Assembly (NCBI GenBank): GCA_051252395.1
Contig: JBPOFX010000001.1
Span: 557,835-621,834, forward strand
Direction: 5' to 3'
DNA length: 64,000 nucleotides
Source: Phycisphaerales bacterium
GTDB taxonomy: Bacteria; Planctomycetota; Phycisphaerae; Phycisphaerales; UBA1924
Shown: positions 1 through 64,000 of the stretch, in pieces
How the letters are laid out: each line of letters opens with the position of its first letter
How positions within the stretch are numbered: position 1 is the first letter of the stretch
Made by a program: the position numbers and the translations under genes
Notes under the pieces: model-generated
What the model saw: only the letters and a program-made list of their open reading frames with translations
Told to the model about the DNA's origin: nothing
Databases searched by the model: none

Positions 1-276
1 GAGCATGTGGAGGACGACCCCAGTCGCGGCAACTCCTGACGAAAAGCACAAGCCGTGCTTGGCGCCTTCGAGGTTCGCTAGGTTGGCTTCGAGCGCGGCG
101 CGGGTTGGATTTGCTGCGCGTGAGTAGTCGTACTCTCCGATGATTTCGCCTGGTGATTTTTGGACGAAGGTCGAGGTCTGGTAGATCGGTGTCATGATCG
201 CGCCGGTTGATGGGTCAGGCTGTTGACCAGCGTGGACTGCGCGGGTTCCGAACTTATGGGAATCGTTGACATGCAT
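1..276 (-). CDS. Cys/Met-metabolism PLP-dependent enzyme (cystathionine gamma-lyase/gamma-synthase family), N-terminal part only; gene runs off the window start
   Basis: Reverse complement of 1-276 reads MHVNDSHKFGTRAVHAGQQPDPSTGAIMTPIYQTSTFVQKSPGE... with no stop. This is the conserved N-terminal signature of the CGS/CGL/MetC family. A GGAGGAG Shine-Dalgarno lies 7 nt upstream of the ATG at 276. It is absent from the ORF track because there is no stop inside the window. Confidence 0.7.
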   Translation of the reverse strand, partial: MHVNDSHKFGTRAVHAGQQPDPSTGAIMTPIYQTSTFVQKSPGEIIGEYDYSRAANPTRAALEANLANLEGAKHGLCFSSGVAATGVVLHML

Positions 277-321
277 GGGTACTGCTCCTCCGCTCATCTT
301 GCGGGAGTTGATGGGTGGTGG

Positions 322-1767
322 TTAGTTTGAGTGTTTGCTGAGGTGTTCGATGAGGTCGATTTGGGAGACCACGCCGAGGATCTGGTTGGACTCGTAGACG
401 AGCGCAACCTGATCGGCGCCGAACACGCCGTAGAGTTCTTCGACGCGAGCTTTCGGGTGGAGGAGTCCACCGAGTTCATTGGCGATCGCTTTGGCAGCTG
501 AGTCTGTCGAAGCAGATCCAGCTTGGAGAGCTCTGAGGATATCGACTTCGTGGACGATCCCGGTTGGTTTCCCGTTTGAGTCTGTGATCGGGACCTGCGA
601 GATGCCGTTAGTGCGGAGAGTCTCGATGACCTCCCCCACTGTTGCTGAATCGGCTACTGAGATCACTGGCTTTGATCGGTCGATGAGGTCCTCGATGATT
701 CCGAGTCCCTTGTCAGGCTCAAGGAAGCCGTGCATCTTCATCCATTCGTCGGAGAGATATTTGGTGACATAGCGAGTCCCAGAGTCTGGACAGATCGCGA
801 TGACTTTTTTGTCGGGTCCCATCTTCTTCGCGACTTCACACGCGATGTGGACCATGCCTCCCGATGAACCGCCACAGAACAAGCCTTCTTCGCGGACAAG
901 GCGACGGCCTACTGTGAAGCACTCGTAATCGTTGACTTGGTACATCTCGTCGATAACCGTTGGATCGAATGCTCGGCAGACGATGTCCTCTCCGAGCCCT
1001 TCGACCTTGTAGACATAGGGAGTGCTTGGTTTACCGGTATGGAAGATCGAGTAGTGGACCGAACCGAGCGGATCGACTCCGATGATTTTGGTTTTGGCGC
1101 CCATCTTCTTGAAGTAGCGACCGATGCCTGACGCTGTGCCACCGGTGCCTGTGCCGACGACGATCGCGTCGACTTGACCGCCATCGGTTTGCTCGTAGAG
1201 CTCGCGTCCAGTGGAGAGTTCGTGCGCTTCGATGTTCCACTGGGAGTGGTACTGGTCCATGTAAAACGAGTTCGGGGTTTCCTCGGCGACACGCTTGGCT
1301 ACATTGACATAGTGATCGGGAGAATCACCAGGAACATCAGTCGGGGTGATGATGACCTGAGCGCCGTACGCACGGAGCCCATCGATCTTCTCTTGGCTCA
1401 TCTTGTCGGGCATCGTGAAGACCGCTTTGTATCCCTTAGCAGCGGCGGTCATCGCGGCTCCCATCCCGGTGTTCCCTGAGGTGTTCTCGACGATGGTCCC
1501 GCCCGGCTTGAGGAGCCCTTCCTTCTCAGCCATCTCGATGATGTAGCGAGCCATCCGGTCTTTGATTGATCCGGCAGGGTTCATGAACTCGCACTTGGCG
1601 TAGACGCTCGCTCCACTCTGATCAGCAACCTTGTTGAGGCGGATCAATGGGGTGCTCCCGATCGCGTCAAGGATCGAGTCGTAGGTTGGTGCGGTTCGCT
1701 GAGCGGCTGGTGTTTCTTTGGTCATGGTCATGGCAAATGGTAGGAGGATACCCTTCAATGATCGCAA
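322..1767 (-). CDS. cystathionine beta-synthase (PLP-dependent CysK/CBS fold plus C-terminal tandem CBS domains)
   Basis: 481-aa ORF. It has an N-terminal cysteine-synthase-like PLP domain (TPLIRLNKV..., SIKDRMA, GNTG) and a C-terminal CBS pair. The longest ORF starts at TTG 1767; the first ATG gives MTMTKETP at 1731. It sits next to the CGL gene, forming a reverse-transsulfuration pair. Confidence 0.85.
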   Translation of the reverse strand: MRSLKGILLPFAMTMTKETPAAQRTAPTYDSILDAIGSTPLIRLNKVADQSGASVYAKCEFMNPAGSIKDRMARYIIEMAEKEGLLKPGGTIVENTSGNTGMGAAMTAAAKGYKAVFTMPDKMSQEKIDGLRAYGAQVIITPTDVPGDSPDHYVNVAKRVAEETPNSFYMDQYHSQWNIEAHELSTGRELYEQTDGGQVDAIVVGTGTGGTASGIGRYFKKMGAKTKIIGVDPLGSVHYSIFHTGKPSTPYVYKVEGLGEDIVCRAFDPTVIDEMYQVNDYECFTVGRRLVREEGLFCGGSSGGMVHIACEVAKKMGPDKKVIAICPDSGTRYVTKYLSDEWMKMHGFLEPDKGLGIIEDLIDRSKPVISVADSATVGEVIETLRTNGISQVPITDSNGKPTGIVHEVDILRALQAGSASTDSAAKAIANELGGLLHPKARVEELYGVFGADQVALVYESNQILGVVSQIDLIEHLSKHSN

Positions 1768-1807
1768 AAAAGAATCACCAAGATCGATGTGCTAAGATCG
1801 ACCTTCC

Positions 1808-1880
1808 GGCCCCGTAGCTCAGCGGTTAGAGCGCGCGACTCATAATCGTTTGGTCCCCGGTTCGAATCCGGGCGGGGCTA
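1808..1880 (+). tRNA. tRNA-Met/fMet (anticodon CAT)
   Basis: GGCCCCG-TA-GCTCAGCGGTTAGAGC...CTCATAA anticodon loop...GGTTCGAATCC T-arm. Acceptor 7 bp with one G-U; 73 nt. Confidence 0.8.
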
Positions 1881-2009
1881 TTTCAGGCCATTGAATGCAG
1901 TTCCATGATCGCGTATCAAGCGTTCGCAACCCCCTCCACATACCCCTATTGATGACTGCACCTCTAGCTGGACTCTAAGTTTGTCCAGCGTAGAATGCAT
2001 ATCACTCAA

Positions 2010-2081
<72 letters not shown>

Positions 2082-2136
2082 TTATTGGTTGTATCCGATT
2101 CGTGCGTTCGATGCATATATGTGACACACGATCCCT

Positions 2137-4641
2137 CTACTCGTCCTTCTCGCTCAGTAGTTGACTGATAAAGAGCGTATGGATTCTCCGCATTTGATCT
2201 AGCCACGATGAGGGTTCTTTGTACCCGTGCGGCTCGATAGGTGCGAGAGCGAGTTCCCAGTTCTCTTTTTCGAGTTCAATCAATCGCTGACTCAAGCGGA
2301 TGATGTCTTGCGCGACGACATTGTCGTCCTGCATGCCGTGGAGCATAAGGAGGTGCCCTTCGAGTCCCTCGGCATGGTTGATGGGGGACGATCGTTGAAA
2401 GGCTTCAGGGTCAATCTCAGGTGTGTTGAGGATATTGCTTGTGTAGCCGTGGTTGTAGTGCGCCCAGTCGGTTACGGATCGGAGAGCTGCACCCGCTTTG
2501 TAGGTTTCTGTCTCGAGGAACATTGCCATCAGGGTCATGAATCCGCCGTAGGACCCCCCGTAGATACCAACATTTTTACGGTCGGCATTGTGGTTCGTCA
2601 CGACATAGTCGATCGCATCTTGAAAGTCTTCGAGTTCGGGATACCCCATGTTGCGGTAGATCGCGGTGCGCCAGTCTCGGCCGTATCCAGAAGAGGCACG
2701 AAAGTCTGGTGCGATCACAATGAAACCAAGCTGAGTGAGCATGGAGTGGTACATATGTTCGCGGGAGTAGTAGGACCACTGATAGTTGGCGTGCTGGAGA
2801 TAGCCCGCGCCGTGGGAGAAGAGCACGACTGGTCGTGGGCTCTCAAACTGTGTTTCATCGGGGAGATAAAGTCGCGTATAAATCGGGTGGTCAGTGTGTG
2901 TTGATGGGATGGGAACAATCTGGGGTGTTTGAAAGCCGTAGCTCAAGAACTCATCGGTGATTGTGTTGGAGATTCGGATGGGCTCTGAATCTAGTTTCAG
3001 ATCCATCAGGTACAGTTCAGGCGGGGAGTTGATGTTCGAGTACATGAAGAGCAGCTCGGATTCGCTTGGGGAGACTCTGAACGACTCGACGGTCCCACCC
3101 ATGTCCGTGATTGGTGTCAGTTTGCTATCTGCTATATCAAGCCGATCGATTTCCTGGATTCCTGGATGGGTTCGATTCGTTCTCAGATATACCGAGTTCC
3201 CATCGTGTGTGAAAGTTACCGATCTGACCTCATAGTTCCCTTGCGTGCGTTGGGTCACCACTCCGCTCGGTGAGCGTGTGTAAAGGTGGCCGTATCCGGA
3301 CTCTTCGGACAGGTACCAGAGGGTGTCTGTTTTTGGAACAAATCCGAAGGAGTTGAAGCTCCAGCCGATCCATGCTTCATCGCGGAGATGGTGTGCAGTG
3401 AGTGGTGATGGTGTTTCGTTGGTTGTGTCGATCAGCACAATCCAGCGGTCCTTGTTGTCATGTGACAACAGCATCACCGCGGCGGTGGTCCCTGAATCGT
3501 TCCAGCGGACTCCTGAGGAAGAAACCGGACGGGGGAGTTGCTCGGATTCATCAGGCTCGGATGCATCAGTCCCGGGTTCAGCATCGACCTCAGTTTGGGG
3601 TTCAATCTCTGAGTCTGATGTTTTTTCAGTTGATTCCTCGCTCTCAGTTTCTTTGAGCCATGCGAGCGGGTCATCGTGGATCATCGGGAGGTCATCGAGG
3701 GAGAGATCGATGACGAGTTCGTTTTCAAGATCCAACAGCACCAGTTCGATAGCGGTCTCTGTGGCGTGTCCAACTTTGGATCGGACTTTGGTGGATGTGA
3801 CATATCCATCTTCGCTGATGTAGTTAGGCATGGAATCACGCGGATCATCGGCGCGATCTGATGACGCGGTTACGACGAGCATGTGAGTCCCCGACGGGCT
3901 CAGCCAACTCCCCATCGAGCGTTTGCCCTTCCCGAGATAGAACGGGCCGGACACGGCGGTAGGATTGGTGTCTCTCCATAAATCTTTGTCGTCTTCCCGG
4001 AGCTCTTTTCGCTGATCCTCAAGCGTGATGATGTCAAACAGGTCGCGTTGTTGCTGCTGGAGATAGTTGAGTTCAGGATCCTCTTGTTCTTCTTCATTCG
4101 GGTCGTCTTCAAACTTGATATCCGCGGCTTGGTACTCAAGATTCGATTTCAATGATCGGATAAACCACCCTCCATCCTTCCAGAACGCGTATCGGATGTC
4201 GTCTGCGAGGAAAAATGGTGATGACTCTCTTGTTGTCGTCTGCGTCAGTTGAACTGTTGAGCGGTCAGTTTGATTGAACAGGAACAAATCGCCAGCATTG
4301 CTAAGTAAACTCGCTGATCGATCGGTGTTCCAGTCGCCGTTGTTCGTGAAGTATGGGCCGGGGTTTTCGGGAGTGATCTGTGTGGGAGCGGACTCAAGCG
4401 AGTCGATTGAGATGAGGTACTGATCCGAGAAATCACGAGCCATCAGTCCTTCTCGGCGTGATGAAAATCTGATCGCGGTTCCATCAATCAACCATCTCGG
4501 ATTACGAGGCGATCTTGCGATCCAGTCCTGCTCTGCCGTGATCACTTTGAGGGTTGGTGTTGGATGTTGAGCGTCTGATTGTGCGATAGCGGCTGACGCG
4601 AGACATGCGACAAGGATGAACCGAAAGGCTTTGGTATTCAT
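2137..4641 (-). CDS. secreted S9-family serine peptidase (prolyl oligopeptidase / dipeptidyl aminopeptidase type) with N-terminal beta-propeller
   Basis: 834 aa. Signal peptide MNTKAFRFILVACLASAAIAQ. C-terminal alpha/beta-hydrolase with GGSYGG nucleophile elbow and the Asp/His region typical of S9 peptidases. Confidence 0.8.
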   Translation of the reverse strand: MNTKAFRFILVACLASAAIAQSDAQHPTPTLKVITAEQDWIARSPRNPRWLIDGTAIRFSSRREGLMARDFSDQYLISIDSLESAPTQITPENPGPYFTNNGDWNTDRSASLLSNAGDLFLFNQTDRSTVQLTQTTTRESSPFFLADDIRYAFWKDGGWFIRSLKSNLEYQAADIKFEDDPNEEEQEDPELNYLQQQQRDLFDIITLEDQRKELREDDKDLWRDTNPTAVSGPFYLGKGKRSMGSWLSPSGTHMLVVTASSDRADDPRDSMPNYISEDGYVTSTKVRSKVGHATETAIELVLLDLENELVIDLSLDDLPMIHDDPLAWLKETESEESTEKTSDSEIEPQTEVDAEPGTDASEPDESEQLPRPVSSSGVRWNDSGTTAAVMLLSHDNKDRWIVLIDTTNETPSPLTAHHLRDEAWIGWSFNSFGFVPKTDTLWYLSEESGYGHLYTRSPSGVVTQRTQGNYEVRSVTFTHDGNSVYLRTNRTHPGIQEIDRLDIADSKLTPITDMGGTVESFRVSPSESELLFMYSNINSPPELYLMDLKLDSEPIRISNTITDEFLSYGFQTPQIVPIPSTHTDHPIYTRLYLPDETQFESPRPVVLFSHGAGYLQHANYQWSYYSREHMYHSMLTQLGFIVIAPDFRASSGYGRDWRTAIYRNMGYPELEDFQDAIDYVVTNHNADRKNVGIYGGSYGGFMTLMAMFLETETYKAGAALRSVTDWAHYNHGYTSNILNTPEIDPEAFQRSSPINHAEGLEGHLLMLHGMQDDNVVAQDIIRLSQRLIELEKENWELALAPIEPHGYKEPSSWLDQMRRIHTLFISQLLSEKDE

Positions 4642-4718
4642 GAACGCAGTATAGCGTTCACGGAAATCTGCTTCCGTTCAGTTCTTCTGTCCTGAGTGTG
4701 TAGCGATACGCCGAGTCT

Positions 4719-4943
4719 TTACCGACGGTAGGTGATGCGACCCTTGGTCAGATCGTACGGGGAGATCTCGACAGTCACCGTATCGCCTGGGAGGATGCGG
4801 ATGTAGTGCTTGCGCATTTTGCCTGAGATGTAGCCGATGATCTCGGTCTGCTGCTCGTTGGGAAGGCGGACCCTGAACATGGCGTTGGGAAGCGCTTCGA
4901 TTACGATCGCGTCCATGGTAATTTTGTCGTCTTGCTTTGCCAT
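4719..4943 (-). CDS. infA: translation initiation factor IF-1
   Basis: [74 protein letters not shown] is near-consensus IF-1 (S1-like OB fold). The ORF-track ORF (to 5033) carries an unlikely 30-aa N-extension. The start was chosen at the MAKQ ATG. Confidence 0.9.
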
Positions 4944-5081
4944 CTTCGAGTGGGTCTCCGTGCCGAGTTCAGTTCCCATACATTTGGGATACAGGGAGTA
5001 GAGGATACGCGTGGTTTCGGTGTCTGGACTCAAAATGACCTTCTGAGCACGAGAATTCCGTTTGATTCTTCCCTGAAGGGT

Positions 5082-6266
5082 TCAATTGAGAGGGTCTGTG
5101 CAGACCAGGCAGACATCATTCACATTTGTCCCGGTAGGGCCGGTCCAAAATATTGCTGAAAGCGATTCCAAGAATGGGAGCGAGTCGTGACTCTGGAGAG
5201 CAATGGTGGCTGCTTCCAGCATCTGGGGATCTCTGAGCATATCCGCACAAACCACGGCTCCGGCGGCTCCTGACGGGCCATCAATGCCGTCACTGGCCAA
5301 TCCGAGGACTATCCAGCCCTTGGCATCATATTCGGCCTTAGAGAGTTCTCGAGCTGTACTCAGCACCAGTTCGAGCATTGGACCCCCAACTCCTGATGCG
5401 GATTGTGTATCGACCGTTGTCTCACCAGCAATTAGATGCGGAGTGTTCCCGCCGAGCTCTAGAAACCGCTCTGCGAGCACTCTGCCTACCTCTGCCGAAG
5501 AGCCACGGACCTGAGCTTGGGTTATTGAAGAACGCATTGATCTGGAATCCATATATCGAGCAGCAGTAGAGAGGAGCGTGCGGTGATCGCCGATGACATG
5601 ATGGGGTACTCTCAACTGTTCGTCATACATTGGACCAGAAGCGATCGTGCTGAGGTCATTACCCAGCACATCTGAAAGGACAATCGCTTCACAGTTCTCG
5701 ATGTTTTTGAAGACACGAGCGAGTCCTCCGGATTTCAGTGTTTCCAACTCCTTGCGTGAGCAATTTAGTGTGCCGATCGTTGCTCCTTGAGCATTCAGTT
5801 TTTGAGTAACGCTGATAACTTGATTGAGAGAAACGCCATCTCGCGGGGAACACAGGTGAGCGGATCCGCCTCCAGAGATGCAGACAATGCAGTGCTCTTC
5901 ATTGGGTATAGATCGAGCGTATTGAACAAGTTGCTGAGTCGCGTCGATGTTTCTCTGTGTTGGGAGCGGATGGTCTGCAGCAAAGAACCGGAGATGCTCA
6001 TTATGTTGATGTGGTATGGTCTCTGCTGGAGCAAGTACAACCCCGCCAGCAAAGCGTGATCCCAGTTGGGTCGCGCACTCGGAGGCCATCGCAACAGAAG
6101 CTTTCCCGAAGGCGAGCACATGGGTCTTGTTTGTGTAGTGATCGAATACGAATTGATCGCGGATCAGCTTTGCAGGGTCGCAAGAGTTGAGGAGTGTCTG
6201 CACATAGTCCTCAGCAATTGCACACAGATTCGAATCGAGCTGATCTCCGAAGCGAATCGAGGTCAT
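5082..6266 (-). CDS. glycerate kinase, MOFRL family (glycerate 2-kinase / hydroxypyruvate reductase-like)
   Basis: 394 aa. AFGKASVAMA motif near the N-terminus and DGIDGP near the C-terminus, as in DUF4147+MOFRL glycerate kinases. Confidence 0.65.
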   Translation of the reverse strand: MTSIRFGDQLDSNLCAIAEDYVQTLLNSCDPAKLIRDQFVFDHYTNKTHVLAFGKASVAMASECATQLGSRFAGGVVLAPAETIPHQHNEHLRFFAADHPLPTQRNIDATQQLVQYARSIPNEEHCIVCISGGGSAHLCSPRDGVSLNQVISVTQKLNAQGATIGTLNCSRKELETLKSGGLARVFKNIENCEAIVLSDVLGNDLSTIASGPMYDEQLRVPHHVIGDHRTLLSTAARYMDSRSMRSSITQAQVRGSSAEVGRVLAERFLELGGNTPHLIAGETTVDTQSASGVGGPMLELVLSTARELSKAEYDAKGWIVLGLASDGIDGPSGAAGAVVCADMLRDPQMLEAATIALQSHDSLPFLESLSAIFWTGPTGTNVNDVCLVCTDPLN

Positions 6267-7462
6267 CGCACTATCGCCGATCGGAGTCTGCTGATTGCTT
6301 CATCGATGGTACTCATCTGTTTGCAGAATGCGAATCGAACAAAGTTCGCTCCGGACTCGGGGTGCTCATAGAACACACTCGGCGGGATCGCCGCGACTCC
6401 CGCATGTTCTGGGAGCCACTTGCACAACTCGATGTCATCCTTGCACCCCAGTCGTTCACTGACGGCGCGATGATCAGCCATGATGAAGAACGCACCCGTT
6501 GGAGCGTGGACATTGAACCCGAGTTCGTCCAGAGCTTCACAGAGGACTTCGCGAGTCTTTGAGTAATGATCACGGATCGCAGCGGCATCATCGCGTGCTT
6601 CATTGAGCAGCGCTGCAGATCCGAGTTGCATAGGGCCGGGGACTGAGAAGGTCAGGAACTGATGCGCGGCCCGGATTCCAGCGGTGAGCTGAGGGGGAGC
6701 GATGGTCCACCCAACTTTCCATCCGGTCAACGAAAATGTCTTCCCGATCGACGACATCACCACAGTACGCTGACGCATCTGGGGGAGCGTCGCGATGGAC
6801 TGGTGCTTCGCTCCGTCGTAGGTGAGCTGCTCGTAGACCTCATCGGAGAACGCGAGGGAATTATGCTGCTGGCAAAGCTCAGCGATCAACTGGAGCTGCT
6901 CAATGCTAAAGACCATTCCGGTCGGATTGTGTGGCGTGTTGATCAAGATGGCGCGTGTTTTGGAGTTGAATGCTGCTCTGAGTTCAGCAGGATCAAACCC
7001 GAATCCGCCTCCTGCACTCTCCATTGGCTTGATCGTCACAAATCTTGGAATCCCACCGGCCATCGCGATTGCTGCTCGATACGAGTCATAATACGGCTCA
7101 AACAGGATTACCTCATCTCCTTGATCCACCAAGCCGAGCAAGGATGCGACGATTGCTTCGGTACATCCGCTCGTGATGGTGACTTCCGAATCAGGATCAC
7201 AAGTGAGCCCATTCATTTCGTTGGACCAAGTTGATACCGCGTTCCTGAGGGCCGGCAATCCGGGAAGGGGTGCGTACTGGTTCATTCCCGACTGGATCCC
7301 CTGGCAGGCCGCGTCCTTGCCGATCTTGGGGCCATCGAAGTCTGGGAACCCTTGCGAAAGGTTCACGGCGTTGTGCGTATTGGCAAGATTGGTCATCTCG
7401 CTAAAGATAGTGGTCCCGAACGGGCGGAATCTGGGGGCGATCTCGTTGCGTGGCTCAGTCAT
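6263..7462 (-). CDS. class I/II PLP aminotransferase (methionine aminotransferase YbdL/MalY-like)
   Basis: 399 aa. SQGFPDFDGP and KTFSLTGWKVGW (Schiff-base lysine region) motifs. The stop overlaps the start of the glycerate kinase gene by 4 nt. Confidence 0.8.
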   Translation of the reverse strand: MTEPRNEIAPRFRPFGTTIFSEMTNLANTHNAVNLSQGFPDFDGPKIGKDAACQGIQSGMNQYAPLPGLPALRNAVSTWSNEMNGLTCDPDSEVTITSGCTEAIVASLLGLVDQGDEVILFEPYYDSYRAAIAMAGGIPRFVTIKPMESAGGGFGFDPAELRAAFNSKTRAILINTPHNPTGMVFSIEQLQLIAELCQQHNSLAFSDEVYEQLTYDGAKHQSIATLPQMRQRTVVMSSIGKTFSLTGWKVGWTIAPPQLTAGIRAAHQFLTFSVPGPMQLGSAALLNEARDDAAAIRDHYSKTREVLCEALDELGFNVHAPTGAFFIMADHRAVSERLGCKDDIELCKWLPEHAGVAAIPPSVFYEHPESGANFVRFAFCKQMSTIDEAISRLRSAIVR

Positions 7463-7647
7463 GTCATCACAATAGATTCAAATCTCGATGCACGACGCCT
7501 ATCGGACGGCTCTGGACAACAGGAGACACGGAGACTATGTCAGCAATCGCGCAGAATCGTCCCTAAATGTGCATTCTGATGCAGAAATGGACGATGCGGA
7601 CTTGACACCAGCAATGTTGAGCCTAGCGTAGTTGCTGAACATTCAGA

Positions 7648-7720
7648 TCCTCCGTAGCTCAATTGGTAGAGCGAGCGGCTGTTAACCGCTAGGTCACTGG
7701 TTCGAGTCCAGTCGGAGGAG
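7648..7720 (+). tRNA. tRNA-Asn (anticodon GTT)
   Basis: TCCTCCG-TA-GCTCAATTGGTAGAGC; anticodon stem AGCGG/CCGCT with loop CTGTTAA; T-loop TTCGAGT; acceptor 3' CGGAGGA. Confidence 0.8.
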
Positions 7721-7727
7721 TTCAAAG

Positions 7728-7759
7728 AAAAACGACCCCCATTTGGTGGTCGTTTTTTT
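7728..7759. terminator. bidirectional rho-independent terminator (A-run, GC hairpin, T-run)
   Basis: AAAAACGACCCCCATTTGGTGGTCGTTTTTTT immediately after tRNA-Asn and 36 nt from the convergent end of the NMO gene. Confidence 0.6.
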
Positions 7760-7794
7760 ATGGACAATTCGTATCGACGCTTCTGGATAGCTGA

Positions 7795-9315
7795 TCAGAT
7801 CGCGGGTTTGGTCGCTTTCTGCGGCTCAGCGTTGATGACGACTGTCATCGGTTTGGGCAACAGATACTCAATAACATCCTTCGCTGAATACGAGGTCGCT
7901 CCAGGCTTGAGGAAGCGAGCGATATCCGCGACATCGTCGCCGGAGGTGATGAGCGGCTTCTCGAGCAATCCATCTTTCTGGATTTGACCGAGTCCAATAT
8001 TGGACATCAAGCCATTGCAGACGCATTTGCGTCCCACAGTGTCCTCCAGGACACCACCCTTTTTGAGATAGTCATCGATTGGTTCCGATGGACAGCGCCA
8101 ACCAACTTTGCCGTTCTCTTTTTTGTAGGCATGTCGAAGGTACCCAAGATCACAGATCCGGGATCGTTCTTCGTAGAGGTCCTGTTCGGACAGGGTCTCT
8201 TCCATCTTGAGTACTTTGAACGGGAATCCTGTCGGAGAAGCGACTGGGTCTGTGAAGACATGCGCCTCGCCTTGTTTGCTGAGTTCGAGGCTCGCTTCAC
8301 GGAGTTCAGAATCGAATCCTGTTTCGTTGCAGAACGCGAATGCGGTCCCGACCTGAACACCGGTAGCACCCATTTCGAGTGCTTCAGCAACGCGTTCTGG
8401 TTCAGCGTATGAACCTGCGAGCCAGAACGGGAGTCCGAGTTTGTTGATCGCTTCGAGATCACAGTCGTCGCGATCGCCGTAGATTGGTTCGCCTTCGATA
8501 CTGAGTTGCATCTTCCCGCGTGGAGGAGCGTTGTGTCCTCCTGCGGTAGGGCCTTCGATAATGAACCCGTTGACTTTCCCGCTTGATTTGCGAGCGAGCA
8601 TGCTCGCGAGCGTCGCTGAGGACACAATCGCGAGGAAGTCTGGACGGATGAGATCTGGGACCTCTCCATCACAGAACGCGACGGGATCAAATCGTGTGCA
8701 GAAATCATCCCCGGCTTCAGCGCCTTGGACATCGATCTTGAGTTCGACGGATTCTTTGCGAGCGAGACGATCGAGGATGCCTGGGATCGCTTTGGGGATT
8801 CCGGCGCCCATCAGGACATAGGAAACTCCTGCGAGCATTGCTCCGAAGATCGAGGGAAGATTCGGTGCTTGGATTTTTTCGAGGTAGTTGATCCCGACCG
8901 GCCCGTTGTGGCCTTCTTTGGCAAGGAAGACCTCGACGAAATTGGAAGCAACCAGAAGTTCCTCGAGTGTTTTCGATGGCTTCATACTCGGAACAGGTTT
9001 GGGCTTGAACGGAGTGTCATTCGCTTTGCCGCCTTCGATGAAGTATCGATCGAGGATGCGTTGTGCGACGCCTGGGATCGGGAAGTGGCTGAGTGCTCTT
9101 CGCATGTGACCCCCCGGGTCACCGACCTGGAGACGACGAGCGAGAATGATGTCGAGAGCAGTGCCGGACACCACACCGAGTTGTCCGGTTCGAGAGACAG
9201 CATTGGCGAGTGTCCAACTGGAGACTCCAGCACCCATGCCGCCTTGAATGATTGTTGGTCTTGTAGGGCTCATCATGTATGGGTATCCTAGCCCGATCTT
9301 GCCCTGTCGCCCCAT
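7795..9315 (-). CDS. FMN-dependent nitronate monooxygenase (NMO / 2-nitropropane dioxygenase)-family oxidoreductase with Cys-rich C-terminal extension
   Basis: 506 aa. PTIIQGGMGAGVSS FMN-binding signature near the N-terminus. The C-terminal ~120 aa carry C-x-n-C pairs (CDLGYL...RCPSEP...KCVCNGL). Confidence 0.65.
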   Translation of the reverse strand: MGRQGKIGLGYPYMMSPTRPTIIQGGMGAGVSSWTLANAVSRTGQLGVVSGTALDIILARRLQVGDPGGHMRRALSHFPIPGVAQRILDRYFIEGGKANDTPFKPKPVPSMKPSKTLEELLVASNFVEVFLAKEGHNGPVGINYLEKIQAPNLPSIFGAMLAGVSYVLMGAGIPKAIPGILDRLARKESVELKIDVQGAEAGDDFCTRFDPVAFCDGEVPDLIRPDFLAIVSSATLASMLARKSSGKVNGFIIEGPTAGGHNAPPRGKMQLSIEGEPIYGDRDDCDLEAINKLGLPFWLAGSYAEPERVAEALEMGATGVQVGTAFAFCNETGFDSELREASLELSKQGEAHVFTDPVASPTGFPFKVLKMEETLSEQDLYEERSRICDLGYLRHAYKKENGKVGWRCPSEPIDDYLKKGGVLEDTVGRKCVCNGLMSNIGLGQIQKDGLLEKPLITSGDDVADIARFLKPGATSYSAKDVIEYLLPKPMTVVINAEPQKATKPAI

Positions 9316-9371
9316 TTTATGGAGATCTGGGAAAGAACTCGGGATTCAATAGGGGATTGATCCCCCACTTC

Positions 9372-11075
9372 TCACCACTGCTGGCCGTTGGCACCATTGC
9401 TTGCTGTCGTGGTCTTTCTCTTGACTTGGATATCCGATTTCTTCACACGGTTCTTGACAACACCAGAACCTTGTTTGGGTTTCCCAGAATGCGGGGCTGA
9501 TTGCCCGCCCTTTCTGTGTCCGCGGCTGCTCTTGGATGAGCGATCAGAATCCTGACCCGATTGAGCCAAGGGGAATCCTCCGGAGTCCTTTTTCTTAAAC
9601 CCTTTACCTTTGAAGGGCTTGCTGCTGTTGGACTTCGAGTACGGCTTGGATTCGGAGTTGCGATCGCGTTCTTCGCCTTGCTTGGCTTCGAACTTGCCTG
9701 GTTTTTTACCAAACTTCTTCCCGGGCTTGCTTCGTGGACGATCTCCGTATTGATCGTTTGAGGACTGATCCGGCTTTCCGGAAGGTCGCTGACGATCGAA
9801 ACGCTTTGGCCCATTGGCATTGCGTTGTCCGCGATGCTTCTTTGGAGCGCCACGACGCATTGGATCCGGAGCTTTGAAGGTGATATCGGTGTGGTTGGTC
9901 CCAACTTCGATCGTGATCTTGGTGCGGCGTTCGATGGCTCGGTAGATTCCGAGTTCGCCGTAGTCACACAATGAGATTGCGATTCCGGATGCACCTGCAC
10001 GGGCTGTGCGTCCGATCCGGTGGACATAGGTCTCTGGATCGATTGGCATGTCAAAGTTAACGACATGCGTGATGTTGTCAACATCGATCCCGCGTGATGC
10101 GATATCCGTCGCGACGAGCACTTGTGTGGCGCCGGATTTGAATCGGCGCATCGTTCGCGTACGAGCGTTCTGTGTTTTGTTGCCATGGATCGCTTCAGCG
10201 TTGACACCGGATTGATTCAAGACCTTGACCAGCTTGTCGGCGCCGTGCTTTGTGCGTGTAAAGACGAGCGCACGCCCAACTTCTTCCTCTAGGAGGATGC
10301 GATCGAGCAGTTCCGCTTTAAACTCACGCTCGACAGTGTAAATACGCTGTGCGATGAGCTCCGCAGTGGAGGACTCAGGCGCGGTCTCGACCATTGCTGG
10401 CTCAAAGAGGATCGCGTCAGAGAGCGTCTTGATCTCACGCGACAGGGTCGCAGAGAAGAACAAGGTCTGACGCTCGCTCGGCATCATGTCGATCACTTTG
10501 CGGATGTCGTGGATGAATCCCATATCGAGCATCCGGTCCGCTTCATCAAGCACGAGTGTTTCGACTCGGCTCAGATCGATGTGACCCTGATTCACCAGAT
10601 CCAGCAAACGACCAGGAGTAGCGATCAGGACATCGACTCCAGCACGGAGTTCGCGGACCTGCTTGCTCTGGCTCACGCCGCCGAAGACGACGGAGTGGCG
10701 GAGAGGGAGGTTGCGGCCGTATGCGACGAAGCTCTCAAAGATCTGCATCGCGAGTTCGCGTGTTGGGCAGAGGATGAGTGCGCGAGGGGGTCGGCCGTGT
10801 CCGCCGTTGCGGTTCCGCTTTGCTTTTTTGTGCTTGGTTTCACGCTTGCCCCAGCCTGGATCTTGATCGACTGGTGCGTTCTCTGAGAGTCTGTGAAGGA
10901 TCGGGAGTGCGAAAGCACAAGTCTTCCCGGTGCCTGTTTGAGCACATCCGAGGACATCTTGACCATCCAGTGCAAACGGGATTGATTGCGCTTGGATAGG
11001 AGTCGCCGTGGTGTAGCCTTTATCGGCAACCGCGCGAACGATAGGCTCTGCGAGCCCCAGTTCATTAAAATTCAT
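9372..11075 (-). CDS. DEAD-box ATP-dependent RNA helicase with long basic/RG-rich C-terminal tail
   Basis: Q-motif (TPIQAQSIP), Walker A AQTGTGKT, DEAD, SAT, HRIGRTAR(AG) motifs. The C-terminal ~170 aa are K/R/G-rich and low-complexity. Confidence 0.9.
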   Translation of the reverse strand: MNFNELGLAEPIVRAVADKGYTTATPIQAQSIPFALDGQDVLGCAQTGTGKTCAFALPILHRLSENAPVDQDPGWGKRETKHKKAKRNRNGGHGRPPRALILCPTRELAMQIFESFVAYGRNLPLRHSVVFGGVSQSKQVRELRAGVDVLIATPGRLLDLVNQGHIDLSRVETLVLDEADRMLDMGFIHDIRKVIDMMPSERQTLFFSATLSREIKTLSDAILFEPAMVETAPESSTAELIAQRIYTVEREFKAELLDRILLEEEVGRALVFTRTKHGADKLVKVLNQSGVNAEAIHGNKTQNARTRTMRRFKSGATQVLVATDIASRGIDVDNITHVVNFDMPIDPETYVHRIGRTARAGASGIAISLCDYGELGIYRAIERRTKITIEVGTNHTDITFKAPDPMRRGAPKKHRGQRNANGPKRFDRQRPSGKPDQSSNDQYGDRPRSKPGKKFGKKPGKFEAKQGEERDRNSESKPYSKSNSSKPFKGKGFKKKDSGGFPLAQSGQDSDRSSKSSRGHRKGGQSAPHSGKPKQGSGVVKNRVKKSDIQVKRKTTTASNGANGQQW

Positions 11076-11391
11076 ATTGTTGTTGTCTCTTCGTCCGGAG
11101 TGAGTCGGGCATCGGGTTCCCGTGAATACCGGACTGTCGCTGTACGCCTAGACGCTTAAAGCAATGCTACCGGCGTGAAATGTGTGCCTGTGATCCCGAT
11201 AGTCCACAGTGCGTGGAACACTAGGCAACTGATCTCAGGAAGTCCAGATTTATCAAGCACATAGGAGTTCCAGCATGTCCCTATAAATACTGGCTTTGAA
11301 CCCGTTGCAACTGGACTGTTCATTTCTGGTACAATTCTCAATCAGCGATTCCGCTGGTGGTCTCGAAGATCTTCCGTATTAAAGGGTCAGC

Positions 11392-13323
11392 ATGGCACAA
11401 CGCACACGCTATACCGCACTCTGTGCGGCTGCATTATTCTCGGTTTCCGGATTCCCAGCTCATGGACACGCCGAGCTTGATATCAAGAATCAGTACCTCT
11501 CCAACAGTGATCTCCAACAACGGATCCGATCCTTTGCTGGGTCCAATACATCCGTCCAAACGGCATCGATCGGGACATCTCTCAACGGAGATCCGATTAC
11601 GCTGATCACGCTCTCGCAGCATAGAAACAAATCAGAGCAACACCCGGCTCTGCTCATCACGGCTGGTCTTGACGGGCGGTACTTATCGAGCACAGAAATC
11701 GCGATCAGGATCGCCGAGGATTTGGTTGAGAACCATTCCGATCTGCTTCAAGAGATCACGGTCTACATCATCCCGCAAGTGAATCCCGATGGCGCTGCAA
11801 TGAACTCGGGGACGGTCTACAACGAGCATATTGGGAACGCGCGATCCACAGATGACGACCGAGACCGGGCAGCGGATGAGGACGGCCCAGATGATCTCAA
11901 CGGCGATGGGTTGATCACTATGATGCGGAGACTTAACCCACCATTAAATGATCCTGCGACCCACCTCCAAGATCCTGAGAATCCTTTGCTCAACATCGAG
12001 CCGGATCCGAAGGAAGATCATCGTGCGACCTTTACGCTCTATCCAGAAGGTCTCGACAACGATCTGGACGGATCTATCAATGAAGACGGCGCTGGTAGCG
12101 TTGATCTTGATTCAAACTTCATGCACCGCTGGCCCGAGCATCAGAAGGGGGCGGGCAAGTATCCGTTATCCGAGCCGGAATCACTCGCGCTCGCGGAGTT
12201 TGTGCTTTCGCATGACAACATCGTGATGGCATTGACGATTGGGCGCCATGACAACCTCGTCAATCAACCCGATGCGAAAGCGAAGGACATCACTGGGACA
12301 GCACCCAAGGCGATCGACGCGAAGGATGCTGGTCTCTACAAAGCAATCGGCGAGATGTACACCGAGATCACAGGCATCAACGCAGCTCCGAAAGAAGAGA
12401 TCGCGGGGAGCTTCCATGCTTGGCTCTACGCACAGCGCGGGATCCCAAGCTTTGCGGTAGTGCCTTGGACTAGGCCTGCACCTGAGGGTACGGAATCAGA
12501 GTCCAAGAATGATGACTCAGAATCCACAACCCAAACTCCAGCTATTGAAGGCAATGGATTAACCCCTTCGGGTGTGGGTGACATCAGCATGGAAACGCTT
12601 GATGAGCTCAAAGCCGCGTATGAGGCGCAGACGGGCGAGTCTGTGGATGAATCCATGATCGCGAACATCACTCCCGAGATGGTCGAAGGATTCGCGGCTC
12701 AAGCGGGAATTGAAGTCCGAAGAGTTGTCGAAGGAACCCCCGCTGGTGAACCGACTCCAGCCAAGGGATCAAAGAAGAAAGCTCAGAAGAAGAGCGACGA
12801 CCAGAAATGGCTTGACTACTTTGAACAAGCGGATATTGATGGATTTGTGGAGTGGGAGCCGTACGAGCATCCAACGCTCGGGAGTGTTGAGATCGGTGGT
12901 TTCTTGCCGCACGCGAGGATCAATCCTCCAGCCTCGGAGCTTGATCCAATCGCTCAGCGTATGACAGCGTTTGTGGTCAAGCTGATCGAATCTAGGCCGG
13001 TTCTGAACACCGTCGGCCCTGAAGTCAAAGAACTCGCATCGGGGGTCTACGAGATCCGATTCTCTGTGACAAACGAGGGCAAAGTCCCTACGACCACAGC
13101 ACATTCCCGATCATCCAAGTCTACAAAGCCGACGATTGTTCGACTCTCCAGCGAGGTTGACCAGATCATAACCGGACAGCGTGTGTCACGAGTTTGGGGG
13201 ATCGATCCGCACGGCGGACGATCGGATCATCACTGGATTATCCGCACAAACAATATCAACAACGAACGCATCGAGATCATCGATCCACGCTTCGGGAACC
13301 GCACAATTGAGCTAGGACGATAA
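11392..13323 (+). CDS. secreted M14-like zinc carboxypeptidase family protein (paralog 1, divergent)
   Basis: 643 aa. Signal peptide, then a peptidase-M14-like core (PALLITAGLDGRY...). The first of two tandem paralogs, separated by 2 nt. Confidence 0.55.
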   Translation: MAQRTRYTALCAAALFSVSGFPAHGHAELDIKNQYLSNSDLQQRIRSFAGSNTSVQTASIGTSLNGDPITLITLSQHRNKSEQHPALLITAGLDGRYLSSTEIAIRIAEDLVENHSDLLQEITVYIIPQVNPDGAAMNSGTVYNEHIGNARSTDDDRDRAADEDGPDDLNGDGLITMMRRLNPPLNDPATHLQDPENPLLNIEPDPKEDHRATFTLYPEGLDNDLDGSINEDGAGSVDLDSNFMHRWPEHQKGAGKYPLSEPESLALAEFVLSHDNIVMALTIGRHDNLVNQPDAKAKDITGTAPKAIDAKDAGLYKAIGEMYTEITGINAAPKEEIAGSFHAWLYAQRGIPSFAVVPWTRPAPEGTESESKNDDSESTTQTPAIEGNGLTPSGVGDISMETLDELKAAYEAQTGESVDESMIANITPEMVEGFAAQAGIEVRRVVEGTPAGEPTPAKGSKKKAQKKSDDQKWLDYFEQADIDGFVEWEPYEHPTLGSVEIGGFLPHARINPPASELDPIAQRMTAFVVKLIESRPVLNTVGPEVKELASGVYEIRFSVTNEGKVPTTTAHSRSSKSTKPTIVRLSSEVDQIITGQRVSRVWGIDPHGGRSDHHWIIRTNNINNERIEIIDPRFGNRTIELGR

Positions 13324-13325
13324 TC

Positions 13326-15089
13326 ATGAAAACAAAATCCACTACTCAAAAATCATTCAGTGTCGCAACAGTATTGGCGGCGGTCGGACTCTGCAGCCCG
13401 CTTGCACATGCACAACAACAAGTGCCTTCTGAGATCGATGTCTCTTGGAACCGGTTTTATGATGCCGACGAGATGAACACGATCATCAAGGATCTCGTCA
13501 ATGCGTATCCAGAACTGCTGACGCTGGAATCGCTCGGCAAGAGCGAACAGGGTCGCGATATGTGGCTCGTAACGCTCAACAACCCCAAGACCGGTCCTGC
13601 ATCAGAAAAACCAGCGATGTATATCGACGGCAATGTCCATGGCAACGAAATCCAAGCAACGGAAACCGTTCTCTACTCCATCTGGTACCTCACCAAAAGT
13701 TACGGCAAGGTCGATCAACTCACCGAACTCATGGACCGTGTCGCGTTTTACTTTGTCCCATCACAGAACCCAGATGGTCGCGCGGAGTGGTTTGCCAACC
13801 CCAACTCCCCACACTCCGCACGAACCGGACAGCGCCCAACTGACAACGACTATGACGGGCTGTACGACGAAGACGGCCCAGAAGATCTCGACGGGGACGG
13901 CAGCATCACACAGATGTGGAAACTGGATCCCAACGGGAACTACCGACGCAATGATTTGGACCCTCGGATCATCGAGCGTGCACCTGAAGGGACACAGGGA
14001 ACCTTGACCCGCCTTGGGTCAGAAGGCATCGACAACGATGGTGACGGTCGGATCAACGAAGATGGCCCAGGCGGATACGACATGAACCGCAACTGGGCAA
14101 GCGATTGGCAACCCAACTACATCCAGTACGGTGCGGGACAGCGTCCGTTTGATAGTCCTGAAACCAACTCGATCGCGCAGTTTATTCTCGATCACCCCAA
14201 CATTGCTGCAGGACAGAGCTACCACAATACCGGAGGCATGATCCTGCGTGGACCTGGAGCGAAGTACCTCGGAGATCTCTATCCATCGGGTGACCGACGC
14301 GTCTATGACAAACTCGGGAGTGCTGGGGAGGACCTGCTCCCCTACTACGACTACATGGTCATCCATGCGGATCTCTACACCGTCCACGGCGGATTCGTGA
14401 ACTGGCTCGCGGAAGGTCTCGGGATCGTGAGTTTCACCAATGAACTCTGGACAAACTCGCGGATGATGCCTGACCCGGATCGTGAGTTCACTCCAGCTGA
14501 GCGGATGCACTGGCAAGACAGGATGCTCTTCGGTCAGACATTCACTGACTACACCGAATACGATCACCCTGAGCACGGGAAAGTTTTGATCGGAGGCGGG
14601 ACGAAGTATTCATCGCGGGTCACCCCGCCGTTCATGCTTGAGGAGGGGTGCCATCGGAACTTCGCGTTCACGATGTTCCACGCTCAGCAGATGCCTGAGC
14701 TCTCGTACAAATGGATTGAGTGCAAAGAACTCGATCAGGGACTCTGGCAAGTGACTGTCGAGATCGAGAACTCCAAACTCATCCCGACTCGCATGCAACT
14801 CGCGCAGAGGAAGAATATCGGTCTGCCTGATCTTCTCGAGCTTTCCGGCGCAGAAGTGGTGCTTTCAGGACGGCTCTCGGACCGATTTGATCGCACACTA
14901 GACCCTGTCGAGCATCGGCCTGCAAAGATCTTTGTGAACGAAGGCATTGGGAGCGAAGATCTCTCAACCTTCCGTTTCCTAGTACAAGGATCGCAAGGCG
15001 AATCCATCACGCTGAGTTATACCGCTGAGAAGGCGCGGGATATCGAAGTCAGTTTCAATCTCTCCGATGGAGTTGTCAATCTCGATTAG
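13326..15089 (+). CDS. secreted M14 zinc carboxypeptidase (paralog 2)
   Basis: 587 aa. Signal peptide. Canonical M14 zinc ligands in YIDGNVHGNEIQATE (HxxE) and downstream residues. Confidence 0.8.
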   Translation: MKTKSTTQKSFSVATVLAAVGLCSPLAHAQQQVPSEIDVSWNRFYDADEMNTIIKDLVNAYPELLTLESLGKSEQGRDMWLVTLNNPKTGPASEKPAMYIDGNVHGNEIQATETVLYSIWYLTKSYGKVDQLTELMDRVAFYFVPSQNPDGRAEWFANPNSPHSARTGQRPTDNDYDGLYDEDGPEDLDGDGSITQMWKLDPNGNYRRNDLDPRIIERAPEGTQGTLTRLGSEGIDNDGDGRINEDGPGGYDMNRNWASDWQPNYIQYGAGQRPFDSPETNSIAQFILDHPNIAAGQSYHNTGGMILRGPGAKYLGDLYPSGDRRVYDKLGSAGEDLLPYYDYMVIHADLYTVHGGFVNWLAEGLGIVSFTNELWTNSRMMPDPDREFTPAERMHWQDRMLFGQTFTDYTEYDHPEHGKVLIGGGTKYSSRVTPPFMLEEGCHRNFAFTMFHAQQMPELSYKWIECKELDQGLWQVTVEIENSKLIPTRMQLAQRKNIGLPDLLELSGAEVVLSGRLSDRFDRTLDPVEHRPAKIFVNEGIGSEDLSTFRFLVQGSQGESITLSYTAEKARDIEVSFNLSDGVVNLD

Positions 15090-15093
15090 TCGA

Positions 15094-16128
15094 TCAGTGG
15101 ACTTCCCAAGACTCGTTCCCGGTTACGAGTGCCTGCAGATCCATGTTCCGACCATCCTGCTTGGATGCCTCGACTTGGCCATGCAGCATCTCGTTGTAGG
15201 TCGGTTTCGACGGATCAGCATGAAGCACACCGATCGGCTCTGGGAACTCCGGATGAGCCATCTGTGAGTAGATGTACGCGAGGGTCATATCGGTCTCGTC
15301 GTGGACGAGCAGGTCAGCGCTCCCGATCCCGTCTTCGCCGATCGTGACCACAGTCGGACGGGTACCCTGGAGTTTGATCCCCTTGTTTCGTTCCGCGCCG
15401 AAGATCAAAGGCTTGCCGTGCTCGAGTTCGATTGTGGTCTCGGCGCGGGTGTCTTTTTGTGATGCGTACCACCACGCTTTGTGATTGAAGATGTTGCAGT
15501 CTTGGTAGATCTCAACAAAGGAAGTTCCCTTGTGTCCCATTGCACGCTTGATGAGTTGATCGAGTCCCTTCATGTCAACATCGATCCCACGCGCGATGAA
15601 CGAGCATCCCGCTGCGACAGAGATCGCGACAGGATTCACAGGGTAATCGATCGATCCAGCGGGAGAGGTTGGGGAGATCTTTCCTGTCTCGCTGGTTGGT
15701 GAGTACTGCCCTTTGGTTAGGCCGTAGATCTTGTTGTTGAGGAGGAAGATCGAGATGTCCAGGTTCCGGCGCATCGTGTGGATCGTGTGGTTCCCACCGA
15801 TCGAGAACAGGTCTCCGTCTCCAGAGACCACATTGACCGCGAGGTCGGGGTTTGCCGTTTTGACCCCTGTCGCGACGGCGAGTGCGCGACCATGGATGGA
15901 GTGCATGCCGTAGGTTTCCATGTAGTATGGGAAACGCGCGGCGCAACCGATGCCTGAGATAAAGACAACATCTTCCTTCTTGCGACCTATGTCAGGCATG
16001 GCCTTACGCATCGCAGAGAGAACGGCGTAATCGCCGCAGCCTGGACACCAGCGGACATCCTGATCGGTCGTGAAGTCCTTCGCGGTGTACACGGGGAGTT
16101 GTGTGTCTTTGGATTCGAGTGTGCTCAT
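15094..16128 (-). CDS. korB: 2-oxoacid:ferredoxin oxidoreductase beta subunit (TPP-binding)
   Basis: CPGCGDYA TPP/Fe-S region typical of KorB/PorB. It overlaps korA by 4 nt. Confidence 0.85.
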   Translation of the reverse strand: MSTLESKDTQLPVYTAKDFTTDQDVRWCPGCGDYAVLSAMRKAMPDIGRKKEDVVFISGIGCAARFPYYMETYGMHSIHGRALAVATGVKTANPDLAVNVVSGDGDLFSIGGNHTIHTMRRNLDISIFLLNNKIYGLTKGQYSPTSETGKISPTSPAGSIDYPVNPVAISVAAGCSFIARGIDVDMKGLDQLIKRAMGHKGTSFVEIYQDCNIFNHKAWWYASQKDTRAETTIELEHGKPLIFGAERNKGIKLQGTRPTVVTIGEDGIGSADLLVHDETDMTLAYIYSQMAHPEFPEPIGVLHADPSKPTYNEMLHGQVEASKQDGRNMDLQALVTGNESWEVH

Positions 16129-18047
16129 GACTTCATCGCCTCCTCGATCTCTTCGACCAGAGTCCCGACTTTGAATGGCTGCCCCTTCACGATGTTGATC
16201 CCAACGGTATCAATCAAGAACTTCGATCGGATCAGGACACTGAGCTGACCAAGATTGATCTCTGGGATGATGATCCGCTTGAATGATCGCAGGACTTGCT
16301 CAGTGTTTGAAGGGAATGGGTTCAAGTACTGCAGGTGTGCGCTGCTGACTTGGTGGCCCTTGTTGCGGAGTTCACGCACTGCTGTGGTGATCGAGCCGTA
16401 GGTGCCTCCCCATCCCAGCACCAGTGTGTCTCCAGACTCCGCTCCATCAACTTCCAGCAATGGGATCGAATCAGCAGCACGAGCGACCTTCTCCGCACGC
16501 GTACGGACCATCGCGTCGTGGTTGTCGGGATCATACGAGACATTCCCGGTTTCGGCCTCTTTCTCCAAGCTCCCAACACGATGCTCAAGACCCTCCGTAC
16601 CTGGGATCGCCCATTTGCGTGCGAGCGTTTCTGGGTTGCGTTCATAAGGCAGGAAGGTGTCTCCTGTCACATCATCGAGCGTTGGGTGGCTGATCTCGAT
16701 CTCAGGGATCTGCGAAACATCAGGCACTTTCCAAGGTTCCGCACCGTTCGCGATGTATCCATCCGAAAGATAAATCACAGGACACATGTACTCGACCGAC
16801 AAGCGGACCGCTTCGATGGCCATATTGAAACAATCGGACGGACTCCGAGGTGCCACCACAAGCACCGGACTTTCGCAGTGACGACCAAACATCGCTTGGA
16901 GCAGATCAGCTTGTTCTGTTTTGGTAGGTAATCCAGTCGCAGGACCAGCACGCTGGACATCAACCACGACAAGCGGGAGCTCGAGCATCATCGCGAGCCC
17001 CAGTGCTTCGCCTTTGAGAGCGAGTCCGGGTCCGGAGGTCCCCGTCACACCAATATCTCCCGCGAAGCTCGCGCCGATCGCGGTACAGACCGCTGCGATC
17101 TCGTCTTCCGATTGGATGGTCTTGATCCCGAACCGTTTGAGATTCGCCAGTCCATGCAAGACATTCGACGCCGGCGTGATCGGATAACTCGCGTAGGTGA
17201 GCGACTTTTGGGCTTTCTGCGCCGCCGTCACCAATCCGAGGACGGTTGCTTCGTTGCCGCTGATCTGTCGGTAAAGACCTGGCTCTTGTTTCGCGGCTGG
17301 GACTCGGTAACGAGACGCGAAAAGCTCGGTAGTTTCACCGAAGTAGTACCCCGCTTCCAGAGCACGGATATTGATCTCCGCGATTTTGGGAAGCCCCTTC
17401 TTCTTCTCAAACTTCTGGATCAAGTACGATTTGGTCGTGTCGACCGGACGCTCGTAGAGCCAGTAGACGATCCCCAACGCAAACATGTTTCGGCACTTAT
17501 TGACATCTTTCGCGCCCATCCCAGAATCTGCGAGCGATTCCTTGGTCATGCGTGACATTGGGACCTTGACGAGGTTGTAGGTACTCGCGATTTGTTCATC
17601 TTCGAGTGGGTTGTATCCATCCGGATAGCCGCACTTGGAAAGATTGCCCTTCGTGAACTCGTCCTCGTTGACGATGACGATCCCTCCCGGCTCAACATCA
17701 GGGAGGTTCACCTTCAGTCCTGCAGGGTTCATCGCGACGATCGCGTTGACGCGATCGCCGGGTGTATAGATGTCGCTGCTTGAGAACTGGAGCTGGAATC
17801 CTGAGACGCCGAAGGTGGTCCCTTTGGGAGCGCGGATTTCAGCCGGGAAGTCTGGGAAGGTCGCGAAGTCGTTCCCGAAGAGCGCCGAGGTTTCAGTGAA
17901 CTGACCACCGGTGAGTTGCATGCCGTCGCCGGAGTCGCCGCAGAAGCGGATCACAACGGTTTCGAGGGTGGAGGTGGGTTTCTCTATTATCTGGTCAGAA
18001 GGCATGGGAGCCGCGCCTTTGGAGAGAGGATTGGGGCTCGGCTCCAA
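16125..18047 (-). CDS. korA: 2-oxoacid:ferredoxin oxidoreductase alpha subunit
   Basis: 640 aa with the N-terminal KorA/PorA domains. It is translationally coupled to korB. Confidence 0.85.
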   Translation of the reverse strand: MEPSPNPLSKGAAPMPSDQIIEKPTSTLETVVIRFCGDSGDGMQLTGGQFTETSALFGNDFATFPDFPAEIRAPKGTTFGVSGFQLQFSSSDIYTPGDRVNAIVAMNPAGLKVNLPDVEPGGIVIVNEDEFTKGNLSKCGYPDGYNPLEDEQIASTYNLVKVPMSRMTKESLADSGMGAKDVNKCRNMFALGIVYWLYERPVDTTKSYLIQKFEKKKGLPKIAEINIRALEAGYYFGETTELFASRYRVPAAKQEPGLYRQISGNEATVLGLVTAAQKAQKSLTYASYPITPASNVLHGLANLKRFGIKTIQSEDEIAAVCTAIGASFAGDIGVTGTSGPGLALKGEALGLAMMLELPLVVVDVQRAGPATGLPTKTEQADLLQAMFGRHCESPVLVVAPRSPSDCFNMAIEAVRLSVEYMCPVIYLSDGYIANGAEPWKVPDVSQIPEIEISHPTLDDVTGDTFLPYERNPETLARKWAIPGTEGLEHRVGSLEKEAETGNVSYDPDNHDAMVRTRAEKVARAADSIPLLEVDGAESGDTLVLGWGGTYGSITTAVRELRNKGHQVSSAHLQYLNPFPSNTEQVLRSFKRIIIPEINLGQLSVLIRSKFLIDTVGINIVKGQPFKVGTLVEEIEEAMKS

Positions 18048-18220
18048 CAGAACCGAATCGTACTCTATTTTAGGCCTTCACCTTTGGATCAACAGGGATT
18101 CTTCACAATCGGAATCAGATGATTTCCAGTGCTACTCTTCCTGTTGCTGCGATTCTGTAAGATCCTGTTGCGGATCGGAATACGCATGATCGATTCAAAC
18201 CCACAAGACACCCAGTCCAC

Positions 18221-20035
18221 ATGCTCCTGACCGCACGAAACTTGATCAAGGCGTACCCTGCAAACCTGCTGTTTGAGGGGATCGGGATAACTGTTCACGA
18301 AGGTGAACGGATCGGACTCATCGGTCCCAACGGCTCTGGGAAATCGACCCTTCTCAAGATCCTCGCAGGGATCCTCGAACCTGATGACGGCGAAGTTGTC
18401 CGGAATCGTGGATTGCGTGCCGTGTATGTTGAGCAGGATGACCGATTTGCTGACGACGCGACCCCATTATCCGTGGTTCAGGAGAGTCTGGATCATTCTG
18501 ATGACTCGGGAATGGATCCAGCGACCAGAGCATCGATCACCCTCACAAAGCTCGGATTTACTGATCTTGATCGATCCGTCGGCACCCTCTCAGGAGGTTG
18601 GCGGAAACGACTCGCGATTGCGAAGGCGCTCGCGCAGGATCCCGAACTCTTGATGCTCGATGAGCCGACCAACCACCTCGATCTTGAAGGCGTGCTTTGG
18701 CTTGAACGATTCGTACAGCAGGTTTCCTGCGCGATCGTGTTCGTCACCCACGATCGGCGATTCCTCGAAAACACCGCAACCCGAATCATCGAACTCTCCA
18801 AGGCGTATCCCGGAGGATCATTCGAATCCGAAGGCAACTACACAGAGTTCGTCAAACGCAAAGACGCGTTCCTCGAAGCACAGCAAGCAGAGCAAACCAG
18901 CATCGCGACCAAGGTCCGGCGCGATACGGCTTGGCTCAATCAAGGGATCCAGGGTAGACAAACCCGAAACAAGACGCAGGTCCAAGCCGCGGCTGCTCGA
19001 CGCGAACAACTCAAAGCGACTAGCGATCGAAATGCGGCACCTACGCGCACGGCTTCATTCGCGTTCCACTCAACCAATCGGAAGACAACCAAGCTCCTAA
19101 CGCTCGAAGGTGTTTCCAAATCGATGGGCGACAAGCAACTCTTCGATTCGCTCAGTCTCACGCTCACTCCAAAGCAACGCATCGGACTCCTCGGCGTCAA
19201 CGGCTCAGGAAAAACAACACTCATGCGTTTGATGTCCGGAGATCTGCTGCCCGATTCAGGTTCGATCATGCGTGCAGATGATCTGCAGGTGGTCACATTC
19301 AGTCAACATCGAGAAACCCTGAACCAGAACCACACGCTGCAAGAAGCACTGTGCCCCTACGGCGAGACTGTCAACTATCACGGACACTCCTTCCATGTCT
19401 CTGGATGGGCGACACGATTCCTCTTCAGCAAAGACCAACTCTCCACTCCAATCAAGAACCTCTCAGGTGGCGAGCAAGCACGCGTGCTGATCGCAAATCT
19501 CTCCCTGCTCCCAGCAGATGTACTGCTCCTCGACGAACCCACCAACGACCTCGACATCCCTTCGCTCGAAGTCCTCGAACAATCACTCATGGAGTTCACT
19601 GGATCGATCGTGCTCGTCACCCACGACCGATTCTTGCTCGAACGCATCTCCACCGAATATCTAGCACTCAACAACGAGGGTGATGCGAAGTGGTTCGCCT
19701 CGATCGAGCAATGGCAGAAAGCATCCAAAGCCGCAGCCACTCAAGCGACTACAAAGGCTCCGAGTTCGAACACAGAAAAGAAAGCTCAGAGCACAACCAA
19801 GCCTACTACGAAACTCTCCTACAAGTACCAACTCGAGTTCGACGGTATGGAAGATGCAATTCTCGAAGCTGAGACCCGTGTCGAGGAACTCGAGGCAGAA
19901 GCGGCTGATCCGGCACTTGTTGCAGATCATCAGCGGGCGACCGAAGTCTATTCCAAACTCAAAGATGCACAAGCCCATGTCGCCCAGCTGTATGCACGAT
20001 GGTCGGAGCTTGAAGCGATGCAAAGCGGAGCATGA
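18221..20035 (+). CDS. ABC-F family ATPase (two tandem ABC domains, no TMD; EttA/Uup/YbiT type)
   Basis: Two Walker A sites (GPNGSGKST, GVNGSGKTT), two LSGG signatures, an inter-domain linker and a C-terminal coiled coil. Confidence 0.9.
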   Translation: MLLTARNLIKAYPANLLFEGIGITVHEGERIGLIGPNGSGKSTLLKILAGILEPDDGEVVRNRGLRAVYVEQDDRFADDATPLSVVQESLDHSDDSGMDPATRASITLTKLGFTDLDRSVGTLSGGWRKRLAIAKALAQDPELLMLDEPTNHLDLEGVLWLERFVQQVSCAIVFVTHDRRFLENTATRIIELSKAYPGGSFESEGNYTEFVKRKDAFLEAQQAEQTSIATKVRRDTAWLNQGIQGRQTRNKTQVQAAAARREQLKATSDRNAAPTRTASFAFHSTNRKTTKLLTLEGVSKSMGDKQLFDSLSLTLTPKQRIGLLGVNGSGKTTLMRLMSGDLLPDSGSIMRADDLQVVTFSQHRETLNQNHTLQEALCPYGETVNYHGHSFHVSGWATRFLFSKDQLSTPIKNLSGGEQARVLIANLSLLPADVLLLDEPTNDLDIPSLEVLEQSLMEFTGSIVLVTHDRFLLERISTEYLALNNEGDAKWFASIEQWQKASKAAATQATTKAPSSNTEKKAQSTTKPTTKLSYKYQLEFDGMEDAILEAETRVEELEAEAADPALVADHQRATEVYSKLKDAQAHVAQLYARWSELEAMQSGA

Positions 20036-20321
20036 TCAGAGATCTGCATCGTCCCTAGACATCATTCCTGCATGAACTTGTGGTTTCAAAGCTCGCCTGT
20101 AGTTGTTGAAGCGTGCTGAATGAAGAGTTACGCTTCAGATTTGAATCAAGTGTACAACGATCAAGCACAGCATATATAAAGGACTCGCAAATGAATGCAA
20201 GTCCTTTAGTGTCTAGCAATGATGGTGGGCAAAACTAATTGGCTGACGCGAGCGAGTTTTCTATCCTGAGTTATAGATGATCACTTCAAAGTGATGGCTG
20301 AAAAGTCACAGCCGATTCTGA

Positions 20322-22949
20322 TCACGAACACCCTGATGAATACTGCGACAGAAACGCGGAGACATCAAAGAAATCAAAGAGACCATTGCCATCGAAGTCC
20401 GCGGATGGATCTTGATCCGCATACCCGGCAAGAAATGCCGAGATATCAAAGAAGTCCAGCAATCCGAACGGCATCGCTAAATCCGCATTGCAGGTGACCA
20501 CGAGCCGGAGCGAATCGGTATTGGACTCGACCCGCATGATCAACGGAGATACATCCGGGAGATCAATCGAGTCAAATGATTCATCGATGGTCCATTCGCC
20601 GGTATCGTCGCCGCCGAGGACGGTCATCGCGTCGCCAGCGGTTGGTTCATAGCTATCAGGAAGCGTGACCTGGAGTGTGCCTCCGAGTGTTGCGGTGCCA
20701 TGCCCGCGAATCGCTCCATCTGCTTCGTCAGTGTCCGGATCGAACTCGACATTGAGCGTGTGCTCCGCCCCAGTCACGATGTCGAAATCTTCCGCCGTGA
20801 CATCTACTCCCGAACGCAGGAAGAGATGGCCGGAATGGTCTACTTCTCGTAGTGTGATCGCTGATCCAATGAGTTCAATCTTTCCGGTTCCAATCGTCTC
20901 AATTGTTCCGCCATGGACGGTTGTCGGACTGTCACCAACCAACCGAATAGACCTTCCATTGGCTTCGAGGCGTCCCGCTGGATATGACCCGAATGGGTAC
21001 TGTTGTAAGTACAAGCCATCGAGTTCAATGGTTCCTCCGGATTCCGTACCGATCGTCCCATTGTTGCGTAGTTCTTGATATCCTACAATTCGCATCGGCC
21101 CTGAAGACCAGTCGGCCAATATTCTACCTCTGTTTGTAAACGGACGAGTGATCTCACCATAACCAGCCAATGTTCCGTTCGTACCAATTGAGATCCCATA
21201 TGTTGCGGGCAAAATCGATCCGCCAAAGAATCGTACTTCGCCATCACTGATGACCAATGATCCAGCAAAGTCACTTGTATTCGATGCGCGAAACACTGCG
21301 AACCCGGTGCCTCTCTTGATGATCCCGTGGCTACCAAACGGACTTTCAAGATGACCAAGGAATGTAAAGCTCTCATCCGTCTCACCGATCTTCAACGAAG
21401 TATGTGAAGGAATCTCTACCGTCCCCGACCCCTCGATGATCGGCACACTCAGATCCTCAAGGACTAAAAATGTCCCGAGCGAGTACACCTCGACCTTTGA
21501 GGCGCCTCCAACGGCTGAATCCGTAAGCCCGAGCGTGCCTTCCGTGATTACAATCGAGGTGTTAGTGAGATCGTTCGTGCCAACAAGATCTTGTCTACCA
21601 GTACCAGTCTTGGTGATCCTGTTGTTACTTTCAAGGCTGCCGCTGAAGACGCCATTTGCATTCCCATTCCCAAAGATGACCCTTGAATGCTCGCTCAGTT
21701 CAATGGCCCCCTCCCCTTCAATTGCTCCAATCGTATATGGGCTAGCACCACCGAACTCGACTCGATCTGATGGCTGATCAACACATAGGGTCATTGTTGA
21801 GTTGAGCCCAGAGAAGTTGAGGTGGATTTCTCCGCCGCTCGCCTCCATTTTACCTGAGAACTCATTGAAAATGTCGCTTGTGGTTGGGGACGACGCACTC
21901 AAAAATCCTGGCCCAACAACCCTCAGCACTCCATCACCACTCATGCTGGATGTGCTATAGAGCGAACCGTTTTCCGTCTCGAGGACATACCCATTGGTAT
22001 CGATACCCCCTCGAATATCTAGCCGTCTTGGGCTCGCGTCCGTAGCCAGCCGAAGCATAGTGAGCTCGCTCGATCTGACCAGTGACGAATCAATACTCCC
22101 AGTATTCGCCTCAAGCGTGCCCTCTGAGATGACCCATTCGTCTTGACTGTCAGACCCGATCCCTGTCACGCTGAGTGTGCCTTGCCCGATTTTTTGTGTC
22201 ACTCCGCCGGTTTCAAACTGAGTGAGCTTCACTGTGTCAGGCGTGTTTGTATCCAGAATGCCATTCCCAGGAGCAGAAACTGGGATCGAAACCGTCATCC
22301 CTTCATTAAACTGCAGGCTGCTAAAATTACCCATCTCCACTGAGTTCGAAACAGCACCAAGATGCCAACTCTTTGAGATCACCAACTTCGTACTGTCACC
22401 GAGTTCAATCCCACCGGTAATTGTATGCGATGGGCGAAAGCTTGGTCTTAACTCAACATCTCCATACGCAACTCGCAGGCCTGTCGTCCCTGCAAGCGGC
22501 GTCTCCAAGATTAATGGGTAGGAGCGTTGGCTATAGATATAACATTTTTCGCCGGGTAGGCTCGTCCTCAGACGCAAGGGTGATCCTGTAATCCGAACAA
22601 TTCCGGTAGCGGAGTTTAATCGGTGGATACTAGAAACGCTCAGGTAGTCAATCAGATTGTTATCTGCAACGCAATCGCCACTTTGGGCGAACTCGAACAC
22701 CAAATGATTTTTTGCCTCCGGGTGGTGATGTGGCCGGTTAAAGTCTTCCCAGTTCGAATAATCACTCATTGAACCGGTCTCAGGCGCACCATTGGGGTTC
22801 CACCACCGATAGTGAGCTTCAGGCTGAGCAGATGCCGAGGAGACGGCTAATCCTGTGAAGAGCATCAATGCAGCTTTCAGGAGTCGCGTAGAGCTTTGGC
22901 TCTTGGGCTCAGATTCTCGGTTTTCGAGTCGAATAGCATCATTTTGCAT
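20322..22949 (-). CDS. secreted beta-helix repeat protein (autotransporter-associated beta-strand repeats) with C-terminal GC-type dockerin-like module
   Basis: 875 aa. Signal peptide. Many G-T-L-x-L/GSxxxxG repeats. The C-terminus is ...DLAMPFGLLDFFDISAFLAGYADQDPSADFDGNGLFDFFDVSAFLSQYSSGCS, paralogous to the C-terminus of the 38009-41026 protein. Confidence 0.7.
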   Translation of the reverse strand: MQNDAIRLENRESEPKSQSSTRLLKAALMLFTGLAVSSASAQPEAHYRWWNPNGAPETGSMSDYSNWEDFNRPHHHPEAKNHLVFEFAQSGDCVADNNLIDYLSVSSIHRLNSATGIVRITGSPLRLRTSLPGEKCYIYSQRSYPLILETPLAGTTGLRVAYGDVELRPSFRPSHTITGGIELGDSTKLVISKSWHLGAVSNSVEMGNFSSLQFNEGMTVSIPVSAPGNGILDTNTPDTVKLTQFETGGVTQKIGQGTLSVTGIGSDSQDEWVISEGTLEANTGSIDSSLVRSSELTMLRLATDASPRRLDIRGGIDTNGYVLETENGSLYSTSSMSGDGVLRVVGPGFLSASSPTTSDIFNEFSGKMEASGGEIHLNFSGLNSTMTLCVDQPSDRVEFGGASPYTIGAIEGEGAIELSEHSRVIFGNGNANGVFSGSLESNNRITKTGTGRQDLVGTNDLTNTSIVITEGTLGLTDSAVGGASKVEVYSLGTFLVLEDLSVPIIEGSGTVEIPSHTSLKIGETDESFTFLGHLESPFGSHGIIKRGTGFAVFRASNTSDFAGSLVISDGEVRFFGGSILPATYGISIGTNGTLAGYGEITRPFTNRGRILADWSSGPMRIVGYQELRNNGTIGTESGGTIELDGLYLQQYPFGSYPAGRLEANGRSIRLVGDSPTTVHGGTIETIGTGKIELIGSAITLREVDHSGHLFLRSGVDVTAEDFDIVTGAEHTLNVEFDPDTDEADGAIRGHGTATLGGTLQVTLPDSYEPTAGDAMTVLGGDDTGEWTIDESFDSIDLPDVSPLIMRVESNTDSLRLVVTCNADLAMPFGLLDFFDISAFLAGYADQDPSADFDGNGLFDFFDVSAFLSQYSSGCS

Positions 22950-23204
22950 AGCAGTCTCCTTTTTCTGTTAATCAACTCCCTACTCCTATGAAGTATCACG
23001 AGATCGGGAGACACTTTGCGCAATCAAATTTGAAAAATATGGCCCGTGATCATCCAGACAGGATGAGGTCATCCGGCATATACCGGTTTCACTGCAAATT
23101 AAGTGCTCTGGAAGCGACTCGAGCTTGCTGCAGTCTTGGATAGGCTTTTTCGGAAACTTCGAGCACGAATACGCCCATAAGTTAAGCACTTCTTACTGAA
23201 ATGC

Positions 23205-26200
23205 TTATCTTGTGATTTGATCAAGAATATACGGATCCTTGATCTCGTTATCGCGTGCGAGCAACAAGACTTTCGAGAGAACCTCGGCAGACTTTGGATC
23301 ATCATCGGCAAAGGGAAGGAATATCCGGCCACGGTGCTGACTATGAACGGCCACGATGAACATTGCTTTTCCGGGAAGCACAGATGTAGAAGCACTCCCC
23401 AGATGTACCGAATAGGTCGCCCGGGTACCATCGATGATTGCATGATGATCCTTGACCTGTACATTATTCAATCCAAGAAGGATACATGTTTCTCTCAAGA
23501 GGGATGCTCGCATTTCAACAGTTGATGCTGATGCTTCAGGATCCACTCCTCCAGCGTGTGCAACACTGACGACAAGATCAAGATCACGCATTGCTTCACT
23601 GAATATACGATCAGGAATTTCACCCATCGCAATATGCTGCTCTTTATCCCCTTTGCGTTTAAATGCAACACCTTCGAGCGTTAAACCTTCGACTTCTGCA
23701 GGTGTGTAAAAATGCTCTTGGAACCAAAGCTCTGCAATTAACTTTTCATCATGAAATACCTTGCGAACCCCTTCTTCAGGAGAATGGATCCACTGACGCC
23801 CCTTGAGCAACGCGAGAGCTTGTCGAGGGTTCACTTGATGCCCGGCATATCGAGTTGTCATATCACAGTGATCAAGCTCAGACTTTGTCTTAGGATATAC
23901 CTCTCTAAAGACTTGTTTGAATGGCTGGATGCGCTCGGCTTCGAAGCAATCGCGTTGCCAATCATTCCAGCTTCCAGTGTTGAGTAAATCAATAGGGTGT
24001 GCAACCCGTAACTTGTCCGAGTTTCCTACCGGCTCTAGTCCTCCATCAATGCTTCGTAAGAGTTGTCCTGATTTTTCTGGATATCCGATGAGTTTGCCGT
24101 CGCCGATGAAAACTAACCGTTCAATCATCGGTCTGAGAATTGGATGGGCTGCGAACTCTTTGAGCTCGGCCCTGGAGAACTCATCACCTCTGCACATGGA
24201 TTCCTCAAGTGATATACGCATCCGGGATCGCTGCTTACGAAGTTCGGTGACTCGAGAACGCAAATGGGTGATCTGTTCATTCTTCCTGAGTTTGGCAGGT
24301 ACACTCTTGAGCTTCTTGCCCTTCTTTAGCACAGTTAACTCAGGCTCGCCCGATTCTGTGATTGAAAGAGAAACGCTTGTCTCTTCTACAGTGACAACCA
24401 CTGGGCCTTTAGCGAGATCAGCAACCGCTTGTGATTCCATAGCCCACTGCAGACGCCTTGGATCACGGAAACCTGCTGTTCTTGCGAGGTTCTGCATCGC
24501 AATTGCGACCGACTTCCCCTCGCTCGCTTGGCGTTGACTTCCAAACTGACGGCTTTGACGCTTGAACTCTTGGATTTGTGTATAGCGAGTAAGCAACTCA
24601 TTCTTCGCATCTGATTTTTTCTTCGGCAAAGGGATCAAACCGAGTGCGCGGACAGCGTCCTGATGCCGCTTGTCATGAATTCGTAAAAGGAGTTCATCCT
24701 CATCTAAGCGATGAAGCATTGCATCGGCAAAGAGCTGCGCTCGCTTATGCCCTCCACTGTTCGAGGCATACTTCGCAGGCTTTTGCAGCTTCGTCCATCC
24801 ATCTTCACCAACGAGTTCAATCACTTGAGTAAACCATCGGACATCTACAGCCCCTTCTTCCAGATCCTCGGAGTCGAGTTCGGTTCGCTCATTAATCTGA
24901 GCCGCCCAGATTTCTCGAAAGTCTTGATTCCGCCAATAATCATTCTTTTTCGTGTGTGCGTGAATCCACCACACGGCTTCCTCAAGGCCGTCTATCCCGA
25001 GGGCATACTCTGCATGCGATGCCCATTGAGGAGCAAACATGACGAGTTCAAGCAGCCGCGTTTCCTGAAGTCCTGATGATTGATAGAGCCGGGAGAATAA
25101 TTTTGGCGAATCGTCCTCTGTTGGATTTGTTACCGAGATGAGCCGGCTGTATGAATATGCTCTGGTAGGATCCCCCCACTGGTCTTGACGAACAATCTTG
25201 TCTTTCCCTAAGGCAACAGCGAAATCGAAGAATACTTTGGCGCCACCTGAGAAACGAAGCGATGCGGCCGGATGACTGGCTGGCATAAGCATTTCACCAC
25301 GCGTGAGTTCCAATGCGACAATGCGATTCCGCATTTCATCAACTGATCGAGTTAGCTCTGTTCTGTCGCCGATTGCCTTATGCGTTTTGAAACCTGTCAG
25401 TTCATTGATTGGGCCCAATATCACGGAGGGACCATATGCGTATCCATCGCGCTTTGGTTGTACTCGCGGATGGAGCATGAGCCAAACAAAGTCTCGATCA
25501 TTGACCAATCCATTGTCAAAAGCTGCAACGAACTCCTCTACCGTAGGGCCATAGCAATATGGTTCATCCCGATCCAACGCTAGTATCTTGAGCACGCCGA
25601 GTTGGATGATGTCATTCTTGGTGAACAAATACTTATGATCAGTGCGGATAGAAGCTTGGACATGTGCCCGTTTTGATACTAAGCCTGTCTCTCGATACCC
25701 TCGATCCTCTCGAAGATCTGCTTTTTCTTGGTCACTCATTGCGTCACGAGCGAGTGAGTCTTCGAAGTATTGAACAAGCATTTTTCCAGCGTTCTGTGGT
25801 TCTGAAAGGAGCATCAGCCAGGAAACCAATCTCTCAAATCCGTATCGCAACTGCCAAACATATCTTTCTTGGAATGGCTTTGGAAGGAGCTTCATGTACG
25901 AATCACCACGATGGATCCATGCCATAGCACGAACCAGCTCTAGTCCATCCGAATCACGCGTTTCCTTTGACCGATTGTCAAGCCAATCCAGCCAAACATC
26001 GCATAACGGAAGACGCTCGGCCGCTTCCTTACGGTGATTCTCACTTGCCTTCGGCTTTGGAAACTTCCATCCGGCAGATGAAAGTAGTTCTACGCTCTTC
26101 CCCTGATCCCCTAGCTCGCCCTCTTCAAGTTTAACTTCTGTTTCACCATGAAGAATAAACAAATCAGCGATTTCTTTGAGACATTTCTTCGTGGCAGAAG

Positions 26201-28142
26201 TTTCGATTCGAACACCTACAAACTTCGGTTTGATCGTTGGGCATCGCGACCCCTTTGGGACAAGCCCAAGGCAATCATCAAGGGTAACTACTTCAGTAGC
26301 TTCACCAAGAATCCGACCCAGTGTCTCTTTCTGATCTTTGTCAGCGAACACGTCTTCATATGATCGAACTAGTGCCTGCACTTTCTTAGCGGAGCGATTG
26401 TTTTCGACTAAATGTGATGCGAGTTCAAGCCCAGCTGCCCGTTTTTTGGCGTTCTTGTCCCCGATCAATATGCCAATGATTTCAACTACCTTGACATCTT
26501 TGAGCTTCGACAGTCGACTAATTGCACCTTGACGAAGACTCGCGGCTGTCCGGTGCAAGTTGGACATCAGCAACTCAACTTCGTCTTCCTCGACGGGGAG
26601 CTTATCGATCGCCAAGAATGCAGCCTTCTGAACATCTTGACGCGGATCGCAGGTGAGTTGTATAACCGCTGAGCGGGCTTGAGCTGTGAGCTTACTTGGT
26701 TTTCGTTTGACCCTCTTCCCATTGACCCAGCTGTGCCCAGTCTCAGCTAGATGATTAATAAGATTGACAACATCCCATGAATCAAGTGCGTGCATATATG
26801 GGGTCATGAGATCTGGCGAGCCAGCTGACATTGCCTTGAGAGCCGAAGCGACCACTCGTCGATCGTACTCATACTTTGCCCAAGGCCAAACGATGGGGTC
26901 AAGTTTCTTCTTGCGTTTGGGCATTGAGTTGAAGAGAGTACCCAAAGATTGAAACAACTCAGGAGTTACTGAAGTAAACTGGATACGAGCAATGAATGAC
27001 AACATGGCCATGAGCACGCGCTCATCCTTTTCCTCGTGAGATCGTAATCGTGTCGCTATTCTTTCAACTGACTCTGGTAGTAGAGCGAGGTGTTCGAGAA
27101 TTTTTACGGCAACGAATCTGCGTTCTGCACATTGATGAACCAACGCCACCTCAGCCTGTTTCACAGCTTCTTGCGCATTCAGATACGCGCTGACCCATAG
27201 CGCAAGATAAGCCTCGGCTGGCTTAGCGGATTCGATCGCCTGCAATCTCGCTTTTTCGTCATCTAAATACAAGCAGAGTGAATCAATACCATCGTGAACA
27301 ACTTTACTGCTTCCACTGGCCCATTGCATACCGAGCCACGCATCGAATGCACGAACAGTAGCACTGAAACGCGCTAAATCATGTTCACGAATGATGCCCA
27401 GCATATATCGAAATGCTTCTGGATTGGCCCCGTCGATTGCCTCCAGTATTGACTGGCGTAAGCCCTCCTGTCGCTGAGCAGCGAGCAATAATTTAGCGAT
27501 GACTTCCCAATCATCACGCTGATTTGAGTTGAGCATCGCAGAGATGACATGATGCCCCATATCACCAATTTCATGATCACCATTGATCGAGTCCACAAGA
27601 ACGCTTCGTACACGATCAGCATCATCACCGCCTTGTCGTAGGACAGTGGCGAGCAACCAACCGATATGTGCCTTGGGCTCATTGGAGTACATCTTGAGAT
27701 GCTGCGACCAAGCCGCGACCCATTCAATGTCTTCCTTGTAGCCGGCGAGCGAGTCACACAGTGAGAGGAAGAAACGAGCCCGATTGGCATCGACACTCTC
27801 AGCTCTATCTGGTGCACGAAAAGGAAATCGTATGTAGCCATGTTGATATGGGCGATCGCCTGCAGTTTGCCACGCTTGCTCAATATGCAGTGCCATCTTC
27901 GGGAACAATGAGTCCCAGAGCTTCAGCCTTCGTTTCTCATCGATCTTACTGAAGTACTTTATCGTTCGCTGCTGTCGGTCATCATTCTCGATATGACGGT
28001 AGCCATCTCTTTTATGGTCAACGATCGATCTCAACTCATCTCGTGCCTTGCCGGGTGTTCGAATCAGTTTCTTTATTTGAGCGTCGATCCATTTGACATC
28101 ACGAGCGTCTTCGGCTTGTTGCTGTAGATTTTCTCGATCCAC
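23205..28142 (-). CDS. giant (1645 aa) alpha-helical repeat protein of unknown function. The C-terminal region possibly belongs to the DUF4132 (MolR/YehI-like) family.
   Basis: Uninterrupted 4.9-kb ORF. It starts 17 nt after the stop of the 142-aa ORF and lies in the same orientation downstream of rtcA. It is helical and HEAT/ARM-like over most of its length. The C-terminal third contains W-x-x-W...QPFKQVFREVY and ...YSVHLGSASTSV... blocks that I recall as DUF4132-like (from memory, unverified). Confidence 0.6.
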   Translation of the reverse strand: MDRENLQQQAEDARDVKWIDAQIKKLIRTPGKARDELRSIVDHKRDGYRHIENDDRQQRTIKYFSKIDEKRRLKLWDSLFPKMALHIEQAWQTAGDRPYQHGYIRFPFRAPDRAESVDANRARFFLSLCDSLAGYKEDIEWVAAWSQHLKMYSNEPKAHIGWLLATVLRQGGDDADRVRSVLVDSINGDHEIGDMGHHVISAMLNSNQRDDWEVIAKLLLAAQRQEGLRQSILEAIDGANPEAFRYMLGIIREHDLARFSATVRAFDAWLGMQWASGSSKVVHDGIDSLCLYLDDEKARLQAIESAKPAEAYLALWVSAYLNAQEAVKQAEVALVHQCAERRFVAVKILEHLALLPESVERIATRLRSHEEKDERVLMAMLSFIARIQFTSVTPELFQSLGTLFNSMPKRKKKLDPIVWPWAKYEYDRRVVASALKAMSAGSPDLMTPYMHALDSWDVVNLINHLAETGHSWVNGKRVKRKPSKLTAQARSAVIQLTCDPRQDVQKAAFLAIDKLPVEEDEVELLMSNLHRTAASLRQGAISRLSKLKDVKVVEIIGILIGDKNAKKRAAGLELASHLVENNRSAKKVQALVRSYEDVFADKDQKETLGRILGEATEVVTLDDCLGLVPKGSRCPTIKPKFVGVRIETSATKKCLKEIADLFILHGETEVKLEEGELGDQGKSVELLSSAGWKFPKPKASENHRKEAAERLPLCDVWLDWLDNRSKETRDSDGLELVRAMAWIHRGDSYMKLLPKPFQERYVWQLRYGFERLVSWLMLLSEPQNAGKMLVQYFEDSLARDAMSDQEKADLREDRGYRETGLVSKRAHVQASIRTDHKYLFTKNDIIQLGVLKILALDRDEPYCYGPTVEEFVAAFDNGLVNDRDFVWLMLHPRVQPKRDGYAYGPSVILGPINELTGFKTHKAIGDRTELTRSVDEMRNRIVALELTRGEMLMPASHPAASLRFSGGAKVFFDFAVALGKDKIVRQDQWGDPTRAYSYSRLISVTNPTEDDSPKLFSRLYQSSGLQETRLLELVMFAPQWASHAEYALGIDGLEEAVWWIHAHTKKNDYWRNQDFREIWAAQINERTELDSEDLEEGAVDVRWFTQVIELVGEDGWTKLQKPAKYASNSGGHKRAQLFADAMLHRLDEDELLLRIHDKRHQDAVRALGLIPLPKKKSDAKNELLTRYTQIQEFKRQSRQFGSQRQASEGKSVAIAMQNLARTAGFRDPRRLQWAMESQAVADLAKGPVVVTVEETSVSLSITESGEPELTVLKKGKKLKSVPAKLRKNEQITHLRSRVTELRKQRSRMRISLEESMCRGDEFSRAELKEFAAHPILRPMIERLVFIGDGKLIGYPEKSGQLLRSIDGGLEPVGNSDKLRVAHPIDLLNTGSWNDWQRDCFEAERIQPFKQVFREVYPKTKSELDHCDMTTRYAGHQVNPRQALALLKGRQWIHSPEEGVRKVFHDEKLIAELWFQEHFYTPAEVEGLTLEGVAFKRKGDKEQHIAMGEIPDRIFSEAMRDLDLVVSVAHAGGVDPEASASTVEMRASLLRETCILLGLNNVQVKDHHAIIDGTRATYSVHLGSASTSVLPGKAMFIVAVHSQHRGRIFLPFADDDPKSAEVLSKVLLLARDNEIKDPYILDQITR

Positions 28143-28159
28143 TGTATACTCCGAGTTGT

Positions 28160-28588
28160 TTATGCCCCAGCCAAAAAGACAAGGCGGATAAATGTAATAT
28201 GACTCGTTGGACTTAGCTGGACAATCTCATCAAGACATTTCCGTTCGACTTCATCGATAACTACAAGGTATAGCCCATCAATAAACCCCATCAGGGCAGC
28301 CCCAACAGCCTCTTCGACATCCACAGAATGGGGAATGCTCTTGTTTGCAGGATCGATTTTCCCTAAAACTATCCCACGGTCTATTTGCGACTTGCTCAGT
28401 ACTCGATCAAACTGCAACTGCTCCTGCCGACGATCAAACTTGGCAACTTCGCTATGTACGATGTGCTCAATGATTTTACGGAGTGTTAAATCATCCCCAT
28501 CACCAATCTCAGATGGAGGGGGCACACTGAAATCCGCGAGCAGCGGCTTCCGTTTACCAAGCAATCTCGTTGAAACAACAATGGACAA
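28160..28588 (-). CDS. hypothetical protein (142 aa), probably co-transcribed with the giant ORF
   Basis: The ORF lies 145 nt downstream of rtcA and 17 nt upstream of the 1645-aa ORF. No motif recognised. Confidence 0.45.
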   Translation of the reverse strand: MSIVVSTRLLGKRKPLLADFSVPPPSEIGDGDDLTLRKIIEHIVHSEVAKFDRRQEQLQFDRVLSKSQIDRGIVLGKIDPANKSIPHSVDVEEAVGAALMGFIDGLYLVVIDEVERKCLDEIVQLSPTSHITFIRLVFLAGA

Positions 28589-28733
28589 GAAAACAACTCC
28601 CTATAGAACGACAAAACCGATCTATGGTATGTTATGGCATTTTCTTTAGGATTGTGGCGCACGATAGAGTCAATAGTGATTATCATAGCATCAGAACACA
28701 GTTCTACTGCGACTCAAAATTTCCAATACTTGC

Positions 28734-29750
28734 TCAAACAATCCGGACTGTATTCAATCCCCGATCGAGTTCTTTCGATTGAATCTTGATCTGCAAAAAC
28801 TGCTCGATCACGAATGCATTTGTCTCCGAATGAGGAGTCAGAGCACATGTCCTGAACTCCCCCACTCCTGCCATCGCAAACGGGAGCATAAGTTGATCAG
28901 CGAGATGACTCCATACTGGTACACCCTTGTGCAAGTAATGATGGACTTGTGCCGCCGTTGATTTGGCCACACGCTCAGCGGATCGTCCGCGCTCGCCGAA
29001 TCCAGTAAAGACCTCGGTTACATGCTCACTCTGTATCTCGATGCTGAGCACATTCCCAGGGCCTACTGAATCAGCGAGTTGCTCGATGCAAAGCGAGTCC
29101 TGCTCCCATTCAAGATTCTTAGCGATCACATCCAACTCTCGTTTTGCAATGTCAGTGGATAGTCCAGCGACTGTAGCAGTCGCTGTCTGTGCGACAATAT
29201 CACCACGCTCCACGATTGACACTGGCGCAAGTTTCTTTACCGGATCAATTTCAACCCGGATCCGTCCTCCTCCAGCGGGGTAAAAACCATGTCGCTCGAT
29301 CTCAACACGCACACGCGGCCCCATTCGTTCGATGATTGGCAGGAACGACTTGCAAAGAAAATCGACACTGGGCGCGTGGGTATTGTGCGTCCCGCCCTCG
29401 ATCATCACCACCGATGGCGCAGAAGCGATCATCAACGCGGGAAGAATCGTTTGAAGCACAAGTGTTGTGCTCCCAGCCGAGCCGATGGCGAAAGAATACT
29501 CTCCGCTCTGGACTGGTCCTGGTCGAAACTCTACCTTGGACGATCCGAGTTCTGCTCCCGTGACCTTTGCACCACATACGGCGGCTGCTGCTTTGACCGC
29601 GGTGAGGTGTTGGCGCAAAAGCCCCGGCTTCTGACGGCCGGAGCGAATTTTCTCGATGCAAAAAGGGCGAGCAGTCACCATCGAGAGTGCCAAAGCACTT
29701 CGAAGGATCTGCCCGCCGCCTTCGCCTGTTGAGCCATCAATATGAATCAT
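28734..29750 (-). CDS. rtcA: RNA 3'-terminal phosphate cyclase
   Basis: MIHIDGSTGEGGGQILRSALALSM...GLLRQHLTAVKAA...FAIGSAGSTTLVLQTILPAL...HGFYPAGGG aligns residue-for-residue with E. coli RtcA as I recall it. Confidence 0.9.
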   Translation of the reverse strand: MIHIDGSTGEGGGQILRSALALSMVTARPFCIEKIRSGRQKPGLLRQHLTAVKAAAAVCGAKVTGAELGSSKVEFRPGPVQSGEYSFAIGSAGSTTLVLQTILPALMIASAPSVVMIEGGTHNTHAPSVDFLCKSFLPIIERMGPRVRVEIERHGFYPAGGGRIRVEIDPVKKLAPVSIVERGDIVAQTATATVAGLSTDIAKRELDVIAKNLEWEQDSLCIEQLADSVGPGNVLSIEIQSEHVTEVFTGFGERGRSAERVAKSTAAQVHHYLHKGVPVWSHLADQLMLPFAMAGVGEFRTCALTPHSETNAFVIEQFLQIKIQSKELDRGLNTVRIV

Positions 29751-29766
29751 GAATGTAACCTCTCAA

Positions 29767-31281
29767 CTAGTCGTCGGCTTTGTCGCCGTCCTTAATAACA
29801 AACTTTGCGTCCAAGCGGGCGACCTCGCTTGCGAGGCCTGCAGTTTTGACTGACTTCAGTACTTCCTCGAAGTCTTTGTATGCCGCAGGTGCTTCGTCGA
29901 TCGGGTAGTTTCGACAGTTCGAGAGGATATCTCGGTCTGCGAATGATTGATCGACGACCTTCTGGTCCAAGTCTCGCTTCGCGCCGGTTCGTGACATTGC
30001 TCGTCCTGCACCGTGGTTGACGCTGTAGCACGAGAGCGCAGCGCCGGCGTCGGCGACCATGACTGCGGATCCGTCCTGTGGATTCCCTGGGAGCAGGATC
30101 GGGTGTCCGGTCTCTGCGAAAGGGGTGTCCTTGAGGCCGTGGTGACCTGCAGGGAAGGCGCGGGTGGCGCCCTTGCGGTGGACCCACTCCATGCGATCAT
30201 TGACAACTTCTTGGCGTGCGATGTTGTGGCTGATGAAGTACACCAGTCGGCCATCGATGCCTGGGAAGATCTCTTGGAACGCGTCGAGTACGAGCGCGTT
30301 AATCAACAGGTGATTGACGGTCGCGAAGTTTGCTCCCAGTGACATATCGTCGATATAAGAATCTGCTTCGGGAGTTCCGAGCGGTGCGCAGACGAGGTTT
30401 CGGTCACCTCCAGGGAGCGGGATATCCCACTTCGCAAAGTGATCCTGCAGAGTACGAAACTGTCCTGATGCGAGATCGTGACCGAATCCGCGTGATCCGC
30501 AGTGCGAGAGGAAAGCGACGCCGCCGTCGCGGAGTCCGAAGACTTCTGCGACTTTCTTGCTGCGGTCTGACTCTCCAACACGGACGACTTCGCATTCACC
30601 GAAGTGATTTCCTCCGCCGTAGGAACCGAGCTGGCGCATCTTTCCTGCGAAACGCTCTCCGAAGCGGAGACGCTTTCCGGTATTGAACTGCGGATCGTTG
30701 CAGAGGATATCGAGACGAGCGCGGAGCGCATCGTGGGAGCCGTCGTGTCCGACATGTGTGCTGTCTTCGCAGCGATCTGCCCACTCTGGTGGGATCCCGA
30801 GTTGGTTGCATACATCCTCCGATGCGCCCTCGGCGACCAGCTGGCGTCCGAGTTCCTCGGAGACAGGACGAGCCTTCTTGACATGGCGCTGACCCCGACC
30901 GGTTCCCGTTGGGGTCCGCTCGCAGATCGCTTCGATGAGTGCGCGGCGAGTCTTGCGATCCACAATCGCGTCCTCGTCGATGTCGACTGCGAGGAGGCTC
31001 ATGGAACACTTAATGTCCACGCCGACCGGTCCTGGGTAGATGTGCGAAGGGGAAGACATGACGCAACCGACGGGGGCGCCGTATCCGACATGAGCGTCTG
31101 GATTGAGGACAACCTGTGAGACGCCTGGCGCCATTGCGGAGTTGATCGCTTGCTGCAAGCAGGGCGCATCGAATGTCTTTCGGATTGATTCGGTTCCGAT
31201 CACAGTGACCGGCTTCTGGTTGTTTGGAAGGGGAAGGATCGCGGTTGCTTCCCCGGTTTCGATCAGCGTTGATTCAGACAT
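29767..31281 (-). CDS. rtcB: RNA-splicing ligase RtcB (3'-phosphate/5'-OH RNA ligase)
   Basis: NPDAHVGYGAPVGCV, the GGNHFGE-type metal site and the C-terminal SVNHGAGRAMSRTGAK...PAAYKD blocks match the RtcB family. It lies 16 nt upstream of rtcA. Confidence 0.9.
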   Translation of the reverse strand: MSESTLIETGEATAILPLPNNQKPVTVIGTESIRKTFDAPCLQQAINSAMAPGVSQVVLNPDAHVGYGAPVGCVMSSPSHIYPGPVGVDIKCSMSLLAVDIDEDAIVDRKTRRALIEAICERTPTGTGRGQRHVKKARPVSEELGRQLVAEGASEDVCNQLGIPPEWADRCEDSTHVGHDGSHDALRARLDILCNDPQFNTGKRLRFGERFAGKMRQLGSYGGGNHFGECEVVRVGESDRSKKVAEVFGLRDGGVAFLSHCGSRGFGHDLASGQFRTLQDHFAKWDIPLPGGDRNLVCAPLGTPEADSYIDDMSLGANFATVNHLLINALVLDAFQEIFPGIDGRLVYFISHNIARQEVVNDRMEWVHRKGATRAFPAGHHGLKDTPFAETGHPILLPGNPQDGSAVMVADAGAALSCYSVNHGAGRAMSRTGAKRDLDQKVVDQSFADRDILSNCRNYPIDEAPAAYKDFEEVLKSVKTAGLASEVARLDAKFVIKDGDKADD

Positions 31282-31436
31282 TGTGATACTCCTTTGTATT
31301 CATATACTCATTGAACGGTGAATGGCGGGGATTGAACCTGCAACATTCGGATTCTGGGACCGATGCTTCTTTCTGTTCGGTTACGAATTCTGTTCTTGAA
31401 TCGTGTCTCGTCTGCTTTCGCAGACGGGACGCGTGG

Positions 31437-32621
31437 TTATTGCACTGCCTCACGCTTGATGAGGCTGCTGATCTGCTCGCTCAGATCTCCTTGTCCGAGC
31501 ACGAAGGTTGCTTCGGTGCCTCGCAGGATTTCCTGCAGGGCTTCAAGTTCCTTCATGCGTGCGAGCACGGGGTTCTGTTCGAGGAGCTTTGCGGTGTTTG
31601 CCTGGCTCCGTGCGGCGGCGGTTTCCTCTCGGCGACGGATCAGGTTTGCTTCCGCTTGCTTCTCGGCGACAATGACCTGGTTGAGGATCACCTTCATGTC
31701 GCCGGGAAGGATGATGTCTCGGAGTCCGACACCCATGACTGAAACCCCGAACTGGGCTGCGCGGTTTGCGAGCCTGTTTTTGATTTCGCCTCCGACTTCG
31801 TCCTTGTCTGCGAGCAGTTTCTCGAGCGAGCGGCCGCCGATGGCAGAGCGGAGTTCGAGCTGTGCTTCTCGGTACAAAGCTTGCGACCAGTCAACGACTT
31901 CGGTGACGGCCTTGACGGGATCGGTGACGCGATGGGTCACGACGAGGTTGACCCTGAGGGTTACCTTGTCGGCGGTCATGATCTCTTGGCCTTGGATGTC
32001 TTCGACCTGCTCGCGCAGATCGATCGACTTCCAGGTGAAGCTTGGGCCTCCGCGCCAGAAGGTGTAGCGTCCTGCTCCGAGTTGGTCGACGAGCTTGCCG
32101 TCCATGAACAGCATGACCTGTTCGTGGGACTCAACTCGAACGCCGGTGAAGAAGCGGATACCTCCTGGGAAGTTCTCGATGGTTTCGAGCTTTGGGTGCT
32201 CGAACCGACCTGAGCTGACATCAAAGCGTTCGACGACGATCTCTGCATTCTGAGTCCAGAATGCGTGGACCCCTGCTGAGAGGATCGAACCGAGTCGTCC
32301 GTCGATCCAGACCAGCGCACGCTCTGTATCCTTGAGGTCAACGACGCACAGACGCGACGCGATGCGGGGATCGCGGACGAGTGCATTGAGATCGTTGTGC
32401 TCGAAACGCGGGGAGAGGGTGTTGATCGTCTCGAACCGATCGCACTTGGCGCCGAACGGCATGGACCATGCGTTGTACTTCCCCTGATCGAGGACTCGGT
32501 GGAGTTCGTTGTGACGGAACCACAGTCCGAGTTCATGCTTACGGATTCGGATGGTCTTTCTCATGGCTTGGCTCCTTTCGTTGGGCGTTTGTGCATGAGG
32601 CACTTGGTGCAGTTCAAACAA
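31437..32621 (-). CDS. SPFH / band-7 (stomatin-prohibitin-flotillin-HflKC) domain protein with ~170-aa N-terminal extension
   Basis: The C-terminal ~230 aa show the SPFH signature (TADKVTLRVNLVVTHRVTDPVKAV...ELRSAIGGRSLEKLLADKDEV...GVGLRDIILPGDMKVILNQVIVAEKQAEANLIRRREETAAA). It is the first ORF of the sigma54-driven rtc transcription unit. Confidence 0.8.
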   Translation of the reverse strand: MFELHQVPHAQTPNERSQAMRKTIRIRKHELGLWFRHNELHRVLDQGKYNAWSMPFGAKCDRFETINTLSPRFEHNDLNALVRDPRIASRLCVVDLKDTERALVWIDGRLGSILSAGVHAFWTQNAEIVVERFDVSSGRFEHPKLETIENFPGGIRFFTGVRVESHEQVMLFMDGKLVDQLGAGRYTFWRGGPSFTWKSIDLREQVEDIQGQEIMTADKVTLRVNLVVTHRVTDPVKAVTEVVDWSQALYREAQLELRSAIGGRSLEKLLADKDEVGGEIKNRLANRAAQFGVSVMGVGLRDIILPGDMKVILNQVIVAEKQAEANLIRRREETAAARSQANTAKLLEQNPVLARMKELEALQEILRGTEATFVLGQGDLSEQISSLIKREAVQ

Positions 32622-32949
32622 ATGCGTCTGACGACTGAGACACCATGATCATTAAATGCGGATTGAAAGCGTCCTCACACGCGTCCACCCAGTTCTTCGG
32701 CGGGGCATGGTTTCAGACAGTCCTGGGCGTTCTCGATGCTGCGAGCGCCCCACTGCTTGCGGAGAAGAGTGGTGCGCGTGCTGGGCATGTTGAAGTTCGA
32801 GGAGTGTCGGGATCAACCGAGCCTCGGGCTGAGTCATTGGTGCTGATCCAGAGTCATCAAGGTGCGTGCACGAGGATGAGGACTGGATCTGCTGTGTCTG
32901 CGTGATTGGCTCACTCTCAATCCACTTCGATAGCCAGAGTTTTGAAGTC

Positions 32950-33205
32950 TGGAGATATGGGGATTCGAACCCCAGGGCGTAGCCCTTGACCTGTGATGCG
33001 TGCGGGACTCGAACCCGCGACCGGCGAGTTTGGTACTCGCTGCTCTAACCAGCTGAGCTAGCGCAACACGCTATGTTCATCGGGAGAACCCATGCCGCGG
33101 GACCCATGGACTTCAGAGAAGTTTGAGCCGCTGGACGATGGAACAAAGCGAATGGATGCAGAGGGAATCGAACCCTCAGCCGGGGGGAGATGCAATCCCT
33201 CCCCC
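32950..33205 (-). ncRNA. cluster of three tRNA-like modules in the rtc operon leader. One is a near-complete tRNA-like element (32994-33067) with anticodon-loop TACCAAA. One is a 3' tRNA fragment with encoded CCA (32950-32991). One is a 10-bp GC hairpin plus T-arm module (33131-33205).
   Basis: Minus strand. (i) A D-arm TAGCTCAGCTGGTTAGAGC, an anticodon arm GCGAG-TACCAAA-CTCGC (A at position 33, not the universal U) and a T-arm GCGGG-TTCGAGT-CCCGC. The acceptor pairs at only 5 of 7 positions. (ii) ...AGGGCTACGCCCT-GGGG-TTCGAAT-CCCC-ATATCTCCA. (iii) CCGGGGGGAG-GGATTGCAT-CTCCCCCCGG followed by GAGGG-TTCGATT-CCCTC-TGCATCCA. Confidence 0.55.
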
Positions 33206-33286
33206 CGGCGTGGCCAATATGCGATCCTGATTGATCATGGTGTCTCAGTTGTCAGAGAAGCAGCTTGTTGAGCTGAGATACAGCTA

Positions 33287-33302
33287 TGCAGTTGGTGTGC
33301 CA
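33287..33302 (-). promoter_or_regulatory. sigma54 (RpoN) -24/-12 promoter reading leftward into the tRNA-like leader, SPFH gene, rtcB and rtcA
   Basis: The minus strand reads TGGCAC-ACCAA-CTGCA, with GG and GC exactly 10 nt apart and one mismatch to TGGCAC-N5-TTGCW. It lies 113 bp from the divergent rtcR start codon, the canonical rtcR / rtcBA arrangement. Confidence 0.6.
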
Positions 33303-33414
33303 AAGATGTCGAAGCTGCTTATTTGCCTCTAATGGTCGTTTTTGAACACTTTGATGACCATGGATATCTATTTATCTATCAAAATATATCGTAATCTATC
33401 CGATATAATCGCCT

Positions 33415-35019
33415 ATGGATACACAGAAACGCAAACCAACTGTCGTGATCGGGCTTCTCGGGACGACGCTGGATATCGGCAAGGGGACGAAGCGATGGGA
33501 ACGCTGGAGGCCGACGGTTTCGCTTTGTCAGCATGAGGACTTTGTGGTCGATCGGCTCGAGCTCATCCATAGCAAACGCGCGACGGCGCTTGCAGAGTTG
33601 GTCGAAGCGGATATTCGATCGGTTTCGCCTGAGACGACGGTGGTTCGGCACAGGGTTGAGATGCGTGACGCGTGGGACTTCCAGGAGGTCTACACGAAGC
33701 TCCATGACTTTGCACGCGCATATGCGTTTGACACGGATACCGAAGACTATCTCGTGCACATCACGACTGGGACGCATGTCGCGCAGATCTGCAACTTCTT
33801 GCTGACTGAAACAAGCTACTTTCCTGCGAAGCTGATTCAGACCTCTCCTCCTCGTGGGAAGAAGGAGGGAGCGGGACGGATTCAGATTATTGATCTGGAT
33901 CTCTCGAAGTATGATCGGCTCGCATCAAGATTTGAGCGTGAGTACGAAGACGCGGTCGAATCTCTCAAGGATGGCATCGAGACCAGAAACAAAGCATTCA
34001 ACTCACTCATTGAACGCATCGAGCAAGTCGCCGTACGAACTACAGACCCAATCCTGCTCACCGGCCCCACGGGGGCAGGAAAATCTCGACTCGCAAGTCG
34101 AATCTTTGATCTTCGCAAGCACAGGCACCTAGTGACCGGCCATCTCGTCGAAGTCAACTGCGCCACCATTCGTGGCGATTCGGCAATGTCCACGCTCTTT
34201 GGACACAAAAAGGGCGCGTTCACCGGCGCTGTGACTGATCGCCCTGGACTCCTTCGTAGGGCGCATGGCGGAACGCTCTTCTTAGATGAAATCGGCGAGC
34301 TGGGTATCGATGAACAGGCCATGCTCCTGCGGGCGATTGAAGAGAAGCGATTCACCCCTCTCGGCTCGGATGTCGAAGTATCAAGCGATTTTCAGCTCAT
34401 AGCGGGAACAAACCGAAACCTAATCGATCATGTTCGCCAAGGCTTATTCCGCGACGATCTACTCGCACGGATCAATCTTTGGACATTCGAGCTCCCGGCA
34501 TTACGCGATCGCCCCGAGGATATCGAGCCCAATATCGAGTTTGAACTTGAACGACTCTCCCAAAGCCGAAATCAACGAGCGAGATTCAGCAAAGAAGCCC
34601 ATCGCCGCTTTCTTGATTTTGCAACCTCACCAGAAGCAACCTGGCCCGGCAACTTTCGGGATTTGAACGCCGCCCTTACCCGTATGTCCACACTCGCGCT
34701 TGGCGGACGCATCACTGTTGAGACTGTTGAGGAAGAAACCAGTCGGCTTCTCACATTATGGGAGAGCCCTACCCGTACGAGCCATGACAGACTACTCTCG
34801 GAGCTACTCACCCAAGAACAAATCTCCGAGATTGACCTCTTTGATCAAGCTCAGCTTACTTTTGTATTCGATGTGTGTCGAAATTCAAACTCACTATCTG
34901 ATGCTGGGCGAAAGCTATTCGCCGCTTCTCGCGTCCGACGGTCATCCACAAACGATTCTGATCGTGTACGGAAATACCTTGCCAAGTTTGGATTGGACTG
35001 GGACCGGGTCACTTCATAG
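33415..35019 (+). CDS. rtcR: sigma54-dependent transcriptional activator RtcR (N-terminal CARF domain, AAA+ sigma54-activator domain, C-terminal HTH)
   Basis: 534 aa, collinear and about half identical by eye with E. coli RtcR. Matching blocks are KWRPT, VSPET, YLVHITTGTHVAQIC, LTGPTGAGKS, GAFTGA (GAFTGA loop), FLDEIGELG and KYLAKFGL. Confidence 0.9.
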   Translation: MDTQKRKPTVVIGLLGTTLDIGKGTKRWERWRPTVSLCQHEDFVVDRLELIHSKRATALAELVEADIRSVSPETTVVRHRVEMRDAWDFQEVYTKLHDFARAYAFDTDTEDYLVHITTGTHVAQICNFLLTETSYFPAKLIQTSPPRGKKEGAGRIQIIDLDLSKYDRLASRFEREYEDAVESLKDGIETRNKAFNSLIERIEQVAVRTTDPILLTGPTGAGKSRLASRIFDLRKHRHLVTGHLVEVNCATIRGDSAMSTLFGHKKGAFTGAVTDRPGLLRRAHGGTLFLDEIGELGIDEQAMLLRAIEEKRFTPLGSDVEVSSDFQLIAGTNRNLIDHVRQGLFRDDLLARINLWTFELPALRDRPEDIEPNIEFELERLSQSRNQRARFSKEAHRRFLDFATSPEATWPGNFRDLNAALTRMSTLALGGRITVETVEEETSRLLTLWESPTRTSHDRLLSELLTQEQISEIDLFDQAQLTFVFDVCRNSNSLSDAGRKLFAASRVRRSSTNDSDRVRKYLAKFGLDWDRVTS

Positions 35020-35141
35020 CGGTTATCGACTTCAGCTTCGTCCATAATACGGCAGTGCCCCACAACCTGAAGCAGAGCAGGAAAACTTGTTGCCCCCTAC
35101 CATTCTTACGACCACTATCGAAGAAAGCAGACTATGAAATC

Positions 35142-35651
35142 ATGACGACGCCACCTGCAAACCAATCAAGTTCGGACCAACGCCCGGATTGGGACCAATA
35201 CTTCCTTGACCTCGCGGAACAAGTCAGCAGAAGATCTCCAGATCCGAACACAAAGCACGGTTGTGTGCTTGTCGACTCTGGACGCCGAGTACTGAGCACA
35301 GGCTATAACGGCCCCTTGTCTGGGCTTCCTCATGATTTGATTCGGTTTGATCGCCCAAATAAATATGACTGGTTTATTCATGCAGAAGATAACGCAGTCG
35401 CCTTTGCTCGGTGCGATCTTCGAGGAACAACCGCGTATATAACTGGAACCCCTTGCGTAGCCTGCTTTCGTCGGCTGCTACAGGTTGGAGTCATACGAAT
35501 CGTTCAGGGCGATCGCCATTCTGCATGCTTAGAGGCAAGAGAGATGGATGCCTGCCAGCAGATGGCCAGAGCAGTCGGTATCGAGTGGATTGTTTATGAC
35601 AATGACGGTATTCATCGATTGGGCCGAGATGGCTTCAGCAACTGCTCATAA
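35142..35651 (+). CDS. dCMP/cytidine deaminase-family zinc-dependent deaminase
   Basis: HAEDNA (H-A-E zinc/catalytic motif) and TPCVACFRRL (PCxxC) motifs. The start was chosen at the MTTPPANQ ATG inside the ORF-track ORF 35055-35651. Confidence 0.65.
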   Translation: MTTPPANQSSSDQRPDWDQYFLDLAEQVSRRSPDPNTKHGCVLVDSGRRVLSTGYNGPLSGLPHDLIRFDRPNKYDWFIHAEDNAVAFARCDLRGTTAYITGTPCVACFRRLLQVGVIRIVQGDRHSACLEAREMDACQQMARAVGIEWIVYDNDGIHRLGRDGFSNCS

Positions 35652-36694
35652 CCGCGGAGCTTTGACGGCGTCTATTCAGCCCATATCCATTCTTTCATGT
35701 TGCACGAATCACAGCATCGAAAGTACTTGTCGCCCGCTTACCGGATATTGACCACCATGCCACACCAGCCGTTGGCAAAACACATCCAGCTATTGGTTGC
35801 CGTGGTCGCATTGACATCGCAATGTTGGCATAGCCAGTAGTATCCGTACTGTCACAGATGCGCGTCCAGCTGCTCGCATCGGCACGCTGACCCGTACGGC
35901 TATGAACCCACTTTGAAGGTATAGATTACAATATTTCGGAAAATGATTTCGATTCCTTAGTTAGCAAATACGAAGAAACTCTGCCTACAGGCGAGCTTGC
36001 CTTACGGAAGATGACTGCTACTCAATCGTGATTCGACTCGAGACTCCCAATCAGTAGCACGACCATTGTCCCCTCCACATAAAGGATCGCGATCCTCGTG
36101 ACCTAACCGTACCAGGTATACATATCCTGAACTAGCATTTGTTGCCTACTGCGCACCGATTCCACGAATGGTCGGCGAAAGGCGAAAGGCTCATTACGCG
36201 AGTGCGAATGATTTGAGTTACAGAATGGGAGCCGCGCAAAAGGCACTGTTCGAATCGCATACAAACCCATAGCGAGAAAAGCTTCGAACCGCTGTTGCGA
36301 ATCGAAGCCTTTGAAAATCAATAGCGGTGTCGCAACGCTCTTCATAATTGGAGTAGAGACTCCGTGCCTGCTTATGGATCTTCTACAAACCAGTTCACTG
36401 CAATTCCATATGATTACACGCATTGAGCATGGACTAGGCTGTGGGGGCAGGTCAAGATACAAGGCAATCAGCAATGGCAATCCATGATGAGTTGTATCGG
36501 GTGTGTTGTAGGTCAGTAAACGGTGAGGAATGAAGCTGCTTGGGGTGCAGGGGTCTCGGTATGCACTATGCAACCACATACAAATGATCGCCTATCAAGC
36601 GTCTGGGTTATTTCGTACAATACCAGCTCCGTTGAATGCTATCAGTACAACGACCTACTCTGTGGAGTCTTCGTCGGACGGAACTCCTCGTGGA

Positions 36695-37765
36695 TCAGTC
36701 GTTGTCGATCCGCAGCATGCGATGGATTTCTTCGGATTTGAAACCCAGCAGCTTGGGTCGGACGATACCCGGCAGCGCGATCGCGTCGTAGAGTTCGTGC
36801 ACTACGCCTTGGATGCGTATCCAGTGCTCGGTTGCGCCGGTGTCCATGTTGATGATCTGTAGCGAGCAGCGTGGCTCGGCGTCACGCGAGCGGAGGTTTT
36901 CGTCGAGCGGGAGTCCTTGGAAAGTTCGGTTCTCTCGGGCTGCTGAAACGCCCACGACTGCGTATCGCCCGACGAATGCCATACCTCTTGCAAATCCCGG
37001 CACAAACGCGACCTCTGTAAAGGCGCCTGTGTTTATATCTGCGTAGCCGAAGAAACCGGTCCCAGCGTTGAGTAACCAAACTCGATCAGGATATGCAGCG
37101 TGCATCCTGGGAGAATGGGGCATGCTCAATCCTTCGCAGACGATGTCGTCGGTGCGTATATCCAAGAGTAGGCCGCCGTCGTTTCGTCGATCGCGCCATC
37201 CGTCGCTCACATCGCTTTTGCTGACCATTGTGGCGTAGGTCGGGGCGCCTGTGTCGGGATCGCCTGCGAGTCCATTGAGATGGCAGCGGTCTTCTGGCAC
37301 GGTGGCTGAGATAAACGGCGGCTTCCAGATCGGTCGGAAGCTGTGTCCTTCGCTGAGTGTTGCTACGGAGTTGAATGTGGTTGCGGCGAAGGCAGGCGGG
37401 CCGTCCTTCGGGAGCACGATGTCGTGCGTGTCTAGATCGCCTGTCGTGTATCCCACAGTCGGTACATACAGCGCGTCGTATCCATCGGGGGTCGTCCCGT
37501 CTTGTGGTACGAAGTTATCGAGGCGCCAGAGCTGATACTGAGTCGCCATCCACAACTGTCGCGCGTCAGGCGAGACCGCGAGTCCCATGCAGCGGCTAAA
37601 GTTTCGTTCATAGATGCTGAGTCGTCCGTCGGGCTGCAAGCCGATCAGGAATAGCTTCCCGGCTTGGTAGGTTGAGAACCCAAGGCTTACGCGATGTTCA
37701 GCCATCCACGATGTAGCATGGCGGGACGAGGTGATGATTAGATCATTTGGGGTTTGTTTCGACAT
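36695..37765 (-). CDS. conserved hypothetical protein (beta-rich; possibly TIGR03032/DUF4915-like)
   Basis: 356-aa ORF with good coding periodicity. No catalytic motif recognised. Family assignment is from weak memory only. Confidence 0.5.
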   Translation of the reverse strand: MSKQTPNDLIITSSRHATSWMAEHRVSLGFSTYQAGKLFLIGLQPDGRLSIYERNFSRCMGLAVSPDARQLWMATQYQLWRLDNFVPQDGTTPDGYDALYVPTVGYTTGDLDTHDIVLPKDGPPAFAATTFNSVATLSEGHSFRPIWKPPFISATVPEDRCHLNGLAGDPDTGAPTYATMVSKSDVSDGWRDRRNDGGLLLDIRTDDIVCEGLSMPHSPRMHAAYPDRVWLLNAGTGFFGYADINTGAFTEVAFVPGFARGMAFVGRYAVVGVSAARENRTFQGLPLDENLRSRDAEPRCSLQIINMDTGATEHWIRIQGVVHELYDAIALPGIVRPKLLGFKSEEIHRMLRIDND

Positions 37766-38008
37766 GAGGGGGATACTAGCCGGCGGATGTTTCGGTTGTT
37801 CGAACGCTTCTGAATGCTGAAATCATCGGTTCATAGTGATCGCGGCCTCAATTGGGCTGATCTTTCTGGTCGATGGCCGTGATGATCACAGATGATGTGC
37901 GGGTTGCTATGTGTCTAGAGGCTGTGGGGATGGGCGTGTAGTCCCAAATATTGAGGGTTTTCGTGTTTTTCTGATCGTGTATGCTGTGATCTGCTGTATT
38001 CTATTTCT

Positions 38009-41000
38009 TTGCTATTTGCACTCCTGCTAGTTATAGGAATCATGATGAAGAATACACCGGCTCATTTATCGACCCCTTCTATGGCCTTGGCATTGATGCT
38101 TGCTGCAGGAATGGCTTCGGCACAGTTGTCCGAGCCATTCCCAGCAGAGATGAATCTCTCATCGCTTAACGGGACGACGGGTTTCGCACTTACTGGGGTC
38201 GTCAATAACAGCTACACCGGTGTGGTGTCTTCTGCGGGCGATGTGAACGGCGATGGCATCGACGATGTGATCATTGGAAGGGCGAGTGCTTCTCCAAACG
38301 GGAACTCCGATGCAGGAGTAAGCTATGTGGTCTTTGGGAATGCAAATGCTGGATCAACAGGCTCAATCAGCGTCTCTTCACTGGATGGTTCGAATGGCTT
38401 TGTACTCAACGGGATCAGCCAATACGATAGAAGCGGTGGTGATGTTTCGTCTGCAGGTGATGTGAACGGTGACGGCTTCGACGATCTCATCATCGGAGCG
38501 AGAGGAGTTGATCCGAACGGTGAGAATCCAGGGCTAAGCAACGCCGGTGCTAGCTATGTAGTCTTCGGCGGTCCCGCAGTCGGTTCGGGCGGGGTTATCG
38601 AGCTTTCGTCGCTCAATGGCACCAACGGATTTGTAGTCAATGGGGCATATGATTATGACTTCAGCGGCACTTCAGTGTCGTCTGCTGGTGATGTGAACGG
38701 TGACGGTATCGACGATCTCCATGTTGGTGCCTCCGGTAGTGATCCTAACGGAACCTACGACGCCGGGAAGAGCTATGTAGTCTTTGGCAACGCAAGCTTG
38801 GGCTCAACAGGTTCTGTGGACCTGTCCTCGCTTAACGGTACGAATGGTTTCGTGATGAACGGGATTAGCAAATATGATCGGGTAGGGAGTGCCGTATCAT
38901 CAGCAGGAGATGTAAACGGTGATGGCATTGATGACCTCCTGGTCGGCTCAGGTGATGTTTACTATGCTGGAGCTACTCCAGGTTCGAGCTATGTGGTTTT
39001 CGGTAGTAAGTCGATTGGCTCGACTGGGGTCATCGAACTCTCCTCGCTCAACGGTGCGAACGGGTTCGCGATCAAAGGGGTCGATGATGATGATGGCAGC
39101 GGGTCTTCTGTCTCATCTGCGGGAGATGTGAATGGGGACGGGTTCAATGACCTGCTCATTGGGGCGAATCGGGCTCAACTGCCGTTTCCGCATAGCTATG
39201 GTTATGACACGGGTGTAAGTTATGTGGTCTTCGGAAGCCCAACTGTGGGTTCAACAGGAGACTTCGAACTCTCCACGCTCGACGGTACCAACGGTTTCGC
39301 ACTCGGCGGGATCGATTCTTATGATCGCGCAGGCTATTCAATATCATCTGCGGGTGATGTGAACGGCGACGGGATTGACGACCTACTCATCGGAGCGCCT
39401 CAAGCTGAACAAAGCAAAAAATATGGGTATTCAAAATCCATTGATACTGGCGAGAGTTATGTCATCTTTGGTAGCCCAAGTGTGGGTTCAAGCGGGATTT
39501 TCAAGCTCTCTGAGCTGAATGAGGCCAACGGATTCCTGCTCGTTGGGATTAACAATTACGATCGGAGCGGTAGCTCCGTGTCTTCTGCAGGCGACATGAA
39601 CGGCGACGGCATCGATGACATGATCATTGGTGCACTACAAACCCCCTACGGCTACGGAGAATCCGATCTGGGCTATGTTGTCTTCGGGCGATTGATCCCG
39701 CAGAAGTGGATACAAAGCGGCGGTGGTGATTTTGAGTCTGGTCCCAACTGGTTTACCGGTATGAGCCCTCGGTCTGGTCCCGTTACGGTCGAGCCTGAGT
39801 TTGGTGGCACCGTCACGCTGTCGCAGCCGGGGGCTTTGAATCTTGGATCGCTTGCGTTGGGATCAGAGCGTGGAGTGACGACGCTTGATATTGGTTCGTT
39901 GAGTCTGTTGAGTGTTCATGAATCGTTTGATGTATCGCCTTCTGCGGCGATCGCAGGATCGGGGATCTTTGTAGCGGATGCTGGGCTCATGAACAATGGG
40001 CTTCTTGGTGGTGATGGATTGTTCATCTTTTCAGAATCGGGTGTGGTCAACGAAGGCGAGATCGCCGCTCAGGATCTTTTCATCTTGGCAGATGTGACGA
40101 ATAACTCGTTGATCGATCTTGACGGGAACAGCACAGGCGATGATGGCCGCTCAGAGTTGGGCGTTGATGGTTTGCTCTCAAATCAAGCATCGGGCATCAT
40201 TCAGATGCGCCGAGCCGTAACTGAACTTGGTGTGTCAGCAGGTTTGGAGAATGCTGGACAGGTTTCGATTGCGTTCTCAGTTGCGGACATCGTCGGTGAT
40301 GTCACGAATCTCGGCACTCCTGACGGCATGGGTGGCTTTACACCGCTGGGCTCGATGGCGATCTCAGGAAGCTCGAGCGCGCTGCTCACCGACGATCTAA
40401 CCAACCAGAGCAGGGTGGTCCTGACAAGTGATTCGGAGCTCATTATCCTTGGTGGACTAGCAGGTAACGGCATCTCGGGTCCTGGCGGTCCGGGCACTGC
40501 GGGCATGGTCTTTATCGAAGATGGCATCAGTCCCGGCTTTAGCCCCGGTATCGCACGCTTTGACGGCGATTTGCAACTCGGGATTTTCAGCGAGATCCAG
40601 TTCGAGATCGCTGGAACGACACCTGGTGTTGGCGGCCATGATCAGATTGTTGTTGCCGGCACATTCGGCGTCAGTGGCAGCGCGAGCATTCAACTTACCG
40701 ATGGCTTCATACCGTCTGCTGGTGATATTTACCAGTTGCTTGAGTTCGGCGCGATCAATGGCGGCTTCTCATCACTGGCGATCGACGAGCAGTTGCTTGC
40801 TCTCAATGTTGACACAAGCAATCTGTTGATCGACGGCACGATCTCGATCCCCGTTGGCTGCCTCGCCGATCTGAACGGTGATGGTGTCCTGGACTTCTTT
40901 GATATTTCTGCGTTCTTAACCGCATTTGCAAATCAGGATCCGGCGTCGGACTTTAGTGGTGACGGGCTCTTTGATTTCTTTGACATCTCCGCGTTCCTCC

Positions 41001-41026
41001 AGGCGTACAGCAATGGCTGCCCATAA
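38009..41026 (+). CDS. secreted FG-GAP (integrin-alpha-like beta-propeller) repeat protein with C-terminal GC-type dockerin-like module
   Basis: 1005 aa. Signal peptide. About 9 copies of ...SSAGDVNGDG(I/F)DDL(L/I)IGA... spaced ~65 aa apart (FG-GAP calcium-binding blades). The C-terminus is GCLADLNGDGVLDFFDISAFLTAFANQDPASDFSGDGLFDFFDISAFLQAYSNGCP. Confidence 0.8.
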   Translation: MLFALLLVIGIMMKNTPAHLSTPSMALALMLAAGMASAQLSEPFPAEMNLSSLNGTTGFALTGVVNNSYTGVVSSAGDVNGDGIDDVIIGRASASPNGNSDAGVSYVVFGNANAGSTGSISVSSLDGSNGFVLNGISQYDRSGGDVSSAGDVNGDGFDDLIIGARGVDPNGENPGLSNAGASYVVFGGPAVGSGGVIELSSLNGTNGFVVNGAYDYDFSGTSVSSAGDVNGDGIDDLHVGASGSDPNGTYDAGKSYVVFGNASLGSTGSVDLSSLNGTNGFVMNGISKYDRVGSAVSSAGDVNGDGIDDLLVGSGDVYYAGATPGSSYVVFGSKSIGSTGVIELSSLNGANGFAIKGVDDDDGSGSSVSSAGDVNGDGFNDLLIGANRAQLPFPHSYGYDTGVSYVVFGSPTVGSTGDFELSTLDGTNGFALGGIDSYDRAGYSISSAGDVNGDGIDDLLIGAPQAEQSKKYGYSKSIDTGESYVIFGSPSVGSSGIFKLSELNEANGFLLVGINNYDRSGSSVSSAGDMNGDGIDDMIIGALQTPYGYGESDLGYVVFGRLIPQKWIQSGGGDFESGPNWFTGMSPRSGPVTVEPEFGGTVTLSQPGALNLGSLALGSERGVTTLDIGSLSLLSVHESFDVSPSAAIAGSGIFVADAGLMNNGLLGGDGLFIFSESGVVNEGEIAAQDLFILADVTNNSLIDLDGNSTGDDGRSELGVDGLLSNQASGIIQMRRAVTELGVSAGLENAGQVSIAFSVADIVGDVTNLGTPDGMGGFTPLGSMAISGSSSALLTDDLTNQSRVVLTSDSELIILGGLAGNGISGPGGPGTAGMVFIEDGISPGFSPGIARFDGDLQLGIFSEIQFEIAGTTPGVGGHDQIVVAGTFGVSGSASIQLTDGFIPSAGDIYQLLEFGAINGGFSSLAIDEQLLALNVDTSNLLIDGTISIPVGCLADLNGDGVLDFFDISAFLTAFANQDPASDFSGDGLFDFFDISAFLQAYSNGCP

Positions 41027-41043
41027 AGCATGCATAGAGATTT

Positions 41044-44000
41044 TCAGATATCGAGAAATTTAGCAGCGTTTTTTGTGTTCATCATATCTGGAAGATTGAT
41101 TGGACGAAACTTTTGAAGCGTCCCTTCAACATCATCCGCCAGGATAGCTCTGTTGGCACCCAGCGTAGATGCTACGGAAGTATCGATAAGTGAAGCAGAG
41201 TCCGAAGCGCTCATTTGCATTAATGCCCTGAGTCCGAACTCACGGATCGTTGTCCGCTCCATCGCACGCTCAAGGTTAGTGAGCGTGTCGCACCAAGCAA
41301 GTGCCCAGACACCTACGGCCGGTCCTTCTCTGAGGATGTGAACCAGATCTTTGTCAGGGCTCACTTTGGCTTCCTCCATCGAGAACGAGTAGTCGTCGCT
41401 CTTTCGCAAAGACCGAAGACGATGAAGCCCTGCGAGCACAAGAATGACTGGCTCACTAGCGATATCATTACGGTCCTCAACTAATTTTCGTACTTCTTCG
41501 ACAACCTGGTCCGCTTCTTTATGGGTCACAAATCGAGTGTTGATACCAGTTGCCTCAATGGCTTCGCCAATACGCCCGTGGATCGCATCATCTTCCGGCG
41601 TGGGATCAATCACGATTAAACGAGTACAAGGCGTAGAACCTGCAGTGATCGCGGCGGATACCAGCATTCCAAGCGATGGCTCCGGTTGTTGCCCCACAAT
41701 GAGTAGATTGGACCCTGACCTCTTGAGCAATGGCGCTGATGTTGGCGGAGCGATCGCAACCGCATCTCCAAGCAACACTCTCGGTACTGTCCGATTCGGA
41801 TACGCCTGTACAAAGGCCTCCACTGATACATCAAACTGAGCGGGACGGTTCCCTTCAAACACCACCGTGGATGTTCGGTTGTCATTTGTATTAGGCATCC
41901 GAACGAGACTTTCATCTCGCTCCGCATCAGAGAGCCAAGCTGTCTGGAATGGGCTGTTCCCCTCCACCAGTCCTCCGGCATTGTTGTAGATGGCTTCGCC
42001 TGGTCGCTCAAGAAGGCGTGCTGCATTGTTGTCTTCCCCCAGAATTAGATACGAATCCGCCTCTGAACACTGAAGCGCAATACGGACACCGATCTGCCCG
42101 AGCGTTGACCTTGCGAGTGAGTAGGAACCAGCGAGCGTCTGTGATCCGAGAATAACATGGACTCCAAAAGCGCGGCCTTGGCGAATAAGACGATCAAGAA
42201 GAAGGGTTGCCTCCGACGCTACATCATCGTCCTCAGTGAAGAACTCTTGGAATTCATCGATGAGCAGCAACACTCTTGGAAGCCGCTCCTCTGGAGCCAT
42301 CGACCTTGCAGAAGCAAGATTCTGTGCCCCCAACTTACGGAACAGATCACCACGGGTTGTCATTTCGTCATCGAGACGCTTCAGAACTGACAAACCAAAC
42401 TCTCTATCAGACTCGATCGCTACCGCCCGTACATGAGGGGCTTGATTTCCTGTGTACGCCTTGAACTCAACCCCCTTTTTGAAGTCAATTAGATATAGCT
42501 CGAGTTCGTCTGGGGAGTGCCATAGCATCGCCGCTGAAATAATGACATGCAGCAGGGTAGATTTACCAGATCCGGTTCTACCCGCTATCAGAGCATGTTG
42601 ACGGGTACCGAGACCCAATCGGAGTTCTTGATTCTTGTGAGCTCCAGATCGCCCGATCGGAATTACAAGCTCATCAGCGCAGGACTGTGACCAGATAGCG
42701 TCAGCATCGGGTACCAGTCGCTCGAAGGGGACTTCCACATTCCCTGCATACAACCCGGCTTGGCCAATACGCGTCAGCAGTTGAGCGGCGATTCGATCAT
42801 CCGGTTCCTCAAGCAGCGAAATGGATACCCCATCAAATCTGTCGTCGTCAAAAGCGATCTGGCTGTCGTTGATTTCAAGAACAACTGTATTTGATCGGAG
42901 TTCTTCCAGATTAAGATTCGAGGGGAGCTTGCTGCCTGCAGTTGTTGAAAGCAATGCATAGACACCACAGCGAGGACCAGACTCCAGAATACTTTTGAGT
43001 CGTGCGGCACCGATCTCCGTGAGCGCTTCGGGAAGATCGGCGATGACCACAAACCGGTATGGCTCAGAGATCTCTCCGGCGGCTATGTTGTACTCTTCAA
43101 TGGTCTCATAGTCTGCCCTCAGATACTTTTGGATAACCGTTTGCATGTGCTCGGTGATGTCTGAGAGCTGGCGCTCGATGGGCTGAGGATCCGCCCAGAT
43201 GCGCTGCCCTACTGGGGAAGGTTCTTGATCGGACAGTGTCATGAACTCCGCGAACGACTGACCAATCCCAATTGGATCTGCCAACATGAACCGTACTTTC
43301 CCGGCTGGGAATGATGCGAGTATGCGGAGTATCGAGTTTCGCATTGTTGAGAGTGCCTGCTCTCGCCCCTGAGAACCATGCCGGATTATCAATGATCGTT
43401 GCCCTGGGAGTGACCAGACAACAGGCGTATCTATGGCCATAGGCACCACAAGATCTCCACGGATACTTTCTGCGAAACGGTTGAGTGCTGGTTCTAGATC
43501 CTGATGTCCATTCGCAATTGAGATGACTCTTGGGACAGTCGTTGCATGTTCTGATTCAAGCGCTGACAACCAATCGGGATTCGAACTTTGCGCTAGTTCT
43601 TGCGTACCTTTAATGAGGCTCAGCGCAACCCTTGTCAATTCAGCTACCCGTTCACGGCCGGAAGCGAGTTCGGCTTCATATTCTTTTGACATGACATCAG
43701 AAATGTTGGCGCACTTACTCTTTGCGTCTTCGCAAAGCTGACGGTGCTTCTCGTGAGCCGTTTCAAGCTGCTTGGTGTACCAAGATTCAATCTCGGAAGT
43801 ATCATCTGAAACTCGTTTTTGAATCTCTTCTGATTGTGAAGTAAACTTTTCGTGCTCTAGCCGAACCTGCTCCCCAGCCTTTGTATCCAATGCGAGTACT
43901 GATTGCTGATACTTGCGTTCAGCATTCTGGTATTCAATCTTTCGAGCATCACTCATCTTTCCCAAGATAAGTTCGTGCTGTGTTGCGACATTGTCTTGAA

Positions 44001-44820
44001 GCGTTAGAGTGTAGGCTTTGGCGTTGATTATCTGGTTGCTGGCCTCAATCCCTAACTCCAGTGATTTGGCTCCGCCTCGGATCAGTTTGCGAATACCCCC
44101 ATCTTTGTAGTTGGAAATCGCAAGATCGATATTATGGACTAAAGTGCGCAGGCCATCAAGTGTAACATCGCCTGGGAGTGCTTGGTGAACATCGCTGCCC
44201 TGTGCCACCTTTGCCGCTCTGGCTGGACCAAGCTCAACCATCAGCTGAGTGAACTGTTCTTCGATAGTTTTTTGAAGATCGGAAAGATCTCTGGAAAAAG
44301 CGTCATGTTCATTCTGGGCTTTCTTGAATGAGGACTCGTAGATGGTATCCGCCATCCATGCGCTCTCTTCACGCACTTTCTTCGCACGTTGAACACCATT
44401 GTTGTATCCCCCACGAGTTTGATGTATCCGCTGATCATGCTCCAACTTGAGAGCTTCAAGCTTTCCGTCATACTTGTCATCCAGTTTCGTTTGGGCCTCA
44501 ACCTTTCTCTGCTCGATGGCGACAAGCTTTTCGGCTAGTTTGGTATCAGCAAGCTTAAGCTGTCGATCTCGATTTTCTTCCACTGCATTGATGGTCTCTT
44601 TGCGGAGTGTTGTTGCTGAATCGATACGGTTTGCGTATTCATCAAGACCAATCCGGAGCAATGCAAATGCATCTGCTTGCGCGTCATAGCCGGGGCGATG
44701 ATCACTCATTGCAGATACGGACACTGAGAGAATCGAATCAGGATCATTCACACGCACGCCTCGCCTCTTCACAGATTGATTGCAAACGCTCCATCGCATC
44801 GCGTGATTGCCTGGCAGCAT
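41044..44820 (-). CDS. FtsK/SpoIIIE-family P-loop ATPase (EssC/EccC-like architecture) with ~450-aa N-terminal coiled-coil region; no transmembrane segment seen
   Basis: Walker A GRTGSGKST and Walker B LLLIDEFQEF in the first ATPase domain. A second, degenerate FtsK-like domain follows (LLIVGQQPEPS...VIDPTPEDD). The true start is probably the internal MSDHRPG (44709), which removes the overlap with the upstream small ORF. Confidence 0.75.
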   Translation of the reverse strand: MLPGNHAMRWSVCNQSVKRRGVRVNDPDSILSVSVSAMSDHRPGYDAQADAFALLRIGLDEYANRIDSATTLRKETINAVEENRDRQLKLADTKLAEKLVAIEQRKVEAQTKLDDKYDGKLEALKLEHDQRIHQTRGGYNNGVQRAKKVREESAWMADTIYESSFKKAQNEHDAFSRDLSDLQKTIEEQFTQLMVELGPARAAKVAQGSDVHQALPGDVTLDGLRTLVHNIDLAISNYKDGGIRKLIRGGAKSLELGIEASNQIINAKAYTLTLQDNVATQHELILGKMSDARKIEYQNAERKYQQSVLALDTKAGEQVRLEHEKFTSQSEEIQKRVSDDTSEIESWYTKQLETAHEKHRQLCEDAKSKCANISDVMSKEYEAELASGRERVAELTRVALSLIKGTQELAQSSNPDWLSALESEHATTVPRVISIANGHQDLEPALNRFAESIRGDLVVPMAIDTPVVWSLPGQRSLIIRHGSQGREQALSTMRNSILRILASFPAGKVRFMLADPIGIGQSFAEFMTLSDQEPSPVGQRIWADPQPIERQLSDITEHMQTVIQKYLRADYETIEEYNIAAGEISEPYRFVVIADLPEALTEIGAARLKSILESGPRCGVYALLSTTAGSKLPSNLNLEELRSNTVVLEINDSQIAFDDDRFDGVSISLLEEPDDRIAAQLLTRIGQAGLYAGNVEVPFERLVPDADAIWSQSCADELVIPIGRSGAHKNQELRLGLGTRQHALIAGRTGSGKSTLLHVIISAAMLWHSPDELELYLIDFKKGVEFKAYTGNQAPHVRAVAIESDREFGLSVLKRLDDEMTTRGDLFRKLGAQNLASARSMAPEERLPRVLLLIDEFQEFFTEDDDVASEATLLLDRLIRQGRAFGVHVILGSQTLAGSYSLARSTLGQIGVRIALQCSEADSYLILGEDNNAARLLERPGEAIYNNAGGLVEGNSPFQTAWLSDAERDESLVRMPNTNDNRTSTVVFEGNRPAQFDVSVEAFVQAYPNRTVPRVLLGDAVAIAPPTSAPLLKRSGSNLLIVGQQPEPSLGMLVSAAITAGSTPCTRLIVIDPTPEDDAIHGRIGEAIEATGINTRFVTHKEADQVVEEVRKLVEDRNDIASEPVILVLAGLHRLRSLRKSDDYSFSMEEAKVSPDKDLVHILREGPAVGVWALAWCDTLTNLERAMERTTIREFGLRALMQMSASDSASLIDTSVASTLGANRAILADDVEGTLQKFRPINLPDMMNTKNAAKFLDI

Positions 44821-44956
44821 TCTCTACGGGATCGATAAACTCAGCTTCAAACCTATCGGCATTTTGATCTGACCACGATGACCGGCATCTCTGCCATGAT
44901 TGATGCAGACTCTTAACCGCATCGCTCAAAATCCCCACACCTGAAGACCTGCTCAT
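44744..44956 (-). CDS. small helical WXG100-like protein (paralog B)
   Basis: 70 aa. Central SSWSDQNADRFEAEF matches the HTWRDQEHAKFQGEF motif of the 90-aa ORF. It overlaps the start of the 188-aa ORF by 4 nt. Confidence 0.45.
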   Translation of the reverse strand: MSRSSGVGILSDAVKSLHQSWQRCRSSWSDQNADRFEAEFIDPVENAARQSRDAMERLQSICEEARRACE

Positions 44957-45519
44957 GGTTGCTGCTCCCCTGAGGTGTCATGCTTGTCATTGGATGCTGA
45001 ATCATTGCTTGGATTTGGACTCTGCGCAGACTTTGATTGCTCAGGTGAACCGGAGTCCATATACGCATCTATTGCTGTAGTAAGCGAATCAAGCCGAGCA
45101 ACTCCGCGGGTCATGCATGATTGTGCAAGCTCTGACATTGGTTGAATCGTTCCTCGATACTGATCAATCTCTTTTTCTATAGTCCGTATCCACCTGCGAG
45201 TGAGTTCCTGCTTCTCTTCTGCTTCACGCACGCGGCGTTTAGCGAACTCAAATTCCTTCCGTGCATCGACCGATGGCCTCGGCTCTTTGCTCGCGGTCTG
45301 CTGGATGAGCTTCGTGTTGGCGCGAACAGCGTCTTCGGAACGGATCCGAATCTCACGCTTCCAGTACGAGAGGCGGTCATGCTGCAGCCAGCTCAATACC
45401 TTCATCGCATCGCTGCGATCGCTGTTCAATGCGGACTGGCTCACTTCACCAAACTTAATTAATGCAGGACGAAGATCTGCGAGAGCTTTGACATCCGTTA
45501 TCCGCGCGGCGTTCCCCAT
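44953..45519 (-). CDS. hypothetical protein (188 aa) inside the FtsK/WXG-like operon
   Basis: It lies 3 nt downstream of the 90-aa ORF and is coupled to the 70-aa ORF. It is helical, with a Ser/Asn/Asp/Glu/Gln-rich acidic C-terminal tail. Confidence 0.45.
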   Translation of the reverse strand: MGNAARITDVKALADLRPALIKFGEVSQSALNSDRSDAMKVLSWLQHDRLSYWKREIRIRSEDAVRANTKLIQQTASKEPRPSVDARKEFEFAKRRVREAEEKQELTRRWIRTIEKEIDQYRGTIQPMSELAQSCMTRGVARLDSLTTAIDAYMDSGSPEQSKSAQSPNPSNDSASNDKHDTSGEQQP

Positions 45520-45521
45520 GT

Positions 45522-45794
45522 CTATCGCTGCCTTAGATATTCTTCGATACGATCGGCCTTTCGAAGCAGGAAGGGCACTTGCTCGTCGATCGATTCTTTG
45601 AACCGAGCCAACTGACGCATGGTTTGATCAAACTCGCCTTGAAACTTGGCATGCTCCTGATCTCGCCATGTATGTCCGAGGCTGGCCATCTGCCCATTGA
45701 GCTGCGTGAGCTCTTGATCCATACCATTCCCGAACCGCTTCAGCATCTGAGCGAAACGGCGGATTTCATCGGGATCTGCTACTGCTTTGGCCAT
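45522..45794 (-). CDS. small helical-hairpin WXG100-like protein (paralog A)
   Basis: 90 aa, the typical size. Central W-x-D/G...F-x-G-E-F motif (LGHTWRDQEHAKFQGEF). It is the first gene of a tight minus-strand operon ending in the FtsK-family ATPase. Confidence 0.5.
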   Translation of the reverse strand: MAKAVADPDEIRRFAQMLKRFGNGMDQELTQLNGQMASLGHTWRDQEHAKFQGEFDQTMRQLARFKESIDEQVPFLLRKADRIEEYLRQR

Positions 45795-45897
45795 ATTGAG
45801 TCTCCGATTCTAGACCATTATCTACTCTTGAAACACCAGACCACTAGATGTTCGGCTCTTTGCATTGAAAGTTCTGATCTATCAAACAAATCCGTAT

Positions 45898-46611
45898 TTA
45901 AAGTCCACGATCAAGCAGTCGATCGCGTACTGCTCTAGCGATTCCGATTGCACCTTCAGAATCGCTATGAACGCACAAGAGTTGGCAGTTGGATGTATTG
46001 ACCAAACGCTCCGCTTGTGCAGCGGCGAGTTCTGGAGCACTGATCATCGAACCAGTTTCATCTCGATGTCGTAGCGTGCCGTCCATTTCATATGCTCGAT
46101 CGCAGAAGCCTTCAGCCAGTACCGGTATCCCAGACGATCGGAACTCAACAAGAACCGGAGATCCGAATGGACCAACGAATCGAGCCAGAGGAATAACTGA
46201 TTCGCATACCGACCAGTACCAGTAACCAAGCTCAACGTCACTGGCGACAGCGTGATAGAGAGCGCCGTGGGCCTTGATCATAGAAATAGAAGCGTCGAGT
46301 TCGACTGCGATTTGAGCAAACCTACTAAGTTGCTCCCTAATGGATGATTCCAGTGTTCGGCGATCAACCTCGATGTCTCTACGTCCAAATCCATCCCGAT
46401 CTGGGTAGGATGGATGCGCCCCGATTAGGCAGCCATGCTGAGAAGCCGCTCTGATCGCCTCACGCATCGAATCTGCATCGCCTGCATGCCCTCCACATGC
46501 AATGTTCACCGCAGATACATAGGGCAGCAATGCCAACTCAATATCTCGTCCCGGACCTGCTTCAGCCTCGCCGGTGTCACATCCAAGGTACACACGTGGT
46601 TGATCAAGCAT
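45898..46611 (-). CDS. pxpA: 5-oxoprolinase subunit A (LamB/YcsF family)
   Basis: GCDTGE...NIACGGHAGD...GAHPSYPDRDGFGRR motifs of LamB/YcsF. Confidence 0.85.
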   Translation of the reverse strand: MLDQPRVYLGCDTGEAEAGPGRDIELALLPYVSAVNIACGGHAGDADSMREAIRAASQHGCLIGAHPSYPDRDGFGRRDIEVDRRTLESSIREQLSRFAQIAVELDASISMIKAHGALYHAVASDVELGYWYWSVCESVIPLARFVGPFGSPVLVEFRSSGIPVLAEGFCDRAYEMDGTLRHRDETGSMISAPELAAAQAERLVNTSNCQLLCVHSDSEGAIGIARAVRDRLLDRGL

Positions 46612-47596
46612 TCGGTGATACCCCTGAGAGTTGATGTGGGGCCTGTGGTTGAATGGATTGAATCATTGCATGTTGATCGTGGATTGCCTTCATTGCCTCT
46701 TGTCGGCTTACCCAGCGAAACTGTACTTGCTCGCGGATTTCGCATTGAGCTAGGACTGGTAGGTCCGCTTCGATCACACTTGCAATGACGGGATACCCTC
46801 CTGTGGTTGGGCCATCAACACCAAGGACGATTGGTGATCCTGATTGTGGAACTTGTATATAGCCAGGAAGAGTTCCCTCACTTGCGATGCCGCACGGAAG
46901 ACTCCCAGGGATGTTGCTCGATGACAAACGGAGACCTGCACGATTGCTCTGATCAGAGACACTGAAGGTATTTTCAACCAATGCCCCGTGTTGTGACCCC
47001 GTGAACATGTCATAGTGTGCACCCGGCACAATTCTAAGAGAGTGATTCTGCCTCCCAGTTGATTTAGGCTTTTGGATATGAAGTTTGTTGGCGGGGTCAT
47101 TACTTACGGTAATACACTCAGCAGCTATGAGAGAATCGCCCGGAATCAGTGCTCGACCGAGTCCTGCATCGGGCAACGAAACAAGAGCTGATCGGCTTCC
47201 AAGCATCATCGGGGTTTGGATTCCGCCTGCGACACAGAGATAGGCACGGGCACCATTGGTCAATCGACCTATTCGTAGCGTGCTCCCGAGAGGAACAACG
47301 GTTGGCTGCTGATGGCATAACGGATAGCGATGATCTCCACACAGAATCATGGCATCATCAGCACGTGCCCCTGTGATACACACAACAGTCTCCATCATGA
47401 ACCGAAACTCGCCTCCCGTCATCGTCATCTCAATCGCGGCATCTATATCAGCGTTGCCTAATAACCGATTGCCTACAGAGAGTGCTACGAGATCAAATGC
47501 ACCACTCCGAGGGACTCCCGCATCCTGATAGTCCACGCGACCACCATCTTGGACACTGCTCAGCATACCTGGTTTCAGGACTTCGATCGTACCCAT
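46604..47596 (-). CDS. pxpC: 5-oxoprolinase subunit C (KipA / allophanate hydrolase subunit-2-like)
   Basis: N-terminal LKPGMLSSVQDGGR...GVPRSGAFD typical of KipA/PxpC. It overlaps pxpA by 8 nt. Confidence 0.8.
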   Translation of the reverse strand: MGTIEVLKPGMLSSVQDGGRVDYQDAGVPRSGAFDLVALSVGNRLLGNADIDAAIEMTMTGGEFRFMMETVVCITGARADDAMILCGDHRYPLCHQQPTVVPLGSTLRIGRLTNGARAYLCVAGGIQTPMMLGSRSALVSLPDAGLGRALIPGDSLIAAECITVSNDPANKLHIQKPKSTGRQNHSLRIVPGAHYDMFTGSQHGALVENTFSVSDQSNRAGLRLSSSNIPGSLPCGIASEGTLPGYIQVPQSGSPIVLGVDGPTTGGYPVIASVIEADLPVLAQCEIREQVQFRWVSRQEAMKAIHDQHAMIQSIQPQAPHQLSGVSPNA

Positions 47597-48312
47597 CAGC
47601 GATCACCCCACTGCTGTGTGACATCGTGGTCATTGAACTCTTCGAGAGTGATCGGTTCGAATCGTACTGAATCACCTATTCGCAGTAACGCTGGATCCTT
47701 GTTCTCCGGCTCAAAGAGCCGAAGTGGTGTCCGGCCAATGAGGTGCCAACCACCAGCGCTCTGATTGGGATACACCGCTGTCATGTTCTCTGCGATTGCC
47801 ACGCTTCCTGCAGGAACATGGGTACGGGGTATTGTCTTTCGCGGTAGCCGTAGCGAATCGTGGAGGGGACTCAGGTACCCAAATCCCGGCATAAACCCGA
47901 TGGTGTCAACTGTGTAGTGGGCAGCTGTATGCATCTCAACAATCTTATCAGGGTGATAGCCGAGCCGCTGAGCAACCTCGTTCATGTCTGGCGCGAAGGA
48001 TCCGTCATAGCAAACGGGAATCCGTACTTCCCGAGGAGCCAACGCTGTTGTTGATCCTGAAAGAGGTCGTTCACGAGCGAATGACTCCAACATACCAACC
48101 ACCATAGACCAAGGGTCCTCAGCTATGCATAAACGAGTGTCGAACTCGATTAGCACTCCACCGGATGAAGGGGTCGTTGCTCGTATTGATGCAATGTGTT
48201 GAGAAGTAATCCAAGCGACCAGCTCACTCATGACACGAGAATGAAGCATGTCGTCAGGCGATGCCGCCCAGATCGACCGTTCACTCGTCCATCGAAGTTG
48301 CCATCCGCACAT
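47596..48312 (-). CDS. pxpB: 5-oxoprolinase subunit B (KipI / allophanate hydrolase subunit-1-like)
   Basis: KipI-family blocks (IPVCYDG...GFMPGFGYL...GGWHLIGRTP). It overlaps the pxpC start. Confidence 0.8.
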   Translation of the reverse strand: MCGWQLRWTSERSIWAASPDDMLHSRVMSELVAWITSQHIASIRATTPSSGGVLIEFDTRLCIAEDPWSMVVGMLESFARERPLSGSTTALAPREVRIPVCYDGSFAPDMNEVAQRLGYHPDKIVEMHTAAHYTVDTIGFMPGFGYLSPLHDSLRLPRKTIPRTHVPAGSVAIAENMTAVYPNQSAGGWHLIGRTPLRLFEPENKDPALLRIGDSVRFEPITLEEFNDHDVTQQWGDR

Positions 48313-48383
48313 ATCAGAGCATACGCACTTCCAATGACCCGTATGAGTGAGCTATTTCAGAGATGCTTATTGTCTGAGCAAAT

Positions 48384-48995
48384 CTAACCATGCCACCGGG
48401 GTCGGCTTGCGAAACCTGATTGAACAGGATCCCGATTGGCCATCGCCTGAACAGCCGAATCCTGACTGAGGTGGTCGAGGTATTGAATCGTGGTCAGCAG
48501 AGACACATGCCCAAGCTGCCGCTTGATGATCGCGACATCAAGACCCTCGCTCCGGAGCTCTGAAGCGTGGGTATGCCGCAACCCATGCGAATGAATGCGT
48601 TTATAGATACCAGCTACGCGACCCAGCTCGGGCAGCCGCCTTCGCCAGTACCCCTGTGTCATGACCTGCCCTGAACCTGTTAGGAACAATGGATCGCCGA
48701 TCGTGTGCCCCCTGGCCGAATGCTCTTCAATCCACTCAACGATCTCCTGAAGACCCAATGGATCGATCCCGATCGTTCTTGCCCTGCCACCCTTTCCACG
48801 AAGTACCCGTATCGCTCCCCTTTCGGAATCAACATCACATGGACGAATTGCCAACGCTTCAGATAGCCGCAGGCCAGTCCGATACAGAAGTACGATCAGC
48901 GCATAGTTCCGCCGATCGGTCCACTTCTCTTTCCCGCACGCCTCGAGCAACGCCCCCACTTCCTTCCTCGTTAAGACCTCTGCTGGGTACTTCAT
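48384..48995 (-). CDS. tyrosine site-specific recombinase, short form (203 aa, catalytic domain only; FimB/FimE/Xer size class)
   Basis: R...HxxR...Y catalytic set: GLRLSEA (Arg I), HGLRHTHAS (HxxR), GHVSLLTTIQYL (Tyr). There is no N-terminal core-binding domain. Confidence 0.8.
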   Translation of the reverse strand: MKYPAEVLTRKEVGALLEACGKEKWTDRRNYALIVLLYRTGLRLSEALAIRPCDVDSERGAIRVLRGKGGRARTIGIDPLGLQEIVEWIEEHSARGHTIGDPLFLTGSGQVMTQGYWRRRLPELGRVAGIYKRIHSHGLRHTHASELRSEGLDVAIIKRQLGHVSLLTTIQYLDHLSQDSAVQAMANRDPVQSGFASRPRWHG

Positions 48996-49077
48996 GGCCA
49001 GCTCCTATGGATACGCTTTGTCAGTAAAGCTGTATCCATCAGTGATACCACCACTCCCGAGCATGAAGCAAGGCCGA

Positions 49078-49293
49078 TTACGGCGGTTCGCTCGATTTTT
49101 CTGGCTGCTGTGTATCAACTACCACGAAGCGTGTCACAAGCGGGAGCTCCCCGCACAGCTCGCACGGCTCGGGAAGCGGATCACCCTGAAAGAGGAAGAC
49201 CTGCCCGCCCCGCTCGCGGCAGTGGCGACAGCCCCACATCGCCCGGACCGCATGCTCGATCGTGTTCAATCGTGATGAAAGATTGCGTTTCAT
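49078..49293 (-). CDS. small zinc-ribbon-like protein (CxxC...CxxC)
   Basis: 71 aa with CRHCRERGG...CELCGELP. It overlaps the upstream HTH gene by 4 nt. Confidence 0.35.
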   Translation of the reverse strand: MKRNLSSRLNTIEHAVRAMWGCRHCRERGGQVFLFQGDPLPEPCELCGELPLVTRFVVVDTQQPEKSSEPP

Positions 49294-49694
49294 AGCGAAG
49301 ACTCCGAGGCGATGCGTTCGAGCGCGTCGATGCGTGAAACAAGGTCATCAAGTTCGATGCTCTCACGCGCAAACCTCAGCACCTGCGACGCCGCATTGAC
49401 CCTCGACGACCAGGTCGCCTTGGGATCGTGCATGATCCGCAAGAGCACCGCCACCGCACCCGCCGAGGACCGCTGCGTCAATCCGATTGCCTGCGCGAAC
49501 GCCTCTCTCCTGCTCCTCCGGTACTCATTGGCAAAGTCCTCCTGCCGGAGCCACCGATGCAGTGTCCGCTCCCCTACCCCTGCCTTGCTCGCCGCCGCCG
49601 CTATCGACGGCTCGGTCAGTAATGCCAAGATCGACTGCTCCTGCGCCGATGTCAGCCCGAGTTCGTGTTCATTCCCCATCATTCCCCCCTTCAA
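49290..49694 (-). CDS. helix-turn-helix DNA-binding protein (phage/element regulatory or terminase-small-subunit-like)
   Basis: 134 aa with an LTEPSIAAAASKAGVGERTLHRWL HTH segment. Confidence 0.45.
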   Translation of the reverse strand: MKGGMMGNEHELGLTSAQEQSILALLTEPSIAAAASKAGVGERTLHRWLRQEDFANEYRRSRREAFAQAIGLTQRSSAGAVAVLLRIMHDPKATWSSRVNAASQVLRFARESIELDDLVSRIDALERIASESSL

Positions 49695-49723
49695 AGAAAT
49701 CTCTCATTCTCTCCTGATACGCC

Positions 49724-50263
49724 TTGCAATCTGAGCCACCTGATGCCTTCATGGTGTCAACCACCCCCGACTACCCGCTTGTAGCAGGCAGTCAAAGCAT
49801 GGAGAACAAGACGATGAAAACAAAATCCACGAACAGTAAACCCAAGGTCATCCCAGCAACGAGCAGAGCGAAACAAGCACCCAAGGGCAAGGCTTCGCCC
49901 GTGGGCGGCGACAAGGGCGTGTCACGCGGCCCAGCCAAGAAGGCGACGCCCGTAGCCAACGCGCCCCAACAACGAGCACACGCCAACACAACGCGCCGTG
50001 CGGGGAAAGCAAAAGCCGCACCAAGTCTCAGTTGCTTGCAAGCTGCGGAAGTTGTACTCGCCGACGCCCCCGTCGAGGGATGGAGTACCAAAGAGATCGT
50101 CGAACGCATGGCCGCCAAGAAGCTCTGGAGCAGCCCCAACGGCAAGACCCCGGAAGCCACCCTGTACGGGGGCATAGTGCGTGAGATCGAACGCAAGCGC
50201 GAAGCAGCCCGCTTCCTAAAGGTCGGACGCGGTCGCTTCACCCTCCGGCCATCGGGCGATTGA
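49724..50263 (+). CDS. histone-H1-like K/A/P-rich region fused to a C-terminal winged-helix (Mrr-N/HARE-HTH-like) domain
   Basis: N-terminal KPKVIPATSRAKQAPKGKASPVGGDKGVSRGPAKKATP low-complexity basic region. C-terminal W-x-x-KEIVERM...TPEATLYGGIVREI...FLKVGRGRFTL pattern. The start is possibly the internal MENKTMKT. Confidence 0.45.
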   Translation: MQSEPPDAFMVSTTPDYPLVAGSQSMENKTMKTKSTNSKPKVIPATSRAKQAPKGKASPVGGDKGVSRGPAKKATPVANAPQQRAHANTTRRAGKAKAAPSLSCLQAAEVVLADAPVEGWSTKEIVERMAAKKLWSSPNGKTPEATLYGGIVREIERKREAARFLKVGRGRFTLRPSGD

Positions 50264-50357
50264 TTCATTCGCCCCTTGCGAACACGCCTCCGTTTACGCG
50301 GGGGCGTTCTCAGTTGGTTGACAGGCTCTTCGTGCTGTATTGATTCATCGTCAAAGC

Positions 50358-51764
50358 TCATTGCTCACACCCGACTACACTCGCTACACGCTCGGCCTTC
50401 TTCCCCGTAAACGCCTCCCACCGATTCACGATCACATCGCAGTACGCCGGATCGATCTCCATGAGCCGAGCGTGCCGCCCCATCTGCTCAGCCGCCATCA
50501 GCGTCGAGCCCGACCCACCAAATAGATCCAACACCCGTTCCCCTCGCTTCGACGAGTACTCCATTGCCCTTGACGCAAGCTCGACCGGCTTCTCGGTCAG
50601 ATGCACCATGCTTTGGGGGTTCACCTTCTTGATCGGCCAGACATCGGGGATGTTCTTGGGCCCGTAGAACCTGTGCGCCGCACCCTCACGCCACCCGTAG
50701 AAACACCACTCGTGGTCGCCCATGAAGTCCTTGCGCCCCAGCACCGGATGGAGCTTGTGCCAGATGATCGACTGGCTGAAGTACAAGCCCGAATCCGTGA
50801 ACGCACCAGGATAGTTAGCGATGTTCGCGTACCCGCCCCAGCAGTAGAATGCCCTCCCCGGCTCCAATACACGGGCCATATTGCCAAACCATGCCCGGAG
50901 CATGATTGCGAAGGATTCATCGTCCATAAAGTCGTTGGCGAGCGGGCGGTCTTTCGCACGCATCTTCTTGGTGGTCGGTGACGATTTACCGGGATGCCGG
51001 GCAAGATCCCGCTGCTGCATGTGCGTGCTTGCTTTGGTTGCCGCCGCTGGGAACGATGAGAGACCCGCACTGATCGCGTTGTTTGAGCGCGGCTCAACCT
51101 TCACGTTGTACGGCGGATCGGTGTTGACGAGATGGATGCTCTGACCATCACACAACCGATCGACATCCTCAGCCTTCGAGCTATCCCCGCAGAGGAGTCG
51201 GTGGTTCCCCAGGATCCACAGATTACCCGGCTTGGTGATCGGGTCGTCGGGAGCTTCGGGGATCACATCGGGATCGGGTTCGGTTCCGACTCCCCCCATC
51301 GTGAGCGACGCAAGCTGCGCATCGTCAAAGCCGAACGCCGCCAGTTCCTCGATATCGATCCCCAACGCGACGAGCGCCTCGAGCTCGCTGTCGAGCAGCC
51401 CTGTGTCCCAGTGCGCGAGCTCTGCGGCCCGGTTGTCGGCCAGCCGGTACGCCCTCGCCTTCTCCGGAGTGAGGTCCGTTGCGACATGCACCGGGACCTC
51501 GCTGAGCCCCAGCTGCTGCGCCGCCTTCCACCGCGTGTGCCCGCAGACGATCACCATGTTGCGATCAACAACGATCGGCTGCCTGAACCCAAAGTCCGTG
51601 ATACTCTTGGCGACCGCGTCGATCGCCTGATCGTTGATCCTTGGGTTGGTCTCGAATGGTGTGATGTCCCCCACTGTCTTCATTTCTATCTTCATCTGGT
51701 TCCCCCTTTGTTCTGTTGTGTGACAGGTGACAGATCGTGACAGGTTTTCCAAGAAGTCCCCCAT
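50358..51764 (-). CDS. ParB-like nuclease (ParB/Srx) domain fused to an amino-group DNA methyltransferase (N6-A / N4-C, DPPY motif)
   Basis: The N-terminal GHTRWKAAQQLG matches the ParB GxxRxxAA box. Mid-protein VNTDPPYN (MTase motif IV) and C-terminal SAM-binding blocks are present. This fusion is common in phages and ICEs. Confidence 0.8.
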   Translation of the reverse strand: MGDFLENLSRSVTCHTTEQRGNQMKIEMKTVGDITPFETNPRINDQAIDAVAKSITDFGFRQPIVVDRNMVIVCGHTRWKAAQQLGLSEVPVHVATDLTPEKARAYRLADNRAAELAHWDTGLLDSELEALVALGIDIEELAAFGFDDAQLASLTMGGVGTEPDPDVIPEAPDDPITKPGNLWILGNHRLLCGDSSKAEDVDRLCDGQSIHLVNTDPPYNVKVEPRSNNAISAGLSSFPAAATKASTHMQQRDLARHPGKSSPTTKKMRAKDRPLANDFMDDESFAIMLRAWFGNMARVLEPGRAFYCWGGYANIANYPGAFTDSGLYFSQSIIWHKLHPVLGRKDFMGDHEWCFYGWREGAAHRFYGPKNIPDVWPIKKVNPQSMVHLTEKPVELASRAMEYSSKRGERVLDLFGGSGSTLMAAEQMGRHARLMEIDPAYCDVIVNRWEAFTGKKAERVASVVGCEQ

Positions 51765-51910
51765 ACGCGCGCGTAGGAAAAGTCTTGGGAATATCTGTCA
51801 TACCTGTCACCATTTCCGTAAGTCATTGATTTTAATTGCCTTAAGCAGTGACAGATAGCATTCGGATCTGTCACCAATCTGTCATTTTCCCTTCTATCTG
51901 TCATGGTGCT
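51720..51910. repeat. iteron-like array: about 10 direct and inverted copies of TGACAG / (AT)CTGTCA(CC)
   Basis: gtgacaggtgacagatcgtgacagg ... atctgtcatacctgtcacc ... cagtgacagatag ... gatctgtcaccaatctgtcatttt ... ctatctgtcatgg, lying between the primase stop and the ParB-MTase start. Confidence 0.5.
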
Positions 51911-54105
51911 CACGACAGCCCACCGTTCGTCGCATCAGAATTCAGCTCCAAACCGATCCAGTACCGTTCCGAACTGTTCCGACCATCAGCAAATCCAAGC
52001 GAATGCAACCGTGATGACATCATCTTGCCGCTCACCTTCTTTTCATTGTTCTCGATGCACCATTCAGCAAACGCATCATTCAGCTCTCCCTTGGATACGG
52101 TCACCCCGTCGGCAACCACACAGCACTCATCGATAAACTGGTTCAGAGGGTTCGCGTTCTTCCGGTAGGCACTGGTCGCCGAGAGCACCGCTTCAGGTTC
52201 GGAGAGACCATGTACTTGCCACGCGAGGCACCCCCGCACCGCCCACGCGAGGATCCCATTGGCTTCCGCCTTGAGCGCATCGATTAGGTGGGGGTCGCGT
52301 TCGGACTCGGGAATGGTGACATTGAACGGGATCTGTCGGATCCGTCTCCAGATACCATGATCCACCCCTGTCATAGACGGTAGGTGGTTCCCGTAGAGCA
52401 AAAGCTTGTGGGTCGGATCAAACTCGATGGGTTCCTTGTAGAGTTGCCTCGCAACGATGCGGTCACCGCCAGTCAGATCTTTGATCAACGCCTCCCCGAA
52501 CTGCTGCCCCTCCTCAAGCTCCGACGTGATGACGAGTCTTGAACCCCGCAGTCTTGCTTTATCCGGTGTTGCGCCACCAGATGAACGCTCCGGCTTGAGG
52601 ATCAGTTCCGCGGGTGCCCGCTGGCTGTAATCGCCCAGTATGTACATGAGAATCGACGCGAAGACGCTCTTACCGTTACACCCGTTCCCATGCATGAAGA
52701 ACAAGCATTGTTCGCTCACATCACCCGTGAGCATGTAGCCTGCCACACGCCGCATGTACCCAATGAGTTCGCAGTCTGAACCGAAGATTCGGTCAAGGAA
52801 CGCGTCCCACCTCGGGCATTGAGCGGTCTCATCAAACCACGCAGGCGAGATCTTTGTATGCATCTCACTCCGGTCATGACTCCTGAACGAGCCGTTGCGA
52901 AGATTCACGGTCCCGTTGTGGCAGTTGAGGAGCATCGGATCAGCATCGAGCGTATCGACGCCAACCGTGATCCCAGGCTCGGATCGTGCGAGGTAGAGCA
53001 GTTCTTCAATACCGCGCTTGGTGCTCGTACTTTTCTGGTGCTTGGGATCCTCGATCGTGTTGGCGCAGAGCTTGGCCATGCATTCGATACGCTCGGGCTT
53101 GATCGCCCATCGGTTGGTATCCCAGACCAGCCAGTCTTTAAGCGCAAAACAGTACTTGGCTGAATCACCGTGCTGAGCGGCGAAACGTTCCCCGTTCCCG
53201 ATGCCGTGGTGTGCATACTGCTGATCGCCAATGGCTCGTACCTGACCTGTATCAATAGTGGTCTCGCGGAGTCCAGCAGAGTACCCGCTCTCGAAGGTGG
53301 ATAGCGTTTCACTCTCTTCGAGTCCGCACAGCCTTGCTCCTCGCTGGCAGAGTGCCCACGCTTCAGGTCGCGGCATTCCCTTGTTGCCCAAGGCGTAAGC
53401 GGTCGAGTTAAGTTCTGCATTCCGACTCGATTGAGCTGTCTGCCCGCGTAAAAACTGAAGGCATCTGTTCGTGAGATCGATCGACGGCTTCGTCGGGAGT
53501 CTGCTCACTACACATGAATCGAAGTCACCGCTCTGGTAGGTGTCGCCGAGGTCTTCGTTGGGTTCGTTCGGTAAGAATACCTGTGTGAGCTTCTCTGTTT
53601 TGGGAAAAATCTCCGGCTCTTTCCCCCGATTGAAACCCCAGGCTCTGAACCAGCTCACAAACTCTTCACAAGTGATCGGTTCTTGAAGCTGAAAGAACGC
53701 GTGTTGTCCCTTCCCCCCCTTGGAGGTGAACACCACAGGCGTTGCCCCAAAGAACCGGCTCAACGCACCAAGTAAGTGAACATTCCCCCCGTCGTCGGTG
53801 TGATCATCCAAATCCACACAGAACACCGAGACCATCCCGGCCAGATGCAGTACGAGCCCGATACGGCTCGCCCCCTCGATGGTGTAGTCCGAACCATCCT
53901 TCGTCGTTGACTCGAAACGCTCAGCTTCAAGCGATCCGTTCCTGTACGCTTGCACAGCGCGGTTGAAATCGCTCTTCCCGTGGATCCAGCCCGGCCCAGA
54001 CCCTCTGCTCTTCGGATACGACACGGCTGCCACATCAGCCTCACAATGTGGCAACAACCAGTCGAGCAGCTCATGCCGATCAATCCCCATAGATTCCCCC
54101 TTCAT
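51910..54105 (-). CDS. bifunctional primase-polymerase (AEP/PrimPol) N-terminal domain fused to D5/P4-family SF3 helicase domain
   Basis: VDLDDH (AEP DxD), KGGKGQHAFF (AEP hGxGxH-type motif), and the downstream Walker A GNGCNGKS typical of the P4-alpha/D5 primase C-terminal helicase. Confidence 0.8.
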   Translation of the reverse strand: MKGESMGIDRHELLDWLLPHCEADVAAVSYPKSRGSGPGWIHGKSDFNRAVQAYRNGSLEAERFESTTKDGSDYTIEGASRIGLVLHLAGMVSVFCVDLDDHTDDGGNVHLLGALSRFFGATPVVFTSKGGKGQHAFFQLQEPITCEEFVSWFRAWGFNRGKEPEIFPKTEKLTQVFLPNEPNEDLGDTYQSGDFDSCVVSRLPTKPSIDLTNRCLQFLRGQTAQSSRNAELNSTAYALGNKGMPRPEAWALCQRGARLCGLEESETLSTFESGYSAGLRETTIDTGQVRAIGDQQYAHHGIGNGERFAAQHGDSAKYCFALKDWLVWDTNRWAIKPERIECMAKLCANTIEDPKHQKSTSTKRGIEELLYLARSEPGITVGVDTLDADPMLLNCHNGTVNLRNGSFRSHDRSEMHTKISPAWFDETAQCPRWDAFLDRIFGSDCELIGYMRRVAGYMLTGDVSEQCLFFMHGNGCNGKSVFASILMYILGDYSQRAPAELILKPERSSGGATPDKARLRGSRLVITSELEEGQQFGEALIKDLTGGDRIVARQLYKEPIEFDPTHKLLLYGNHLPSMTGVDHGIWRRIRQIPFNVTIPESERDPHLIDALKAEANGILAWAVRGCLAWQVHGLSEPEAVLSATSAYRKNANPLNQFIDECCVVADGVTVSKGELNDAFAEWCIENNEKKVSGKMMSSRLHSLGFADGRNSSERYWIGLELNSDATNGGLS

Positions 54106-54110
54106 CCCCG

Positions 54111-54545
54111 CTAGTTCGCTTTCCTAGCGGGCTTGTCTTTGTTGGTGTGGTTCTCGCCCCTGAGAACCCTGAGTTTGTACCGCTCAGGCTCGAACGCTCG
54201 ATCAGCCAACGCCAAGAAGATGTGCCCCACCGACTCCCCCTCGGGTGATCCAGTATCGATCTGGATCGTCCCAAGCTGTTCGCTTGAACTGTACCGTGTT
54301 CCCAATCTGAGCTTCGCTTCGCTATAGAGCCCGCTCGCGGCGATGATCGCCAACTGAACAAGCTCCTCGGCTTCGCAGACGTCTTTCGTGTCTTCAAACT
54401 GACACTGAATCGATTTGATATTCATACTCCCCCACCAGCTGTATAGGCCTCTGGTCTTCCGAACGCTCCCCGAGCGATGAAAGTCGACAGAGACAACCCT
54501 CTCCCCATATATACATATCCAATCTGGAACGATGGTGTCGAACAA
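54111..54545 (-). CDS. hypothetical protein (144 aa) upstream of and coupled to the primase
   Basis: ORF ending 6 nt before the primase start. No motif recognised. Confidence 0.35.
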   Translation of the reverse strand: MFDTIVPDWICIYGERVVSVDFHRSGSVRKTRGLYSWWGSMNIKSIQCQFEDTKDVCEAEELVQLAIIAASGLYSEAKLRLGTRYSSSEQLGTIQIDTGSPEGESVGHIFLALADRAFEPERYKLRVLRGENHTNKDKPARKAN

Positions 54546-54548
54546 ATA

Positions 54549-55217
54549 TCACATTTCTTCGTATCTTTTGAACCGTCTTTGGATGTCGTTGCTTTGCTTC
54601 TTCACCTGGTACCTTGATACACCGCGCCATTCAGCGGTTTGCTTCACACTCGACCTCGATACTTCGAGTAGCAGATCGGCATCCTCATCTGAAATCTGCG
54701 TGAGGATGTGCTGTACATAGTCAATGAGATCAAAAAGCTCTGTGAATCTGTAATTCTCAATCCCAAGCCTGCGTGAATAACTCTCATTATCCATCAGTTC
54801 TGAGACCTCCACAAACTCCCTAGTAAGCGGATCCACCATGCAATCGCTCTGGAAGTACACCTTGTTCTCCGGGCACCTCTTTCGGGCTCTCGAATCGCGG
54901 ATGTATTTCTTGGCGAAGTTGTTGATCACCTCAGTGGCAAAGGTGATTGGTGCCGACTGGGTGGGGTCATACTGTTCATCGATTTGTATTAACCACAGTC
55001 TGCACTCTTGCTCGAAGTCTTCCCGATCACACGCCCTGATCCCCCCGCTGTTCACAAGTTCCGTTGCCTGAACCACAATGTGTGTCTGAACCTTGTCGTC
55101 GTCAATGAGTCTGTACTGTGATTTCATTCGCATCTTTCCCCCGCTGATACGGGATTCTCGCTTGTGATCTAGGCGCAGGATACCTGTGCCGCGATGACTC
55201 ACGGCAAACTTGGGCAC
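54549..55217 (-). CDS. putative sigma-70/ECF-like sigma factor or HTH regulator
   Basis: The C-terminal LLEVSRSSVKQTAEWRGVSRYQVKK resembles a sigma region-4 HTH. A weak region-2-like segment precedes it. Confidence 0.4.
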   Translation of the reverse strand: MPKFAVSHRGTGILRLDHKRESRISGGKMRMKSQYRLIDDDKVQTHIVVQATELVNSGGIRACDREDFEQECRLWLIQIDEQYDPTQSAPITFATEVINNFAKKYIRDSRARKRCPENKVYFQSDCMVDPLTREFVEVSELMDNESYSRRLGIENYRFTELFDLIDYVQHILTQISDEDADLLLEVSRSSVKQTAEWRGVSRYQVKKQSNDIQRRFKRYEEM

Positions 55218-55463
55218 TGCCCTAGACCGATGTGATTTCTGCTTGGATCAGTTCAACTTCTGCTCTTCCCACCCGTCATTCCATTGGATAACCCTCCCCG
55301 TTTCTTTGGGTTTGATGATCGTGATTGAGTTGATTGGGATGATCCCACCCCATTCGAAATCATGTACACTCACAGCTCATGAATGGCCCGAGTGCTGTCT
55401 TTGGCACTGAAATTATAGCGAAGATAGCGACTTCGCGACTTGCATAGATTGTGGATTGCGCTG

Positions 55464-55871
55464 TTATTTTTCGCCATGCAAGCTCTTGAGCTCCTCCCAG
55501 CGCAGAACTTGCTCACTCCATCGTACGAGAGACACAACCTCTCGAATCCCATGCTCATGGATACGGTCTTCCCATGGATCTGAGCCATTAAAGTCCAAGA
55601 TCTCTTCTTGGATCAAAGGACACAAATGCAACAGGTTCATGATCTGCGTCATCCGTGGCTGCGTCACTTGAGCCAGCAACGCAAGCTCTGACTGATTCTC
55701 CATCACACCGTCCTTGAGCAGTTGGTCGTACCGGATCGCGAGCGCCATCAGCTTGGAGATCCTTGGGACTCTCTGCCCGCCCTGCTCACCCTGTTCAGGC
55801 TCTGGCTCACGCACGATCCGTTTGCGTTTACCATTCACCGCGAAATGTACCGGTCTCGTCACTGTCGTCAT
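55464..55871 (-). CDS. hypothetical protein (135 aa) coupled to the serine recombinase (ATGA overlap)
   Basis: ORF overlapping the recombinase stop by 4 nt. Unknown function. Confidence 0.35.
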   Translation of the reverse strand: MTTVTRPVHFAVNGKRKRIVREPEPEQGEQGGQRVPRISKLMALAIRYDQLLKDGVMENQSELALLAQVTQPRMTQIMNLLHLCPLIQEEILDFNGSDPWEDRIHEHGIREVVSLVRWSEQVLRWEELKSLHGEK

Positions 55872-57436
55872 GCCGCCTCCTGATTCTGTTGCAGATCCGC
55901 CAGCTTCTCAAACTCATTTGGGCGGTACGTGATCTGCACGCACTGCCCCTCCGCGTCGTACTCGACCTTCTCGATCAGCAGCTTGAGCAAGCGAGCCTGC
56001 TCGCGTGGGATCAGGTTCGACCAGACTTCGTCGAAGTCCCCGAGCATGACCCCGATCGCTTCTGAGTCGATCTGCTCGCCCTGGGCCGATTCCAGCCGAT
56101 CCCGGATCCGCTCTGCACGGCGTTCATTGGCCGCGATGATCCCCTGAAGCTCCGTGACCCGCTCTTGATCATCGCTCGGCTGCCGAATCAACTTGGTAAG
56201 GGCCCCGCGCTGATTGGCCAGTTCACCGTTCACCTCCGAGAGCTCCAGTTCGAGACCTTGGATATCTTCAGTACGCTTCAATGTGGCTTGCTCAATTGTC
56301 TTCTCGAAGATCGACGGGTCGCGAAACAACTCCCGGACTTCCTCGATGACCAACTGTTCGATCTCCGGGGCGGGGAGACTCCCTGAGTTGCACTCGGCTG
56401 CCCCCTTCTTGATCGCCCCCACACACCGGTAGTACCGGTACTGGCGGCTTCGTTTTCCCCGAGCCGTCGTAAAGACGTGCGTCATCGCGTGGTCGCACCC
56501 CTTGCACCGCAGGATCCCCCTGAGCAACGCCCCGTACTTGTTGCGGACCTCGGCCCCTCCGGTGCGCCCGTTGTGCTTGAGGGTCTTCTGGACCCGCTCG
56601 AAGACCTCTGCCTTGATGATCGCTTCGTGCTCACCCTCATAGATGTCACCCTTATGCGTGATCTTTCCGGTGTAGATGGGGTTGGTGAGGTGGTTGTAGA
56701 GGGTGGACTTGTCGAAGGGACGATCCCCGATGGGCTTGCCCTTGGCCGTCACCCGCTTCTTGTTGCGCCAGTCCCGCAGACGGAGTTCCTCGCATACCGG
56801 CTGGAGCGATTGCTTCTCAAGATAGAGATCAAAGATCGCTCTGATCCGCGATGCTTCAGCTGCGTTGACCACCAGCTTCGGACTCCCGGTGCTCCGATCC
56901 ACGTCGTATCCCAGCATCGGGACACCCCCGGTCCACTTACCCTTGCGTTTCTGAGCGGCGATCTTGTCGCGGATCCGCTCGCCGATGATCTCCCGCTCAA
57001 ACTGAGCGAAGCTGAGGAGGATGTTGAGTGTTAATCGCCCCATCGAGCTCGTCGTGTTGAACTGCTGCGTCACCGACACGAACGAAACCCCGTTGGCATC
57101 AAACGACTCCATGATCTTCGAGAAGTCCATCAGCGAGCGGCTGAGCCGGTCCACCTTGTAGACGACCACGCAGTCTATCTTCCCCGCCTCAATATCCCGC
57201 ATCAACCGGTCCATCGCCGGACGCTCGAGGCTCCCGCCCGAGAACCCCCCATCGTTGTACTGCTCGGGGAGACACACCCACCCCTGTGCCTTCTGGCTGG
57301 CGATGAACGCCTCGGCGCTTTCTCGTTGCGCGTCAAGGGAGTTGAACTCCTGCTCTAATCCCTCCTCGCTGCTCTTGCGTGTGTAGATCGCGCATCGGAT
57401 CGTCTTCGGTGTTGTACTGCCACTCTTGTGGTTCAT
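55868..57436 (-). CDS. large serine recombinase (resolvase catalytic domain, recombinase domain and zinc-ribbon / coiled-coil)
   Basis: The N-terminus AIYTRKSSEEG...SLDAQRE...VVYKVDRLSRS places the catalytic Ser in YTRKSS. It is 522 aa with the C-terminal Cys pairs and coiled coil typical of phiC31/TnpX-type integrases. Confidence 0.9.
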   Translation of the reverse strand: MNHKSGSTTPKTIRCAIYTRKSSEEGLEQEFNSLDAQRESAEAFIASQKAQGWVCLPEQYNDGGFSGGSLERPAMDRLMRDIEAGKIDCVVVYKVDRLSRSLMDFSKIMESFDANGVSFVSVTQQFNTTSSMGRLTLNILLSFAQFEREIIGERIRDKIAAQKRKGKWTGGVPMLGYDVDRSTGSPKLVVNAAEASRIRAIFDLYLEKQSLQPVCEELRLRDWRNKKRVTAKGKPIGDRPFDKSTLYNHLTNPIYTGKITHKGDIYEGEHEAIIKAEVFERVQKTLKHNGRTGGAEVRNKYGALLRGILRCKGCDHAMTHVFTTARGKRSRQYRYYRCVGAIKKGAAECNSGSLPAPEIEQLVIEEVRELFRDPSIFEKTIEQATLKRTEDIQGLELELSEVNGELANQRGALTKLIRQPSDDQERVTELQGIIAANERRAERIRDRLESAQGEQIDSEAIGVMLGDFDEVWSNLIPREQARLLKLLIEKVEYDAEGQCVQITYRPNEFEKLADLQQNQEAA

Positions 57437-57462
57437 AGACCCCCCTTTGGTACTCGTTTCAC

Positions 57463-57975
57463 CTACTTACCCCCTAATTGAAAGAACCGGAAGCCGTTGA
57501 TATGGCTCCCGGTAATGTGCTTGGCGACCGCACTCAGTGTCGCGTACCGATCCCCGTTGTATTCAAACCCGTCCCCATCCGGCAGGACCGTCACCCGGAC
57601 GGTCTCACCCTTGTACTCGCGGACGATCACCGACCCCACGCTCGGGAGCCTCGGATCCCTCGGCGTGTACGGTTTCGTGACAGAAACCCGCATACCAGCC
57701 TGTGGCGGGCTCACAAACGACTTGGGTGCCATCACCCGGATATCGGAGTCATTAGCGAGTTCAGCCGCCCGAGCCTTCGCACGCTCACTCAGTCCTCCCA
57801 TCGCGTTCGCTTGAATCCGCCACGCGATCTTGCGGATCAGATACTGACGATGCCGTGTCCGAACAGGCTGGCCGTGAAGCTCGTCGTACTTCACCGAGAG
57901 TTCCCCCGTCGTCATGTGCTGCAGCTCATCGAGCTGAGTTTCAATCTTCGAATCGATTGCCTGGGCCAAAATCAC
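57463..57975 (-). CDS. DUF2924-family protein (recombinase-associated)
   Basis: It carries TGELSVKYDELHGQPVRTRHRQYLIRKIAWRIQ, the DUF2924 hallmark region. It lies immediately upstream of, and co-oriented with, the serine recombinase, as is typical. Confidence 0.7.
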   Translation of the reverse strand: MILAQAIDSKIETQLDELQHMTTGELSVKYDELHGQPVRTRHRQYLIRKIAWRIQANAMGGLSERAKARAAELANDSDIRVMAPKSFVSPPQAGMRVSVTKPYTPRDPRLPSVGSVIVREYKGETVRVTVLPDGDGFEYNGDRYATLSAVAKHITGSHINGFRFFQLGGK

Positions 57976-58639
57976 CTCCCCTATGGATACAGAATAGCAG
58001 AGTTACCAGATAGTGGACTGATAACCGACACACTGAGGTCTGCATGGGTTCAGTTATCAAGTGACTGTGGCGAAGAAACTTGGAGATTCTGAGCGGTTCT
58101 CCATGTGCGATCGATACCACGCGGCTTTGTCTTTGTATCGTGCTGAGCGCGATAGACCCCCACAGCGAGGATGGACGCGATCTCGTCGAGCCGTTCCTCG
58201 GTGGTCATGGACTCTGGATTCCGAGTGGAATCCGTGTGCTGAAATGACATGTGTACCCCCTTGATATGACAGGACTTCCCGTGTCCCGGTTCCCCTTTGA
58301 TACAGAGCAATGCTGCTCCTCCCCATTCATATATATCCGGTTGGGGGACAGGGTGTCGGAGTTTTCGAAGAGTATTTTGGAAAACCAAACTGCATGCGAA
58401 ACTGTGAAGCGAACTCGATGTGAAATAGTTCAAGAAGAACGGCTTCACTCTTATGACATAATCACTTCACTACTCAGTGGTATGCGTTTTGACTTCTGGG
58501 ATTGGTCATACAATCTGCTTTCCTCAGCCGCTATACTCAAGATTCCGGAATCCGGCACAATTCATGAGTGTGATGCCTGCCGTCTATGATGGCATCAAAA
58601 CCCAATGGCTGATTGATCAGCCATAATTAGGAACTGCCC

Positions 58640-60301
58640 ATGTTACGTGATGAAACACAGTCCTTCCTAAATGATTTGGACCGCAAACTATGGGCCACCG
58701 CCGACAAACTCCGAAACAACCTCGACGCCGCCCAGTACAAACACGCCGTGCTCGGCCTGATCTTCCTGAAGTATGTCTCCGACGCCTTCGACACTCGCCG
58801 TGAGGCCGTCAAGGCCGAACTCGGTGACCCCAAGAGCGATCTTTACTTCGAGGACGCTACGGAAGATGACCTCCACACAGAGCTGGAAGACCGTGACTAC
58901 TACACCAGCCAGAACACATTCTGGGTCCCTCCACTCGCCCGCTGGCAAAACCTCCAGTCCTGGGCCAAACTCCCCTCACAGACCACGGTCGAGGTCAGAA
59001 ACGGTAAGACCGAGGAGTACACGATCAAGAGCACCGCCCTGCTCATCGACGACGCCCTCGCCGCCATCGAAAAAGAGAACGACACCCTCAAAAATGTCCT
59101 CGCCAAAGACACCTACGCCCGCCTCCAACTCGACCCCGACAACCTCCGCGGCCTCATCGACCTCGTCGCCTCCATCCCCTTCACGCACGACAAGCTCCAA
59201 CCCAAAGACATCCTCGGCCACGTCTACGAGTACTTCCTCGGCCAGTTTGCCCTCGCGGAGGGCAAGAAGGGCGGCCAGTACTTCACGCCTAAGTCCATCG
59301 TCGGGCTCATCGTTGAAATGCTCCAGCCCTACTGGGGGCGCGTCTACGACCCCGCCATGGGTTCGGGCGGTTTCTTCGTCGAGATCGAAAAACATGTCGA
59401 GCAGAAGTACGCCGAGGACACCCACGGCACCCACGGCTCCATCTCCGTCTACGGCCAGGAATCCAACCCCACCACCTGGCGGCTGGCCGCGATGAACATG
59501 GCCATCCGCGGCATCGACTACAACTTCGGCAAGGCCTGGGCCAACAGCTTCACCAGCGACCAGCACCCCGACCTCCGGGCCGACTTCGTCATGGCCAACC
59601 CGCCGTTCAATGTGAGTGACTGGTGGGACGCCAAGCTCGAAAATGACCCGCGCTGGAAGCACGGCACACCCCCCAAGGGCAATGCCAACTTCGCATGGGT
59701 CCAGCACATGCTCCACCACCTCGCCCCCACCGGCAGCATGGCCCTGCTGCTGGCCAACGGCTCCATGTCGGGCACCAGCGGCGGCGAGGGTGACATCCGC
59801 AAGTCTTTGGTCGAGAACGACCTCGTCGAGTGCATGGTCGCCCTGCCCGGCCAGCTCTTTACCAACACCCAGATCCCCGCCTGCATCTGGTTCCTCACCA
59901 AGGACAAGTCCGCCCGCGACGGCAAGCGTGACCGCACCGGCCAGGTCCTCTTCCTCGACGCCCGCGATGTTGGATACATGAAAGACCGCGTCCTGCGCGA
60001 CTTCACCGCCGACGACACGCAAAAGATCGCCGGCACCTTCCACGCCTGGCAGAGAATGGGCGGCGAGTACAAGGACATCCCCGGCTTCTGCAAGGAGGCC
60101 ACCCTCAAAGAGATCGCCGCCCACGGCCACGTCCTCACCCCAGGCCGCTACGTCGGTGCCGCTGAAGCCGAGGACGACGGCGAACCCTTCGAGGGGAAGA
60201 TGCAACGCCTGACCACCGAGCTCCGTGATCAGTTCGCCGAGGCTGCAAAGCTCGAGGCGAGGATCCGTAAGAACCTGGAGGAGGTGGGGCATGGGGTCTG
60301 A
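58640..60301 (+). CDS. hsdM: type I restriction-modification system methyltransferase subunit
   Basis: N-terminal LWATADKLRNN (HsdM N-domain), NPPF catalytic motif (FVMANPPFNVSDWW), SAM-binding GSGGF. 553 aa. Confidence 0.9.
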   Translation: MLRDETQSFLNDLDRKLWATADKLRNNLDAAQYKHAVLGLIFLKYVSDAFDTRREAVKAELGDPKSDLYFEDATEDDLHTELEDRDYYTSQNTFWVPPLARWQNLQSWAKLPSQTTVEVRNGKTEEYTIKSTALLIDDALAAIEKENDTLKNVLAKDTYARLQLDPDNLRGLIDLVASIPFTHDKLQPKDILGHVYEYFLGQFALAEGKKGGQYFTPKSIVGLIVEMLQPYWGRVYDPAMGSGGFFVEIEKHVEQKYAEDTHGTHGSISVYGQESNPTTWRLAAMNMAIRGIDYNFGKAWANSFTSDQHPDLRADFVMANPPFNVSDWWDAKLENDPRWKHGTPPKGNANFAWVQHMLHHLAPTGSMALLLANGSMSGTSGGEGDIRKSLVENDLVECMVALPGQLFTNTQIPACIWFLTKDKSARDGKRDRTGQVLFLDARDVGYMKDRVLRDFTADDTQKIAGTFHAWQRMGGEYKDIPGFCKEATLKEIAAHGHVLTPGRYVGAAEAEDDGEPFEGKMQRLTTELRDQFAEAAKLEARIRKNLEEVGHGV

Positions 60302-61571
60302 GTGGTCAGCGGTGCCGCTAGGCGAGGTCGCGAGCGTTCGATCTGGCTATGCATTCAAAAGCAGAGACTGGACGGATTCCGGCGTTCCTGTTGTGAAGAT
60401 TGCAAATGTGAAGGCGGGTCGCCTCGATCTCAACGGTTGTTCGTTCGTCACAGAAGAAATTGCCGAAAGCGCGGGTGAGTTTAATCTTGAGCTCGACGAC
60501 ATCGTAATCGCGATGACCGGGTACATCGGCGAAACAGCAAGGGTTCAGTCAACCGACCTGCCATGCGTTCTCAACCAACGGGTCGGTAAATTCAAGGTCA
60601 TGGACAGCAATCGGCTTGATCCGGACTATCTCTACGCGTTTCTCAGTTGGAAGAGCACTCGGGAACGGATTGAAGCACTTGGCTACGGCTCGGCTCAGCC
60701 GAACGTCTCGCCGAAGCTAATTCATCAAATCAAAATCCCGCTTCCCCCGATGCCCAAACAACAGGCAATTGCGGAGGTGTTGGGGTCACTGGACGACAAG
60801 ATCGAGTTGAACCGCCGGATGAACCGGACGCTGGAGTCGATGGCCCGGGCGCTGTTCAAGAGCTGGTTCGTCGACTTCGACCCCGTCCACGCCAACGCCG
60901 CCGGCAAACCAACCCTGCCGCCTAAACTCGCCGCCCTGTTTCCCGACAGATTCGATCCGTCCCGGATTGGTGATATCCCGGAGGGATGGGAAGTTCGGAG
61001 CCTCGACGAGATTGCCAACTACCTCAACGGTTTGGCATTGCAGAAGTACCCTGCCGAGGAAGGCGAACCAACGCTGCCACGACTGAAGATTGCCCAGCTT
61101 CGCAAGGGCAACACCGAAGGCGCAGATCTGAGCAACACGAACGTTCCATACAAATACATCGTTCAAAATGGCGATGTGATCTTCTCGTGGTCTGGTTCGC
61201 TGCTTGTACGTCTCTGGACTGGCGGCAAGGCGGCATTGAACCAGCACTTATTTAAAGTATCTAGCGATGAGTTTCCTCGCTGGTTTTTTTATCTATGGAC
61301 TCAGCACCACCTCGACGATTTTCAAGCCACAGCTGCAGCCAAGGCTACGACAATGGGGCATATCCAGCGCCATCACCTAAGCGATGCGAAGGTGATAGTC
61401 CCCCCAGCGTCATCCATTGCTTCACTTGACGCTGTCTTCTCGCCGATCATTGATAGACTTGTGATGAACGACCTGGAATCACGAAACCTCTCAGAGATCC
61501 GCGATTCGTTGCTCGGCCCGCTTCTATCAGGCGACATGCAGATCAACATGCCCAAAGGGGGTGAGAAGTGA
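60291..61571 (+). CDS. hsdS: type I restriction-modification system specificity subunit (two TRDs)
   Basis: The start ATG overlaps the hsdM stop. Central and C-terminal conserved repeats (IPLPPMPKQQAIAEVLGSLDDKIELNRRMNRTLESMARALFKSWFVDFDPV and VIVPPASSIASLDAVFSPIIDRLVMNDLESRNLSEIRDSLLGPLL) flank two variable target-recognition domains. Confidence 0.85.
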   Translation: MGSEWSAVPLGEVASVRSGYAFKSRDWTDSGVPVVKIANVKAGRLDLNGCSFVTEEIAESAGEFNLELDDIVIAMTGYIGETARVQSTDLPCVLNQRVGKFKVMDSNRLDPDYLYAFLSWKSTRERIEALGYGSAQPNVSPKLIHQIKIPLPPMPKQQAIAEVLGSLDDKIELNRRMNRTLESMARALFKSWFVDFDPVHANAAGKPTLPPKLAALFPDRFDPSRIGDIPEGWEVRSLDEIANYLNGLALQKYPAEEGEPTLPRLKIAQLRKGNTEGADLSNTNVPYKYIVQNGDVIFSWSGSLLVRLWTGGKAALNQHLFKVSSDEFPRWFFYLWTQHHLDDFQATAAAKATTMGHIQRHHLSDAKVIVPPASSIASLDAVFSPIIDRLVMNDLESRNLSEIRDSLLGPLLSGDMQINMPKGGEK

Positions 61572-62722
61572 GCATCGACGAGACGAAATTGGACCAGACA
61601 CTTATGTCTGCCGCAGAAGGGGCTTTGAAAGAGGCCTATGAGCAACACGAAGAGTTCAATGCGGCGCTCGACAAGCAGAATGACGAGGTGGTCATTCAGA
61701 GCCTAATCAAGGACCAGAAGCCGTGGCAGGTTCGCCCCTCCGAAGTAATCTACTTAACAGATCGTATCGGGTACGAGGTTGAGAGAGCGGCATGGCAAGA
61801 ACGTGAGATTCGCGACAAGAACTCTGATGCATTTCGCGTCATCATGGATGGGGAACACCAGACTGCCATACATGATTTAGCAACCGCAATTGCACGAGGG
61901 CGCGTGGCTCCGTTTGTTGGGGCCGGACTTTCGGCTTTTGCTTATCCTTTGTGGGGGGATGCTCTTAAGACACTGATCGACCGAATCGGTGACCTTGACA
62001 GAGAAACCATTCATGACTTAATCGACTCAGGTCAGTATCTAGAGGCGGCGCAAGGGCTCTGGGAAGCTGACTCAATAACCGTGAAGGCATTCATACGGGA
62101 TCGCTTTGGAATCAACCGCATCGGAAGTGGTGACGCAAAGGGAGCCGTACCTCTCCTGAAGGCGATCACTAATGGCTGCATCATCACCACCAACTTTGAC
62201 TCCGTGATCGAACAGGTGGTTGGCGACGGCCAATTTGATGGCTATATGCACGGACTACAACGGTCCGCGAAATTTAACGCCCGACTCATCAGTGGCGATA
62301 GATGTCTCATGAAGCTCCATGGCGACTCAGACGACGACAGCACGTATATTCTGACCCAAGATCAATACACAGCGGCGTACGGCGATCCGCTCGATTACGA
62401 AGCACCTGTCGCAAGCACGCTCAGACATATTTTCCTTAGTCACTCGTTACTTTTTCTCGGATGCAGCCTTGAGCAGGATCGCACGCTTGAGCTCCTAGCC
62501 GATGTCTGCTCTAAGAATGAGCAACTTGTCCCAGACCACTACGCGATCATCGTTGAACCAGAGGGGGGCAGGGCAAAAGTAGAGAAAGAGCAGCGTCTTA
62601 GGAACATGAAAATTCGGCCGATATGGTATCCACCCAACAAGCACCATTACGTTGAACAGATTCTACGAGTTGCAATCGCACTTTCTGAAGGATCCATCAC
62701 ATCGTTGGAGCCGCAAAAATGA
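61568..62722 (+). CDS. SIR2-like (SIR2_2 / ThsA-type) NAD-binding domain protein inserted between hsdS and hsdR
   Basis: 384 aa. The GTG start overlaps the hsdS stop (GTGA) and the stop overlaps the hsdR start (ATGA). It has the motifs PFVGAGLSAFAYPLWGDAL, CIITTNFDSVIEQ, CLMKLHGDSDDDSTYILTQDQY and LLFLGCSLEQD. These are the Rossmann glycine-rich loop, the TTNYD-type Asn and the KLHGS-type His blocks of the SIR2_2 family, preceded by a ~100-aa helical N-terminal extension. Confidence 0.8.
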   Translation: MSIDETKLDQTLMSAAEGALKEAYEQHEEFNAALDKQNDEVVIQSLIKDQKPWQVRPSEVIYLTDRIGYEVERAAWQEREIRDKNSDAFRVIMDGEHQTAIHDLATAIARGRVAPFVGAGLSAFAYPLWGDALKTLIDRIGDLDRETIHDLIDSGQYLEAAQGLWEADSITVKAFIRDRFGINRIGSGDAKGAVPLLKAITNGCIITTNFDSVIEQVVGDGQFDGYMHGLQRSAKFNARLISGDRCLMKLHGDSDDDSTYILTQDQYTAAYGDPLDYEAPVASTLRHIFLSHSLLFLGCSLEQDRTLELLADVCSKNEQLVPDHYAIIVEPEGGRAKVEKEQRLRNMKIRPIWYPPNKHHYVEQILRVAIALSEGSITSLEPQK

Positions 62723-64000
62723 TCAGTGAAGACTCTGTCGAGAAACAAGCGATCGCCTGGTTTCAAGAGACGGGATGGTCCTACCTCCACGGCTCAAAAC
62801 TTGCCCCAGACATCGCGACCGAGCAGCGGGCAGACGGACGGGCCGTCATTCTCAATGGTCGGTTCAAGGATGCCATCCACCGCCTCAACCCGCAACTCCC
62901 GCCCGAGGCGGCCGAGGAGGTCGCAAGGGTTGCCATCCAACCCGAGCACCCTGACCTTGCCCGAGCCAATGCCGCGTTTCATCGCAAGCTCGTCGACGGC
63001 GTTCCGGTCGTCTATACCGATGCCAGCGGCAAGAAACAACAGGACGTGGCCCGCTTGGTCGACTTCGCGGATGCCAAGAACAACGACTGGCTGGTTGTCA
63101 ATCAGCTGGCTGTGTCGGGCACGAAGGGCGGGCGGCGGCCGGATATCGTGTGTTACATTAACGGTCTACCGATTTCTGTGATTGAGTTGAAGAACCCGGC
63201 GGACAAGAACGCGGATGTGTGGGCGGCCTACCGGCAGCTGCAGACCTACAAGGACGAGATCGGCGACCTGTTCCTCACCAACGAGGCGCTTGTCATCAGC
63301 GACGGTATCATCGCCCGCGCCGGTTCGCTCACAGCAAGTCCTGAGTGGTTCATGCCGTGGCGGACGCTCGCCAGTGAGAGCGACACACCGGCAGTAGAGT
63401 TCGAGCTGGAGCGTGTCATTCGAGGCTTCTTCCGCCCTGACCTGTTGCTGGACTACCTGAGGTACTTCGTGCTCTTCGAGGGCGAAGAGGATGTGGTGAA
63501 GAAAATCGCCGGTTACCACCAGTTCCACGGTGTGCGGGCGGCGGTCGAGCAGACACTAATGGCGACCAAGCACGAGGGTAAGGCCGGTGTATTCTGGCAC
63601 ACGCAGGGCTCAGGCAAAAGCATCTCGATGGCGATGTACGCCGGAAAGCTCTTACAGCAACCGGGCATGCGGAACCCGACACTGGTGGTCGTCACCGATC
63701 GCAACGACCTTGACGGCCAGCTCTTTGGTCAATTCGCTGCAGCGAAAGCGCTGCTTCGTGAGGCCCCACAGCAGGCGGATAGCCGGGAACAACTACGCGA
63801 AATCCTCGACGGGCGACAGTCGGGCGGGATCGTTTTCACCACGGTGCAGAAGTTCTCGCCTATGAACGATGAGGAAACACACCCCGTTCTGAGCAAGCGA
63901 AGCAATATCGTCGTCATCAGCGACGAGGCACACCGCAGCCAGTACGGGATCAAGCCCAGGCTCGACATGAAGACCGGCAAGTATGTCTACGGCTACGCCA
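62719..64000 (+). CDS. hsdR: type I restriction enzyme R subunit (HsdR), N-terminal ~427 aa; continues beyond the window end
   Basis: Frame 1 from ATG 62719 is open to the window end. It starts MISEDSVEKQAIAWFQETGW (the typical HsdR N-terminus) and carries helicase motif I WHTQGSGKS and motif II ISDEAHRSQ. It is absent from the ORF track because there is no stop. The ORF-track entry 62726-63181 is in a different frame and spurious. Confidence 0.85.
   Translation, partial: MISEDSVEKQAIAWFQETGWSYLHGSKLAPDIATEQRADGRAVILNGRFKDAIHRLNPQLPPEAAEEVARVAIQPEHPDLARANAAFHRKLVDGVPVVYTDASGKKQQDVARLVDFADAKNNDWLVVNQLAVSGTKGGRRPDIVCYINGLPISVIELKNPADKNADVWAAYRQLQTYKDEIGDLFLTNEALVISDGIIARAGSLTASPEWFMPWRTLASESDTPAVEFELERVIRGFFRPDLLLDYLRYFVLFEGEEDVVKKIAGYHQFHGVRAAVEQTLMATKHEGKAGVFWHTQGSGKSISMAMYAGKLLQQPGMRNPTLVVVTDRNDLDGQLFGQFAAAKALLREAPQQADSREQLREILDGRQSGGIVFTTVQKFSPMNDEETHPVLSKRSNIVVISDEAHRSQYGIKPRLDMKTGKYVYGYA

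Follow-up and report, generated by a model that had tools for sequence, protein, structure and literature searches.

A SIR2-family gene nested between hsdS and hsdR of a type I restriction-modification operon, probably a restriction-linked back-up suicide defence

At the end of the 64,000-nucleotide stretch of Phycisphaerales DNA analysed here (the window), a SIR2-family gene lies between hsdS and hsdR of a type I restriction-modification (R-M) operon. The order hsdM-hsdS-SIR2-hsdR recurs in all 94 operons that we inspected in bacteria and archaea; because the position is always the same, the SIR2 gene probably serves as a back-up suicide defence, linked to restriction, against viruses. We further propose, tentatively and from comparative analysis, that its product is a catalytically competent NAD+ hydrolase, a dedicated accessory of one type I R-M subfamily that is kept latent under R-M control much as PrrC is. 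Both the raw sequence and the list of ORFs show four + strand genes in the window, with these junctions and landmarks:

58640..60301, + strand: hsdM, type I R-M methyltransferase subunit, 553 aa; TGA stop at 60299-60301
60291..60301, + strand: hsdM/hsdS junction, ATGGGGTCTGA; 11-nt overlap from the hsdS ATG through the last base of the hsdM stop; read from the sequence
60291..61571, + strand: hsdS, specificity subunit, 426 aa; stop at 61569-61571
61568..61571, + strand: hsdS/SIR2 junction, GTGA; the SIR2 GTG start overlaps the hsdS stop; read from the sequence
61568..62722, + strand: SIR2-family gene, 384 aa, predicted NAD+ hydrolase effector; stop at 62720-62722
61568..61852, + strand: N-terminal family-specific helical domain of the SIR2 protein, aa 1-95; four main helices and a beta hairpin
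61919..61933, + strand: GAGLS, glycine-rich NAD-binding loop, aa 118-122
62186..62200, + strand: TTNFD, aa 207-211, with catalytic Asn209 and Asp211
62312..62326, + strand: KLHGD, aa 249-253, with catalytic His251
62719..62722, + strand: SIR2/hsdR junction, ATGA; the hsdR ATG start overlaps the SIR2 stop; read from the sequence
62719..64000 (window end), + strand: hsdR, restriction/translocase subunit, with 427 N-terminal aa inside the window

The genes overlap at every junction of the operon, by 11, 4 and 4 nt in turn. An earlier note on this DNA had described 4-nt overlaps; these are present at hsdS/SIR2 and SIR2/hsdR, but the hsdM/hsdS overlap is 11 nt. ATG 60291 is most likely the hsdS start; independent gene calling on the source contig agrees with it (locus L095, 7724-9004), and -11 is the commonest hsdM/hsdS spacing across the genome loci. 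The SIR2 GTG start aligns with Met-1 of homologues, and the spacing between hsdS and SIR2 is -14 to +20 nt in 68 of the 73 genome loci in which both genes are visible. A scan of the operon for internal promoter-like and terminator-like sites found none above shuffle expectation.

The three Hsd subunits are readily recognized. HsdM carries HsdM_N and N6_Mtase domains (2e-109, Pfam) and matches MTase_I (5e-174, PADLOC); its best match among solved chains is 3khk (1e-199), with EcoR124 at 6e-37 and EcoKI at 2e-20. In HsdS, Methylase_S is matched over two stretches (1e-36, Pfam), and a conserved central region (60786-61018) is flanked by two variable target-recognition domains. HsdR contains HSDR_N (aa 2-209 on profile positions 2-197 of 198) and SWI2_SNF2/ResIII (Pfam) and matches TIGR00348 (1e-93); its full length on the source contig is 1045 aa, with T1R_D3-like and T1RH-like_C domains. 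The PD...ELK nuclease, GSGKS and DEAHR motifs are intact in the window, and all 54 SIR2-linked loci examined for them retain intact nuclease and helicase motifs in HsdR. SIR2 is therefore an extra layer and not a replacement of restriction.

The SIR2 ORF matches Pfam SIR2_2 (PF13289) over aa 204-352 (1e-25; 90.9 bits against a 24.5-bit cut-off). Its best PADLOC match is ThsA, of which no more than the SIR2 part is covered (9.6e-21, profile positions 4-243 of 478), and the second-best match is LmuA-SIR2, the SIR2-type Lamassu effector (3e-17). A profile search of the PDB returned ThsA (1e-17 to 3e-16), KomC and DSR2, with TTNxD and KxHGD aligned, and the top Foldseek matches of an AlphaFold2 model (pLDDT 93.7) are all defence NADases: BcThsA (1.5e-12), then DSR2, KomC and Avs5. 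The earlier note had assigned the protein to SIR2_2 in the defence-NADase clade, named the GAGLS, TTNFD and KLHGD motifs and proposed a structural comparison with ThsA, and these results bear it out: all three motifs are present and the catalytic Asn and His are conserved. Specifically, G118, A119 and G120, the TTNFD motif, and K249, L250, H251 and G252 are invariant in 117 sequences, and the motifs read GAGx[S/C], TTN[FY]D and KLHG in 54 of 54 loci. TTNFD aligns to TTNYD in the ThsA structures 6lhx and 7uxt, and KLHGD to KMHGD/KLHGD in ThsA. Judged from these motifs, the NAD pocket is intact. In addition, the N-terminal extension of about 100 aa that had been remarked upon is real: it is a conserved, family-specific domain of 95 aa in which R66 and Y69 are invariant and S58 nearly so. 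A search for fold relatives of this domain found none among known folds.

The 94 operons comprise 79 genome loci, 3 plasmids, 5 protein-sampled members and 7 further loci. The 79 genome loci were retrieved by SIR2 peptide patterns alone and span more than 10 phyla, bacterial and archaeal (Methanosarcinales/Methanoperedens). A survey for hsdS-sir2-hsdR synteny had been suggested in the earlier note, and the outcome is uniform: hsdS lies upstream of SIR2 and/or hsdR downstream in 79/79, and the R-M context is found again in 3/3 plasmid matches and 5/5 protein-sampled members. As the 79 loci were found by SIR2 patterns only, this recurrence is beyond chance. All of the SIR2-linked R-Ms belong to one type I subfamily, and their HsdRs form one block of the HsdR tree. 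Pairwise identities of SIR2 follow those of HsdM (Mantel r 0.88) and HsdR (0.86) almost as closely as HsdM and HsdR follow each other (0.90), although co-transfer alone can produce such values. YhcG, AlbA_2/HATPase_c_4, Abi_2, Mrr, AAA_21 and DUF4276 insert at hsdM/hsdS or SIR2/hsdR; between hsdS and SIR2, accessory-gene insertions almost never occur in the genome loci.

Relatives within the R-M subfamily often carry other cargo in the hsdS-hsdR slot, or none. In 61 viral-contig loci of related R-Ms, the slot holds SIR2 in 3 and other genes in 43 and is empty in 15; occupants besides SIR2 include Abi_C, AAA_13, DUF3644, NYN, Fic and DarTG. A different SIR2 of 587 aa occurs in the same slot and is covered by PADLOC-DB model PDC-S65; for the 384-aa family itself, PADLOC-DB v2.0.0 contains no dedicated model. 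The description of SIR2 as an integral operon member thus holds from the SIR2 side, where the gene is always in an R-M operon, but not from the R-M side, where other or no cargo is common. The window's nearest relative, L080, has an 85% identical HsdR and a DarT plus macro-domain gene in SIR2's slot. Nucleotide identity between the two is 85% in hsdM and 80% in hsdR, the hsdS match is confined to the central region 60786-61018 (83%), and homology resumes exactly at 62719, the SIR2/hsdR junction (blastn). The GC content of SIR2 is 0.49-0.53, versus 0.60-0.66 for hsdM and hsdR. The window's SIR2 gene is a compositionally distinct, lower-GC, swapped-in cassette. This exchangeability, with L080 carrying DarT and the macro-domain gene instead, counts against a latent effector, as does the presence in the slot of systems known to work alone (Abi_2, Fic, DarTG).

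It is possible, if doubtful, that SIR2 is an autonomous single-gene defence whose N-terminal domain senses a phage component, the slot being a hotspot in which defence cargo is co-mobilised and co-expressed. The high variability of the slot in the viral-contig loci and the clean swap of SIR2 into the window's R-M framework both favour this, and large multidomain proteins, presumably acting on their own, contain SIR2 domains very close to this one. HsdS points in the same direction: its conserved C-terminal motif (consensus LRDTLLPKLLSGEL, window version IRDSLLGPLLSGDM) is also found in systems without SIR2 and is the same in both, so no SIR2-specific signature, and thus no partner-side adaptation, is detected in HsdS; this too counts against a latent effector. 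However, a self-sufficient gene would be expected sometimes outside R-M or in other R-M families, and this is seen in 0 of 79 + 3 + 5 cases. All members fall within a single HsdR/HsdM subfamily, and their tight, usually overlapping junction with hsdS is kept while other cargo goes in around it.

In its position, SIR2 corresponds to prrC, which sits between prrB (hsdS) and prrD (hsdR) in the type IC system EcoprrI (prrA-prrB-prrC-prrD); the earlier note had correctly recognized this slot. Both are M-S-X-R operons with a toxic (for SIR2, putatively toxic) effector gene between hsdS and hsdR. Association with the R-M enzyme formed by prrA/prrB/prrD keeps PrrC latent until T4 Stp activates it (PMC3025547). 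Outside type I R-M, PrrC is hardly ever found (Payne et al. 2024 preprint), and the SIR2 family shares this near-exclusive residence. The logic of latency and release by anti-restriction, demonstrated for PrrC, may likewise apply to SIR2. The two proteins have no homology: PrrC combines an ABC-type NTPase with a HEPN ribonuclease that cuts tRNA-Lys, whereas SIR2 has a Rossmann fold and is predicted to hydrolyse NAD+. EcoprrI also belongs to another type I family, given the window HsdM's match to EcoR124 (IC) of 6e-37 against 1e-199 to 3khk.

The R-M enzyme could itself be the sensor, with SIR2 as a second effector that is switched on by the type I enzyme's engagement of unmodified DNA, for example upon stalled or colliding HsdR translocation; NAD+ depletion would then be added to cleavage, as in pAgo-SIR2, SIR2-HerA and Lamassu. 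We consider this unlikely. The obligate context and co-inheritance fit it and a latent effector alike, and the match to LmuA (second-best in PADLOC) speaks for it, as does the fact that nucleic-acid-sensing partners drive other defence SIR2 enzymes, including SPARSA and SIR2-HerA. However, the HsdR nuclease is intact, so a suicide arm firing at each restriction event looks redundant and costly, and type I enzymes also hit host DNA in restriction alleviation, with a risk of self-killing. PrrC, the only characterised occupant of the slot, is triggered by restriction inhibition, not by restriction.

A regulatory role, in which SIR2 deacylates or mono-ADP-ribosylates an Hsd subunit or DNA and tunes restriction without NAD+ depletion, perhaps in restriction alleviation or in establishment after horizontal transfer, is improbable. 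Deacylases and ADP-ribosyltransferases do exist among SIR2-fold enzymes, a dedicated substrate would suit the strict tie to one R-M subfamily, L080 has the ADP-ribosyltransferase DarT in the equivalent slot, and ADP-ribosylation was raised for these proteins by Makarova et al. 2012 (PMC3506569). However, the close sequence and structure matches are all SIR2_2-clade NAD+ glycohydrolase effectors, not classical PF02146 sirtuins, and the R-M subfamily functions without SIR2 in many genomes, so SIR2 is dispensable for basic restriction control. Finally, a frameshifted or split N-terminal piece of hsdR, or a chance ORF, is for practical purposes ruled out: HsdR has a complete HSDR_N of its own from residue 2, which means that a frameshift in hsdR does not account for the SIR2 ORF. 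The ORF belongs, over its full length, to a family with 1427 matches (95-99% coverage), is modelled at high pLDDT (93.7) and is listed as a gene of its own in gene calls on independent contigs.

Among known systems, Thoeris ThsA, a SIR2-SLOG NADase, gives the best sequence and structure match of the SIR2 domain and has the same catalytic Asn/His motifs. The window's SIR2 lacks, however, the gcADPR-binding SLOG domain and the ThsB/TIR partner, has a different N-terminal domain and resides in an R-M operon, not thsAB. DSR2, DSR1, Avs5, KomC and SIR2-HerA share its SIR2_2 clade and fold; they are NADases that stay latent until a sensing partner or domain switches them on, usually via oligomerisation, and whose depletion of NAD+ leads to abortive infection. 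DSR and Avs5 have large sensor domains of their own, and the window's SIR2 has no such domain; SIR2-HerA and KomC have the dedicated partners HerA and KomB, whereas the only constant partners of this SIR2 are Hsd subunits.

The earlier note had regarded such a two-layer design as uncharacterised, but the idea is not new, as both the linkage of Sir2 to type I R-M and the analogy with PrrC had appeared in print in 2012: Makarova, Anantharaman, Aravind and Koonin linked Sir2 enzymes to type I R-M systems (PMC3506569) and there, as also in PMC3632139, toxin-like domains including Sir2 were reported in type I and III R-M loci, with PrrC as the paradigm of immunity coupled to suicide. That treatment consists of one sentence and a figure panel. 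It defines neither the family and its N-terminal domain nor the exclusive embedding, the confinement to one R-M subfamily and the swapping of cassettes, and it predates the recognition of SIR2 defence enzymes as NADases. Payne et al. (2024 preprint) describe cargo nested inside type I R-M, BREX and Hachiman ('guilt by embedding'); accessory genes of that sort (ABC ATPases, YhcG, Abi) also surround SIR2 in the present loci, and SIR2 is not mentioned in the preprint text or in 11 supplements. We found no experimental study of the SIR2/type I R-M pairing in the literature.

As a latent effector, the reading that we tentatively prefer, the SIR2 protein would be made from one transcript with HsdM, HsdS and HsdR, its translation coupled to that of hsdS. 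It appears to have no sensor domain of its own, only the 95-aa helical N-terminal domain, through which the assembled R-M complex may mask it and keep it inactive. When an infecting phage knocks out restriction or overwhelms it, by means of Ocr-, ArdA- or Stp-like anti-restriction proteins for instance, SIR2 would be released, and the freed protein would probably oligomerise, as other defence SIR2 enzymes do. The predicted collapse of NAD+ would then arrest or kill the infected cell ahead of phage progeny. Such an operon would follow the same two-layer logic as PrrC in EcoprrI, with NAD+ depletion instead of tRNA cleavage.

The 384-aa SIR2_2 open reading frame lies between hsdS and hsdR in a run of four plus-strand genes that leave no intergenic space in the window sequence.

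Genes of the operon (window coordinates)
58640–60301, + strand, hsdM (sequence; Pfam, PADLOC, NCBIfam)
60291–61571, + strand, hsdS (sequence; Pfam, PADLOC, NCBIfam; start agrees with the gene call on the source contig)
61568–62722, + strand, SIR2 open reading frame, 384 aa (sequence; SIR2_2)
from 62719, + strand, hsdR (sequence; Pfam, PADLOC, NCBIfam; full 1045 aa on the source contig)

The earlier note had read this region as an hsdM-hsdS-sir2-hsdR operon containing a SIR2-family gene, and gene calls, Pfam, PADLOC and NCBIfam all bear this out. The overlaps it described are present at each junction, with one correction: the hsdM/hsdS overlap, given there as 4 nt, measures 11 nt, the hsdS ATG at 60291 lying 11 nt before the end of the hsdM stop codon, and the gene call on the source contig has the same start. 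At the other two junctions, the GTG start of the SIR2 gene sits inside a GTGA that overlaps the hsdS stop, and the hsdR ATG sits inside an ATGA that overlaps the SIR2 stop. Within the operon, promoter- or terminator-like signals do not rise above shuffle expectation, although the sigma-70 consensus used may not suit Phycisphaerales.

The three genes flanking SIR2 constitute a complete type I restriction-modification (R-M) system: Pfam, PADLOC and NCBIfam agree in finding the diagnostic domains of HsdM, HsdS and HsdR. The HsdR encoded on the source contig is complete, with 1045 aa and every domain, and in the window it carries PDIVCYINGLPISVIELK, GSGKS and DEAHR, the motifs of a PD-(D/E)xK nuclease and an SF2 helicase; we predict that the host system is restriction-proficient. 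Because HsdR has its own complete HSDR_N domain from residue 2, the SIR2 gene cannot be a frameshifted piece of hsdR, and a chance open reading frame is likewise rejected, as the SIR2 frame is full-length in a large family. HsdM is close to neither the IA nor the IC reference (EcoKI, 2e-20; EcoR124, 6e-37), HsdR matches EcoR124 at 6e-31, and the closest PDB chain to HsdM is 3khk (1e-199). Judged by sequence, the window's R-M system appears to differ from the EcoprrI family that hosts the anticodon nuclease PrrC.

Directly upstream of the operon, on the minus strand, is an integrative mobile element (window 51910–57975), and the R-M/SIR2 operon may be its cargo or may lie at its edge.

Mobile element upstream of the operon (window coordinates)
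51910–54105, − strand, D5_N/DUF5906 primase-helicase
54549–55217, − strand, open reading frame with a weak sigma-70 region 2 match
55868–57436, − strand, large serine recombinase
57463–57975, − strand, DUF2924 protein

Just past the window end, a gene for a 193-aa Mrr_N-domain protein follows hsdR on the source contig (L095:13644–14225), and Mrr_cat or McrB-like genes adjoin the operon in several related loci; together these suggest a small defence island.

The SIR2 protein is a member of the SIR2_2 clade of defence-type NADases. The SIR2_2 profile (PF13289) matches aa 204–352 with 90.9 bits against a cut-off of 24.5 (E = 1e-25), and PADLOC matches the SIR2 parts of ThsA (9.6e-21) and of SIR2-type LmuA (3e-17), which places the gene in the family that the earlier note had recognized from short motifs. 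The likeness to ThsA extends to structure, a comparison which that note had proposed: an AlphaFold2 model (pLDDT 93.7, pTM 0.89) has BcThsA (8btp) as its top Foldseek match (E = 1.5e-12, query-normalized TM-score 0.54), the catalytic Asn and His are conserved, and the glycine loop, TTNxD and KxHGD align with the equivalent motifs of ThsA structures 6lhx and 7uxt. The Rossmann part of the model also matches the solved defence NADases DSR2, KomC, SeThsA and an Avs5 filament, and a PDB sequence profile search recovers this set again, with human FAM118B in addition. Residues invariant across 117 aligned family members are G118, A119 and G120 of the glycine loop, T207, T208, N209 and D211 of TTNFD, K249, L250, H251 and G252 of KLHGD, and R66 and Y69 of the N-terminal domain. 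The catalytic motifs are likewise intact in all of the 54 complete loci analysed below, and we predict that the protein is an NAD+ glycohydrolase working like the defence NADases.

A search of 5.8 billion proteins gave 1427 homologues, the best 120 of which are 343–390 aa long, are 39–59% identical to the query and cover 89–99% of it. The N-terminal extension of about 100 aa that the earlier note had singled out is therefore a real and conserved trait of the family rather than a local oddity. No SLOG, TPR, STAND or other sensor domain was detected in the protein, PADLOC-DB v2.0.0 holds no model specific to this family, and RefSeq labels its members (for example, on a Photobacterium plasmid) only as ‘SIR2 family protein’. 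Among homologues P0162–P0264 are many multidomain proteins of 450–1470 aa in which a very close SIR2 domain (~200 bits, spanning query aa 85–375) is fused to other regions; P0179 combines it with TPR repeats.

Several known systems share parts of this gene content. Thoeris is rejected: the SIR2 protein lacks the SLOG/ligand-binding C-terminal domain of ThsA (the PADLOC match covers profile positions 4–243 of 478, and the protein has no further domain before its end at aa 384), and no ThsB TIR gene adjoins it; in the window, as in every surveyed locus, its immediate neighbours are hsdS and hsdR. DSR1 and DSR2 are proteins of about 1000–1200 aa with a large C-terminal sensor region, whereas this one has 384 aa and no such region, and the weak PADLOC match to Dsr1 (2.6e-6) does not reach beyond the SIR2 part; this assignment is rejected also. 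The window operon contains no HerA, SMC-like LmuB or pAgo partner gene, and SIR2-HerA, Lamassu (LmuA-SIR2 with LmuB) and short pAgo-SIR2 systems are rejected for want of a dedicated partner; in related loci, accessory genes are variable and missing from most. Finally, the protein is not a PrrC/RloC anticodon nuclease, having no ABC-type NTPase and no C-terminal HEPN ribonuclease; in Pfam and PADLOC only SIR2-type families match it, with no ABC, AAA_13 or PrrC hit. The likeness to PrrC is one of architecture, and presumably of logic, with no domain in common. The SIR2 family occupies a PrrC-like position embedded in R-M, which is a functional class and not a homology family.

To survey genomic context, we searched 185,579 species, each represented by a single genome, with two SIR2 peptide patterns as the sole query, and neighbours of the resulting 79 loci were identified by phmmer with the window's Hsd proteins. 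The loci come from Acidobacteriota, Bacteroidota, Alpha-, Beta- and Gammaproteobacteria, Desulfuromonadia, Nitrospira, Cyanobacteria, Planctomycetota, Verrucomicrobiota, Chloroflexota, SAR324 and Bacillus, with three from archaea (Methanosarcinales, Methanoperedens); the family thus spans more than 10 phyla plus methanogenic archaea, and members also occur in Pseudomonas, Aeromonas, Vibrio, Photobacterium and Stenotrophomonas. Every one of the 79 has a same-strand hsdS directly upstream and/or hsdR downstream of SIR2, in the order hsdM-hsdS-SIR2-hsdR wherever the contig is long enough. The same context is found in 3/3 plasmid matches, one of them a conjugative Photobacterium plasmid, and in 5/5 members sampled through proteins (P0002, the closest homologue, and four from the protein search). 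The view that SIR2 is an integral operon member and not a neighbour, first put forward from the window alone, is upheld.

Where both genes are visible, the hsdS-to-SIR2 junction measures −14 to +20 nt in 68 of 73 loci. Other genes intervene elsewhere in some loci: YhcG/DUF1016 nucleases, AlbA_2/HATPase_c_4, an MNT nucleotidyltransferase or IS5 between hsdM and hsdS, and AlbA_2/HATPase_c_4, AAA_21, Abi_2, Mrr_cat, DUF4276 or DUF3800 between SIR2 and hsdR. SIR2 is the constant, innermost passenger, and other accessory genes come and go around the hsdS-SIR2 pair.

Some loci have features of their own. On the conjugative plasmid pPHDD1 of Photobacterium damselae, a 266-aa open reading frame (L093:6166–6963) for which Pfam gives no match is a rare interruption of the hsdS-SIR2 junction, and the operon is closely preceded by Drt2, an antiviral reverse transcriptase gene. 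In three loci (L061, L076 and L077) the whole hsdM-hsdS-SIR2-hsdR cassette is broken into several fragments, which could reflect decay, or assembly or frameshift errors in metagenome-assembled genomes; these were left out of the statistics. On three betaproteobacterial-type contigs (L180–L182) the operon occupies a common chromosomal site, bounded at one end by GMP synthase (GATase, NAD_synthase, GMP_synt_C) and Mrr_cat and at the other by a LysR regulator; the shared position points to a conserved hotspot for integration. A shorter sibling SIR2 subfamily (341–357 aa) with a truncated N-terminal domain, found in L094 (Ketogulonicigenium vulgare plasmid p3), L098 and L138, also follows the order hsdM-hsdS-SIR2-hsdR; the HsdR of L138 belongs to a different clade, amid systems with other cargo.

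Across the 54 complete loci, mean pairwise identity is 0.67 for HsdM, 0.67 for HsdR, 0.46 for SIR2 and 0.30 for HsdS, and Mantel correlations are 0.88 for SIR2-HsdM, 0.86 for SIR2-HsdR and 0.90 for HsdM-HsdR. Partial correlations from these values single out neither HsdM nor HsdR as the preferred partner, and HsdS offers no SIR2-specific signature, its conserved C-terminal motif being alike in linked and unlinked loci. The HsdR motifs D...ELK, GSGKS and DEAHR are present in 54/54 loci (one has Leu in place of the Pro before the catalytic Asp). It follows that SIR2 supplements a working restriction enzyme, and the idea that it replaces the HsdR nuclease is rejected.

We then asked the reverse question, what else fills the hsdS-hsdR slot, with a single-protein HsdR query against metagenomes (13 loci) and an alignment-based scan of viral contigs (80 loci). 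The nearest relative of the window's R-M system, metagenome locus L080 (89% protein identity in HsdM, 85% in HsdR), has no SIR2; its slot (L080:8293–10005, contig Ga0209692_10000199) holds DarT (PF14487, 2e-32) and a macro-domain (DarG-like) gene. Two different NAD+-consuming toxins thus alternate in one slot of near-identical R-M frameworks. At the DNA level, only three stretches of the window match this locus.

DNA matches between the window and locus L080 (window coordinates)
58658–60302, hsdM stretch, 85% identity
60786–61018, central conserved part of hsdS, 83% identity
from 62719, exactly the hsdR ATG, hsdR stretch, 80% identity

The hsdS recognition domains and SIR2 have no DNA match in L080, and in the window the GC content of SIR2 is 0.49–0.53 versus 0.60–0.66 for hsdM and hsdR. 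Because SIR2 is both unmatched and lower in GC, we conclude that it is a swapped-in cassette in this genome.

Both hsdS and hsdR can be seen in 61 viral-contig loci. Between them, 15 of these loci have no gene at all, 3 have SIR2 and 43 have other genes, such as Abi_C (11 loci), AAA_13 (5), DUF3644 (3), DUF4268, an M78 peptidase, NYN and a DEAD helicase. In two IMG/VR loci (L139:957–5864 and L136), the slot of a related type I system holds a different, 587-aa SIR2 (PADLOC candidate PDC-S65, 6e-217) paired with a 764-aa AAA_13 ABC ATPase (PDC-S06) that weakly matches the PrrC ATPase (2e-12). SIR2 effectors have entered the slot more than once. When 160 HsdR N-termini are ordered by neighbour joining, the SIR2-linked HsdRs form one block; nested within it are systems without SIR2, namely L080, L082, L084 (whose HsdR is 90% identical to SIR2-linked ones and which carries Abi_2), L107, the L097/L100/L102 group, and L089 with L109. 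Among HsdR-sampled loci inside the block, a small and partly redundant sample, about 5 have SIR2 and 9 do not. Every SIR2 member inspected lies inside one type I subfamily, and that subfamily often does without SIR2; the dependence is thus one-way.

These observations bear on mechanism. Defence SIR2 NADases are triggered by a partner or a domain, usually through oligomerization, and the ensuing NAD+ drain stops infection. To our knowledge, all characterized enzymes of this clade are latent NADases (ThsA, DSR2, SIR2-HerA, KomC, Avs5), and we take the structures matched by Foldseek to be those same latent or activated states of ThsA, DSR2, KomC and Avs5. The SIR2 protein described here has intact motifs and no sensor domain, and it is predicted to be co-transcribed, and probably co-translated, with hsdS. 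The R-M complex is the only constant candidate partner, and PrrC offers the best-documented precedent for a slot-encoded toxin: the prrA/prrB/prrD enzyme masks it until T4 Stp sets it free (PMC3025547). These two points lead us to favour, tentatively and at somewhat less than even confidence, a model in which the R-M complex is the regulatory partner of a SIR2 NADase that is released by anti-restriction. The family-specific 95-aa N-terminal domain would dock SIR2 onto HsdM2S or HsdR and hold it as an inactive monomer; once freed by phage anti-restriction proteins or by loss of the complex, it would oligomerize and drain NAD+. Restriction would be the first line, with NAD+ depletion firing once restriction is neutralized.

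That the protein is instead an autonomous sensor-effector merely riding in a cargo hotspot fits the highly variable contents of the slot and the clean swapping-in of the SIR2 cassette; however, none of the inspected members (79 genome, 3 plasmid, 5 protein-sampled) lies outside an R-M operon and the family is confined to one R-M subfamily, and we regard this reading as doubtful. Activation of SIR2 by R-M engagement with unmodified DNA strikes us as unlikely, and a role for SIR2 as a protein- or DNA-modifying regulator of restriction as very unlikely.

The association itself is already known. The earlier note took the two-layer design to be uncharacterized, which overstated its novelty: Makarova, Anantharaman, Aravind and Koonin (2012; PMC3506569) listed Sir2 among the toxin-like domains of type I/III R-M systems, wrote that Sir2 enzymes ‘are linked ... 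to Type I RM systems’, and, building on PrrC, hypothesized that immunity is coupled to suicide. A review (PMC3632139) uses PrrC to illustrate that R-M loci hold variable, co-expressed genes; its mentions of Sir2 concern pAgo and a figure legend. SIR2 is absent from the text and supplements of the ‘guilt-by-embedding’ survey of R-M cargo by Payne et al. (2024). In the literature searched, we found neither experimental work on a SIR2 embedded in hsdMSR nor a definition of this particular family, and texts that name both SIR2 and hsdR turned out to list strain genotypes or to describe SIR2-HerA adjoining R-M loci. What we describe is a known effector type in a known architecture, a pairing foreseen as an aside over ten years ago.

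The system is compact, with four genes, one small effector and two obvious point mutants; being also widespread and present in tractable genera, it is directly testable. If SIR2 acts autonomously, it would simply join the other single-gene SIR2 defences, carried in a cargo hotspot that is already known. Its strict one-way dependence, minimal architecture and wide spread nonetheless make it a clean candidate for a second R-M-guarded abortive-infection system. If R-M does hold the NADase in check, PrrC would be no one-off, and R-M-guarded abortive infection would be a general design with interchangeable effectors (a HEPN RNase, a SIR2 NADase and possibly DarT). Phages with Ocr-, ArdA- or Stp-type proteins would then pay a price on operon-bearing hosts. 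Bacteria and archaea would share a widespread second PrrC-type ‘guarded restriction enzyme’ with a wholly different effector, and a classical R-M enzyme would double as an immune guardee.
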